The translations under genes were made by a program, and so were the position numbers. The notes below the pieces were generated by a model. That model saw nothing but the letters and a program-made list of their open reading frames with translations. It was not told where the DNA came from and did not search any database. From assembly GCA_053919585.1 (NCBI GenBank), contig CM132793.1: a stretch of DNA of 64,000 nucleotides. The stretch is one strand, 5' to 3'. The stretch comes from Euprymna scolopes. Its lineage: Eukaryota. Below, one piece after another: positions 1 through 64,000 of the stretch. The first letter of the stretch is position 1; each line of letters starts with the position of its first letter.

Positions 1-390
1 AACAAAATAATAATAATGTTCATTATCTAACATTTCAACTTTTTTAATCGTAATGATAGTCGATTTTCCTAAATCAATTATCAGCAAGGCAACCCGATGT
101 CGCCCCAACATAATCTAACAGTAAGATCTGGATCTAGTCCCAAGAGCAAAGACAAGCATCATTTTTGTTGGAGATTGCCTGAAATCCTGTTTAGCAAATT
201 CTTTCATTTTCCATACATATTGCTTTGCTATGAATTTTTACCCTACAAGTGAGTTCGGCCTTTATCAGATTTTGTGTTTTATCTTGCTGGTTGATTTGCT
301 ATCCTCCCCAGTCTTTACCAGCTTTTATCTAGCTTATATTGGCCGTAAAAGGCAGTGTAAAATCATTAAAGTGACTGAAGCAGTATGTAA

Positions 391-1068
391 TCTCTATATA
401 AATAAAATGAACTCATTTTTCCCGTCTGATTTTGACATTAATAGGATTAAAAATCAAGATATTTCATGCAAATATAATATGCACAAACGGCAGAACAATA
501 TCTGAGGTGTGTTATAGGCTTATTATTTCTCAAATTCCTCGATAATCTTAGATTTCTATACTTTTTCTGCTGAGAAGTCACGGCCAAAATCGGTTAAGAT
601 CAATGAAAGTGGTAAAATATTTTCTCTCTAATAAATTCCTCCTCTCCCTGCCACCACTTAAGACCGTTTGGGGATCGTTCACAAGGAACAGTTGAGAAGA
701 GAACACCGGTTTGGCTTCATAGTTCTTTCATGTGAAGTTATTTAAAATCACTAAACTAAGCTGCAGTGCTCTGTGGCGTAGTGGTTAGCGTGCTGAACAA
801 TTCACATTATATTTTCACGTTCGCGCCGACCTACGGTAGTCGTTTTTTTTTTTTTTTTTTTTTTTCCCTAAACAACTGGAATGGACTTTTCTTGGTGGCC
901 GAACTGTTAACGTTGCAGATGGTTTTTTTTTTTTTTCACACTTTATTTTCCTACTTTTACTCATGACTCCGGGTTTGATCCTTCCTACTTACCTACCATA
1001 ACATTTTTTAAAACTCCCCCCCCCGTCCCGGAAACAAACACTCGGGCAACGCCGGGTACCCCCGCTAG
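391..1068 (+). mobile_element. Non-autonomous Helitron-like element
   Basis: A|TCTCTATATA 5' end at 391; 3' hairpin CTCGGGCAACGCCGGG followed by CTAG|T ending at 1068; no TSD. Confidence 0.65.
766..985 (+). promoter_or_regulatory. tRNA-derived Pol III A/B-box remnants inside the Helitron
   Basis: A-box TGGCGTAGTGG at 774-784 with degenerate B-box CGTTCGCGCC; second pair TGGCCGAACTG (~896) and GGTTTGATCC (~972); no complete cloverleaf. Confidence 0.45.
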
Positions 1069-1734
1069 TTATTAAATAAAACGAAGCTAAAACGCATAAC
1101 TAAAATTGTTTTTATTTACTTGGTGTAAAAAATTTACATGTTATCAAGTATTTTGTTAAAAATAAATAAATATTCATTCTACTACATTTTTGGTTGGTAA
1201 TTCATCGTTTTCTTTTTTCAGGTCACTCTGATGTTTACTATAATGTATGGAGGCACATATACGTCAAAATTGATCTAATGTTTTTATATGTGGATATCTT
1301 TAGATTATTTGGATTCTTTGGATTACTGTTCTCATCTTGAGTGTTATTTTAAAAACGTTTTGGTCGAAGTAAGCTCAAATCTTCTTCCGGTGTATCATGT
1401 CAAACTCTGAAATCTGAAGTAAATTTTGAACAGAACCCTTTATTTACTTCATGGGGATAGCATGCTCTCGTTTCATCAAGAATGACTGGACAGAGGTGCT
1501 AAGTAATTTGTGATTGTATTTTTTATGTTTTGTTTTTCCCAGAAATGTAGATGTCTTTAATTTCTATAAACTTAATTATTGTAAAATTATGCAATAATAA
1601 ATATTCGGCATTTTTTTAAGTTGAATAAGTAACAATGAACGCTTTAAAATCATTCAGAACCCCACGAATCTAACACTTTTTTTAAACACCTCTCTTCATC
1701 CCCCTTCGGGGGTCCTTAATACACCTCTGCACAC

Positions 1735-1759
1735 CCGGGCAACGCCGGGACCCCGCTAG
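1735..1759 (+). mobile_element. Helitron 3' terminus (hairpin + CTAG)
   Basis: CCCGGGCAACGCCGGG-ACCCCG-CTAG|T, near-identical to the end at 1068. Confidence 0.7.
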
Positions 1760-1764
1760 TTATT

Positions 1765-2200
1765 TATATAATAAATTTGAAAGTAATGTATGCCACATAC
1801 TAATTCATTAGGTCTCGGCTATTAGCCACTATCTTATGTAATTTTCGAACACAATTATAGACACATTAAGTCGTTATAATAAAATGCTACATTCCATCCT
1901 ATGAGCATCACAATCGCAACATCTATAGAGGAAGGAGGCCCTATTTTTCTCTATAAATATTTAGTCCTCCCACTGCTACCAATTGACACCTGGATCTATT
2001 CTACATTTTCCTAAGATATTATACTGCACCTATTGTAAGTGGTTATTAGCTACATACACATAGCATAATCTTTCCATTAATCGATTAAAAAATAATAAAT
2101 TTTCCCTTCTCAAAATCTGCCCCATTTGATTGGCTGAGACCGGCCAATTTATTATTCCAGAATTCACTTCTTCATTCACAAACTAATACACGGGTACCAT
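1765..2200 (+). repeat. Dispersed Helitron-like family copy (related to 34742-36627 and 56446-56900)
   Basis: Shared blocks TGCCACATAC, ACTATTAGCCACTA-like, TATAATAAAA..TACATTCCATCCTA seen in all three copies. Confidence 0.6.
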
Positions 2201-2445
2201 TATTTATTTTTCAATTTTGAAACGTCTTTTCAACCCTTACACGATCCTATTTTCTTTTTTTTTTGTGTATTTTGTTTTCGTTTGTTTTGGGGAGGGGGGC
2301 GTTTTTTATTATATTTTTAGCATTTACTATTAAATGTGGACGATTTTACTTATGTATATTCCTACGCTTACCTAGACTTCAATTGTGTTACTTATGTCAA
2401 TCGCTTACAACTCGCACATAATGCTATTTTGTTTTTGTTTTCAGT

Positions 2446-2902
2446 TTTGACAGGTAAAAAAATTATAAAACCTTTTTCTTTTTATATAAAACATGTTATT
2501 AGACCCAAAAGCTGAAATAAAGACAAAAAAAAATACATTTTTATTTTTTTCATCATTTTTTATTTGACTAAATTTATGCCAGTCGAGGCCGCCATATTGC
2601 TTTTATAATTTGGCTTTTCTAAAGTTTGAGGAGATGGGCCTTTTTATAGCCAAATTTGGCCTTTTTTACGCTTCCAGGAAAGGGGAATAAATGCCAAATT
2701 TAGCCTTAAAGGCCAATCTGTCAATCCTTAGAAAGGCCAAATTTTTAAAGCCTTGTGGTAGTCTCCAATGTCGTACATTTAGTCTCATAAAAAATGATGA
2801 AAAAATAACACTGAGATTTTTCTGGTTTTATTACAGTCTTTGGGTCTAAAAATGCGTTTTATATAAAACTAAATAGTTTCTATAATTTTTGTGTCTGTCA
2901 AA
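2446..2902. mobile_element. Degenerate MITE-like inverted repeat
   Basis: ~85-bp arms TTTGACAG..TTATATAAAAC..TAGACCCAAA versus TTTGGGTCTA..GTTTTATATAA..CTGTCAAA; TSD not resolved. Confidence 0.5.
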
Positions 2903-4319
2903 TAATTTACACTACGAAACTACAAATTTACCCTAAATTGCATTGCCTACCGAAACAAAACTTATTTGTTATGTATTTGTTTTTTGTTAGCTTCTCTCTT
3001 CCAAATTCATTATTGACACTGCTCAGACATATTTTTTTTAAGTAAATTTTTACATTAGTTCCACCTTCACAATTTCCTTTAAAATGACAACTCTCTGGTT
3101 TCCGACTATGCTGAAAAAGACGATCTTTTTTAATTTGGTCGAAACAAGTAGTTTCTGAGAAATAAAAACATGCATTATGCACTATAATTCAGTGGCCACC
3201 AGATTTGTTACACACATGCGATAAACAAATCTACTTCTCTCTACCTGACACTGCCACACCCTATTTTTCTTTCTTGGTTTATAGTCTTTGCGGGTGGGTA
3301 TGCTGACAACGAATATCAAGGTTAAATTTGAGGCAAACACTTTGACAAACTCCCTCCCATCATAAAATGGGGTGTCTATTCCAATAACCGTTCTTAACAT
3401 GAGGAAGTTGGGGGTGTCTATTCCAAAGGCTGTTCTTAACAATAGTACATTGGGGATTGGCCATGAACAACAACCATAGCTTAATTTTTTACGAGGGGAG
3501 GGGGCATGCTTACACTGGGTAACGCCTGTTAACCGTCTTTTTAGTAATATATAATAGGAATATAGAAATCAAATATTTTTGAATATTTTATCAAATAAGT
3601 CTGAAAATATTCTTTTAAGCTCATTATTTTTTCATTATTTCTGAATTCTTAAAGTTTTCTACATGAATAGTATTTTAAATGTGATTACATTATTTGTTAA
3701 AAAATTATATTATTTTATCTAAAAGAAAAATCTTTTTGGTAGATTGTGCTTTTAAGATTTTTCTTCTCATTGAATTTCTAGTACTTGAACACATATTAAA
3801 ACAAAATATTAGTTTTACTTCAAAGAATGCAAGTATCTAGAAACATACAGAAGAACATGATTTGAAAATTGTCAACTTTATTAAAGATTTTCAGTCATCT
3901 GTAATGGTTGTAAAAACCTTTCAAGGCAACCAGCAGTATTTATCAATTTACAGATATCTGCTTTGTTTTACCTTGGTTGTGTTAAATTGAGATTGAGAAT
4001 AAAGCGCTCAGAATAAAGTGTAGTTTTATAGTTTTATTTAGTGATGTTTTAAATAAGCTTGAAAATGTTAGACCCTTTTTATAAACTGATGCTGACAAGT
4101 CGTTTCTCATATAAAGTTTGGAATGAATGTCAATGTCAGATTTTTCTAACATAATTTTAGTATATTTAACAGGTATCATTTTTCTCTTCATCATGTCTGA
4201 GTAACCAGTGAAGCAGGTTTGCTATTTCAACCTTTAAAACTTGTAAAAGATCACATACATACCTGATGAGTGATTTTCAGAATGGATTATTCTTCACTTC
4301 AAGTAGGATTAAGTGGTAA

Positions 4320-4895
4320 GCATGCATATTAACTCACTCGAGCCCTTGCTTGTTTCAACGCTATGACACATCATAGGAAATAGACAATGTTAGTCGATAT
4401 GGCGACACTATCCAATTACGTTTTATGATTTCTTGTTTCATTTCAATATCGTCTTTAAATATAATATATAAGAATATTTATTAACTGATTATTTTTCAAA
4501 CAGATATATATAACATATTTATTTATAAAATATTATGCGGCAAAAATTGATAAAAGTAAATAAAAATATTCATTTGAAAAAATTACTACATGTAAAAAAT
4601 ACTCGTAGTATGTTATATTTAATATTCATTATTTCTGTGAAAATGTGTCTGCAAATAAAGATATAAAAATATGTAAATAAAAATATTTGAAAAAATATTA
4701 TGTGAACAATTCATAAAAGTAAAGAATCATAATTAAAAAAAATTAGTTTATGAATATTCTCATTTATTATATTTCAAGAAAATATTAAAATGAAACAAAC
4801 AAAAAATCGTGGAACGTAATTGGGCGGGTTTTTTATGATATGTCATGAAGACAACAAGAAATTGCTCGAGTAATTTGATATGTGTGATTGCTGAT
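4320..4895. mobile_element. Old MITE-like inverted repeat
   Basis: ACTCGAGC..ATGACACATCATA..CCAATTACGTT versus AACGTAATTGG..TATGATATGTCAT..GCTCGAGT. Confidence 0.4.
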
Positions 4896-7489
4896 TAAGC
4901 ATAATGGTGTTGCGATGAAGGTATAAATATCGATAGAGATGATTTCTTGCAAATTTCAGCATTCCAAGTAAAAATGTTTTGGTATGCAAAGATTTCAAAT
5001 ACATCCATGCACACAGAAAGATATCAATTTTATTAAAAACTTTTGATTTAATTTGAAAGAATTTATTGTCTTATAAATTTGAGAAAAATCATTCTGAATG
5101 TTAACAGATATATTTAATTTAATGTATCTGTCAGCTAAGAATTTAAACATACCGAGTATCAAGCCATTAATCATGGAGTTCGCCTGACTGACATCAGTCT
5201 CAATAGACTTAATGGGCATTGCTATTTTTTGTATATAAAAGTTCAATTTATAACCAGTGGCCTTTTTATTTTATTTTATCAAAGCTTTTTAGAATTTGAG
5301 TTTCTTTATTGATTACTTATTTTGCATACGTTTAAGTTGGCAATGATAGTTGTCTTCTGCTACGAATGTTGAAAAAGTATATATAAGTTTATAAAATTAT
5401 CTGACTTATGTTTGTTGATTCAGTGATGAATTGCAAAGAAATTGTTGTTGTAGTTGATACTCGAGTCACTTACTCTAGATTGCCAACAGCTAGACAAGCC
5501 AAATTGATACAAATATGCACTCTTTAGAGCAAAGTTATCAATTATAATCGCAAAGTAAATAAACTATGTAGACGCCACGAACAACCTTAAATTTAGGATT
5601 TAAAGCAAATGTAATTGGCGAAAGTTAGCTATGTTATATGTATTATGATTGTGTAATGTGAGAAGTTTGGAGTAGTCGTAAGATTCTCACTCAGATCACC
5701 CTTAATGTTTATCTGTTGAGTATAAGAATTCACTGTAATAATAAATATTTTGACGAAGAAGATAACTAAAACGCTTACAAGAAGTAAGCAAAAACTAAAA
5801 CACCCATAATATATCAATTATACAGGTAAAAAGATCTAACACTATTACCCGGTGTTATTCAGGTGATGAATGGAACATATTCTATTCAGCAGTATATTGA
5901 AAATTAAAGAGTAATTTTTATAGGTTCATTTATTTTCAAAAGTGTTTGTGTGATTTACTATTCTAAAAAACAAATCAAGAATAGCTCATTAGGCTCCCTA
6001 TAACACTAATTATGTATGTATCAGATTTCTTCAAAACCTGTTAAGTAGTTTTTAAATTCATGGGCACATTTATTTTTATGGAGTCATTATGACCCTTTGT
6101 CTCTTTTGCATAAAAAACTAAATTAAAGTAAATATAATCCACATTATTAACTGATTCGTCAAGAAGCCACAAGCAAAAATCCATGATAGGTTGATTAGTA
6201 TCCGAGTTAAATCCACACAAACGTGTGTATATATATATATATATATTAGTTGCACCTACCCAGCGTTTCTTGGGATTCAGTAATGTCAGTTTAGTTCATG
6301 TGTAAGTACTGAACAATGATATTTATATATAATAAATGAAATGCTCATGTAAGAGAGATAACTCCTATTTTAATATTCAAGTTTAATTAAGAGTTTTATC
6401 GCTTACATAAATTGAGTTATGCTTAGACATACATACAAAGTTTATGAATGCAGTGTCTGCTGCTTACATCACTACAGTAAAACAACGGTTTTAATAACAG
6501 TTTTAAAATGAAAACATAATTATTGCCATACTAGTCAAATAATTTGAAGAAACAAATAGCCTATTATTTAGTGAAAAAATATAATTGGTTTTCTGATGTT
6601 TAAAATAGAGCAATAATATTTTTTTTATCAATGACCTAAACTGATTTTTGTATTTTAGATTATTCGAAAATTCTCAATTTTACAAATTTTTCTGGCCGAA
6701 ATATGTACTTTTTTTTAACAAAAATTAAGTTCAAGCGAAATATATATTTTTTTTTCATTGCAAAGAAAATCGTACAGCATCACAAAAATTGGCTAGACAA
6801 AATCAAATATCGATTTGTGACATGCTTTGCTATTTCAGTCTAACTTAAAACATCCAACGGATTTGATTTATGCATTAGATAGTTTGTCAGGAAAAGTTAT
6901 GGCTGATGTAAGCTTCACATGCACGATTGTAGCAATAGTATATGTCTGCCCTCCCTTTACAGAAGTTAATCTTTTCCATACACTTTCAAAGAACTGAAAA
7001 GTCCAAGACTAAAGTCTGCACTTAAAATGATGATGAATTAATTATTTCAATTTGTAGTAATGTTTATTTAATACTAGTTTATGCTTACTTCTTGAGCAAT
7101 GCTGGTACAGTACCTGAGTATATTAATTACCATCTTTAACTAGCATATACGACGCTCTAACTAGGAAAAAGGAAAATAAAATAAGAAACATCACATGGGG
7201 ATAAATGGAATGGTTATTAGACATTATCGTCGGATGTTTTTGGTCTCTCTGTATAGGAGTTTGTCAGAGGCTCAGACATGAGGATAATTCTCATTGGAAG
7301 GAAACTCTGATCAAATATTCAAAAACATGGTGTGTTATCTCCTTAAGTCATTAGCATGTTCCTCAGGTTGTGAACAGAGACAGTCCCTCTATTTATAGAA
7401 GCCAGCTTCTAATACCAAATTAGAAACTGTCGACAATGAAGAATTAACTGATAAAAAATGAGTTTACATAAATCTACATAATGGCAGGG

Positions 7490-7810
7490 CGACACCAGAA
7501 AACAAAGGGTCTCTCAACCCAAACCTTCTCTCCTCTGGAAGTGGCATAACAGCCATGACAGATGTCAATCAGTGTCAGCCATCAGGCCTTGATAAAAAAA
7601 AGGCCCAGGGCCTCCTATCACCACCAACTCTAGCAACCCAAAAACAAAATATGAGAGGGTTAAAAGTCCGACCATGGTCAGTTGGGGAAAAGAATCTATT
7701 ATTGTTTTGCTACCGCTATTCAAAGCTTAAAAAGGGGAGCAAGATTTCAAACATGATCCTTACCAAGAAGATCAGAAAAATTAACCTCCCTGAAGGTAAC
7801 AAGAAGAATA
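7490..7810 (+). pseudogene. Possible 5' fragment of an R4/Dong-like (RLE) non-LTR ORF
   Basis: Translation RPWSVGEKNLLLFCYRYS resembles the N-terminal W..EEN..L..CY motif of such elements; nothing downstream is recognisable. Confidence 0.25.
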
Positions 7811-9126
7811 TTTGTGAAATTCTGTGGAAAAAATGTTACTTAGCTATCATCTTAACTTACATTAATCATAGTTACATGATATCTATTTGCATATTGTGTT
7901 CATTGGCAAAAATCATTAGAAATTATGTTTGTAAGCTCAAAAACTGCATTGAATTAATGTCAAATAATCCTTTATGTGTAGATTATCAAAAAAAAAAGAA
8001 AAAAGAAAAAAAAAGAAATATCTTTTTCAAGCTAAGTTACCTTTTTTATGTAACGATTTGTTACATTACTATGTTATGGGAATTTCTTTAAATTTTAAAA
8101 CACATATCCAGTTACAAATGTCTTTTGTAGGATTCAAACTCTGCTGTTGGCATCGTAAAATCATCTGCCTTAGATAATGTGTATTCTACCGTTTTCATTT
8201 CTGCTATGTTTCTAATTGCGTACAGACAAGATTTGTTTAAACAAATTTTTAAACTCATTTTTAAATTGAGTATTTGCAATAATAACACAGTATAATATTT
8301 TCTGAAAAAAGGACGCATACGTGTGATGTTAAATGGTTTGCTGTCAGAAATTGCTGACTCGCAGTAAGTTAGTTTATCCACATTTTCACTATATTTTTCT
8401 TTGTCAAAATATTACAAGTGTTTCAACGAACTTACTGCACTTATATCCTCTTAGTAAAAATACCTTTCATTGACACGATTAGCAGCAAAATTGACTGTAA
8501 ATGTCCCTACATACGAAAAAAAACTTTCTATTCTAATAGCGTTTTACCTCTGGCCGCTTATCTTCAGAATTCCTTCTCTCCATGCCCCTCGCTCCTCGAC
8601 CATAACAACGTACATAACTTTAAATGTAATGTGAAAAACAACGTTCTGCCTAACTCTCTACTTAAGGGCCTAATTTATAGGGAGCAACCAATCGCAGTAG
8701 CGCCTAATGTCTCAGTGGCAATATGGGTGAATAAAAAAGTAAAAGAAATATTTTTTAAATGTTATGAGTCAGAGACACAATTTTTCAGTCATTTTTATTT
8801 TATCTAAATTTGTAACCGACGTCATGTGAATGTTTTGGTCAAAGTATTTTATTTTGTTCAACAACACTGAGATGTTTGAAGGGGAGAAACTTGAGAAGAT
8901 AACCGAAGTCAATATTAGTCATCAATAGTCTGTGGATCTCCACTAGGTTTTATGAAGAATAACTGTACAGTAGCGTCTCAGATCTGTAGAGACTTCGATA
9001 TGGTAAAGAGTAATTGGATACTTTAACATACTATAGCATTTCATATATTTGCTGACTGAGTAGCATAGATCTTATTATAATGGAGATTATGTATCTGTCT
9101 GTTTATAACTCGCTATTACTATCTGC

Positions 9127-10825
9127 GGTGCCCGGAAAACTCGTCCCGGGAAAACTCGTCTCGGGAAAACTCGTCTCCGGAAAACTCGTCTCCGGAAAAC
9201 TCGTCTCGGGAAAACTCGTCCCCTTTCGCTAGGTAGGAAAACTGGTCCCTTATTGAATTAGTATCGATTGAAAACACATTTTATGATCGTTCTTGAAGGA
9301 GAAATTGTTTTTTTAAAATAGACTATAGCCCCCCCCCCATAATATTGAAAAAAAAATTTTTTTACTTGTTTGATGTTTTTTTTTTTTTTTTTTTTTAAAT
9401 AAAATCGATTTTCTAAGTGTCCGTTTTCTACCTAACTGGCTAAGTTCTTAGTGGTTTCACTTATTTTAAAGCGTTTATTATGTTCATAAACGAGACCGCA
9501 TATTTTTTTATATTAATATAAAAAGAATTTACTTATTTACTGTTGTTATAAAAGGGTAAAATCGATTTGGGTTTGTATTACTGTACACATAGATTCGAAA
9601 AAATTGTCAAAAAACAAATATATAACAAATAAATGTTATCAAAGGCAAGATAAGTTACTTTCCTACCAAACTGGATATATTTTTCGTGTTTTTATTCAAT
9701 GTAACATGTTTATTCAGCTCGAAAAACATACAGTGTTTACCGATGTATTGGACAATTCAAAATAGCGGCCGACTCTCTCTTAAACACAGTAAGTTCGGGA
9801 ATAGGTGTTATAAATAATAAACTAGACAAAATACTATTAAAAAAACCACCGAATATATGTCAACCTATGTCACGGTAATATATATTGAGCGAGTTTCTAA
9901 CAGTATTTTGTCTAGTTTATTATTTTTCGAATCTATGTGTACAGTAATACAAACCAAAATTTTAATATTTTTTGAAATATAATTTAGAGAGGGGGGGGTT
10001 ATATCTCCCTCGGAAAAACAACCAACAAAAAATGAAATTAAAAAGATTCTTGATAAACGATAGCGGAGTTTTCAATAAAATTGATTAATAAATTTATTTA
10101 GTGATTACTTTTTCTCTTAATGATTGATTTTAGAATTTTGAAGTACAAATTAAAAAAATTAAAAATGAGTTAACGAGAGATTGTTAGCACATGGCATCTC
10201 TCGCGCCAAAAAAATATTTCGCTTTTGATTTATTAGTTAATTTTTGCAAAATTTGACAGGACGACAATAAATGTTGATAATTGATAGAATTATAATTTTA
10301 AATAACGCATGAGTGTATTGCATTTGGTATGAGAGAAAACGAAAACATAACAACAAAAAACTATCATAATTAAAAAACCAAAACAAAAAAGTAACGCTCC
10401 CAGTTTTTAATTTTTGTGTTTTGTTTTTTTTATTATTGTTTTTATGACTCCAAAAAACATCGTTAAAATAAGAACCAAAAAATTTTTTGATTAACTTTGT
10501 ATGAACATAATAAACGCTTTAAAATAAGTGAAACCACTAAGAACTTAGCCAGTTAGGTAGAAAAAAAACCCCAAAAAAACATTAAACAAATAAAAATATT
10601 TTTTAAAAATATTATGGGGGGGGGCTATAGTCTATTTTAAAAAGCAATATCTCCTTCAAGAACGATCATAAAATGTGTTTTCAATCGATATTTATTCAAT
10701 ACGGGACCAGTTTTCCTACCTAGCGAATGGGGACGAGTTTTCCCGAGACGAGTTTTCCGGAGACGAGTTTTCCCGAGACGAGTTTTCCCGAGACGAGTTT
10801 TCCCGGGACGAGTTTTCCTAAATTC
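9127..10825. mobile_element. Mutator-like (MULE/Phantom-type) foldback element, family A copy 1, non-autonomous
   Basis: Exact 9-bp TSD ACTATCTGC (9118-9126, 10826-10834); ~350-bp subterminal inverted repeats starting with 6+6 units of 15-bp GGAAAACTCGTCnnn; non-inverted caps GGTGCCC and GAATTTA; no ORF. Confidence 0.9.
9569..9955. mobile_element. GGGTTTG-ended MITE nested in family A copy 1 (right arm internally deleted)
   Basis: GGTTTGTATTACTGTACACATAGATTCGAA ... TTCGAATCTATGTGTACAGTAATACAAACC; homologous to 21533-23587. Confidence 0.75.
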
Positions 10826-10965
10826 ACTATCTGCATAGTAATTCACTAATGTTTTTTTACATCTTATTGCAGATTTCATTTTAAAATTTAGCTATTACTA
10901 AATGTCTTAACCTGTTGATCTAATCTATATTCTTTTAATATATCGAATATATATATATATTTAAA

Positions 10966-11006
<41 letters not shown>

Positions 11007-12114
11007 TTTAGGTAAAAATGGCACCGGTAAAAATGGCACAAGTGAATAAATAGGTAAAAATGGCACGTAATGGATTAATGAGAAAAATGACAAAACGAGA
11101 ACATGCATGAATATCTCACAGTATATTAAAATGTGAAAATGTGCGAAATTTGTCGAATTAAAAAGGGTGCTAGACGACCGATCTGGTCTCAAATTTTACC
11201 CTCGTTTTGAGTTTTCCAAAAGTTAGGTCATGTACTGCGACGTCACCGGTGTTACAGAAAATAATGAGAAGTTTTCAAATTTAAATAGATCCTAAATGCG
11301 AATCTCGTTTTTGAGATTTCCCAAAGTGCTATTACGTCACAGGTGTCAGAAATAACTTTTTTCATCTGTGTGGTAATTCATTCACCTCTTCTCCCATATT
11401 ATAAGTTGAACACTGGGCAGAAATAAATAAAAAAAATCTCCCTTATTTACAAACAAGTTCCTTTTATTTTAATTAGTTACTTCTATTTATTTGTTTCTTT
11501 ACCATATATTCGATTCGATGTCTATACTAATAGATGCCTTAAAAATAAGAATTATCGAACATTTATTACTATAGACAACAAAATGAAAAAGTAAAATATA
11601 CAACAAATAAATGCTACCAAACGCAAGATATGCTAAAAGTAAAAATAAAATAAAAATAAGCAGTTTATATATTTTTCAAAAATACAAACAAAATAACTTA
11701 GGCATAAACAATTATAGCGAGGAACAGTCCATTTTATGACGGCTTCTGATATTGAAATCAGAAACCAACATTATGTTATTCGTTCCTCGTAATTTATGTA
11801 CACTTAGTGTTGTTTCTTTTTTATGGAACTCCTGCATTGCAACATGTCGGCAATGGAGACGAGTTATCGACCCCTTTATGAAACTCAAATATAAAGAAGT
11901 TTCTTCATAAATATTTCATGTTTTTTAAATTACTACATTGATGAATTAAAATTATATTTTGATACATTTTATACAACCTTAATGTAAAAAAAAAAAAAAA
12001 ATACTAAAAACAATCTATAAATGTTTTTAGCATATTTTTTTTTTCAATTATGAATCGAATCACTCATTAAAAAGAAATATTAAAACTTTAAAATTATAGT
12101 TCGATACATTTTTA

Positions 12115-13500
12115 TACTTTAAAATTAGGCACCGCCAAAAATGGCCGCAAAATCAAGTTGTTGTTGTTTTTTAAAACTAAATTACATTTATTACAATCCA
12201 TTATTTCTGAGTAACTTTTTTTTTTCCAGAAAGATAAAACCCTGAATTTTATCATATAGAAAACAGAATAATGTAAAACTTTTTCTACTATTTTTAATTC
12301 AATTTTAAATGTTAAATTTTCCCAAAAAGTTAACAATTGATATTTTTTGTCTTGCACAAATAACGTACTTAAATATTTTTAAAAAAGGGTTTTTGAAATA
12401 ATTTATTTATTCATTTATTGTCTAACTAAGATTTAGGATGATTTTCTAAGAGAATATGCAAAAATATTATAATATAAGTACCTGAATTTCAAATAATTCC
12501 ACTTATTCATATAGGTAACCAGACATTTCGCGTCGCCGTAGAGTTCAGATCGACTCTGTTTACGTTTTCTTTTGATTGAGACGAAAACTATGGAAGACCA
12601 AACAGGCCAAAAAAACTTATTTTTCAGTGACGAAAATTTCAATGTATTATTAAGCTGAGGCTGGCCAGTACCAGATGGGTGACCATTTGTATGAGTTTGG
12701 TTTTTAATGTGTATGTGTGTGGGGGCCAGGCTCCCCAAAATGGGGGGAGGGGGCAATTTAAAGCAGAATAAAAAAAAATTATTTCAGCGCGTTTGGTCCA
12801 CCGTAGTCGAAAGGCGGCAAACGTTTTCAAACGAGATCGAAAAAAATGATGCTATTTTTAACACAAAGGGCACAATATTTATCGAATTTTTTTTTTTTGT
12901 ATCGATTATTCAAAGCATGCTCTGTTTAATAATGGTCATGCATTATTCGGCTCGCTAAAAAAAAATTGTTAATTTATTTATCAAAAATTTTAAAATGGCT
13001 TTTTTCGTATAAATATAAAAAAAATTTTTTTTTTGTTTTGCTTAACTTAAATTAATTATTTTACTTAACATATTCACCGAATTTCACACTTCAAAACTCA
13101 AAAGCGGGATAATTAAACACAATCGAAGTTCTGATATTCAGACGTCAAAATAAGGTATGCAAACAATGTTTTTTTGTTTGTTTTTTTTAAATCTATAATT
13201 CTGTCCCTTACAACAACACAATATGTTTTGTTCAGTTTCAGATGATTATTTTAAGCATATTTGTTCCCACTTCAAAACAAGGGGGGGGTTTGTAAGCAAA
13301 AAAAAATATATATATAAATATCGTTTATGAAAAATAAGTACACTGTTATAAAGTTAATTCTTCTCCTAATAATCGCTGAAAATTTCGTATTGATCGGATA
13401 ATTACCTGATTTTTGGTAGATTTTTAAAAAGACGGTCCGTCAAAAAGTACTGAACTGCCCCCCCCCCCAGTTTTGGCGGTGCCTATTTAAAATTAAGTAC
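12115..13500. mobile_element. Short-TIR element nested in family B
   Basis: TAGGCACCGCCAAAA (~12126) versus TTTTGGCGGTGCCTA (~13471). Confidence 0.4.
12650..12686 (+). repeat. 5S rRNA-derived fragment
   Basis: TTAAGC..GGCTGGCCAGTACCAGATGGGTGACC matches the 5S internal control region and the copy at 34596-34702. Confidence 0.5.
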
Positions 13501-14799
13501 TCCTTGTGCGTTGAGTCTTATAGCTCATATATTCAATGACCTCTCGCCTTGGTGCGGAAATAAACTTTTTTTATTTTGTAAACAAACGAACGTATTGTAC
13601 TTATGGATGTTTGATACCGAAAGAAATATGAACTTAAAAAAAATAATGTTACTTTTATTTCATTAAATTGTTAGATGAAAGTGCAAAATAGTTCACCCCA
13701 CCTCCATGTTAAAAATGGCTTTCTAAATAGTTATTATTTCAACGTTGTTTGTACTCTCTGGGTGTCAAACATTTATAAGTACCTATTTTACTGTTATTTA
13801 TATTGGAATCAGTTTATAATTTTATGTCAGAAATATACTCAGTGACCGATTGACCCCATAAATGTCCCCAGAATGGTTTCATATTCAACTGTGAGATGAA
13901 TTGGTCATAAAACCTTTTCGCACATATACGCGACAACACTTGTTATCTTTCACTTTAGTTTATGTGTCTGTTGAATTTGTTAATAAGGCAATAAAACTAT
14001 TTTTGGTAATTAACAACATTGATACAGTTTAGCTTTGAGAATTTTGTGTTACTGTTCCCATTCCAGCTTTGGACTACTATTCTCATCTTGAGTATTCCTA
14101 TTTACTTGCTTCCCCAAGAGGGCAAAGTTAGACACAAGGTCGTTTTTTTTATGTGGGCAATATCCAGCTCTCCTACAAGAGGAACTCTGGATCAGAACAA
14201 AAATTAAAATTGTCTCAGTCTAAAAGGATTTATTAATTCTTCATTAAACGGGGAGATAATAGGTGGAGTGTAGCATCAGAAGTGATACTACACTTTGTTA
14301 ACGTATCAGTCGATACAACCTCCGACAGAAATTCTGTGCAGATTCTCGAGTTCAACAGAAACATTCCAGAGTTCAATATTTATTCAATAATAGCAGTTTT
14401 GGATAAATAAGAAAAAATGGCAAAGCTCAACTTATCAACGATAAAATACATTCAATGATAAAATAAATTTAGAGTGCACCAAAATTAGTTTTTTATTTTA
14501 TCAAAGATAAAAGCCAGTCGAGGATAAGTGTCAACCAGGGAGTTTTTAATTACACTAAACAAAGTGCATCTTTTCTGGATCATTTTTATTTTTTTTTGTT
14601 TTAGGGGGAAAAAAAAATTATCCCCGTGTGTGTTTTATCCTTGATAACTAGCGATTCATTATGAAAAAAGAACCCAAAAATACAACTACAACTTGTCCAG
14701 AAAAGATGCATTTTGTTTAGTGTAATTGAAAACTTCCACATTAACCCTTATCCTCGAGTGTGTTTTATCCTTGATAAGTTGCGATTCATTAGTCCTAAG

Positions 14800-15190
14800 T
14801 ACCCCATTTTGGGGAGCTAGATAGTCACCAGATTAAAAACCGACACTGTGTCTAACTTTGCCCTCGCGGGGTGCAATTAAATAAGAACCTTTAGATAAAC
14901 AATGCTTCTAAACTGAGCTAATTGTAATTTTTTGTTCCGATCGAAAATGCCCCTTTTTGGGGAGCTGGATATTCCCCAGATTAAAAACCAACCTTGTGTC
15001 TAACTTTGCCCTAGCGGGGTGCAATTAAATAAGAACCTTTAGATAAACAATGCTTCTAAACTGAGGTAATTGTAATCTTTTGTTCCAATGAAAACTGCCC
15101 CTTTTTTTTGGGGGGGGGCTGGATATTAAAAATCGACCTTGTGTCTAACTCTGCCCTCGTTGACGGCAAGAAAATAGGAACTTTTACAAA
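14800..15190 (+). repeat. ~149-bp tandem repeat, about 2.5 copies, with an inverted partial copy at ~14060-14210
   Basis: Recurring GGGGAGCT..TGTGTCTAACTTTGCCCT..GGGGTGCAATTAAATAAGAACC; AGGGCAAAGTTAGACACA at ~14119. Confidence 0.8.
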
Positions 15191-15333
15191 ACCCAAAATG
15201 AGGTTAGAATTTGGGACCCCATAGCTTCAGTAGCACCTTTTGGTGCCATTTTTACCTAGTTATTCACTTGTGCCATTTTTACCGGTGCCATTTTTACTGG
15301 TGCCATTTTTACCGGTGCCATTTTTACCGAGCA

Positions 15334-15373
<40 letters not shown>

Positions 15374-16582
15374 AGACGATTAATCAGAATCAGGAATCCG
15401 AAAAATTATAGTCTAATTACCGATTCTTTAAAATTAAAAAAAAATTAAAGGAGCACAAATTGTTTTTTTTGTTTTTTTTATTGAAAGTTGTTCCTCTACA
15501 ACATAACACTGAGAAGGGCAACAGAATGAGTTATAAATCTAATTTACAGATTTGACATTGATTTGCAAAGTTTTATTTATTTTATTTATTGGTTATTTAT
15601 AACTTGCCTATTGCCTTTGTAATTGTTTCTATTCACTAAAATGTCTATGCCCTCATCCAGAGAGAGTTAATATGATTATTAACAAGTTTTAAATGCTCTG
15701 GGGGGGGGGGGTAAATTTCTGTGGTACCAGCTGTACATTGGGATGTTTGTCATTGGCTTCTTCTGAAATAATTAAATTTTATGGCACCTATTTGGATACA
15801 AGGAAATCCCCAGACTAGCCAAACCTAAGTAATTTGTTTTTATTAGTTTTTATTGTAAGCAAAGTAAATATTCACTTGCCTATTCAATATCACAGATTTT
15901 AAAAAGCTTTTTGCACCTATTTGATAAATGGCTATATGGGGTCTATTAGAGACTTGGGCTTTAACATCAAAGATTTGCTTGGATTTTTTTTTTTTGTGCT
16001 GGTTTTGTATGATCACAGCATCCTTTGAAATATTTCATGTTTCTTATATTTTCCTTGGTTTCGGCACAAGTGAAAATATAGACGAAAATCTCACAAGTTT
16101 ATCAAAACTTTGGAAAAGCAAACGTTGAGAAGTTTGTTAACTTGACCCCCCCCCCCCCCCAAAAAAAACAAACTTTCATTTACATTTAAAATACACAAAA
16201 CATATGAAATTCAACTTTTTTAGGTGATTATGTGTGAGCACACTTAAACGTTATTTTAGAATTTAGTATAGGGGTTCAGTTGTGCATATAAATATAATGT
16301 AAACTGATCCCATTTCGGTACATTATCACTTTTTAAGCAGTTAAGTAATTTGTACCACTAATTCTAAGGCCTATCAGCAAAATCATAAAATCACATGTAA
16401 TTGCTATATTTTTCATATTGCCACCCGTACTTAGGGTTAGTAATAGGAAAGGAGCATGTTTTGTTGTTTTTTTTATTACTTTTAACAATACTGTATATTA
16501 ATACAATAGCGTGTGTGTTATTTTGTGTGTCACGATTACATCCAAGTGACTATTGTTTAATTATGGATTCCCATTTCTTATA

Positions 16583-16830
16583 ATAAATAATTTTACCAAG
16601 AATTCTTCATAAGTTTTGGTTTTGGTTTCTGCTGATGGCACTCAAGTCGTTTATTTTCTTATAAATAATTTTATCAAGAATTCTTCATAAGTTTTGGTTT
16701 CGATTTCGATTTCAGCTGATGGAACTCCAGTGATGCATTTTTTTTTAATAAATAATTTTATCAAGAATTCTTTATAAACTTTGGTTTCGGTTTCGATTAT
16801 AGCTGAAGGAACTCAAGCTGATGCATCCAA
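16583..16830 (+). repeat. ~80-bp tandem repeat x3 upstream of a Helitron-like end (CTAG 16989-16992)
   Basis: ATAAATAATTTTAYCAAGAATTCTT..TTTGGTTT..GCTGAWGG..CTC repeated three times. Confidence 0.75.
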
Positions 16831-17200
16831 ATCATATGGATATATTTTTTTTATTTTTGAAATCACAACTTTATAATATATAAAAATCGATAGAACATTA
16901 ACTCTATAATAATATATACGAAATCTGCAAGAATTAAAATATCATATTTAAAGTGTAGTTAACGACTTCGCTACGTCGGGTGTCCTTGCTAGCTTAGATA
17001 AATAGTTTTGCAGTTTTAACAAGAGTTACAATACTATTAGAGCATCTCTATTTACGCCATGAATACCAACATTACTATATTACATATGAATGAGTCCCCT
17101 GTGGAATTTCCACAGATCCCCCTAGTTGTTATTATTTGTATCTCGTTTTTGTTTTGTTTTTGACAGCAAATCAATAGAATAACCCAGCAAATTTATATAA

Positions 17201-18094
17201 TCTATATATCTATAAAAGTGAAAGTGTCTGTGTGTGTGTGTCTGTGTACATTTCCCTACGCAATAACTCTGTCAACTTCAGTCTACAAACTCAAAATTTG
17301 ATATACAGGGTACTGAGATTTGGGAAAATCTTGGTAATCCGTTTTCGGCCAGAAATTTTGCTGTTAAGGGGTCAAAGTTCAACAATTTGACCTTTGAGAA
17401 CTTTACCAAACTCCTTGGACAATTTTGGATATAAACACTTGAAATTTTAGATATAGGTTCCTTGGACATGGATCTAACTTAATAACTTGATTTGAGCCCA
17501 AAACAATAAATGTTAAGATGTCATAATAGGGGTCAAAGTTAAAAAAAATGTGACCTCTTCGGTCTCTAACAAATTACTCAGACAATTTCTGGTCTAAACA
17601 TTGGAAATTTTACATAAAGGTTATTCAGAGATAGGGCAAGCCTTTTAATCGGTTTGGATCGAAAATTTGAGCTACCAATATATAAATCTATGTATGTTTG
17701 CATGTCTGCCTAAAACTTTCGACAGAGGCGACGAATTTTCACAAGATCAGTACCGTTTTGAAGCTCGACAATTCAGGCGACAAATACCGAAAAATTAGCT
17801 AAAAAAAATTAATTTCTTCACCCTCAACTGAGGACTTTTCTACAGGGAGGGGTTGCTTTTTTCGCCGATATTTTCGAAAGTCATCCCCTTTTTTCGATTG
17901 TCTAGCCTTAATTTAAACCTACGTCACTTCCGACTTGGCGGTGGTCGTAACAGTAAAGACGTCAGGTTTTTTCCCCGTTCTTTTCCTCCTTCGCAGTACG
18001 GGTTCGAGCCTGCCTTCCTACTACCGCTTTCTTTTTTTTTTTTTGCTCAGCACACACCTCCAAACATCCGGGCAACGCCGGGCACCCATGCTAG
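17201..18094 (+). mobile_element. Non-autonomous Helitron
   Basis: A|TCTATATATC 5' end followed by a (TG)/GTCT microsatellite; 3' CCGGGCAACGCCGGG hairpin and CTAG|T; 5' half homologous to 51610-52570. Confidence 0.85.
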
Positions 18095-18649
18095 TTAAAA
18101 TAAAATTTAAATATTCATAGAAGGAAGGTACATAATAGTTAACGAAGCCCAACGCCCATGTTAAAAATGGTTTTCTAAGTAGTAACATGATTATTTAGAA
18201 ATTCGTCCGTCACAATGGGGGGGGTCTATGGCGTGGTTAATATTTTGTTTTTACATTGTTTTCTCATTTTACTACTATCGACTATTTTCAACTGTTTATG
18301 AAAACTTTCAAGCAGCATATTGTATACTAATGACGACCTGATACAATTTGGCTTTGTTTAAAATCAAAATGACCTGTTGTTGTCTTTCAATTTGCAATAC
18401 ATTACAAGGAAAATATTTGAGAAAAAATATACCCGGAAATTACCTGGGGATTTATGTAATAATTTGAAAAGTTGTGAAAAAAAAAAAAACATAAAAAACA
18501 CAAAGAAAAAACAAATAAACAAATATCTAATCAAATATTTATAAATATTAAAAGCATCTGAATCCGGAATCGAATAGGAATCAGAAAGTTAGAAAAGAAT
18601 GTGTAATTGGATCGGAATAGGGAAAAATTTTGGAATCGTCTCACCACTA

Positions 18650-18725
<76 letters not shown>

Positions 18726-19739
18726 TCAGCAGAATAATCGTACAATTAGTGAATAGGAAGGCTAATAAAGATACTAAATTTAAAACCCTGATATTAAGAA
18801 AGAATCTATAAGTATTGTTGATTTCTAATTAGTTTTATTTTAAAACATATTCAAGATAATTACATGGATAAACCTTAAATGAAACCAATAAACGAAACAA
18901 CTGCAATTTTATAATCACCCCTTTTTATTTAGTTAAATAGTTAGTTCAATAGATTTGTGCAATGAAATAGAACACACTTTCATGTACATAATTTGGATGC
19001 AATACATTTTGAATTCATAATGTTTTCTCATTTCATCAGTATTAGTTTTCATTTTATACATACAATAAGAACATAAATGACTCATTAAAAATAGTAACTA
19101 TAATTTTATCAACTGCTTTCTTTCTCATTTAGTTGCAGTGCACTCGTATCATAATTCGAAGAATGGCATATCAAGTCAATGACTGACTTACTATAGGGTT
19201 TTTATTCAAATTATTACATTTTTAGAACAATATTTTTAAATAAGTAAAACATATATTCCCCCAATTTGTTTTTTTTTTAATGAAAATTTTAGTGCTGTTA
19301 ATATAAAAAGGAAAAAGTGTTAAGAAGTGGGCCATTTGGACAGATTGTAAGGTTATAGAAGTTAAATTTTTTTCGATTAGTCGTAAATATTATGATTTTA
19401 ATCACTCTTCCTACCCCTCGATTCGCTTTAACTTTTCTAAACTCTCCAGTAAAAGATTATATAAACTATATGTAATTCTCTCATGCATTTCTAACGATTA
19501 AAACCTTTAATAAGGAATGTGAGACTTCTATTCCTTCTTTTCTATTTCACGAAAATTTTAATAGGTACCAATCTAAAAAAAAAAATGTACAGAATACTGC
19601 GATTTAAGAAATTTGATGAAGAATCTTAAACTCCTGACTTTGAAAAGCTGTACAAGCGTTGCAAACTCACGTTTAAGAGTAATACAATTAATAATCACAG
19701 CGAAATCAAGAATAGATCCAAAAACTTTTCTACATAAAA

Positions 19740-20104
19740 CGATACTATATCTGCAGCAGTATACGATATAATGAGCAACACCAATGACTACAATAGTTCT
19801 ATGAAAGCACTAGGTGATGTTTATATAAAACCGGTGAACCTTGTATATAATAGATATCAGCTACTAACTCTCAGGCAGTAACCAGCCTAAGCTATCCATA
19901 CTACAATTAGTAGTGCTTGCTAAATCATGCAATTTCCAAGTCATAACTGCTGAGGAAAATAAAAGGCAATATATACCCGACGTATTTATTAGTGCAATCA
20001 CTTCTTCTTCTATTGGGAAATACTTATTTGAGAAATCTTCACTCACTCTCCAAGAAACATGTGCAATGACTAGATCACTAAAACAAACAGTAAAAATAGT
20101 TTAG
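19740..20104 (+). pseudogene. Ty3/gypsy gag remnant
   Basis: VYIKPVNLVYNRYQLLTLRQ then, frameshifted, LAKSCNFQVITAEE..DVFISAITSSSIGKYLFEKSSLTL resembles the gypsy gag pattern L.KDCNF..VTAE..RD.FI.GL.S..IRQRLLE. Confidence 0.7.
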
Positions 20105-21532
20105 TCTGTAAAAGACGCCTTTTTTAAATGTTGGAGAAAATTATGTAAAACTGAAATTACAAATTGGAACGCTCTTTTAAAAGTTAGCAGGTAAATTAAA
20201 AATTTTTTTTTTATAATATGAGAAGTTGATGTTCAATATATATAGTACTTTGAAGATGCATTTTTTAATTGAAAAACAAAATTATAATGGGTTTTCTGAA
20301 TATATCAACTGTAGAAGGTTAATTTATGTTGAACTTATGTAGGAAAAAAAAAAAAAGATGAGAATAGTAGTAGCCGAAGTACATATTATCAAACATTAGA
20401 AAAATGGTAATATAAGGTTCAGAACTGGAAGCAGAAGTATATAGAACTCTTCATTCAATGCCGGATAGACTTTCTTGTTTCGTTTATTTTCTCTATTTCT
20501 TAACATAATACACTATAGAAAATGGTGCCCGGAAAACTCGTCCCGGGAAAACTCGTCTCGGGAAAACCTGTCTCCGGAAAACTCGTCCCCTTTCGCTAGG
20601 TAGGAAAACTGGTCCCGTATTGAATAAATATCGATTGAAAACACATTTTATGATCGTTCTTGAAGGAGATATTGCTTTTTAAAATAGACTATAGCCCCCC
20701 CCCCCATAATATTAAAAAAAAATATTTTTACTTGTTTAATGTTTTTTTTTTTTAAATAAAATTGATTTTCTAAGTATCCATTTTCTACCTAACTGGCTAA
20801 GTTCTTAGTGGTTTCACTTATTTTAAAGCGTTTATTATGTTCATACAAAGTTAATTACAAATTTTTTTGTTCTTATTTTAACGATGTTTTTTGGAGTCAT
20901 CAAAAAACAATAATAAAAAAAAACAAAACAAAAAAATTAAAAAAAACAGGGAGCGATTCGATTCTTCGTTACTTTTTTTGTTTTTGTTTTTTAATTATGA
21001 TAGTTTTTTATTCTTGTTATGTTTTTGTTTTCTCTCATACCAAATGCACTCATGCGTTATTTAAAATTATAATTTTATCTATTATCAACATTTATTGTCG
21101 TCCTGTCAAATTTTGCAAAAATTAACTAATAAATTAAAAGCGAAATATTTTTTTGGCGCGAGAGATGTCATGTGCTAACAATGTCTCGTTAACTCATTTT
21201 TAATTTTTACTTCAAAATTCTAAAATCAATCATTAAGAGAAAAAGTAATCACTAAATAAATTTATTAATCAATTTTATTGAAAACTCCGCTATCGTTTAT
21301 CAAGAATCTTTTTAATTTCATTTTTTGTTGGTTGTTTTTTGGAGGGAGATATAGTTTTTACCCCCCCCCCCCTCTCAAAATTAAAAATTAAAAAATATTA
21401 AAATTTATTATTTTCTTTTTAAAACCAAATCTCCCTTAGTAATTTCTTTAATTTTCTATTTTTTAGCGATTATCAAGACCCTTAAGATGTGATATACCGG
21501 ACATTATTTCTCGTTCTCATGTAACACTTTTG

Positions 21533-23587
21533 GGGTTTGTATTACTGTACACATAGATTCGAAAAAGTTGTCAAAAAACAAATATATAACAAACAAATAT
21601 TATCAAAGGCAAGATAAGTTACTTTTCTACCAAACTGGGTAATTTATTTTGTTTTTATTCAATGTAACATGTTTATTCGGTGCCGGGAAAACTCGTCCCG
21701 GGAAAACTCGTCTCGGGAAAACTCGTCTCCGGAAAACTCGTCCCCTTTCGCTAGGTAGGAAAACTGGTCCCTTATTGAATAAATATCGATTGAAAACACA
21801 TTTTATGATCGTTCTTGAAGGAAATATTGTTTTTTAAAATAAACTATAGCCCCCCCATAATATTTAAAAAAAAATATTTTTACTTGTTTAATGTTTTTTT
21901 TGTGTTTTTAATAAAAGCGTTTATTATGTTCATAAACGAGACCGCATATTTTTTTTTATATTAATATAAAAAGAATTTACTTATATACTGTTGTTTATAA
22001 AAGGGTAAAATCGATTTTTCTACCTCGCCGACTATGTTGTTTATTTAATTCATTTGGAATCGTTTATTTGGTAAAGAAAAAAAAACAGAAAACAAACAAA
22101 AAACATGTTACGGGAGAACGAGAAATAATGCCCGTTATCTTAGGGGGTCTTGATAATCGTTAAAAAATAGAAAATTAAAGAAATTACTGAGGGAGATTTG
22201 GTTTTAAAAAGAAAATAATAAATTTTAATATTTTTTAAAATATAATTTAGAGAGAGAGAGAGGGGGGGGATAAAACCTATATCTCCCTTCGAAAAGCAAC
22301 CAACAAAAAATGAAATTAAAAAGATTCTTGATAAACGATAGCGGAGTTTTCAATAAAATTGATTAATAAATTTATTTAGTGATTACTTTCTCTCTTAATG
22401 ATTGATTTTAGAATTTTGAAGTAAAAATTAAAAAAATTAAAAATGAGTTAACGAGAGATTGTTAGCACATGGTATCTCTCGCGCCAAAAAAATATTTCGC
22501 TTTTAATTTATTAGTTAATTTTTGCAAAATTTGACACGACGACAATAACTGTTGATAATTGATAAAATCATAATTTTAAATAACGCATGAGTGCATTTGG
22601 TATGACAGAAAACAAAAACATAACAACAAAAAACTATCATAATTAAAAAAACAAAACCAAAAGCGTAACGAAGAATCGAATCGCTCCCTGTTTTTTAATT
22701 TTTGGGTTTTGTTTTTTTTATTGTTTTTATGACTCCAAAAAACATCGTTAAAATAAGAACAAAAAAATTTGTAATTAACTTTGTATGAACATAATAAACG
22801 CTTTAAAATAAGTTAAATCACTAAGAACTTAGCCAGTTAGGTAGAAAACGGACACTTAGAAAATCGATTTTATTTAAAAAAAAAAAAAAAAAAAAAACAT
22901 TAAACAAGTAAAAATATTTTTTTTAAAATATTATGGGGGGGGGGCTATAGTTTATTTAAAAAAACAATATCGCCTTCAAGAACGATCATAAAATGTGTTT
23001 TCAATCGATATTTATTCAATAAGGGACCAGTTTTCCTACCTAGCGAAAGGGGACGAGTTTTCCCGAGACGAGTTTTCCGGAGACGAGTTTTCCCGAGACG
23101 AGTTTTCCCGGGACGAGTTTTCCTAAATTCTGTTTATTCAGCTCGAAAAACATGCAGTGTTTACCGGTGTATTGGAAAATTCAAAATGGCGCCCGACACT
23201 CTCTTTAACATGGTAAGTTCGGGAAAAGGTGTTATAAATAATAAACTAGACAAAATACTATTAAAAAACATCGAATATATGTCAAAATATGTCACGGTAA
23301 CATATATTAAGCGAGTTTCTAGCAGTATTTTGTATAGTTTATTATTTATAACATCTTTTCCTGAACTTACCGTGTTAAAGAGAGTGTCGGGCGCCATTTT
23401 GAATTTTCCAATACATCGGGAAACACTGTATGCTTTTCGAGCTGAATAAACATGTCACATTGAATAAAAACCCGAAAAATATATCCAGTTAGGTAGAAAA
23501 ATAACTTATCTTGCCTTTGATAACATTTATTTGTTATATATTTGTTTTTTGACAACTTCGAATCTATGTGTACAGTAATACAAACCC
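21533..23587. mobile_element. GGGTTTG-ended palindromic MITE, interrupted by family A copy 3
   Basis: Long near-perfect arms (roughly 270 bp) around a short spacer near 23270-23315; flanking direct repeat CACTTTTG (21525-21532, 23588-23595). Confidence 0.8.
21679..23130. mobile_element. Mutator-like foldback element, family A copy 3 (nested)
   Basis: Exact 9-bp TSD TGTTTATTC (21670-21678, 23131-23139); caps GGTGCCG and GAATTTA; 4+5 array units; lacks the MITE. Confidence 0.9.
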
Positions 23588-26446
23588 CACTTTTGTTTTT
23601 TTCTGTGGGTTTTTTCTTAACCGAATAAACGATTCCAAATAAATTAAACAACAGTAAATAAGTAAATTCTTTTTTAGATTAATATTAAAAAAAATATGCG
23701 GTCTCGTTTATGAACATAATAAACGCTTTAAAATAAGTGAAACCACTAAGAACTTAGCCAGTTAGGTAGAAAACGGACACTTAGAAAATCGATTTTATTT
23801 AAAAAAAAAAACATTAAACAAGAAAAAATATTTTGTTTAAATATTATGGGAGGCTATAGTCTATTTTAAAAAACAATATCTCCTTCAAGAACGATCATAA
23901 AATGTGTTTTCAATCGATATTTATTCAATACGGGACCAGTTTTCCTATCTAGCGAAAGGGGACGAGTTTTCCGGGGTCGAGTTTTCCGGAGACGAGTTTT
24001 CCCGAGACGAGTTTTCCCGGGACGAGTTTTCCTAAATTCATAGAAAATATTTGTTTATTAGTATTTATATTCACATCAGTAAAGAATCTATATAATAATA
24101 CGTCGATACACTCGTTTGAACAGATGTTATCACTGTTCACCCCACTTAAAAGAATGAGATGATCTTGTTAGGTCAAAGTTATCTCCCCTTTAATATATAT
24201 GTTTTCAGCATCAAAACCGAGGGTACTTATTAACACACGAGTTCTCTCCATGGTTGGAAATTTCAGAATGAGAATTCTCTTTCTGGCGTGATTTACAAAA
24301 CTGTCAAATATGTATGATCAACGTTCCTTTTGAGCTTTCTTTTTAAACTTTACGGAATTTGACTATGAGGTTATCTTTCTGTTTGAGTGATTCTTAAAAT
24401 ACTGGTCAAAGAACAAAAAAATTTTGTCTTACATTTTTCCTACACTGGGTAACTTGCCGGCACTAAATTCAATATAAATACAATATACATATTTAGTGTA
24501 TTTGCGCATATATTCAGTTTCATTTTTCTTGGCTGTGTGTGTGTGTTTTTTTTTCATTGTAATAGGCCAATTGTACTACTTGTTGAATAATAATAGTTGT
24601 GTCTTTAGTTTAATCCTAATATCTTGGTTATTTCTTTGCTTTACATGCATTTTAACTTTTTTTATGGTCATCTGTGACAAACTTTAAAAATTGAATTCAA
24701 CTGTTTCTTCTTGTATGCATTATTAACAATAGCATTCATTAATAATGCCGCCCACGTGGTTGTAAAACAAATTATTTCCAAGCAAATTATCAGCTAACGT
24801 GATGATATCGGAATATCAAATATTTACAGCCCAATCGGTGAGGATTAAATTAAGAAATATCTGGTGTCGTTAAATTAAAATCAAATGGATTTTACGCATT
24901 TCAAAATGGCTTGTTCGAAAAACACACATAAGATGTCATGAATAGAATTTTATCCTGATGCACTTAAAAGTGATGTCGTTTATTTTTAAAAGATATTTAA
25001 CTGACAATTATAATTATAGTAAGAAAGAGAATATTTTTTAATGTTAGAATATGCGTTTTATTGATCTGACAAGTGTGTTTTACAACTGTTGGATTTTCAT
25101 GGGGTTTTACGAATGAAGTAAATAATTAAACTTAAACTGTCAAGAGATTAATCAATAGTGAGTGATACGAGATGGTTTACTCTACTCTGATTTCACTATG
25201 GAGAAAATAGTTGTAAAATATGGGAATATCCACTCTTTTATTAAGTCTTTTTGACCAGAAAATAATTACAAATGGAATTTAGCAAAATGAATTTGCATTC
25301 TTTCATACAATTTTAAGGTGTTTAATTAGTTTGATGTACCTCTTTTCCCACCAAAACATGATGTGATATATAGTCAGCTTGGAGCATTCAGCTACCCATG
25401 AAGGGAGCATTCTATAAGTCATGTTTGAAAACATTTGCATTCCTTGATGAGAGTAACTAAGGTAACAAGCAATAAACCTATCCCCCCCCCCCCGAAAGGA
25501 AGAGACAAACCATTGGAGTATAGTCTCTTTAACAGAACAAAACATTTTAACGACCTCGACCCAAAGGTTACAATTGGCCTAAAAATGTTCAGGCAATTTG
25601 CCCGAAAGTTAATGTAATGAATCGGCCAGTGTTTAAACTTGGTTCATTGAGCTCGCTGTCTGCCTTGATAAGGGTTACGCCCCAGACATTTAAACAAAAA
25701 CCAGTATTTTTGCAATAAAAGAATGAAATCATTATTACAATGTAAATGGTACAACTAACAGTTAAAAAAACATAGCTCTCAGGGGAAAAAATTAATTTAC
25801 AAAAAAAAAAAAAAGAAAAAAGAAAAAAAATCTTTCTTTTTTTGGCTGATACATTTTAGGCATTTTTTCCACTTCAGATCAAATATATTTTTGGCACCAA
25901 AAAGATTCCTTTGAAATTGAACTTCTCCAAAGAAAAGTTACATTGATTTATGCAATTCCATGCAACAAATGCATCAAAATGAGATCTTTGCAGTGAGTAA
26001 AAAAGGCAAATAACAAAATGGAAAAGAGAAAATAAAATAATAGAAAACGTTAACAGTTGGTTTAAAAATTCCGGCAAGATGATTGGATTTGTCAAAAATG
26101 ATTTAGAGAAAAATGGATTAGAAATGTTTATCAGATTTCTGACATTCAGTCACATTAATAAGAAAACAAGTTAATGAAAGCCAAAAAAATGACAAACTAT
26201 TATTTAAAATGTGCATGAAAATATATTAAAACCATAAATTTGTCAAAGTAATTAATTGCATACTGTAATGTTTCATTTTGAATCCAAAGATCTTTTAGAT
26301 AAAATGTTGGCTGTAGGTGTTGGTTACTCAAAAGTTTCTATTTTCTAATCGGACGGATATATGTAGTTACTAGCTAATTTCATATATGAACCATTAAAAC
26401 AAATTTTTTTTTTTCACTTATTAGTTTCATGTGACATTTTTACTTA

Positions 26447-26512
<66 letters not shown>

Positions 26513-26514
<2 letters not shown>

Positions 26515-26580
26515 CATAGGCGTCACCACTCATCAAGGCCCAGAGGCCACTGGAGGATAAGGGATAAAGAGTGTACAGTA

Positions 26581-26583
<3 letters not shown>
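26513..26583 (-). mobile_element. Extremely 5'-truncated LINE 3' end inside a (TA)n tract
   Basis: TCAAGGCCCAGAGGCCACTGGAGGATAAGGG matches the 3' UTR attached to the LINE ORF end at 62085-62460. Confidence 0.65.
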
Positions 26584-26620
<37 letters not shown>

Positions 26621-28654
26621 TCATATGTTATATCTTAAAAGTACATGTTGTTTACGTTTCTTTTACAATTACTGCAGCCTTGTTCATGACATTAAACTTT
26701 CTTCGATACTCTCAAACAAGATGTTTTCAATTGAACACGCACCCCACCATCCCAAAATCCATCTTTCCAGATATTTCGACACTCTTTATTAAAGAAAATT
26801 TTTTGTAGTTAATGTCAAAATTTTTTCTGAGTGTTTTGGGCAAAGTATTTTATTTTATTAAAAAACACTGACGTGTTTGAAGAGGAGAAATCTGAAGATA
26901 ATTGAAGTCATCAAAAGTTTTTGGGATCTCTATTAGGTTTTATAAATAACAAATTTGTAAAAACGCCTCCGCTCTATAGTTTTATAAGGAAGTAGAAAAA
27001 TAGTCGTTACAGGACAAATAAAATCAATTCATTTAACATGACACTTTTATGTGCCGTTATAAAGATTAAAATCAATACATAGTGATACTGCACCTTATGC
27101 CTAGAATACTTATTCCAATTTATATCAAAATCCATGACAGGGTTTTCATACTAAAAAATGTAGGAAATTTAAGGCCTAAGCTTAAAGGGTGTTAATACGA
27201 AATTGAAATTCAGGAAATTAGTTTATTTCATGTCTAATGACTATGAATTAAACTAAATGCACACCTGAAGTATTTGAATTGCAAATGAGATGCTGTGTCC
27301 ATATTATGCCATGTAAAACCTCTTTAAAATACTCGAAATACATTGAAATTTTGGGAATATTTATTAATTTATATCTAATTCTTATTGTTAGAATTTCACA
27401 AAATTTGTAGGTATATAAATTGTTATGAAGCACTCTTTGCCATAAAACTAAATAAACTTAATGTACTCCCTCGCACATAGCAGTTGTGTTTCAAAATTGA
27501 TAATGATCTGTTAATTAGTTTAGGAGTTAATTCTGTACATACGAATATATAAACATATAAAACACCTAACCTTATATAGAAATAACTTTGTCATAATAAC
27601 TGGACTTTGTAGAGACTTTGGATTAGTAGTTAGTAATTGGGTATCTCAACATCATGTAATATTTCATATATTTTCTATTGTGTTATGTATTTATAATTAT
27701 TATAAACGATATCAAAATAAGAAAATACTTTGATGGTTCTATAATTTTGTTTAGTTTAATCTTCTGTTTGATTTTCATATCTTTACGGGAGCCTTTGATT
27801 TGTCATATTCATTTTTGGATTGTCCTGTTGTTTAGTTAATAAGGAATATTATAACAGCAAGAACTGTCGTTAAATGGATCCAGTACTACTTTTATCATGT
27901 CGCTCACTTACGTTCACATAACATATTATAAAGCATTGCGATGGACGTGCCTACAAGAGGAATCGTGCATATCAGTATTGTTCAATAATTATTGAAGGAA
28001 TGACTACTGGAAATAGTTAACAGGCAACTTGAAGAGCATTTATTTCCTCTTGACGGTATTTATAAAGATTGCCCTGTCATGAACGTTATTTATTTTCTTC
28101 TTCAAACATGGCACAAAGTCTTTTTTAAAGAGCATTTTCTTTGCTACACTAACTGAAACGGTTTACTCATTGATAATTACATTATACTGAATAACACATA
28201 TTCTCGTGTTTGATGCACTGTGTTGTTTATAATAAACTAAACAACAAGAAACAACAATGATCGTATCGATTTAATAAATATTACTTAGCAGTAATAAGCT
28301 TTTAGCAACAAAATGAGGGGGCACCACAAATTAGAAGACTGGATGGCATCACATGGGCTTGAAACCACGTATGGAAAAAGAACAATAATTAAATGAAAGA
28401 ATTAATTTGAAGAAAAATAAGGAAGCAAAAGCAATCCTATGTTCCTGACGTTTATAGGCCAAAAACAATGGGCAGTAGAGTAAATATTGCTTTGGAAAAG
28501 AATGTGAGGAAAATGGGTCGAAGATTTGAAACAAATAAAAAAGTCAGTCAGTATAGCTTAAGGGTTATCTTGAATTTATTCAGGGAGTAGATTACTAATT
28601 GGTTATTTAAGTCATGTGACACTGAAGATTATGTGAAAATAATTTTAGTTATGG

Positions 28655-28719
<65 letters not shown>

Positions 28720-30778
28720 CTAGCAGAAGTACTCGTCGTTGACTGAGTTCAAAAACAGCCTACAGAAAATGGACTGTGATTGATGACAGTATGTTATGTT
28801 ATAGAAAGGATGGGGTTATAAAGAGATAGGTTTTGATACTCAAAAATTTTACCCTGAGCAAAATATAATGAAAATAAAGATAATTTTCGCGAAAATATAT
28901 TTTTTATATCAACTTTGTTTCCATTCGTAGCCAAGAGTGACCAACAAAATGATGTTTCCTTACAAAGAGAAAATGTTATATATATATATATATAATAATA
29001 ATATAAAGCAGAAAAGCCAACAAACGACTACTCGAAAAAATAAATATACAAGAAATAAATGTTACCATAGTCAATAAAAGTTACTTTTATGGTAGAAAAG
29101 TTCATTGGTTTGTATTTTTAAGTAGTTTGTAAAAACAATTTTTTTAAATTCACGAACCGGTTTAAAAAAAATCAAAATGGCAGCGACTTTGAAATGGAGA
29201 GCCTCGTTTTCAATTTGAAAGCGGGGCACCTGAGCATTCTGTGTTAGCAATTTAAGAGAGTTCCTTCAACGTAAGGAATATTTATAAACATATTTTAATG
29301 TTTTCCGTTATTTTGTGCTTGAGGAATATTCGATTATGGCATGTGTAGTTTATATAAAAATTCATTTAAGTAGTTATCGCCTCAAATTTCGTTTTAATTT
29401 CGGTTCGCCGACATTAGTTCAAGTATAGAGCATTAAAAACTATTTCAAAACAAAAAAAAACATGAATTGAACTTCTATTGACTATGGTAACATTTATTTC
29501 TTGTATATTTATTTTTTCGAGTAATCGTTTGTTGGCTTTTCTGCTAAAACACTCTTACTAAATAAAATCGACGAAATATCGAAAAACAAAGAAACATAAA
29601 CAGTTTTGAAAAATAATGAAGCTTTACTTACTTTAGTAAAATAAACCGAAACAGCAAAATGGGATATTAAAAAAGTAAACACGGAATTACTTTAGTTTTT
29701 TAAAGCAAAGAATCGATATAAATATGAATAAGAAGAAAATGGCGGCCTTTTCAAGCAGAACAGCTTTGTTTCAGTTTTACAGTATTGAACGGTGTAGTAT
29801 TGCGCCGTCGGATTCAGGGTTGTACTATTGTAATGTAAAGAACACGCAGAAAGGGTTGTAATCAACTGAATTCCTAGTATACTGAAAAAAAGCTTAAACA
29901 GATATATAAATAAAAATAAAATGTTTATGTAAATGTTTTAAAAAGACAGGTAATCACGTGAGCAGGATTTTTTCTTTCTTTTGACACGATAACAAGTAAC
30001 GTTCTTATTTTTATTATTTATCTATTTATCTATTTTCGAAAGAGTGTCACGTGCAAGTGGAGAAGGAAAAAAAACAAAGTTATGCAAAATTTGTGTCGAG
30101 AATTGTCTAAAGTTCCGACTTTTTCTTTTTTTTTTTGCTTTCACTTTAATAAGAACGTGAATTTATAAGGTGGATCTATTCGACACAATATGATTCAACT
30201 CAAAAAAATAAATAAAAGCTAACGTGAATTAAGATTAAAGTTAAGGTGTTATTGTGGGCCCTCACTCCTTTTAAAAACCTTGTTAAACTTTGTGACATAT
30301 TTACATTCTATGAAGTGCAGGTGCGAACGAACACCCAATAATTTTATTATACCATATTTCTTCAAACTGAAACATAATTATCAAAGTATACTTACGCAGA
30401 TAGATATGAAAAGTCTTTATTAAAGTTTGTGCCTATTTCCATTCTATGGAGGCCAGGCGCGAACGCAGACCCCACAATTTTGTTATACCATCCCTATTTA
30501 AGTTGAAACATACTTATCAAAGTATTCTTATGTACATCTATATCAAAAACCCTTGTAAACGTTTATTTATTTCATTTTTTATTTCCATACTTTGGAGGCC
30601 AAGCGCGAAAGCAGACCCCACAATTTGACTGAACCACCGTTCTGCCAGATCAGACATACCCATTCATGTGTCTCGATACATCTTCTATCATTATATGTAA
30701 TCAGTTTTTTTTTTAAATAGTCAACCATATAGGAGCCTATTCGTGACCACACACACACGTTCAGCTTTATATTATAGA
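28720..30778 (-). mobile_element. Helitron-like element(s) with ~140-bp internal tandem repeats
   Basis: Minus-strand 5' A|TCTAATATATAAAGCTG(TG)n at 30778; 3' hairpin and CTAG|T at 28720; three GCGAA..ACCC..AATTT units at 30310-30630; joining the two ends into one element is inferred. Confidence 0.55.
29007..29545. mobile_element. MITE-like element with 76-bp inverted arms
   Basis: 29007-29082 versus 29470-29545 near-perfect reverse complement; no TSD seen. Confidence 0.7.
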
Positions 30779-30944
30779 TATATATATATATGTGTGTGTG
30801 TGTTTTATTGTTTTCTAGAGGTTAAGTAACCAATTAAGTTTAACGAGGTTAATATAAGACTGCTCAATACCAGAGTAGAGCAGGGTATACACTGTATTTA
30901 TTAAGTAGTAGTATGTTTACTGCTTATGTAAAAATAAAGTGTGC

Positions 30945-30980
<36 letters not shown>

Positions 30981-31029
30981 TTAGCGTTAACGTTATATAT
31001 TTAATATAAACGTATATGTGAAATGTAGC

Positions 31030-31400
31030 TTATGTCGACATTCAAAAAACAGTTCAATAAAAAAAATAATAGTTCGGTAAACAGACTACTAAACACAAGT
31101 CGACATCGATTGATACTTGACTTGAAACTGAAATTAACTCCTTCCTCCGAAGGAAAACGCCATAACGGGAAGTTATATTTTCTTAGTATAACATTTATTT
31201 ACTTTTGTGGAATTCCCTCTGAGTTGAATGCATTTCACTGTTGTTTCTACATCGCTCTAATTAGTTACGAATGTTTCCATGACTGACGGACAAATCAACT
31301 TCACTCCTCTGGCGGACTGCTTAACTCTTATCGTTTAACTCTTTCTAACTCTTTCGTTTCTTGTGATTATATCATCTCTCTTTCTTTTTTTTATTCTTTG
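31030..31400 (+). pseudogene. CR1/L2-type LINE 3' remnant
   Basis: ITFIYFCGIPSEL resembles the FYRYF.G.CS.EL C-terminal region of these LINEs. Confidence 0.4.
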
Positions 31401-32248
31401 ACATCAGATCCAGGTCACTCATTTTTTAGTAACTATAATTCTATTTTTTTTTTTTTTTTTAACTAAATATTCCAATTGTATATTATTAAAAGAAAAAAAC
31501 TTTAAACATTTTATTCTTTTACATATTTATCTGGCTAAAATATTTGAACCGGCAAATATTTTATTGCCACTTTAAAAATCGGCTACAATAACATTTAGAC
31601 ATTCTGCAGCACCACCCCTTGCTTCCTCGTTCCATCTGGTCACTTGCCACTATCTCGGGAGTCCAATATTTAACACATTTTCTTTATTTTATTTATAAAT
31701 TAAAAGTTAAAAATAATCGAAATTATAAATAAAATTAGAGATATAGGATTCAGGACTGGGAGCATGAGTACACGAGTGTCTTCATCCATTTCTGGGAGAT
31801 GGTTGGAATGTAAGCTGGCAATAAATAAAAGTGTTGATATGCTGTATTACAAATGCAATAAATTAAAATTGCTTTCAAATCTTACAATCTAAATGTGTCA
31901 TATCAACGGTAATGTCGACTTTTTTGCGGATCTGTTGACGGTCAAGAGACTCTAAATTAGAGTAGAGAGTTAATAAATCCTGTTTAATTATCAAGAACTG
32001 GTATACATTTAGCTATATTTTTAAATAAACAAAATTGTAATTCGAATCAATAATAAAACAATTTAAAAAATAATTTGAAAATTGCAAAAATAAAATAATA
32101 CACAATTTATTTTTTTTTAAATTATAATTTCAAATATATTTCATATTCTAAGAAGGAATACACTTTCATTTAATTATTTCTATGCACACTGCCAGCGTCA
32201 CATGCCGATATTCAGCAAAATGAACATCAAAATAAAAGTGAAGAGACT

Positions 32249-32277
32249 CCCGGGTAACGCCGGTTACGCACAACTAG
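32249..32277 (+). mobile_element. Helitron 3' terminus
   Basis: CCCGGGTAACGCCGG..CAACTAG|T. Confidence 0.6.
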
Positions 32278-34429
32278 TTCATTATGACGGACTATGCATT
32301 TTTACTGATCGTTTAAGAGAAAAAAATGAGAAATGTGATGCAGAAAACTAAATATAAATGAACACTTGTGATTAAACAAGTGTAACAGGAAAAATAATAA
32401 TGGAGTGAATGTTAAGGGTGAAAATAATATTAATATGTTTAAATGGAAAAGGAAATTGGATATTTATTTTGAAATATTTTAATCTTAATAAGAAAGATTT
32501 ATCTCATTCCGATAAGAAATTGTACATTGTGATGGATTTTTCTTTTTATGTAAGATAAACTCATGATTCACTTCCTTCTTATTAGATTAAATTCCTCTCC
32601 GGAAATGATAACAGATCGACGATAAGTTCATAGAAATACAGAAATGTCATAAAAGAAAATTAAAAGAAATCAACGTGTGTAATCTTTTTAAACATTTAAT
32701 TATTTTTTTATGCTAGACATATTTGAGGTTGCAAAATTATTTTCTTTTAAAGTAAAATTTATATCTATAGTTGTATTATAGATGGCTTTAAATCGATGGA
32801 AGATAACATATTGTTATTATTTAGCACTAACAAAAAAGAACTATCCACCCTCTAAGCCAAAATTAATCTAGGTGTACCGTTTCTTTTTTAAAGAAAAATA
32901 AAGTAACAATTTTCATTTTATATTTTTGGTAATTTATAGAAAAACAACTAAACTTGTTATGGGGTTAAATTGTAATAAGAACGAAGGAACACAGGATTTT
33001 TAGGAACGAAACATGTATTCACATAATTTACAGGCAAATTGAGTTGAGTATACCATTGCAACCGACCAGCTTGGTTGGGTGCCAATCTCAGACTGCTGGG
33101 CATCGGTTCTCGATACTGGAAGTAACGTCACGAGATAGTCCATTAATCCCATGGAGGGGCGTCTTTAACAAAAAGATAACTAAATAGAAGCGGCTTGGCC
33201 ACATCTTTGAAAACATTTATTTTTTTAAGGTTTATGTGAAAATAAACAAAGAAACATTATATAAGTTTTTTTATAACTAAATAAATAAAATCATTTTTTC
33301 TGAAACTTTCATTGTAAGTCACCTTTGTCAATGAAGACTTGTTTGTGTGTTCTCTTTGTTTTGCTGGTAGTATAAACCCCCAAATGAAGAGAGAAAAGTA
33401 TATGTACAATATTGATATGGTTGTTATAAGGTCTGAAGTCGATGTGTTTGCGTGGTTAGTGTGAATTTTAAATAGAAGAAGCTTGGTTACATCTTTGAAA
33501 ACATTAACTTGAAAATTTTACCAAACCAAATAATGTTATAAAATATTTTAGTAATTGATTAAAATAATTTTTTCTGAGACACCTTTTAAAGAAAAAGATT
33601 GTGTTGTTTTTCTTTTCATTTTTCTAATAATCATAACAATAATCATGGCGTTAATGATGTATTGCAATGTTGAAATTTATTCGATCTGACTATAGCAAGA
33701 TTTTATTAATTAAAAAAAATAACACACATGTGATTTTCTAAGTCTTTTTCATCTGCAAAGTCGAAAATTTTGATTTTGTACGGGGGTAAAAGTGAAAATA
33801 AATTCTCCAATTAAAAATTACTTATATAATGAAATGAACGAACAAAAAAAGCAGAACGTCTTTTAATAGAATGAACTAAAATAATAACATATTGCTGAGT
33901 AATTTTTGCCTTATTAAACATAGAAAAAAATTAAAACCTAACATTTTTCAAAAAATCAATCTATATTGTTTTTGTAATTTAGAAAGATGGAAAAAGAGTG
34001 GGGTTGTCGTTTTCATTTTTCACGGCAGATGTATTGGTTTTTATTATTTTTATCATCATCATCATCATCATCATTACGGAATAAAATAAATAATTATTAA
34101 GTAAAATTTAGTTATAAAAGTAAATACATCTAGTTAAGTATGAAAAGAAAACTTTGTTCGCCATTGCACCTAATATAGAGTTTATTTTTTAGAAGAAATT
34201 ATTTCATATTAACCTAAGCTGTTGGTGTGTGTAAAGGTACACGTATGTAAATATCCCTGTGTAAACTTCATCAGAAGTTGTCAGTTGAATTTTGAGTTTT
34301 CATTTTGGAATTTTGTTCTTTTTTCCATTAAATAACTCTAATAATATTCTTACTACTATCACTTTTAATAGCAGCAAAATTGTTGCGTATGTGCATGCAT
34401 GCGTGCATGCAGCAGCCCTGCTATTTTAA

Positions 34430-34702
34430 CAGTGTTGGCGACCACGGCTCTCCAAATTATAGAACCACGATAATCTTGGGAAGAAAAAAAGCGGTAGTTT
34501 CCCGTTGCTTTCCATCTTGATTCGGGGGTGTATCTCTCGTTGTGAGTTAAATGCGCGCCCAGATACCCACCTGAGAATTTCTATGACTCAGCGTGGTGCC
34601 TTGCCTTCTTAAAATAGTCACCCATCTGATACTGGCCAGGCTTATCATTGCTTAACTTTGGTAATCTGGCGAGAATCGGTGTGTCAATGTGATTGTGCTG
34701 TA
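34430..34702 (-). mobile_element. 5S rRNA-derived SINE (SINE3-like)
   Basis: Minus strand 34702-34596 reads ACACCGATTCTCG..AAGTTAAGCAA..CTGGCCAGTATCAGATGGGTGAC, colinear with 5S rRNA but diverged, followed by a non-5S body. Confidence 0.7.
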
Positions 34703-34741
34703 TATAGATATCCATAAATAGGAAAATAAAATTATAAATAA

Positions 34742-35286
34742 CTAGCTGTAACTGGCCACGCGTTGCTGTGGCTTATTGGAAATGAAAAAAAAAAAATGCT
34801 GACGGTTACGGAAATGCCCCTCCCCTCTCTGAAATCCACACAGGACACCTGGTTTCTCTTTTATCACCTTAATCTCATCGATTACAAACATAACACTCAT
34901 GAGTTAAAAAAGAAGAAGAAATTTTTTAAAAAGATTATTTTTATGATTTTTATCGTTGAATCTGACGGGTTGGTTTGTTTTTTTTTTGCGGTAAATGTGA
35001 CAACGAAAATAACCTGGCCCAATCACTGCAAATAAAATACTATAGTAGTAGTAGTAGTAGTAGTAGTAATAGTAGTAGTAGCAGTAGTAATTAAACAAAT
35101 AAATAAATTACGTTTCATTTCATTTAGAGTTTCCGGCCTGGTCTTTAAGTTTGATGCCCATCAAACTTAAAGACCAGGCCGGAAACTCTAAATGAAATGA
35201 AACGTAATTTTTTTATTTAAAGACCAGGCCGGAAACTCTAAATGAAATGAAACGTAATTTTTTTTATTAATTTATTTATTTGTTTA

Positions 35287-35319
<33 letters not shown>

Positions 35320-36627
35320 GTTGTTGTTGTTGTCTTCTTCTTTCTTTTTTGCTTCTTCGCGCATTTACCAGAAAAGTACGAATTATTATTTCACTATCCT
35401 TCTTACTGAAACAAAATTGTTATTTCTAGTATTTTTTCCATGTGTACCTGATCGAATTACTATTTCGGGTTCTCCCGACCATTTTGTCTCCCAATTTTTT
35501 TCTTCTGCAAAAATTTTGATCATGTGATTATGGTGCAGCAACAATAAAATAAACCATTCATTTAAGTGCCGCTTGTTATTAATTTAGCTGAATACGATAT
35601 TAAAAATCATTTTAATAGTACTTACGCACTTTTGTTGTTGGCTGGCGGGTGTTTTGTAACTATTCTGTACTTTCACCTTACAATAATGCTGGAATTTCAT
35701 GTTCATATAACAAATACATATGTACAAAAAAAACACACAGCTGCGCGCGCACACACACACACACATACTCAGGGCAAACACGCACACAAGCAAAAATAAG
35801 CAAACGCGCATATGTGTATAAATGCCAATACGCGTGGACAAGTTTATGCGGCTTAATTAGTTTTATGGTACACACACACTTGAGCACACTCCCGCTCACA
35901 AAGATGCACTAAATCAAACAAACACACACACACACGCACATATATGTGTATAAATAAAAACATGTGTGCGGAAGTTTATGCGGCCTATTAGTTTAATGGC
36001 ACACACGCACATACACACAGCAACGCTGCATTGTTTTTTAATGTGTAAATACATGGGTAATGCGTTGTCAGAGTATTTAATGCCATAAGTAATAAGCCAG
36101 AAGGTTTCCCTTTTGTATGTATGTAATATGTAGAGGCCACATTGAAATATAAGTAAGCATTCGGTTTTGAAGCTGATATCATTAATCTTGAATGTAGGAA
36201 TGCTTAGAGTTCAGCCAATTGAAACACAGGGAATACAGAAAGGGAGACCTCATTAATTGTATAGATGTAAAGTGTTAAGAGTATGCGATGTGTATGAATT
36301 CAGTAGCCAGTTAATGGCGGCGTAGACACAAGAAAATAGGAAAAAGTATAAATTCATGCAATGAAGAATGGGGCCGTAAGAGGACTTATGGAATAGGGGA
36401 AAAATAGGAACTACTTACCTTAAAAGTAATGTCGATAGTGATGATGTCGCTCATAGGATGTAATGTACGGTTTTATTATGAAGCCTAAATATGTCTGTAA
36501 TGAAGTTACAGAATGTAGTGGCTAATAGTTTCGACATAATAGATTTGCATGTGGCATCTGTTGTTGCAAACCTACGGTATTTTGGTGCAGAGAGGAAAAA
36601 CTGTGCCGCTTTTCTTATATATAGGGA
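34742..36627 (-). mobile_element. Non-autonomous Helitron with internal palindrome and (CA)n subrepeats
   Basis: Minus-strand A|TCCCTATATA 5' end at 36627; GCCACAGCAACGCGTGGC hairpin and CTAG|T at 34742. Confidence 0.75.
35043..35319. repeat. Perfect hairpin with microsatellite outer arms
   Basis: 35105-35156 is the exact reverse complement of 35159-35210 (2-nt loop); right arm partly duplicated; (TAG)n and (CTA)n outer arms. Confidence 0.9.
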
Positions 36628-36696
36628 TATTAGAAAGAAAGTGCTTTTTATTAAATAACTTTAATCCGCACAACTGCTATTAATATTAACAAAACG

Positions 36697-36759
<63 letters not shown>

Positions 36760-36762
<3 letters not shown>

Positions 36763-37162
36763 TATTATTTTATGTTGTTACACAATTAAAATCATGTTTC
36801 GGTTCGATTAGTCACGGCAGCAATAACCAACCGACTCTCATCAGACGACAGAAGAAAAGCTTTTATCCTTATTTAAAAAAAGGCATGTTCTACAATGAAG
36901 ACAAAAAAAAATCATACAAAAATTGAAGGTGAGAAATTCACGTCTTAAAACTACGAAAAAGACAAATAAGAGAGAAAAAGAGAAGGGAAAGAAAACAAGT
37001 TGGCCAATAGACGTCACCCAATGTTTGTTTTTCAGATTAAATCCATTTTTGAAAAAAGGATAAAAAGTTTTTCCTTCGCTTAATGAGAGTCGGTTGTTTA
37101 TTGTTATAATCAATTGGATCGAAACATGATTTTAATTATGTAGCGACACTAAAATAATGTTC
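36760..37162. mobile_element. MITE-like element with ~80-bp imperfect TIRs
   Basis: AATTAAAATCATGTTTCG..AACCGACTCTCAT versus ATGAGAGTCGGTT..CGAAACATGATTTTAATT. Confidence 0.7.
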
Positions 37163-37239
37163 ACATGAATATAAATAAAGGTACATCTTGCTCTTTATTA
37201 TTGAGAACTATTATATAAATCTCGTGAAATAGATTTATA

Positions 37240-37680
37240 CACATATAGACGTATAAAGTTGAGTTTGGACCTGTAGCATACTTTCGATTTGTTTTGTAGC
37301 CGACAAAAAAGAAATGTTGTTAAGGGACCAAAGTTGAAAACAAATCAGTTGATCTTGACAGGCTAAGTTGAATAAAACATTACTGCTTTTACTTTTGCAC
37401 ATGTGTAATATTAAACATTCATAGCTTGAAGTCGCTTAATTTATAACCTTTCGTGTGCATCTTTCAGTAACTCAGACGGTAACAATGCTGAAGAGATAAA
37501 TAATGATTAAGGCTGGATCACTAAACGTTCTGGTTTCAATTCCAGCAGATAATACCCAAATAATATTTTTATTATAACTTTTAAAATTATTACTATATAT
37601 TGAATATAATAAATCTGCACGAATTAAAATATGATATTATGCATATTTTATGACCAGATAACTCTGAGTGGCTTTCTACT
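37240..37680 (+). repeat. Dispersed repeat (Helitron-like family) homologous to 58850-59260 and 16840-16992
   Basis: TTGGACCTGTAGCA..TTTTGCACATG..CAGACGGTAA shared; AAATCTGCA.GAATTAAAATAT shared with ~16921. Confidence 0.65.
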
Positions 37681-37849
37681 ATATTTATAGTTAAATTAAA
37701 AAGATGGGGAGGGGGGAAATTACATAGAACTTTGTTAAATCATCAGATCAATAAGGACGAAAATGAGAGGGAAGTGAAAAACAACCCGTTTAGGTTATAG
37801 AATTTCGAAGTTAAATGCTTCTTCTCTTACCCGGCATTATAACACTATT

Positions 37850-38521
37850 TGTGTATTCCAAAAAATAAGCGGTTTGAGAACAGATTAGAAATGAAAAATT
37901 GAAAAAAATAAAAGCGTTTCCTGATCATTTACTGACTTTTGAGGTCCTATTATCCAAGATTCTTTGCACTGGAATTTATTTTCGAAGCGGTTTCTATTGG
38001 ACTACTGTCGTCCCACCCAAATTACTATTCTAAGGACTTTGACAGCACGAGTATTATCTACATTCACTGGATTTCCACTGGACAAACAGCCAACAAGGAA
38101 TACTACGTTGAGGTTTTAAGGGAATTCAAAAAGGGATTCTCTCAGAACTCTTCAAATTGGGTCAGTGGAATTTCCACAATTCAATCCTTGTCACTATTTG
38201 ACCAAGGTGAGCATCAAAACAGTTCCTCACCTTCCTCATAGTCCAGGCCTTGCACACTGTGACTTTTGGTTATTCCCTAAGCTCAAGCTTAGAGGCTGTT
38301 GTTATGAGACAATCGAAGAGATGAAAAAGGCTGTGACGAGCGTCATTGACATACTCATACAAGAAGACTTCTATTTGTCCCTCCAGAACTTGATAGAATG
38401 GCACAACAAGTGCATTACAGCCAAAGGAGATTACTTTGGAAGGAACTAGAGTTTAATGTTAGTACTATCAATAAAAATGACTATACAAAAATTATTCTGG
38501 AAACTTATTGAAGGCACTTCG
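37850..38521 (+). pseudogene. Degenerate mariner transposon
   Basis: GQTANKEYYVEVL and PHLPHSPGLAHCDFWLFPKLK (YSPDLAP.D motif) ..WHNKCITAKGDYF; right TIR-like CTGGAAACTTATTGAAGGCACTTCG; left boundary approximate. Confidence 0.85.
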
Positions 38522-40659
38522 TGTTTGTTGTAAACTGTGTCCATAAATAATTCAATTTTGTTGATTCTCTTAATATTTTCCATCATTTAAGAGAAAATCC
38601 ATCCATCTCATAGTGTTAACCTTTATCCACAAGGGCTTTTGGTTTTGATAAGTAGTGACCTCTTTGTAAAATAATTTTTTTTTAAAATACATTCAGACTG
38701 AAACCCCAATATTAAATTATGAGCCAGCTTAGTGCAAAGATATTTGGTGCTCTTATCTCTAGTTGCACATCTTTTGGCTGAAGGTCAAGAGTATGTTTTG
38801 TCTGACAGTTTTGTGGTTTAATAATATGCCGTGTTTTAATTGGCAGAATAGGACATAAGTACACACTAACGAATCAAATGAAAGCTCTTGTGACACACAA
38901 AATAGGAATTACGGTTCAAGCATCTGTAAGTTGTTTGTTTCACCATTTATTAGATAAAAGCGTATTTATAGAAATTGTATTCAGGTGCCAAGAACAGTTC
39001 ATTAAAACTTTCCTGGATTATAACATTTGTTAAGGAAAGAGGAAAGGTTGGTTGATAGAAAGTTTTCCTATAGTTTTTGGCCTAAACACTTTCCTAACAT
39101 TAGATCATAGCTATTAATAAATATTTCAGAAAAAAATGGAGAAATTACTCATGCCAAGGATTCTTCAGCACAACTGTATGAGAATTAGCCTCTTTCCATT
39201 TTGAGAAACAATTGACCCTATCTGAAAAGGTAACTGCATGGTAATGAGTTTATATCCAACCATATTTCTTTTGAACCAAGCTTTATTATGTGGAAATGAG
39301 AAATCTAAGATAACCGGAAATAATGCAGGCATTAGCAGAGAACCGGTGTCCTTATTTATTTTCCTCTCCACGAGGGCAAAGTTGTATATAAAGGTCATTT
39401 TTTAATGTTGGGAATATTCAGACCTCCAAAAGAGGCATGCTGGATTGAAAAAAAACTTAGTATTCATCAACCGATGAGCATTTTTCTTCATTCATATTGG
39501 GTAGAGACGATGAAATATAGTTTTAGAACAGATACTACACTGGTGTTATTTCTGCGTTTTTGTTATAAATTAGTTACTTAAGAAAAGCTTGATTATCTAC
39601 TCTGTTATATTATTCATATTGGTGGGAAGTGGCGTAATTTTATCATATATTTCATGTAAATTTTATCTAATCATTTTTATGTATTTGTAAACTATTAACA
39701 TATATTACATTAACTGCATTTCCCCTAACATAACATTGCTTAAATTTATTAGCAATGAAAACTTAAGACTTGCATAAGCAGAGAGAAGGACTGATTTATT
39801 TCGGACTTTTTCCTTACGAAAGCTTTAGAGCCTTGCCTACCTTACTATTTAACTAATACCTGTGGCAAGAAATATGTATTAGATCTTGTCTAACAGTATT
39901 AGAGAAATTGACTTTATAGTGACTTCCATTTCCAAACTTACACCAACTGCTATTCTTAAACCATCACCCATGCTATATGTTACTAAACCTTACATACTCC
40001 TATTCCATTAATAGTATAAAAATATATCTATGGCTAGTAAACTACATGGATGTGTCAGTGGCGTAGCAAGAGTAAACGTCACCCGGGGCGGTCTGCTCAA
40101 ATATACCCCCACTGACATTGTGACACCCCACCTTTGATGTCACCTGGACCGCCACGGGCAAAAGTTTCAAACGATCCAAGACGATGATTGATTTTATATA
40201 GCTTTTATTTCACTTCCAAGGCGTCGATCGCAGAAGAAATGAAAAGTGAATATCTTTGCTTGTGAGTTTCTCTTAGTCTCCATCTTTAGACACGTCAGCT
40301 CCCTCCCAAGGTGGAGGGTAGGAAGAGAAGCTATTAACCCATCCACTCTGTTTGAAATCCTGCCTCCAACGCAACTATCTTCTCAGCTAACCAGAACACG
40401 TGACAACGACCCATCACTTCTGATCAGCTGGTCAAATATCTTTCGGTGCAACTTGATTGGTCACCGAGTTTGATGTATTTTTGCATGTTTTGATAATATA
40501 TCAAAACATAGTTCCACATCTTTTGTCTACTTCCTGGTACGTAGATAAATAGATGCAAAGATAGAGGTATTTGTAAGCAGATATAAAGATAGATAGCTAG
40601 ATAGATAACAGCTAACTTCTTTTCTGTTCTTAAACTATATAACAAATGTACGTTTAAAA

Positions 40660-40909
40660 AACATTATTTCGATCCGTCGTGACGTCATAAGTCCTTGTGG
40701 CTGTGACAGCGCTTTAGCTTTTTTCACCACCTTTTCCTTTCATATTACAGGTTCGAGCCTGTCTACTGCAGCTAATTTTTTTTTCTTTTTTTGCACTTGC
40801 ACGGGTACTCACTGCTATTTCGATTGAAACAAGTTTTTTTTCTGGGATTGTTGAATATCCTTAGTATACCACCTTTCTCCACCCGGGCGACACCGAGTAG
40901 CCCTGATAG
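40660..40909 (+). mobile_element. Helitron 3' region with tRNA-like B-box
   Basis: GGTTCGAGCC at ~40750; CCCGGGCGACACCGAG hairpin and ATAG|T; resembles 17920-18094. Confidence 0.5.
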
Positions 40910-41937
40910 TATTTTATAAAAACTAATGTAATTTTGACTCCCATTCAAATATCGATTCTTTTTTGTCTGATGAAGTGTTATCCTTAAATTGAGATTCCAC
41001 TGAAACATGTATGCACATATGTAACTAATAATGTTTGTCTGATAAACAAACTATATATATATGTGTGTGTGTGTGTGCGTGTGTGTGTAGAGTTTGGATA
41101 AAATATCAATTTGTCTCAATGAATTGTTTACAATGGATAAAGTATTTGTTTAGAAAAATATACAAAAAAAAAAAGCAGACCCGGTTTCATGGTTTAATGA
41201 ATCCGGTGAAAAACTTTGGTAACACAAGAAAATGAATTTAATCATCTGAAAAATTTGTACAATACTTTTTAAGCTTGGAAAATGATTGATTTCATAGTTG
41301 AAGGAAGCGTCAGAATTGTGGTAGAAGTAAAAATGTCAAAAAGAGCAAAATGTATTGATAAGTAATGATTTACTTGTTGAATTATTGAAATTGGTACACT
41401 TTGTTATTTTCATTACTGAATTTCTGCCAACGAATTTTTTAGAGTTCACTAAGTTTGGAATTACTGTTCTTATGCTATATATCACTCGATGAGGTGCAGA
41501 GAATTATGCTGACTATACTATCTATCTGTTCTATTTGATGATTGTTAAGATAGCTGAAACAACAGCATACTGTGTCTAAATTACATTGATACACGGTCCT
41601 CTCGGATTATCAAAGTTAAGAAGAATAGAATCTAATTAGTATTTAACCATTTATTTTTTTAGAACAACATTTTATACATCTGACTCGTTCTGCTTCTACA
41701 GAATTCTTACCGAACTCCATTCAAAACCCCGAAGTACATTATCCCATCAAAAAGTTTCTTCATTTCAATTTTGGGTCTGCTGATTGCGTGTTCTCATGCG
41801 TATCACTTTTGAACCTTTTAATATCAGGCTGCTAATTTGTGATATCTGTCATATTGAACTGTTATAGTAGCTCTAAGATTATAATCAAACTACCACAATT
41901 ATTTTTTCGTTTTTTGTATTTTTGTGCAAATCAAAAG

Positions 41938-42077
41938 TGTTAATGTAGACATTGGTTACCTCCCTTGCTTCAGTTACATGGTTACCTCCCTTGCTTGTGG
42001 TGATATAAATAGGAGTCGGCCATCTTGGTTTAGTGAGTTCGTTCGTACAGTTTAGACAGACTACAAGTGTCTCAACA
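41938..42077 (+). repeat. 5' LTR
   Basis: Identical to 46362-46501; 18-bp direct repeat TGGTTACCTCCCTTGCTT x2; TATAAATA at 42004. Confidence 0.97.
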
Positions 42078-42079
42078 AA

Positions 42080-42090
42080 TGGTAGCAGAG
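42080..42090 (+). promoter_or_regulatory. Primer-binding site complementary to initiator tRNA-Met 3' end
   Basis: TGGTAGCAGAG, 2 nt after the 5' LTR. Confidence 0.9.
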
Positions 42091-42119
42091 ATATCCCTCT
42101 GTGTGCGACAAAACGAAAG

Positions 42120-42152
<33 letters not shown>

Positions 42153-42202
42153 TTTTTTTTTGTACAGCTTGTCTGTAGCACTAGACAGATCGGATATCGG
42201 AT

Positions 42203-45200
42203 ATGGCAACTTCGAACAAACAACCTCCATTGTTGGAGGGGGAGGATGTTTACGAGAACTGGAAACAAGACGTTGAAATGTGGTCGTTGTTCACGGATCT
42301 TTCTGAGGAAAAAAAAGGGCCAGCAGTGTTTTTGACGCTACCACCGAATATTAGAGAATGTGTCCGTGAATTGCCAACAAGTGACATCGGCGGACGAGAT
42401 GGCTTGAAGATCTTAATAAAGAAACTGGATGACATATATTTAAAGGATGAACACACGCGCGCTTACATGACTTTTAAGGAATTTTACACTTATAAAAGAC
42501 CGTCAGGTACCAGTATAAATGACTTTCTTGTTCGTTATGAGTTTTTGTACCAAAGATTAAAAAAATTCTACATTATTCTACCGGAAGGAGTGCAAGCTTT
42601 TCTTGTTTTGAACGCGGTTAACATATCGGAAGAGAACGAAAAATTAGCGCGGACAACGTGTTCTGTTTTGACGTATCAAAACATGAAGGAATCGATAAAG
42701 AAAGTATTTGGTGACATTTATCGTGATGAAAATGTACCGGCAGTGAAATCAGAGCCCGAAATCGTCAACTATAATTATTCTAAACCGGGTAACAACAAAA
42801 GGCGTTTTCGTCGAGGACAATCTAATCCATGTGACCGAAGTGGAAACGTGTTGTTGTGTTACAAATGTCAGTCTCCGAACCATCTAATTAGAGAGTGTCC
42901 TAGAAATACGCCCAGGTTTACGGAAGCGACAGAACAAATACACATTACGTTGTTCATTCAAGAAAATATTTATTTGAACAGTACAAATGAAAAAATCTCA
43001 AATCTTGTAAAGGAAACATTTGGAATGGCAGTCTTGGATTCTGCTTGTACTCGCACACTGGCTGGCGAAGTGTGGCTTGATGTTTATTTAGATACTTTAA
43101 ATGAAAGTGACCTGCAACTAGTGAAGTATACGAACTCAGACCGGAGTTTTTGTTTTGGTGATGGAGTGGCTGTCACAGCAATTAAAGTTGCTAAATTTCC
43201 GGTTACACTCGGAGGTATAAGAGTTTATATCGAAGCAGATATTGTGAAAAACGACTTGCCTCTTCTATTAAGTCACAAATCAATGAAGACAGCAGGAATA
43301 GTGCTAGATTTCCGGAAAGATATGTGCTGGATTTTTGATAAATGTATTGAACTAAAGACCACAACTTCAGGGCACTATTGTCTCCCCTTAACAAATAAGT
43401 TGTTGGATCATAGTGGTACTAAGAACATTGTATTACATGTTCATAATTTTGGTCAGTGTTCTTTCACAGAAAAAAAAAAAAAAGCAGAAAAACTTCATCG
43501 ACAGTTTGCTCATGCCTCGAAGGAAAAACTTGTTTCCTTGGTTAAAAAAAGTGGCAAATTCAATGACAAGGAATTTATAAAGGCGATTGAGGAGGTTTGT
43601 GAAAACTGTCAAATTTGCCTTAGATTTAAAAAAGCTCCACTGCGACCGGTTGTGGGATTGCCTCTTGGCAATAGATTTAATTACACAGTTTGCATGGATT
43701 TGAAAGAGTTCATCCACAATGAGGTGTGGATACTACATCTCATTGATGCCGCTACCAGGTATTCAGCGGCAACATTGATCAAAACAAAGAAGAAGGAGGA
43801 GATCATCAAAAACATCTTTATGATGTGGATTACCTATTTCGGATCTCCTGTTCGTTTTCTGAGTGATAATGGGGGTGAATTCAACAACGAACACTATAGA
43901 CAGATGAATGAAAAACTCAACATAGAGACCTGTACTACTGCTGCAGAAAGTCCATTCAGCAACGGTACTGTAGAACGTCATAATTTGATAGTTGCTGAGG
44001 CAATGAAAAAAACAATTGACGATGAGAAGTGTGAACCTGAAATTGCCTTGGCATGGGCTATTTGTGCAAAAAATGCCCTCCTCAATTACTCTGGACACAG
44101 TCCAAATGAACTTGTATTCGGTTTCAATGTAAATACACCCTCAATTCTGACAGACCAGTTACCTGCTATGGAGTCCTCTACTACAAGTGACATGGTGAGA
44201 AAAAATTTAAATGCTCTCCATAGTGCAAGGAGAAACTTTTTGGAAGCTGAGTCCAGTGAGAGAATTAGGAGAGCTCTCAGGTCTAATGTCAGAACTTATG
44301 CTGATGAAGATTATGCTACCGGAGACCAAATCTATTATCGGAGGCAGGGTTTTAAAGGATGGCGTGGTCCAGCAAAAGTGTTAGGCAGAGAAGGCCAGTT
44401 TGTCTTAATCAGACATGGCGGAGCATTTTATAGGATGCATCCGTGCCAATTGATGAAAGTGAATAAAAACAACGAAAAAAGAACAAAAAAAGCTGAAATG
44501 CTGGGAAACACTACAGAAGGGAAGAATGAATACCTTTCAGTTGAGGAGGAGGAGTTGCAGAATCAAGTGGTAGAAAGTGAAGATATAGACAGAGAAGAAG
44601 TTGTTGATAGTTCTACCAGTTTAAGAGATAAGACTGAAAAACCTGGCCGAAATAAGACCATAACTTATAAAATAAATGGAAGTGAGGAGTGGAAGAAAGG
44701 AAAGGTTATGTCAGTACAGCCTAAATCAACTGGCAAATATAGTCATTGGATCAATATAGAACCTGAGGATGAAAACGAGGATCAAGTTTGTATCAACTGG
44801 AATCATATTGATCATTGGAGAGAAGTGCCCCAATATACTGAACAGGAAAATGTAGTCCTGCTCACCGCTGAACAAGAGCAGTCGAAAGCTGTAATGGATG
44901 CCAAGCATAAAGAAATAAAAAACATGAACACCTATGAAGTATTTGAATGTGTGCCATACACAGGTCAAAAAACAATATCCACAAGATGGGTGATTACTGA
45001 AAAATTCAAGGACAATCAGAAAACAATGAAAGTTCGCCTTGTAGCACGAGGCTATGAAGAAAATAGTAATCTGAAAACAGACTCCCCAACATGTAGCCGT
45101 GAAGCTATGCGAATGGTCATGCTAACCGCATCAATAAAGAATTGGATGCTGCAGACCATAGATTTTACCTCAGCCTTTTTGCAAGGTGGTATTTTAGAGA

Positions 45201-46336
45201 GAGATGTGTACCTGAGGCCACCATCTGATGTTTGTCCTAAATCTCAAGTGTGGAAATTAAAAAGATGCATCTATGGATTGAATGATGCTCCACGGGCATG
45301 GTACAAGAGAGTTACTCAGGCTTTGATTGAATTAAAAGGAGTAGCAAGTGCTTATGATAATGCATTGTTTTTGTGGCATGATATTAAAGGAAATTTGACT
45401 GGAATTCTTGCTATGCACGTGGATGATTTTGTTTTCTGTGGAAACACAGAGTTTGAAAGGGATGTGATTGCAACATTGAAAGAAAAATTTAAGGTGGGAT
45501 CTCATGAAAGTGGAACATTCAAATATGTTGGACTGAATGTTAATCAACAGGAAAATGGGATCACTGTAGAACAAGATCTATATGTATCTTCCATATCTCC
45601 AATAGAAATAAGCAAAGGGAGGATACTGAGGAAAAATGATGAACTGAATGAAGAAGAAAAGCATGAGTTGAAGAGACTTGCAGGTCAGATGATGTGGGTT
45701 TCAACTCAAACACGCCCTGATATAGCTTTTGATGTGTGTAAAATGAGCAACACTGGAAAGCATCCCAAAGTAAAAGCCTTATTTGAGGCGAATAAAGCCT
45801 TATCAAAATTGAAATCCAAGAAGGGTTCTATAACATTTCCAAAATTGGGAAAGCCCTCAGATTTACACATTTTGTGTTATACTGATGCCTCTTATGCCAG
45901 TCTGGAAGATGGATCTTCACAGGGTGGTTTTGTTGTCTTTATTGGAGGAAGTACTGACAAAATGGCCCCTATGTGTTGGGCGTCAAAGAAATTGGACAGA
46001 GTGACAAAAAGCCCATTGGCCTCAGAGACTCTTGCTCTGAATGAGGGAGCTGATGCTGGTGTTTTGACTGCGGTTATGATACAAGAGGTATTTCAGTTAT
46101 CTAAATTGCCAGACGTTCTCTGCAAGACAGATAATGCATCACTTGTGGAGACATTGAATTCCAACAATCTGGTAAGCGATCGACGATTGAGAATAGATGT
46201 AGCAAGGCTGAAGGAAATGAAGAGTAGAGGGGAGATACAGATAGAATGGATCAAGGGTTGTGATCAGGTCTCTGATTGTTTGACCAAGGCAGGAGCTTCG
46301 TCTGAGCTTCTAAGGGACTTGTTAAATCAGAAATAA
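42203..46336 (+). CDS. Copia gag-pol polyprotein, 1377 aa
   Basis: CCHC CYKCQSPNHLIREC; protease VLDSACT; integrase HRQFAH..CQIC, MDL, SDNGGEF, NGTVER; RT KVRLVARGY and HVDD; TRPDI; RNase H TDAS, TDN, SDCLTK; no stops or frameshifts. Confidence 0.97.
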   Translation: MATSNKQPPLLEGEDVYENWKQDVEMWSLFTDLSEEKKGPAVFLTLPPNIRECVRELPTSDIGGRDGLKILIKKLDDIYLKDEHTRAYMTFKEFYTYKRPSGTSINDFLVRYEFLYQRLKKFYIILPEGVQAFLVLNAVNISEENEKLARTTCSVLTYQNMKESIKKVFGDIYRDENVPAVKSEPEIVNYNYSKPGNNKRRFRRGQSNPCDRSGNVLLCYKCQSPNHLIRECPRNTPRFTEATEQIHITLFIQENIYLNSTNEKISNLVKETFGMAVLDSACTRTLAGEVWLDVYLDTLNESDLQLVKYTNSDRSFCFGDGVAVTAIKVAKFPVTLGGIRVYIEADIVKNDLPLLLSHKSMKTAGIVLDFRKDMCWIFDKCIELKTTTSGHYCLPLTNKLLDHSGTKNIVLHVHNFGQCSFTEKKKKAEKLHRQFAHASKEKLVSLVKKSGKFNDKEFIKAIEEVCENCQICLRFKKAPLRPVVGLPLGNRFNYTVCMDLKEFIHNEVWILHLIDAATRYSAATLIKTKKKEEIIKNIFMMWITYFGSPVRFLSDNGGEFNNEHYRQMNEKLNIETCTTAAESPFSNGTVERHNLIVAEAMKKTIDDEKCEPEIALAWAICAKNALLNYSGHSPNELVFGFNVNTPSILTDQLPAMESSTTSDMVRKNLNALHSARRNFLEAESSERIRRALRSNVRTYADEDYATGDQIYYRRQGFKGWRGPAKVLGREGQFVLIRHGGAFYRMHPCQLMKVNKNNEKRTKKAEMLGNTTEGKNEYLSVEEEELQNQVVESEDIDREEVVDSSTSLRDKTEKPGRNKTITYKINGSEEWKKGKVMSVQPKSTGKYSHWINIEPEDENEDQVCINWNHIDHWREVPQYTEQENVVLLTAEQEQSKAVMDAKHKEIKNMNTYEVFECVPYTGQKTISTRWVITEKFKDNQKTMKVRLVARGYEENSNLKTDSPTCSREAMRMVMLTASIKNWMLQTIDFTSAFLQGGILERDVYLRPPSDVCPKSQVWKLKRCIYGLNDAPRAWYKRVTQALIELKGVASAYDNALFLWHDIKGNLTGILAMHVDDFVFCGNTEFERDVIATLKEKFKVGSHESGTFKYVGLNVNQQENGITVEQDLYVSSISPIEISKGRILRKNDELNEEEKHELKRLAGQMMWVSTQTRPDIAFDVCKMSNTGKHPKVKALFEANKALSKLKSKKGSITFPKLGKPSDLHILCYTDASYASLEDGSSQGGFVVFIGGSTDKMAPMCWASKKLDRVTKSPLASETLALNEGADAGVLTAVMIQEVFQLSKLPDVLCKTDNASLVETLNSNNLVSDRRLRIDVARLKEMKSRGEIQIEWIKGCDQVSDCLTKAGASSELLRDLLNQK

Positions 46337-46361
46337 ATTATTCACTTGAGGACAGCAGCAA

Positions 46362-46501
46362 TGTTAATGTAGACATTGGTTACCTCCCTTGCTTCAGTTA
46401 CATGGTTACCTCCCTTGCTTGTGGTGATATAAATAGGAGTCGGCCATCTTGGTTTAGTGAGTTCGTTCGTACAGTTTAGACAGACTACAAGTGTCTCAAC
46501 A
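46362..46501 (+). repeat. 3' LTR
   Basis: Identical to the 5' LTR by eye. Confidence 0.97.
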
Positions 46502-47109
46502 AAAAGAATTAGTATTATCAAATTGATAAAAATGAGGACTTTGAATTGTTATAAGAAAAGTAAAGAATTGAACTGCAACCTGATGTATTATTCTAGTTAA
46601 AGCATTTTAACAGAATTATTAGAAGAGATATCTCATCTTTGCATCTGCAGCTGATGGCTTTTAATTTGTTTTTGTTTTATTTTATGGAAAATAGCGCACT
46701 TGTTAAGTTTTAGTCATTACTAAAACTCCATAATTATTATAAACGATTCATTATATGTGATTAATTAAACACAAGTTGCTATTTTCCTCATAGATAGGGA
46801 GTATTGGTACATAATTAAATGATTTAAAAAAGTTAATGGGAACTGGATTTTGCATAGCCGATTACATAAGCAATAATGGTTTCCATCAGATTAACCATAC
46901 TTTCTTGTCATTGCTTTTTCTGTTATCTATGAATTTGTTGCTATTAGCTATATATATATATATATATATATGGTATTGAGTTATTTTGTTTCTCAACACT
47001 ATAAATATATAAATGATTAAAACAATTTAATAGAAAGTTTATTTGGCATAGCAGATTCGATAGTTCATGGCCGTATCCATGAAACCAATTATTCAAACTG
47101 TATTTTTCA

Positions 47110-49900
47110 TTTTTTAATTATGTCACCAATTGTCAAGGCTGGGAGGTCACTCAATGGATTAAGTGTTCGCTAGATGGCTAGACAGCAGTTGTGGCGGAAC
47201 TTGGATAGGGCTAGATTATCTAAAAGGACAGCTCAATAGGAATTTATTCGCATTAGATTTAAAGATGACCATGTTATATTCAGCTGGGAAGCAAATTCGT
47301 TGTATCACGTTCATCAGTTATAGGAAAGAAATTCTGCTCATGGAATTTTAATTTAGTTTATGAACAGATAGATAGTGATCAACGCTGTTAGCAGTTGTTG
47401 TAGCTTGGTGAGTATTTGTTGCAAACGTTTTAGAAGTAGGAACCATAAATTGGAGCTCAATTTAGCACCTATAGCAATAACAGATTCACAATGTCTCTTC
47501 TGTGAGAAAGAGGGAGTAGGGAGATAAAAATGTTATCAGTGACTAAATTTCAAAGGCAGTTTTGGACCCTGTCAACTCTTAGGAGCTCTACCCCAGATGT
47601 AGCAACAGTATTTCCTCTTAGGACATATTTAACTCTTATACAGGTAGAGAATTGTGTCGGGTGTGAGATAGTTTCTGGAGTGGTAGAACAATCACATCAT
47701 ATTTCCATTGGTTTTGGTAAGGGATCCGACATAGGTCTTCCATTTCAGGTCAGGGATAAAGGTCAGTCCTAGAATATTTTCAAATCATGGTGCTTCTTCA
47801 AGATAGGAGCCGTTCATGTCAATTGGAGTCAAATGGGGATTTGAGTGTTAGTGGTGAAAATATAGAAGTTTGGTTTGGGATGCATTGAAGGTGATTAGCC
47901 ATTTTTTATCTCATTTTACCACATGCCAAGGTTGGGGGAGAGAGAATCAGAAAGATACTGTCGGACTATTGAAGTGTTGCCATAGATAGTAGTATCATCT
48001 GCTTAAATGTCGATGAATGAAAAAATAATGTGGTTTGGGAGGTCATTTAGGAAGAGAATTGGATCCAGGATGGATCACTGAGGCACATCAGAGTTAATAC
48101 TGTGAGCTTCACATTTCTGCCCATCACCGACATCTTTAATAGACTTTTCAGGAAGGATTTTGTGATTGAGAGGATATTTCCAACTATTCTGTAGCTGGAA
48201 ATATTATGTAATAGATCTTTGTGCCAAACCTTATCAAATGCTATAGATATGTCAAGGCCACCCCTAATAGATTCACTGATCCTATGTGATATTATCATCA
48301 TCACTTTTGTTGTTGATCTCTCAGAACAGAAATCATATTGCATGTTGCTGTATATGTTGTTTTTACTGAGGTGGTTGACAACTTCTCTATTTATCATGGA
48401 CTCCAGCAATTTATCCATGATGCACAGGAGGCTGATTGGTTTGTTTTGAGATGCAGAAGACCGATACCCCATATTTTGTAATACTGGGTAGACTGTTGAG
48501 GTTTGTCAAGGTGTTTGGAAGCATCTTTCCTTAAGGCAACGTTTGAATAACTTAGTACTGAAGCTACTTCTGGTTGCAACTTTTAGCCCAATGAATGGAA
48601 TGCTGCCAGAGCGAGTTGCTTTGCTGGAATCAAAGTTCTTGATAAGTCTGGAAACATCTCAAACAGATATATGGATGTGACTCAGAGTATTGTCAGTCCT
48701 GAGTGGAAATTCAGAGAATAGGCAACCATTATCACACAGAGTAGAGTTTGATGCAAGGTAAAGAGTTTGGCTTTATCAGATGTTGAAGTAATCATCTCAG
48801 GTCCGTTTATGATGGTTGGGAGGGATGTGGCATATCTGTTCAAGACATTGTTATGTGCCAAAACTTGTGGGAATCTAACCTATGCTCAGCTACTTTAGGC
48901 CTAACAATTGGGTCAAAAGACATATTTTCAATAAACTTTTTGCAGTGATTGCTAGCAGTCTTATAGGTGGCTTTAGTTTCTGAACATCTGTTTCGTTTAA
49001 AGCAATTAAAATAGTGATTTCTATGAGCAATTGCAGCAGCACTTTCAGGAGTGTACCATGGTTGGTTATTTGGTTTAAGTTGAAATATTTTAGAGGGTAG
49101 ATAGCTGTCTATGTCAATAGTTAGCCAATCTGTCTAGTCAGGTGCTATAGAGGATCCATCCGTTTTTGACATGAAGTATAGGTATATGAACGTACAGAAA
49201 CTGTCCCAGTCAGCCATCAAGTAGCAATACACAGTGCAGTGGAGAGAGACATCCGAGGACTTGTTACTCATTGTTTTAATCAGAGTGATGGGCAATTGGG
49301 ATGTGGTTAATTTGTTTCATGATACTTTCAAAGAGAAAAAATTATCATTATGGGAACGGTATAGAGCAAATAAGACAGCCGTGTTGTGAGTAAGTACTGC
49401 TCAAAAGCACATGTAGAGTAGTTTGGGATTTTCTTTGGAAATTTTCTTGAAGCCATCCCTAATGAAGCCACATATTCCATGTTTGTGGTTGTCAGGAGTG
49501 TCATGAAGTTAAGTTAGAAAAACCTTTCATCAAGAAATCGTCTAAGGAAACAGTAGAGTCAATGTCAGTTTTGCAAAACAATAACAGGTCAGTTTTGGTT
49601 TCCTGTAATTGTATTTCAAAGTATGGAAGGTTGGAATGTAAACCTCTGATGTTGGAGAAGAAGACCAGATAGTGGAAGTCTATGTTGGAAGTTGGGATCA
49701 ACAGAATTGTTTAAAGAAAAGCATGGATAGAAATAAAAAGGAAGAGAAATAAACATTTTTTGTAGACTAATGATGAGGGCAAAGCTGAAATAGTTTCCAT
49801 TAATATGGCATCGACATGTTCCACCAAAAACTACTGCATGATTCAGACTATTCACCAAATGGCAATAGAACAGCCCCAGTACTTTGCACTTATTGACAGA
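47110..49900 (-). pseudogene. Degenerate near-full-length CR1/L2-type LINE (APE endonuclease + RT)
   Basis: FSNIRGLHSN..DLLLFC (APE); PISLLCIMDKLLE, LDISIAFDKVWH, GS.LDPILFLND..ADDTT (RT); many stops; family 3' UTR near 47130. Confidence 0.9.
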
Positions 49901-51609
49901 ACAGCTTCGATGGGAGTTTCACAAAGGTTTAGGTTCCTGGCTATCAGGTGGATAATGTCAGCCCAGTTTAAAACGTTTACCTCCAGCATCCTTATTAGTA
50001 GGATTTAAGGCCGAAGGAAAGAATAACTTAGACGGTCTCCTCCGGTTACTGCTAATACAAAATTGCCAACTAGAGGGACAGCATTTTCTCCCCTCCTAAC
50101 CCTTTGTCAGAAACATTGCTCATGGGATATGAGAACTGAGAGCCAAAATAGGGGGGAGCGAGAGTTACATGGCTGCTGAAAAAGCATCCACAAATGCTAT
50201 TAGCCATTAGACTTATTTTTGGGCAGAAAAAAAGCAAAGTATTATAGTTAGTATAATTTTTTCAATGATATTTTGTAGTAAATTGAAGATAATTTTGCCT
50301 CGCATCTTAATACAATTTCTTAGGACAAAATTCAGAATATTTATTCAAAATATGTCTGCTTGCTCTATCGTCATCAAAGATTCTTGTTGTTGGGTGGCGA
50401 TTTGTCTGCTCTGTACGTTTGCTTGTATGCATACCTTCCCTTTATCATGTTAACCAGTAACTTATTATTTTATTTATATATACAGATATCAGCAAAATAG
50501 TAAGTTTCAAAGAAAAGCATAGATGTAATTGTTGTAGTTTTTAAAAGATGTTGAAACGATCATAACACATTACACTTCTCAGAGATCAGAATTTCGAAGT
50601 CAGAGATGTTAAAAGGTTCAACAATAAGAAGCATGGAATGTGTAAGCTGAGTGTAAAAAAAACAGACGATAATTCTCAAGACCGACATTTTTCTCTGGTA
50701 GTCATTCTATGAGAAAATAGATGTGGTTTGAAATCTTATATTGCTCCAAACCAGTTCAAACTGGTTCAGGAGGATTTACAGTATAACCCTTCCTAATTAC
50801 TCCCAATTTCCTCTCAAACGTTTTTCCTTATTTTTTTTCTTTTTTAATAAGTTAACATTGGTTAGCTGCAAAACTTTCAGAAAGAAATTGGAAGAATTTA
50901 TTATTTTCCGAGTTTTCAGTGCGTGTTGTAAAATTCATGTCCATAGTAAAATCAATCCCAAAATGAAACTGACCCTAACGTTTTGGAGTTTAAAAATGTA
51001 TTTTATTAGCGGGCAGTTTTTGACATCGAGTCTACAAGGGTATAAAACTTGAAAATGTGACCAATATTGTGTGGATTTGTACCTCTCCCAACACTATAAG
51101 AATATTGTAAATGACCACAGTAGATCTGCTAGAAATTGAATTATAATGGATTCTATTTACCGAGAGGTTATGCATTGGGTCAGCCACACATGCTGATTTT
51201 ACAAACAAGGGAAGAAACAGAAATTCATAGTGTGTCGGTATGAGTGGAAGAAAACGAGAACTTGTTTTGAAAATTAAAAAAAATAATTATCTAACCAGTG
51301 TTGTGAAATGTGTAATCTTTAAACAGGAAAGCGTTAATGTTTCTAATTGGTTCTGCAGTTAAATGGATGCAATCAAGTCAAAATAGTTTCATGCCAGGTG
51401 ATGTGAATATTTCATCTTTTTTTCTTTTTTCTTTACATACGTGTGCATTTAAAACTTATAAAACAGAAAAAAGTATGCAAAGAATCTAGAACTATCTTCT
51501 GAACTTAAAAACTACAACATATATACTTATAGTATGCAAAAAGTGTATGTACGCATTAATGAATGAATTCACACACACACACACGCACACATATATATAT
51601 ATATATAAA

Positions 51610-52557
51610 CTAGCAGTTCAGACTGGTTTTGCTAAGGCTCTATGTACTGTGCATATGCCCTATGTGCGAATACCTTTTATGTAAAATTTCAAATATTTAG
51701 ACTAAAAATAATTACCTCTGCGGTATCTACCAAATTACTCAGAAGTAATTTGGTAGAGATCGCAGAGGCAATTTTTTAAAAAATTTGACAACGATTTTGA
51801 CCCATTAACATTTATTGTTTTGGTCTTTAATCAAAATGAAAAGTTTGACCCATGTCCAAATTACCTACATCGAAAATTTTAAGTGTTCAGACCCAAATTG
51901 GCAGAGGAGTTTGGTAAAATCTGCGAGAATCAACTCTTTCAACTTTGGGAGCGAAATTTTCGCCCTAAAACTGATTAAAATTCTTGCCCCATGTCTGAAT
52001 ACCCGTTATGTAAATTTTCAAATGTTTAGACCAAAAATTGGCTGAGTACTTTACTAGAGACCGCAAAGGCCAAATCATTTGAATTTTCACCTCTTGGTAG
52101 CTAAAATTTTCGAGCCAAACCGATCAGAAACCTTGACACATCTCTGAATACTCTGTATGTAAAATTTCAAATGTTTAGACCAGAAATTGGCTGAGTAATT
52201 TGGTAGAGGTCGCAGAGGTCAATTTTTTTTCTTTTTGACCTCAACTTTGGCCCCTTAACATTGATTGTTTTGCGCTCAAATCAAATAAAAATGTTTGATC
52301 TATGTCCAAATAACCTCATTTAAAATTGTAAGTGTTTAGACCCCAAATTGGTGGTGGAGTTTGGTACGGTTTTCAAAGGTCAAATCGTTGAACGTTAATC
52401 CTTTGACAGCCAAATTTCTGACCAAAAACTGATTAAAAAGATTTTCCCAAATCTCAATACCCTTTATGCCAAATCTCAAGTTTTAGGCCGAAAATTGACA
52501 GAGTAGTTTGGTAGGGAGATGTGCACACACATACACACACAGTCAGACAATTTCACT

Positions 52558-52570
<13 letters not shown>
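51610..52570 (-). mobile_element. Non-autonomous Helitron with internal subrepeats
   Basis: CTAG at 51610-51613; reverse homolog of 17201-17700; recurring AAATTTCAAATGTTTAGACC units; local hairpin 51710-51773. Confidence 0.75.
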
Positions 52571-52610
<40 letters not shown>

Positions 52611-52613
<3 letters not shown>

Positions 52614-53290
52614 TGATGCGAGAGTTCTAATATTTTTCCCGATTCCAAACTAAGTTCCTGATTCCGATACAATTACAGATTTTGATTCTTTATAAATCTC
52701 TAAATATTTAACTATAAAGTCTTTATTTTCCCGATTACCATAAAAGCACAGATTAAATTTGCATAGATTTTCTCAAATATAAAAACACACTTTTAGTTTT
52801 ACTGGTAGTTTTAAATCAAATAATGTTTGATTTTATTATTACTACTAGCAGTTGAAGGTTTTGTTTTAAACTGTTGTGGTTGCAAGGTTGAACAATAATT
52901 AGTAAGGAAATACAATGAAGACGCAAACAACAAGATAACGCAATAATAAGTGTATTAAAGAAAAGGTATATTTACAATATGTACAAATGACGGTGTCGAG
53001 TCAGAGAGTCTTGGTGGGAGGACATGTACGCTCTTCGGCGTCACTTCCGGTGGCATTTGAGTAAGACACACCAAGGCCAACCTAGGCTTGCCATTTATAG
53101 TTTTATGTTATTCGCATATGCAAATAAGTGGTTGCTACCACAACATAAACAAAGTAAAAAAAAAAAAATAATAATTAAAGGAATTGTTTTGGGCATCGGG
53201 AAAAAAAGCAGAAATTTTTCCAATTCTTATATCGATTCCAACACCTCCAAAAGTTCTGATTTTCCAGTTCTGATTAATCGTCGCAACACT

Positions 53291-53291
<1 letters not shown>
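52611..53291 (+). mobile_element. hAT-like MITE within (TA)n
   Basis: TAATGATGCGA ... TCGCAACACTA termini; 8-bp flanks ATATATAT and ACATATAT. Confidence 0.6.
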
Positions 53292-53343
<52 letters not shown>

Positions 53344-54000
53344 GGTTTATATGTTCACATATTTGTATGTATTACCTTTTAATCAGAGTGGGTAGCATAG
53401 TATCGGTTCTGCTATAAAATAAAAACGTCTTTCCATAAATCAACATTTTTTTTTTTTTTTTTTTTAGTCAGTGAAAATATTTCATTGCTAATTTGTTTAA
53501 TCAAAGAAGAATCACAATAATTTCATTTAGTTTAAACATTCAAGGGACCATCTTTCTACAAAGTACTTTTTTCTTTTTTTAGGCGAATATAGTGTAGAAT
53601 CTTTTCTGCTGCTATGATACCATATTTGCAGTAATTACCTTCTTCTTTTATACATTCTTTCCAGGTATTATTTTTTCTTTGGTGGGACAGTATGGTGTAT
53701 GTTCGTTTCTCATGATACCATATATCCAGGATTACCTTCTCATTTTTTTTTGACAGAATGTGTGATATCTATTATTTTTGTGATATCATCCTCCAAGGCT
53801 TGAATGCATCCTTTTTTTTTAAGGGGGAGTTTAGTGTCCGCTTGTCATGATATAATATTCTTACTTCTTTTCAGGGTCAATGTAGTTTGTTCAGCATAAT
53901 AAATTTCCAGCCGAACAAAAATGTGACCCGAGAGAGCCTTTATTTGCTAGGTGTTTCTGCAAAGACCTAACAGTTTATTTGGAAACAATTACATACTAAA

Positions 54001-54300
54001 TTATTTTTCGATGTAACCACTACCACCACCACCACCAGATATGACCATCTCAAATGAGTCATATGCTTTGACGACCATTTCTTTATCTATAGTAGTGAAT
54101 GCCTCACCAGTGGCAGTCTTCAGAGAGGCTGGTGGCCACAAGTTTGACGACCAGTTGTGAGGAACTTTATTGAGCAGCCACAATTGTGTTGTCTGGGCTT
54201 TGTGTGTATGAGCAAAGTCTTGCAGGAAGACGTAGGGGTGTCCAGTGGTGATTTTGTCCATCACTTTGTTGATCTAATGGAACCCAATCTATCAATGAGA
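54001..54300 (-). pseudogene. Tc1/mariner superfamily (DD37D/maT-like) transposase remnant
   Basis: YVFLQDFAHTHKAQTTQLWL..WSSNLWPPAS resembles FQQD.APAH....TQ.WL..WPP.SPD. Confidence 0.75.
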
Positions 54301-54305
54301 TTACA

Positions 54306-54355
<50 letters not shown>

Positions 54356-56214
54356 TTCTGTAATGTACTGATGTGGCACTCGCCCTAAGTGAATTGAACT
54401 GGCTTCCTCAAAAGGAAAGAGTTTCATGGAAGTATGCAATTCACAAGCGATTCTCAGTCGCATGTATATCCCCATCAGGGAAAATGATGACATTAGGTTT
54501 TTGCAGCCCTTGTAGGGAGGTGTGAACGTCCTCACACATACATCAACTGGTATTCCCAAAAAGGTCATCTGTCTAGTACTGACCAGACTCAATTTTGCTT
54601 TTATATATTTGTAAAGTATGAAAAAGACACCTACCATTTTCTTAAATTTTAATATTAATACAAATTATAATCATATGCAATAAACTATCCGTAGATTTTT
54701 GTACAAACTGATATTTGCAAATTATAATACTTGGTGCAAAACACAATTTGTCATTGATGTTTGCATCTGCTCAATTCTGAAGACAACGTTGCCAAAAGTA
54801 ATCTGATTAGTCACACTATACAAAGCAGACCGTTGGGAATCGACTTAATTGTTCTGATTTTCTGTCATAGATTAATGTGTAAATCTCTTCCAACGCCGGT
54901 TGTAATTAGCGGATATTGTTGCAACTATCTCTCTTGAAACTTTTGAGTTATTAGCTATCAAACAGCCAGGCACCAATTATTCTTTGTCGTTTTAATTGAA
55001 GGACTAGCATAGAAGATGATTTTACATATTTGCAAGGAATTCTTGTAATAAGACAAAGCAATGTCTGCAAATTTTATCATATATTTATTTCACTTTAGTT
55101 TTTCTATTCGCTGCAACAAATAGCAGGCATAATAAACATCCCTGCCACTTTCTTTTTCTATTTGTTGAATTTCTTAGCATTTTATTTCTTTAGTTTCTTC
55201 TATCATGTAAGTCATTGTTATCAAATATTATATCCAGATAAGATGGAATACTATTCAATCATCGATGTAATATTTGATTATAAGTTTATATTCTTTCATT
55301 CTTTTTTTTTTTTCATTTTTCTTCCAGAGTCAATAAAATGTTTTTTTTTCCATTAAAGAATTTAAAAAAAAATATTTTTTGTTTCATTCAATCATCAGTG
55401 CAACATTTATAGATTCGCTGCTTCAAAATCTTTTTTATTGATCATTCCTCAATTTCGTTTTCTCTTTTTTACTCGGTGATGACGAGGAGGATTATTTCGT
55501 GCACATAAGCGATATATTATAGTTTCGAAAGTTTACTCTCTTATGTCATTTAGGCTTATTTAATTTGCAGTTTTTTCTTGATTTAAAATTTCATCTTTGT
55601 TTTCGTTAAAACCAGAAATAAGAATTTAAATTAAGAGAGTGATTTCACTTTTGATGTGATGCTTGGCATTTTGTTTGCAACTATATTTATATGATTAACT
55701 TTTGCCTGGCATTTTGTTTGCAAGTATATTTATATGATTGACTTTGGTTTAAAGTTTAAGAGGTTCTCTTGCATCTCTTCAGTTTTAAATTTCTGCTTCG
55801 TCACGAAATGTATAAATTTAATGTATCTTATTTGGGATGCACTCCTATTTACTTAGCCCCGAAGAGGATAGAGTTAGATACAAAGTTGTATTGTGAGAAA
55901 ATTTTCAGAAAAGAGGCATTCTGGATTAGGATAAATAATAAAAATTGCCTAAGTCTATAAGGATTTCTCTTTTACTGACAGAACAGTAAAAATGAAACGT
56001 ACTGTCAGAACAGATACTACACTTTTCCACTATCCATAAAAGGCCAAGGAGTATTTGAAATGCATCTGAACATCTCTATACAAAGATTTGTCCCTTGGTC
56101 CGTTTGTCATGCTTAAGTTTGAAATAAAGTTTTCCTTTGAAATATCACAACTAAGTTTAAAATTGCATTTTTGTCATCCCGCCATACTTAAAATTGAACT
56201 TTTTTGTTTTACTA

Positions 56215-56340
56215 AGGTGTCACTATTTATCAAGGCTGAAAGGCCACTCGAGGATAAGGGTTAAATGAGTGTCAGTTGGACGGTGAGAAAATAAGCAGCC
56301 CTGCGGCACCGTGTTCCAAAGACAGGCAATTTTAGGAAAG
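56215..56340 (-). mobile_element. LINE 3' end fragment
   Basis: TATCAAGGCTGAAAGGCCACTCGAGGATAAGGG. Confidence 0.6.
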
Positions 56341-56445
56341 AAACTTTGGTTGTGGAAGTTTCGTTTAGTTTTAGGTAGAAAGGGAAAGAGAGAGAGAAAG
56401 AAAAATAGAAACTAGTGACAGTGGTTGTAGGTAGATGGGTTTTTA

Positions 56446-56900
56446 TCTCCTATATAATATTTTGATTGCAGAAATTGTCCTCTGGACCAAAATACCGTAG
56501 GTTTGCCACACCAGATGCCACATACAAATTTACTATGCCCAGACTATTAGTCACTATCTTATGTAACTTTAGAACGCCATTATAGACACATTTAGTCGTT
56601 ATAATAAAATCTTACATTCCATCCTAGGAGCAACATCATCACAATCACAACCACCTTCAGAGGAAGTAGTTCCTATTTTTCCCTCTAAATAACAAATCCT
56701 CCTATCGCCCCCACTCATCACTGGGAAGAATTCTGCACTTTCGACAGATCTGGGGTTGCACCCTTATTAACTGGGTCCTATACTCATAGACATAACATGA
56801 TCTTTCCATTTCCAAATTAAAAAATAATAAATTCTTCCTTCTCACATTCTATCAAATCTCATTGACTGACAGCTGGAAATTCGTTTATTCCAAAATCTAA
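56446..56900 (+). mobile_element. Helitron-like family copy, 5' part
   Basis: A|TCTCCTATATA start; CCAAAATACCGTAGGTTTGC..AGATGCCACAT shared with ~36550-36585 (minus). Confidence 0.65.
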
Positions 56901-57581
56901 ATCTTATTGCAAAAACGAACGCTCCAGAAATTTCCCTGGCGTCACTCTCTACATGAGGAAATTGTTCTTATACATTTATGCTACCATGCTAAATTCTTCG
57001 TGTTTACATAAATCATGCATTTTGTTATTAAATACTGTTTTTCGACACATCAACACATGATGATAAGCAATTATTTCATTTTTTGAAACTAGATAAATCT
57101 TTCTTTTCTTTAAAGTACGTTTTACTACACTTCTTTCTTTAGTTACACTACCATACTAAATCTTTTGTATTTACATACATCGTACTTGTCATTAAATACT
57201 GGTTTGTCGACACAATTAAAAATTGGCTTAATAAAGAAGGGTTTCCCCTACATTGACTGAGGACAAATTAACCCAAGTATAGCATCAGAACAGAGACTAC
57301 ACTGTGATCTTAGCCCGAATGCCAGATCTACTTTTTCTATTTAAAAATTATTAAAACAAATTTTTAATATACTCAGTCACAGATATGTGAGCGACTACAT
57401 GAAGGTTTGCATATAAGTTTAGTATTAATTAATTACTTATTTTTCATGATTTCTCATAAGATGATTGGTCTTATTTCACTATTAGGCTGAATTCTATTTA
57501 TGCTAAGTTTCTATGTTCTGCATAATTGCGTAGAATTTAAGAGGTAAATATTTTAACACACAGAAACATTTATATATATAT

Positions 57582-58744
57582 TGTTACGACGTATCCCAAT
57601 CCTACTAGGGACGATAGAGATGGGTGACGTAACGAAATATATAAAAAAAATAAAGTTTCCCAGGTTCCTTGATAATGCGTAAAGGGAATGAGACAACCGT
57701 AAAATGAAATGTACTGGACAACGAAATCACACAAGAAATAACGAGGACAAATATCATCGAAAAATTAACAAACATTTATTTATATAAAAAAAAAAAATAA
57801 AATAAAATTCATTGCAATAAAAGAAAATTAAATATGCCTAACTAAATGAAATGGTTTAATGAATTCAAAATCTACCGAGAGAAAAATGTATTAACAGTCA
57901 ATGTTCACACAAAACAAGAAATCGTCTACTCAATTAGATACAGGGTGGAAGAGAGATGTTGGAGAAATGAAAGTTTTGATTGAAAACTCACTTAGAAACT
58001 TGGAAATGCGACCTTTCTTTCGTCGTCTTTTTTTTATATAGATTTCTTTCATGTAACTTGTTTATGTTTGATTACGCGCATGCAGGTTAATTTTCATATT
58101 TTTGTCCTTCGGACGATGTTTCATTACGCGCGTGCGTGTTAATTACTCCAAGTATTTGTTTTTCGAAGCTCATCGAAGTCCTTGATTTACAGTAACAGTT
58201 TCACTGATCTATGATTCCTTCCTTCGCTGGGTTCATTCTTTTATTCGGTCAATACTTTAACTTTGATCGCTGATCATCGGTTGACATCGTTTATATTTAC
58301 CTCCGCGACTCCCGACCACGTCGTCGCCTTTCGCTGGCTTCGCCAACCTGACCTTCGCTGATTTACATCTTATCGCTTTGAAGCGCGAGGCTCCACTGCC
58401 TGTTGACAACTGTTTTCAGGCCCCTCTCTCTATATACGATCTCTCTCTCTCTTTCTCTACACAGTTTCTCTCTATATATTACGGTTTATTTCTCTCTATC
58501 TTTCTTTTCTCTTTCCTTTTCCACTCTTCGTTCACAGTATCTCTGTCTCTTCCTTCTCCTCCTGTTCGTAGGCCTCCTCCTCCCCTTTTTTCTTCTGCTT
58601 TGTTTACAAAATGTGACTGAGCAGACGTTAATTGAATCCTTTTTGGCGCGAAAAATGATACAGCGAATAAAATATACTGAAAATATATCTCCTCTCGGCT
58701 AAAAATCAATAAAATAATTTATTATACATTTTAATAAATGTATC

Positions 58745-58747
<3 letters not shown>
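57582..58747 (-). mobile_element. Solo LTR, gypsy-like, 1166 bp
   Basis: TGTTAC..ATCACA termini; ATAT on both flanks (4-bp TSD, though within TA repeats); TATA-like and AATAAA motifs on minus; no ORF. Confidence 0.6.
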
Positions 58748-58806
<59 letters not shown>

Positions 58807-58849
58807 TGACCTGGTTGGTGTGTGTGCGAAAAGTCTCTATCAAACCCCT

Positions 58850-59257
58850 CTCTGAATATTTCGTCTACCGAGTTGAAATTTGATATGTTAGGTATTTGGA
58901 CCTGTAGCACACTTTTGATTTGGTTTTTAGCTGACAAAAATTACTGGTCAAAATTGAAAACAACACAACAGTTGACCATGGTAAGGTAAGTCGAATAAAA
59001 TTTTACACCTGCTGTTCCTTTTGCACATGCTAAAAATTAAACATTCAAAGCTCAAAGTCATTACTGCCCACATTTATCACCTGTCATATCCATCTGTTCC
59101 TAAGTCAGACGGTAATGACACCAGAAAGATAAATGACTAAGTCTGGAGTGCTAAACTTTCTGGGTTCGATGCAAGCAGATGGAACCCAAGTCATATTTTT
59201 TTTATAAGTTTTGAAATCATTAATATATATTGGATAATAATCAATAGAGAATTGACT

Positions 59258-59260
<3 letters not shown>
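58850..59260 (+). repeat. Dispersed repeat homologous to 37240-37680
   Basis: Colinear similarity by eye; GGGTTCGATGC B-box-like motif at ~59162. Confidence 0.65.
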
Positions 59261-59331
<71 letters not shown>

Positions 59332-59339
59332 CAGTTCAC

Positions 59340-59426
59340 TTTGGATATCCACTTCTTAATTTAAGCAACGTTGAAACTGGTTAATGTTAAATTGGTGACC
59401 ATTTAGTAATAGTACATATTGTTAGC
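59340..59426 (+). repeat. Highly degenerate 5S-derived fragment
   Basis: TTAAGCAACGTTGAAACTGGTTAATG..TGGTGACC. Confidence 0.4.
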
Positions 59427-59799
59427 AAACATTTCACTCAGATATCCAACTTGGTCAAAGCATTACTGGGAAGTATAATTAGTGACAGACTCGCCTCCTA
59501 TACTAGAGATAATTCAGGATATTTGTTCTGTTGAATGCTATAAATTCGGAGATAATCACAAGACTTAAGTGTCGTTTAGGCTTGACAAAGGGATAACTTC
59601 TACAATTCTTTAACTAAATAGTGTTTGGCTAGATCATCTCCATAGGGAAAATAAACGCCACTATTTATTCAGATATTATATTTGTCCCCCCTAACTTGAC
59701 TATATCATTTTAAATGAACTTCTGAAACAGATGCAATCTAAACGTGAAACAAAAAAGTGGTCAAACAACTGTGTGCATAGCGTGAGCTGTAAATAGCAG

Positions 59800-60850
59800 T
59801 GGAAAGAAAAGCAGAAAAAAGCTTGCATGGTAGCGACTAGAGTGGAGCAGACATGTCGATGTAGGAAGAGAAAAAGCATGTGTTCAACATGGTAGAATTT
59901 TGTTTAATACATGATGAACTAAGAAATTTTTTAAAACAAGATGCATCTAGTGTTCGGAAAGTGCCATGAATAAATGCCCTTTATTTCAACTAAAAAACAA
60001 GCTGAGTCGAGTTTTTTTTCTTGATTCTTTTGCAAGATTTTCATATACAACGTGTGAACGCGAGTGAAAATGTAATGACCACCTTACACTATCATAAATA
60101 TCATTGTTAATATTTCTAACTTCCAGCTTTAGTCCAAATGCCAATTCTTCAGCTTTGCCTCGAAAATCATGAATAGGTGAACTTTAATGAATTGCTACAT
60201 TGATTGATATAGAATGTATTCTGATGGAGTAACATCCGAGTTATAAACGATGTAACAGAACTTTTACAGCATCCAATTATTTAAACTTAGTGCACAATTT
60301 CTTCCCCAACCTATTCTTGACAAAACCTTGTCACATGACAAAATCAGCCGTCTATCTGCTATTGTATCTTGGGCCCAAATAAATCTAAATTCAAACGTTT
60401 TCCATCATCCTCAACTAATCTCAAATACTTTACTTTAAAAATCTTACAGCCAGATAATATTACAAATTGAATTAAATGTGTGTAAGAGAAGCGGTATTAT
60501 GACAGTTATTGGACATTAAAATCATTCAACATGACTATACTGTAAAACAATTGCCAAAGAGAAAAAAATGAAATATAATCCAATATGGCAATTTCCGTGT
60601 CCCTCTTGGGTCAAAGTAACAAAAAATATATCAGGAATCTTTGAATTCTATTCCGACATTTGCTGTACATGAACACTGCAGGCAGTCAAAGGTGAGATGA
60701 AAACTGACAAGTATGCAATAAAGATGTAAAGGATTAACATCTAGAGTCTAAGAATTTTAACTTTCCTTTATGTTGGCACATTTTAATCTGTTCACTAAGC
60801 ATTTATGCATCTGCCAGGAGATTGAAATCAAAGATAGCAAATCTGAAGTA
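59800..60850 (-). pseudogene. Possible very old gypsy pol (RT/RNase H) remnant
   Basis: Scattered minus-strand fragments in the expected order (KLPY, LNLD, SPIHD..WT, LDAS) across many frameshifts. Confidence 0.25.
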
Positions 60851-60859
60851 AGTCTGTGA

Positions 60860-61440
60860 TTTAGTATTTGTTTGTTTGGGTTTATGGCATGTTAACTCTT
60901 TAACGGTTATTTAATGCCCAGTCCAGTCATTTCGTAAAATTTTTGTCTTTAATATCGCCATGTATTTATTCTTCATAGTGTTTGCTTTCACGAGTTATTG
61001 ATAATATGGATTTATGTTTGTAAGTGGATGTAATTCTATGGCATACATAGAAGAAGTTCCTTTAGAGTTGACCCTAACAGGTGCTACAACTCCAAGCTTA
61101 AATAGATCTGAAATTAATGGTAAATAAGAAACAAATCTATGCTCTTTGAATTAGAGTCCCACCTCCGGGTATAGTTTCGTATTGACAGATACTACCACTA
61201 TGAGAGTGAATCTAGGAGTAATAGCAACTAAGTAGCGTCTCTATACTCCCTAAATCCGGGCATCACCACCGGATATACATTTATACCATAGTCAGGGCAG
61301 ATTCTACTTAATTAATAGATGGGGTTTCGACATGTACTTATGTCCCAAGTCGTAGTGGACCTGGAAGTAATGGGACCAAAAAGGCAACTTCACATTCCCT
61401 GAACCGTCTACATGGGAGTATCACCACTGGAGGTAGTATA
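60860..61440 (+). repeat. Degenerate unclassified repeat with three internal subunits
   Basis: GGACCTGGAAGTAATGG-like units near 61105, 61207 and 61357. Confidence 0.4.
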
Positions 61441-62084
61441 ATTTAAAAAGATATGAGTCAAACAAGTGTTTCATATAAGCTTCTAATACAACAATGGTGT
61501 CAGTCAGTTCATCAGACAATTTAATAGGCTGCATTCATTAAAATCCATTAAGATTTATAGATTTATATATTTGTTAGTAAAACTATGCTTTGGGAATTAA
61601 CTATGGATATAGAATATGTAAGGTTATTTAGATAAGATCTATAAGATTTGTTGTATTTATTATATCACAGTTTGAATAAATATGACTATTGATTCCTTTT
61701 TTGTATAGTCATATCTGAACCAAACTATGTTCTGCTACTAAGTTTATTTGAATTATGACAACATGATGTATTAGATAAAGCAGCGAACGGCCATCTTTAT
61801 TTAAACTGAAACTCCACAAATGCAAAGGGACATAACTGGGTATATAACACATCAGATAACTCGAGCTTCAGCAATGCTTTTCATCAATTTGATATTGAAG
61901 CTACAGTAGATATCTGACTAGTTGGTTTAATCATGAGACTTCGATTAATTTGAAGTGAGATTTCAGTTGCAGTTTAAAACATTAGTAAGGAAACAAGTAT
62001 GTAATGTTCTACTAGATATGAGCATTATTCTCGTTCATAACTTTTTCTGGATATAGTGAGAAGTAAATCTTTTCTTATTTTTTT

Positions 62085-62460
62085 ACACAGTGATCACCAC
62101 TTATCAAGGCCCGGAAGCCACTCAGGGATAAGGGTTATTGCAAGTACATTGCAAGGGGGCGGTTCATTAGGAATTTGTTAACATTGGACTTGAAGATATC
62201 CAAGTTGTAGTCCGGTGGGAAGCAGGCAGACGGAACAGAGTTCCACAGGTGTGCAGTTCTAAGAAAGAAGCTTTGTTCATGGAATCCGCGTTTTTTTTTT
62301 GAATTGGTTGACTTGCCGAGGGTAGGTCGGTGCGGAAGAAAGGAGTGCTGGTAGCTGTGACCAACACGGCCGGTGGTCCGTTAATCAAAGAACCTGAGTG
62401 CCTATTCCTTACAAGTTAAATAGACATTCCAGTCACGCGTGAATCTCGTTGACTGAGAGT
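62085..62460 (-). mobile_element. 5'-truncated CR1/L2-type LINE
   Basis: Minus frame SFFLRTAHLWNSVPSACFPPDYNLDIFKSNVNKFL (typical ORF2 C-terminus), then 3' UTR CCCTTATCCCTGAGTGGC..CCTTGATAA and A-rich tail. Confidence 0.85.
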
Positions 62461-62994
62461 TGGAGTAGATAAAAAGGGGTGGCCGCTCTACTGTTGTAGT
62501 AGTCGTTGTTGTCTTTTAGACAAATTGCACTTCGATCATCGTTACCCATTTGTTACTTTTACAAGGAAAGACTGCTTGTAAGCAACGTCGACATTTCGTT
62601 GCAAGACTTAAACCGTCTTTTCTTCCCCTTCCCCTACTCGTCGGTATGCTAATTCACACACTACAGCTTCGAAACACATGCCTTTATCTTGCGCTAAAGT
62701 TGTGATGAGTGGTGGGCAAAAATAAATAGAAAGTCTAATGATCACTGTAGGCTTACCACACTGACTGAAATGAATTCAGAAAGAAATTCTATACCATATA
62801 ATGATGTTAACGGTGGGTGTTTTCTGTTCAGCTCATCGTACATAATAATGATCATTTATATATGAAAAATTAAATAACTGACATAATTCTATAATCTTAT
62901 GTGAATATTTATGTAATATATCTAGATGAATAGTGAGTTCAAACTCTGGTGAAGCATAATTATTTTTATTGTAATTTTTTGATACAGTGTACAG

Positions 62995-63055
<61 letters not shown>

Positions 63056-63954
63056 GTATATATATGTAAGAGAGAGAGAGAGATAGCAATAGATAAATAC
63101 AAAATAATAATTGTAAGTTACATCTTATCAAAATAAATTAAGTACAGTATGTTTTTATATATAAAAACCTTTTGATGCACATCCATGTTTCAGATAATTA
63201 ATCCGAATTTATTGGTTTAAATTTAGAACATTTCTTTCTTGTTATTATTACTAAAGATTGTTCTTTATAGAAATGCGACGTATATCCTCTGCTTGTGTTA
63301 CATTTTTAACATGAACTGTTCTGTAGAGAATTCTTAGTGGCATCGAAAATATTCCATTCTCTCTTTACCTTAAACCGAAAGTAGGTAGAAATATTGATTT
63401 TTATTTCCGAAGGGGTGGGGCAAAATATATGTCAAATTATAGGCACAAGAAGTCACTCCTATTGAGTTTATGTCTTTGCAGAGGCTGCAATATCTTGGTC
63501 AGCTATAAAGATCGTTCTCTTTCATTTTGAATTCTCTACTTTGACGCACCTTTTTTTCATCTTCTTACTTATATAAGTTGTATGATTTCCTATCTTTCTT
63601 TCTGACAACAGATGTTCTTGCAACTTTATTTGACTTGACAACTTGTCATTTTCTTACACTCCTTTTAAGTCAGGGTTCTTGAGACATTCAAACATCTGTT
63701 CCTTATTGATCTAGAATAATTTTCAAGTAGTCTTTAAAACTGAATCAGTTATGATTTTGGTCTTAAATATTGGACGACTTTAGATATTTTTTAATTACCA
63801 TTTGTTCATCGAATTCAAATATTCCACAGGCATATTTTTATCATACATTGTGAAACATAGCATTAAGCACTAATATACACTATAAACTGTTACCTCTCAC
63901 TAACACTAATTCCTATAGTACACCAACTACAACTTCCTCCTCTTACTTTTTACT

Positions 63955-64000
63955 AATGAGTCACGGCTTATCAAGGGCTGTGGACCACACGAGGATAAGG
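63955..64000 (-). mobile_element. LINE 3' end, continuing beyond the window
   Basis: TTATCAAGGGCTGTGGACCACACGAGGATAAGG. Confidence 0.6.

What the first reader, a model, noticed from the sequence alone, without database searches (positions are those of the whole stretch)
9127..15335. Two Mutator-like families with different repeat words share one polar end grammar: 7-bp cap, 15-bp array, 27-bp-offset site
Seen: family A arrays use GGAAAACTCGTCnnn and family B uses GGTAAAAATGGCACC, yet both have a 15-bp period. Both end the array with one extra site displaced by exactly 27 bp (A 9209 to 9236; B 11026 to 11053 and 15256 to 15283). Both carry the same pair of non-inverted outer 7-mers: GAATTTA at one end in all four elements, and GGTGCCC/GGTGCCG/GGTGCTC at the other. 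Known: 9-bp TSDs, tandem-array TIRs and subterminal inverted repeats are described for MULE/Phantom/foldback elements. Inference: cleavage uses two distinct conserved caps and fixed spacing, while the binding word is a family-specific, exchangeable specificity module. I cannot tell whether this precise grammar has been published.
Basis: partly seen in the sequence, partly recalled or inferred. Interest (0 to 1): 0.78.

Follow-up and report, generated by a model that had tools for sequence, protein, structure and literature searches.

The report
Foldback Mutator transposons with asymmetric caps
Two related families of cut-and-paste Mutator-type transposons carry the same pair of unlike 7-bp end caps outside 15-bp repeat arrays. 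The pattern is real and mobile, but this end layout was already published in 2011 for the nematode element Tm1.

Summary
All four elements in the window have one GGTGC(C/T)(C/G) cap and one GAATTTA cap. Inside each cap lie 15-bp units, then a 12-bp spacer, then one more unit, which gives the 27-bp offset. The three A elements have clear 9-bp target-site duplications (TSDs).

The pattern holds genome-wide:
- The two caps occur about 1:1: 2826 vs 2556 for family A, and 259 vs 258 for family B.
- Facing end pairs are 64 unlike-cap against 1 like-cap.
- Unit spacings are almost only 15 or 27 bp.

Both families are Mutator-like elements (MULEs) of the FLYWCH + MULE-domain (Phantom-type) kind. Family B has roughly 5.4-kb autonomous copies with open ~485-aa reading frames that are 98% alike. 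Family A's only transposase copies are frameshifted and sit in one 15.5-kb foldback.

An empty-site allele of A1 in public DNA runs shows that the caps move with the element.

The layout is not new. Tm1 of Meloidogyne (PMC3169594) has the same plan, and Muta1 biochemistry (PMC5499845) supports separate roles for the terminal motif and the repeats.

What this work adds:
- decapod-type members of the group;
- several repeat words under one cap pair;
- cap sequences conserved in relatives from a firefly, a gastropod and other assemblies.

The parts
9118..9126 (.). Left copy of the 9-bp target-site duplication of A1 (actatctgc)
   Evidence: The empty-site contigs join 9117 directly to 10826.
9127..10825 (+). 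Family A non-autonomous foldback MULE, copy A1 (1699 bp). GGTGCCC cap on the left, GAATTTA cap (other strand) on the right.
   Evidence: inverted arms of about 260 bp; insertion polymorphism.
9127..9133 (+). Cap 2 of A1: GGTGCCC
9134..9223 (+). Left array of A1: six 15-bp units, GGAAAACTCGTCnnn
9224..9250 (+). 12-bp spacer tttcgctaggta followed by the inner unit GGAAAACTGGTCcct, which starts 27 bp after the last array unit
10702..10818 (-). Right end of A1: inner unit, 12-bp spacer, six-unit array
10819..10825 (-). Cap 1 of A1: GAATTTA (taaattc on the + strand)
10826..10834 (.). Right copy of the A1 TSD (actatctgc)
11004..15335 (-). Family B non-autonomous element (4332 bp). It is a deletion derivative of the 5.4-kb autonomous B element, with the transposase region lost and about 1.36 kb of unrelated DNA inside. 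It is inserted in (AT)n. Its GGTGCTC end is at the right.
11004..11066 (+). GAATTTA end of B: cap 11004-11010, units at 11011 and 11026, 12-bp spacer, inner unit at 11053
15243..15335 (-). GGTGCTC end of B: inner unit 15243-15256, spacer, four units 15270-15328, cap 15329-15335 (gagcacc on the + strand)
20524..24039 (+). Family A copy A2 (TSD atagaaaat at 20515-20523 and 24040-24048). GGTGCCC on the left, GAATTTA on the right. Its interior is inverted relative to A1.
21679..23130 (+). Family A copy A3, nested in A2 (TSD tgtttattc at 21670-21678 and 23131-23139). GGTGCCG on the left, GAATTTA on the right. A1 carries the uninterrupted target site near 9710.

Best explanation
Families A and B are sister lineages of foldback-type Mutator-like elements of the FLYWCH + MULE-domain (Phantom-type) group. 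Their ends have the Tm1 plan: 9-bp TSD, a 7-bp cap that differs between the two ends, a variable number of 15-bp units starting with GG, a 12-bp spacer, and one or two further units.

Shown:
- the structure and its genome-wide constancy;
- the transposase type;
- mobility of the whole unit including the caps.

Inferred, by analogy with Muta1:
- Several transposase molecules bind the 15-bp units, probably through the fast-diverging FLYWCH N-terminus.
- The catalytic core cuts at the outer edge of the cap and joins that end to a target with a 9-bp stagger.
- The cap pair is kept by selection, because a productive complex needs one end of each kind. This would explain why the caps stay constant while the repeat word changes between families and species.
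For: Structure and constancy:
- Structure and TSDs.
- Caps about 1:1, and 64 unlike-cap against 1 like-cap facing pairs.
- Spacings are almost only 15 or 27 bp.

Transposase:
- The B transposase has FLYWCH (PF04500) plus MULE (PF10551).
- Six B reading frames are open and 97.4-98.6% identical to each other.
- In all seven autonomous-size B copies held the frame lies on the same strand; where a cap could be read, GGTGCTC is at the 5' end (six copies) and GAATTTA, or a near variant, at the 3' end (five of six).
- The A-type transposase lies between A ends at contig C8. It is 67% identical to B in the core and 44% in the N-terminus.

Mobility:
- The empty-site allele of A1 lacks the element, both caps and one TSD copy. 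It is seen in contigs of two DNA runs: table 8.

Caps are independent of the interior:
- The interior of A occurs in both orientations relative to the caps (3 copies vs 2).
- The reading frame's orientation relative to the caps differs between lineages.
- So the asymmetry is a property of the ends, not of transcription.

Relatives:
- Elements from a firefly, a gastropod and four unnamed ENA assemblies have 14-16-bp GG-initial arrays, 8-9-bp TSDs, and caps resembling GAATNTA and GGTNNNC. Identity to the reference caps is 85 of 126 positions; the best of 200,000 random draws reached 61.
- A Portunus element has the B word and the GAATTTA cap.

Published precedents: Tm1 and Muta1.
Against: - No biochemical or genetic test of cap function exists for these elements.
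- Muta1, the only element of this group studied in vitro, has the same terminal motif at both ends, so a need for two kinds of end has no experimental precedent in MULEs.
- The higher divergence of the N-terminus is also what relaxed constraint alone would give.
- Family A is about ten times more abundant than B and has a polymorphic insertion, yet no intact A-type transposase was found. If the B enzyme moves A elements, the word is not a strict specificity module.
- The relatives compared are kin, so the cap similarity shows common descent. Selection is inferred only from the contrast with the more diverged words.
Confidence: 0.8

Rival explanations
1. The caps are passive passengers. The transposase measures a fixed 7-bp distance outward from the first bound unit and cuts there whatever the sequence. 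On this view the two caps are frozen flanks of an ancestral insertion, inherited without selection.
For: The distance from the cleavage site to the first GG is exactly 7 bp at both ends in every lineage examined. The two caps share only their first base. Positions 4-6 of the GGT-type cap vary freely.
Against: The caps are shared by A and B, whose words and interiors no longer align. They are still recognisable in relatives whose transposases are only 44-50% identical, whereas neutral 7-mers should have randomised over that distance. Mutations near the tip of the Muta1 terminal motif reduce cleavage, joining and excision.
Confidence: 0.12
2. Family A is moved in trans by the intact family B transposase. 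Recognition would then rest on the shared caps and the shared GGnAAA core of the units, so the 'word' is not a family-specific specificity module.
For: There are at least 2800 A ends, and the A1 insertion is polymorphic. Yet only frameshifted A-type transposase copies were found, while B has several open, 98%-alike frames. The A and B units agree at 8 of 15 positions, including GG and AAA (read).
Against: A-type transposase genes do exist and lie between A ends. The genome search scores only the best candidates, so an intact A copy may have been missed. The shared frameshift lies in a T run, where assemblies err. The polymorphism could be old.
Confidence: 0.2
3. The two caps differ because they belong to transcription signals (promoter side vs terminator side) of the transposase gene rather than to transposition.
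For: Among the autonomous-size B copies, GGTGCTC is upstream of the reading frame in every copy whose 5' end could be read (six), and the 3' cap, readable in six, is GAATTTA or a near variant in five.
Against: Non-coding copies keep the caps. The A interior occurs in both orientations relative to the caps. The C8 element carries the gene in both orientations. In other lineages the GAAT-type cap lies upstream of the gene in about half the cases.
Confidence: 0.03

Closest known systems
Tm1, a Mutator/Foldback family of Meloidogyne (Gross & Williamson 2011, PMC3169594)
   Same: - 9-bp TSDs.
- Two different 7-bp motifs outside the inverted repeat, one per end.
- GG(A) directly inside the cap.
- 1-9 tandem units of about 14 bp, with numbers differing between the two ends.
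- A conserved 12-bp motif followed by one more unit.
- Mostly MITE-like copies, with a single or decayed FLYWCH+MULE transposase copy.
- A rare copy with the same motif at both ends.
   Different: - The motif sequences differ (CGGTTAA / CCTACCC; unit CGATTCAGTATCGC; GA-rich 12-mer). Only CCTACCC-GGA vs GGTGCCC-GGA is suggestive, at 7 of 10 positions.
- The period here is a strict 15 bp.
- Several words share one cap pair here.
- B is young, with several open reading frames, and A has a polymorphic insertion. Tm1 was judged senescent.
Muta1 of Aedes aegypti (Liu & Wessler 2017, PMC5499845), placed in the Phantom family by Dupeyron et al. 2019 (PMC6446971)
   Same: A foldback-type MULE with 8-9-bp TSDs. 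It has a short terminal motif, then 12-bp repeats with 3-4-bp linkers, giving a 15-16-bp period. The repeat number differs between the two ends in non-autonomous copies. It supplies the experimental basis for 'repeats bind, tip is cut and joined'.
   Different: Muta1 has the same 10-bp imperfect palindrome (GGGTCTACCC) at both ends. No spacer plus extra unit was described for it.
Drosophila Foldback (FB) elements, and sub-TIR or non-TIR MULEs such as Jittery (as cited in PMC3169594; from established knowledge)
   Same: 9-bp TSDs, composite ends made of tandem repeats, long inverted arms, and short non-inverted tips in some MULEs.
   Different: Different repeat periods and sequences. A conserved pair of caps has not, to my knowledge, been described for them. 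I could not read Marquez & Pritham 2010.
Two-kinds-of-end systems: P element 5'/3' ends, Tn7 and Mu left/right ends, the V(D)J 12/23 rule (established knowledge)
   Same: A working analogy only: productive synapsis may need one end of each kind.
   Different: In those systems the asymmetry lies in spacer length or site arrangement, and the cleaved tips are alike. Here the tips themselves differ. No relationship is implied.

Membership tests
Mutator-like elements (MULE superfamily) | Transposase with the MULE domain (PF10551) | tested here: met
   Scores are 50.0 bits for B and 39.7 bits for A, against a cut-off of 27.6.
Mutator-like elements (MULE superfamily) | Target-site duplication of about 9 bp (8-11) | tested here: met
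   A1, A2, A3, the C8 element and B copies outside microsatellites. The empty site retains a single copy.
Mutator-like elements (MULE superfamily) | Terminal inverted repeats | tested here: inconclusive
   The inverted repeats are sub-terminal. The outermost 7 bp are not inverted, as in Tm1 and other sub-TIR MULEs.
Phantom subclass of MULEs | N-terminal FLYWCH zinc finger plus MULE domain (stated in PMC3169594) | tested here: met
   PF04500 covers residues 4-62 of B and residues 17-63 of the A N-terminal piece (its methionine is at residue 14).
Phantom subclass of MULEs | Phylogenetic placement with canonical Phantom, Muta and Tm1-A transposases | not tested
The nearest named relatives are unclassified decapod, mollusc and firefly proteins.
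Tm1-type end architecture | Two different 7-bp motifs outside the inverted repeat, one at each end | tested here: met
   64 unlike-cap pairs against 1 like-cap pair.
Tm1-type end architecture | Variable number of tandem units of about 14 bp, starting right after a GG(A) motif | tested here: met
   About 2-14 units per end; period 15 bp.
Tm1-type end architecture | A conserved motif of about 12 bp followed by one more unit | tested here: met
   a 27-bp step at both ends of every copy in the window.
Tm1-type end architecture | Sequence identity of the motifs with Tm1 | tested here: not met
   The caps, unit and spacer differ from the published Tm1 motifs. These are therefore other families with the same plan, not members of Tm1 itself.
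Foldback elements (type 2, as used in PMC5499845) | Ends composed of subterminal tandem repeats able to fold back | tested here: met
   The A arms are about 260 bp, rising to 5.5 kb in the C8 element.

The most novel reading that the evidence does not exclude
FLYWCH-MULE (Phantom-type) transposons obey a 'one end of each kind' rule. Two different 7-bp tips (about GAATNTA and GGTNNNC) would both be required, and would have been kept by selection from molluscs to arthropods (possibly also nematodes), while the 15-bp binding word co-evolves with the FLYWCH domain. This would be a tip-level asymmetry not described for DDE cut-and-paste transposases.
Probability: 0.3. Interest if true: 0.6.

Novelty: new member of a known kind. 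Interest (0 to 1): 0.38.

Why it matters
It gives this genome a well-defined and probably still mobile DNA transposon group of several thousand copies. Its ends are easy to annotate, and B is a candidate active MULE.

It also extends an oddity reported once, in nematodes, to a whole clade. The cap pair is conserved in sequence across families and across distant hosts, while the repeat word changes. That makes a specific question testable with the existing Muta1-style yeast and in vitro assays: does a MULE transposase need two different tips? The natural A and B ends would serve as ready-made swap partners.

Tried and rejected
- **Distant FLYWCH-MULE genes in this genome.** L050 and L051 (36% and 29% identity) have no arrays or inverted repeats around them, so they say nothing about ends.
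- **L053.** This 75% A-like remnant has stops and no arrays.
- **A third word.** GGAAAATTGGGCAAC has 40 GAATTTA ends and 32 GGTGTCC ends. But the GGTGTCC copies sit inside a larger 1.28-kb repeat with a conserved upstream flank and a single unit, and no facing pairs exist. I do not count it as a demonstrated complete family.
- **Decayed or truncated relatives.** The ends of the Mytilus element (L055) are decayed. The left end of the Portunus element is truncated. L061 has no TSD.
I therefore could not fetch the like-cap exception, the 50-bp mini-element or 20 further A copies.
  - Marquez & Pritham 2010 is not held.
- **Artefact or single-family readings, rejected.** 'Assembly artefact' and 'one diverged family' do not hold. 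Thousands of dispersed copies have different TSDs, there is an empty-site allele, and A shows no DNA similarity to B.
Full report
**1. What is in the window**

- **A1 (9127-10825)** is flanked by the 9-bp duplication actatctgc.
  - It starts with GGTGCCC, followed by six 15-bp units GGAAAACTCGTCnnn from 9134.
  - Next come the 12-bp spacer tttcgctaggta and one more unit at 9236.
  - The right end mirrors this arrangement, but its outermost 7 bp read GAATTTA on the other strand.
- **A2 (20524-24039, TSD atagaaaat)** and **A3 nested in it (21679-23130, TSD tgtttattc)** follow the same plan, with caps GGTGCCC or GGTGCCG on one side and GAATTTA on the other.
- **B (11004-15335)** lies in an (AT)n tract. 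Its unit is GGTAAAAATGGCACC. It has GAATTTA at the left, GGTGCTC (other strand) at the right, and the same 27-bp step at both ends.
- The words are far above chance: 35 matches against 0.09 expected for A, and 9 against 0.56 for B.

**2. Genome-wide test**

The window is C11:46624001-46688000 of a 5.9-Gb assembly.

| Measure | Family A | Family B |
|---|---|---|
| Exact cap+word, GAATTTA end | 2826 | 259 |
| Exact cap+word, GGTGC end | 2556 | 258 |
| Matches to the reversed control pattern | 0 | 0 |
| Facing pairs within 12 kb, unlike : like caps | 35 : 1 (contig C1) | 29 : 0 (C1-C11) |
| Unit spacing of 15 bp | 53 | 194 |
| Unit spacing of 27 bp | 13 | 41 |
| Other spacings | 0 | 3 |

- About 30 of the B GGTGC-end matches lie in a satellite on C12.
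- Twelve further B copies and the autonomous ones all show GGTGCTC paired with GAATTTA or a point variant of it. Those outside microsatellites have 9-bp TSDs.
- The inner block may hold two units, and the 42-bp block is sometimes reiterated.

**3. What the elements are**

- **Family B, autonomous form.**
  - A long B copy carries a decayed gene with a MULE domain.
  - A six-frame search of the genome with that piece found many copies with open frames of about 500 codons.
  - With flanks, these are elements of about 5.4 kb. The single reading frame lies on the same strand in every copy; GGTGCTC is the 5' cap in the six copies where it could be read, and the 3' cap is GAATTTA or a near variant in five of six.
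  - The protein, about 485 aa from the first methionine, has a FLYWCH zinc finger (PF04500, residues 4-62) and a MULE domain (PF10551).
  - Six frames are open and 97.4-98.6% identical at the DNA level, so the family is young.
- **The B copy in the window** is a deletion derivative. It has lost the transposase region and contains about 1.36 kb of unrelated DNA.
- **Family A, transposase copies.**
  - A transposase 67% identical to B in the catalytic core, but only 44% in the FLYWCH N-terminal 156 residues, lies between family A ends on C8.
  - That locus is one 15.5-kb element. Its TSD is gattccgat, with GGTGCCG at one end and GAATTTA at the other.
  - Its arms are inverted copies of each other (1.18 kb and 4.3 kb, 97% identical), and each arm carries the gene.
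  - Both gene copies share a frameshift in a T run just after the FLYWCH-linker region, and each has further breaks.
  - Only two other, decayed, A-type remnants were found.
- **A versus B DNA.** A1 has no blastn match to B. A and B are therefore two families whose enzymes are homologous.

**4. The caps move with the element**

- Contigs of two public DNA runs of the same coded organism join window position 9117 directly to 10826 (table 8: a 1275-nt contig in X1 and a 188-nt contig in X3).
- That is the site without A1, without both caps, and with a single copy of actatctgc. A1 is therefore an insertion polymorphism, or heterozygous in the sampled animal.
- Independently, A1 carries the uninterrupted target tgtttattc into which A3 inserted in A2.

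**5. The polarity belongs to the tips only**

- With the GGTGC cap placed at the left, the non-palindromic interior of A has one orientation in A1, A3 and a copy in L054. It has the opposite orientation in A2 and a copy in L043.
- Across lineages, the reading frame lies downstream of the GGT-type cap in four cases and of the GAAT-type cap in four.
- The asymmetry is therefore not a promoter or terminator feature.

**6. Relatives elsewhere**

- The B protein has about 200 relatives with the same two domains in decapods (Portunus 75%, Homarus, Palaemon), molluscs (Mytilus, Nucella, Gigantopelta) and a firefly.
- The closest named relative is the Portunus (crab) protein at 75% identity; a Portunus element also carries the B word with the GAATTTA cap. 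I infer a decapod host. The organism is coded, and I do not name it.
- Around nine such genes I found inverted arrays of 14-16-bp GG-initial units, mostly with a spacer of 8-12 bp and a further unit. Seven of the nine have TSDs of 8-9 bp.

| Element | GAAT-type cap | GGT-type cap |
|---|---|---|
| L057, Aquatica leii (firefly) | GAATCTA | CGTTGGC |
| L056, ENA assembly | GAATGTA | GGTAATC |
| L059, Gigantopelta aegis (gastropod) | GAATCCA | GGTAAAC |
| L060, element 1 | GAATCCG | GGTATCC |
| L060, element 2 | GAAGGTA | GGTGCGC |
| L062, element 1 | GAATGTA | GATGGAC |
| L062, element 2 | GAATGTA | GGTGTGC |
| L063 | GAGTGTA | GAGGAAC |
| L064 | GGGTGTA | GGGGTAC |

- Against GAATTTA and GGTGCCC these caps agree at 85 of 126 positions. 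The best of 200,000 random draws from the same loci reached 61.
- These elements are kin, so this shows common descent of the cap pair. Selection is inferred from the contrast with the words, which keep only a GG(A/T)AAA-like core.
- Within this genome, GAATTTA also precedes variant words (GGAAAATTCGTCC, GGAAAAATCGTCC, GGAAGATTCGTC, a few GGAAGAGATTCTGTC) and GGAAAATTGGGCAAC. That search gave 208 matches against 70 in the control. The last word could not be shown to form complete elements.

**7. Comparison with what is known**

- **Tm1.** Gross & Williamson 2011 (PMC3169594) describe the following for Tm1 of Meloidogyne:
  - 9-bp TSDs;
  - asymmetric 7-bp motifs (CGGTTAA and CCTACCC) outside the inverted repeat;
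  - a 3-bp GGA;
  - 1-9 tandem units of about 14 bp;
  - a conserved 12-bp motif followed by one more unit;
  - a FLYWCH+MULE transposase of the Phantom subclass;
  - one exceptional copy with the same motif at both ends.

The authors called the non-inverted tips unusual and cited sub-TIR MULEs.
- **Muta1.** Liu & Wessler 2017 (PMC5499845) showed that the transposase binds the 12-bp repeats, which have 3-4-bp linkers and hence a 15-16-bp period. More repeats give more binding and more excision. Cleavage needs the terminal motif plus at least one repeat, and joining needs the terminal motif. In Muta1 the terminal motif is the same at both ends.
- **Phantom family.** Dupeyron et al. 2019 (PMC6446971) place the Muta elements in the Phantom family. 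They list FLYWCH, 8-10-bp TSDs and variable TIRs for it, and say nothing about asymmetric tips.

**8. Most likely mechanism**

- Shown: the anatomy, its constancy, the enzyme type, and mobility.
- Inferred:
  - Transposase oligomers load on the 15-bp units through the FLYWCH region.
  - The core cuts 7 bp outside the first unit and inserts with a 9-bp stagger.
  - Both cap sequences matter, and copies with two like caps rarely propagate.
- Open question: who moves family A. Either an intact A-type gene was missed or mis-assembled at a T run, or the B enzyme acts in trans, or the A1 polymorphism is old.

**9. Verdict**

The interpretation as MULEs with conserved caps and variable words is supported. 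The mechanism is plausible but untested. The layout itself is already published, so these are new members of a known kind.

What is added is the conservation of the cap pair across families and distant hosts, a young and possibly active B family, and a polymorphic A insertion.

Noticed in passing
G000 C12:11433129-11445916 (outside the window): Dozens of GGTGCAC/GGTGCGC + B-word matches, all on one strand, often about 86 bp apart. This looks like a satellite built from a family B end.
   Followed up: no
G000 C8:25295393-25310901 (L052 + L054): A 15.5-kb family A element whose two arms (1.18 kb + 4.3 kb, 97% identical) each carry a frameshifted A-type transposase gene. A 1.4-kb A copy is nested in one arm. 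The caps are nevertheless unlike (GGTGCCG / GAATTTA).
   Followed up: partly
G000 C1:80764285-80764864 and C1:186805906-186805955: The only like-cap facing pair found (GGTGCCC at both ends, 580 bp), and a 50-bp 'element' made of cap + unit, 12 bp, then unit + cap.
   Followed up: no
window 20524-24039 vs 9127-10825; also L043:6763-8262 and L054:6361-7765: The interior of family A occurs in both orientations relative to the caps (3 copies vs 2).
   Followed up: yes
G000 C10:20905564-20926109: Four GAATTTA B ends on one strand at steps of about 6.1-7.3 kb, with GGTGCTC ends facing two of them. This is a local tandem duplication containing B copies.
   Followed up: no
L056:1966-8690 (ENA ERZ25074796): Two copies of a related element lie head to tail, with only one GAATGTA cap between the inner arrays. 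A TSD-like 8-mer is found only at the outer ends. This is a tandem dimer formed after, or moved as, one insertion.
   Followed up: partly
window 14802-15106: A 148-bp unit repeated 2.1 times (91% match) inside the B element. One search shows this stretch matching the autonomous B element, so it appears to be B's own sequence.
   Followed up: no
window 35167-35264: A perfect 50-bp tandem duplication (2.0 copies, 100% match) next to trinucleotide runs.
   Followed up: no
L065-L067 (G000 C1:52570175-52573195 and others): A 1.28-kb dispersed repeat that contains, internally, ...tgaatttca-GGTGTCC-GGAAAATTGGGCAAC. This is an A-like end fragment embedded in another repeat.
   Followed up: partly
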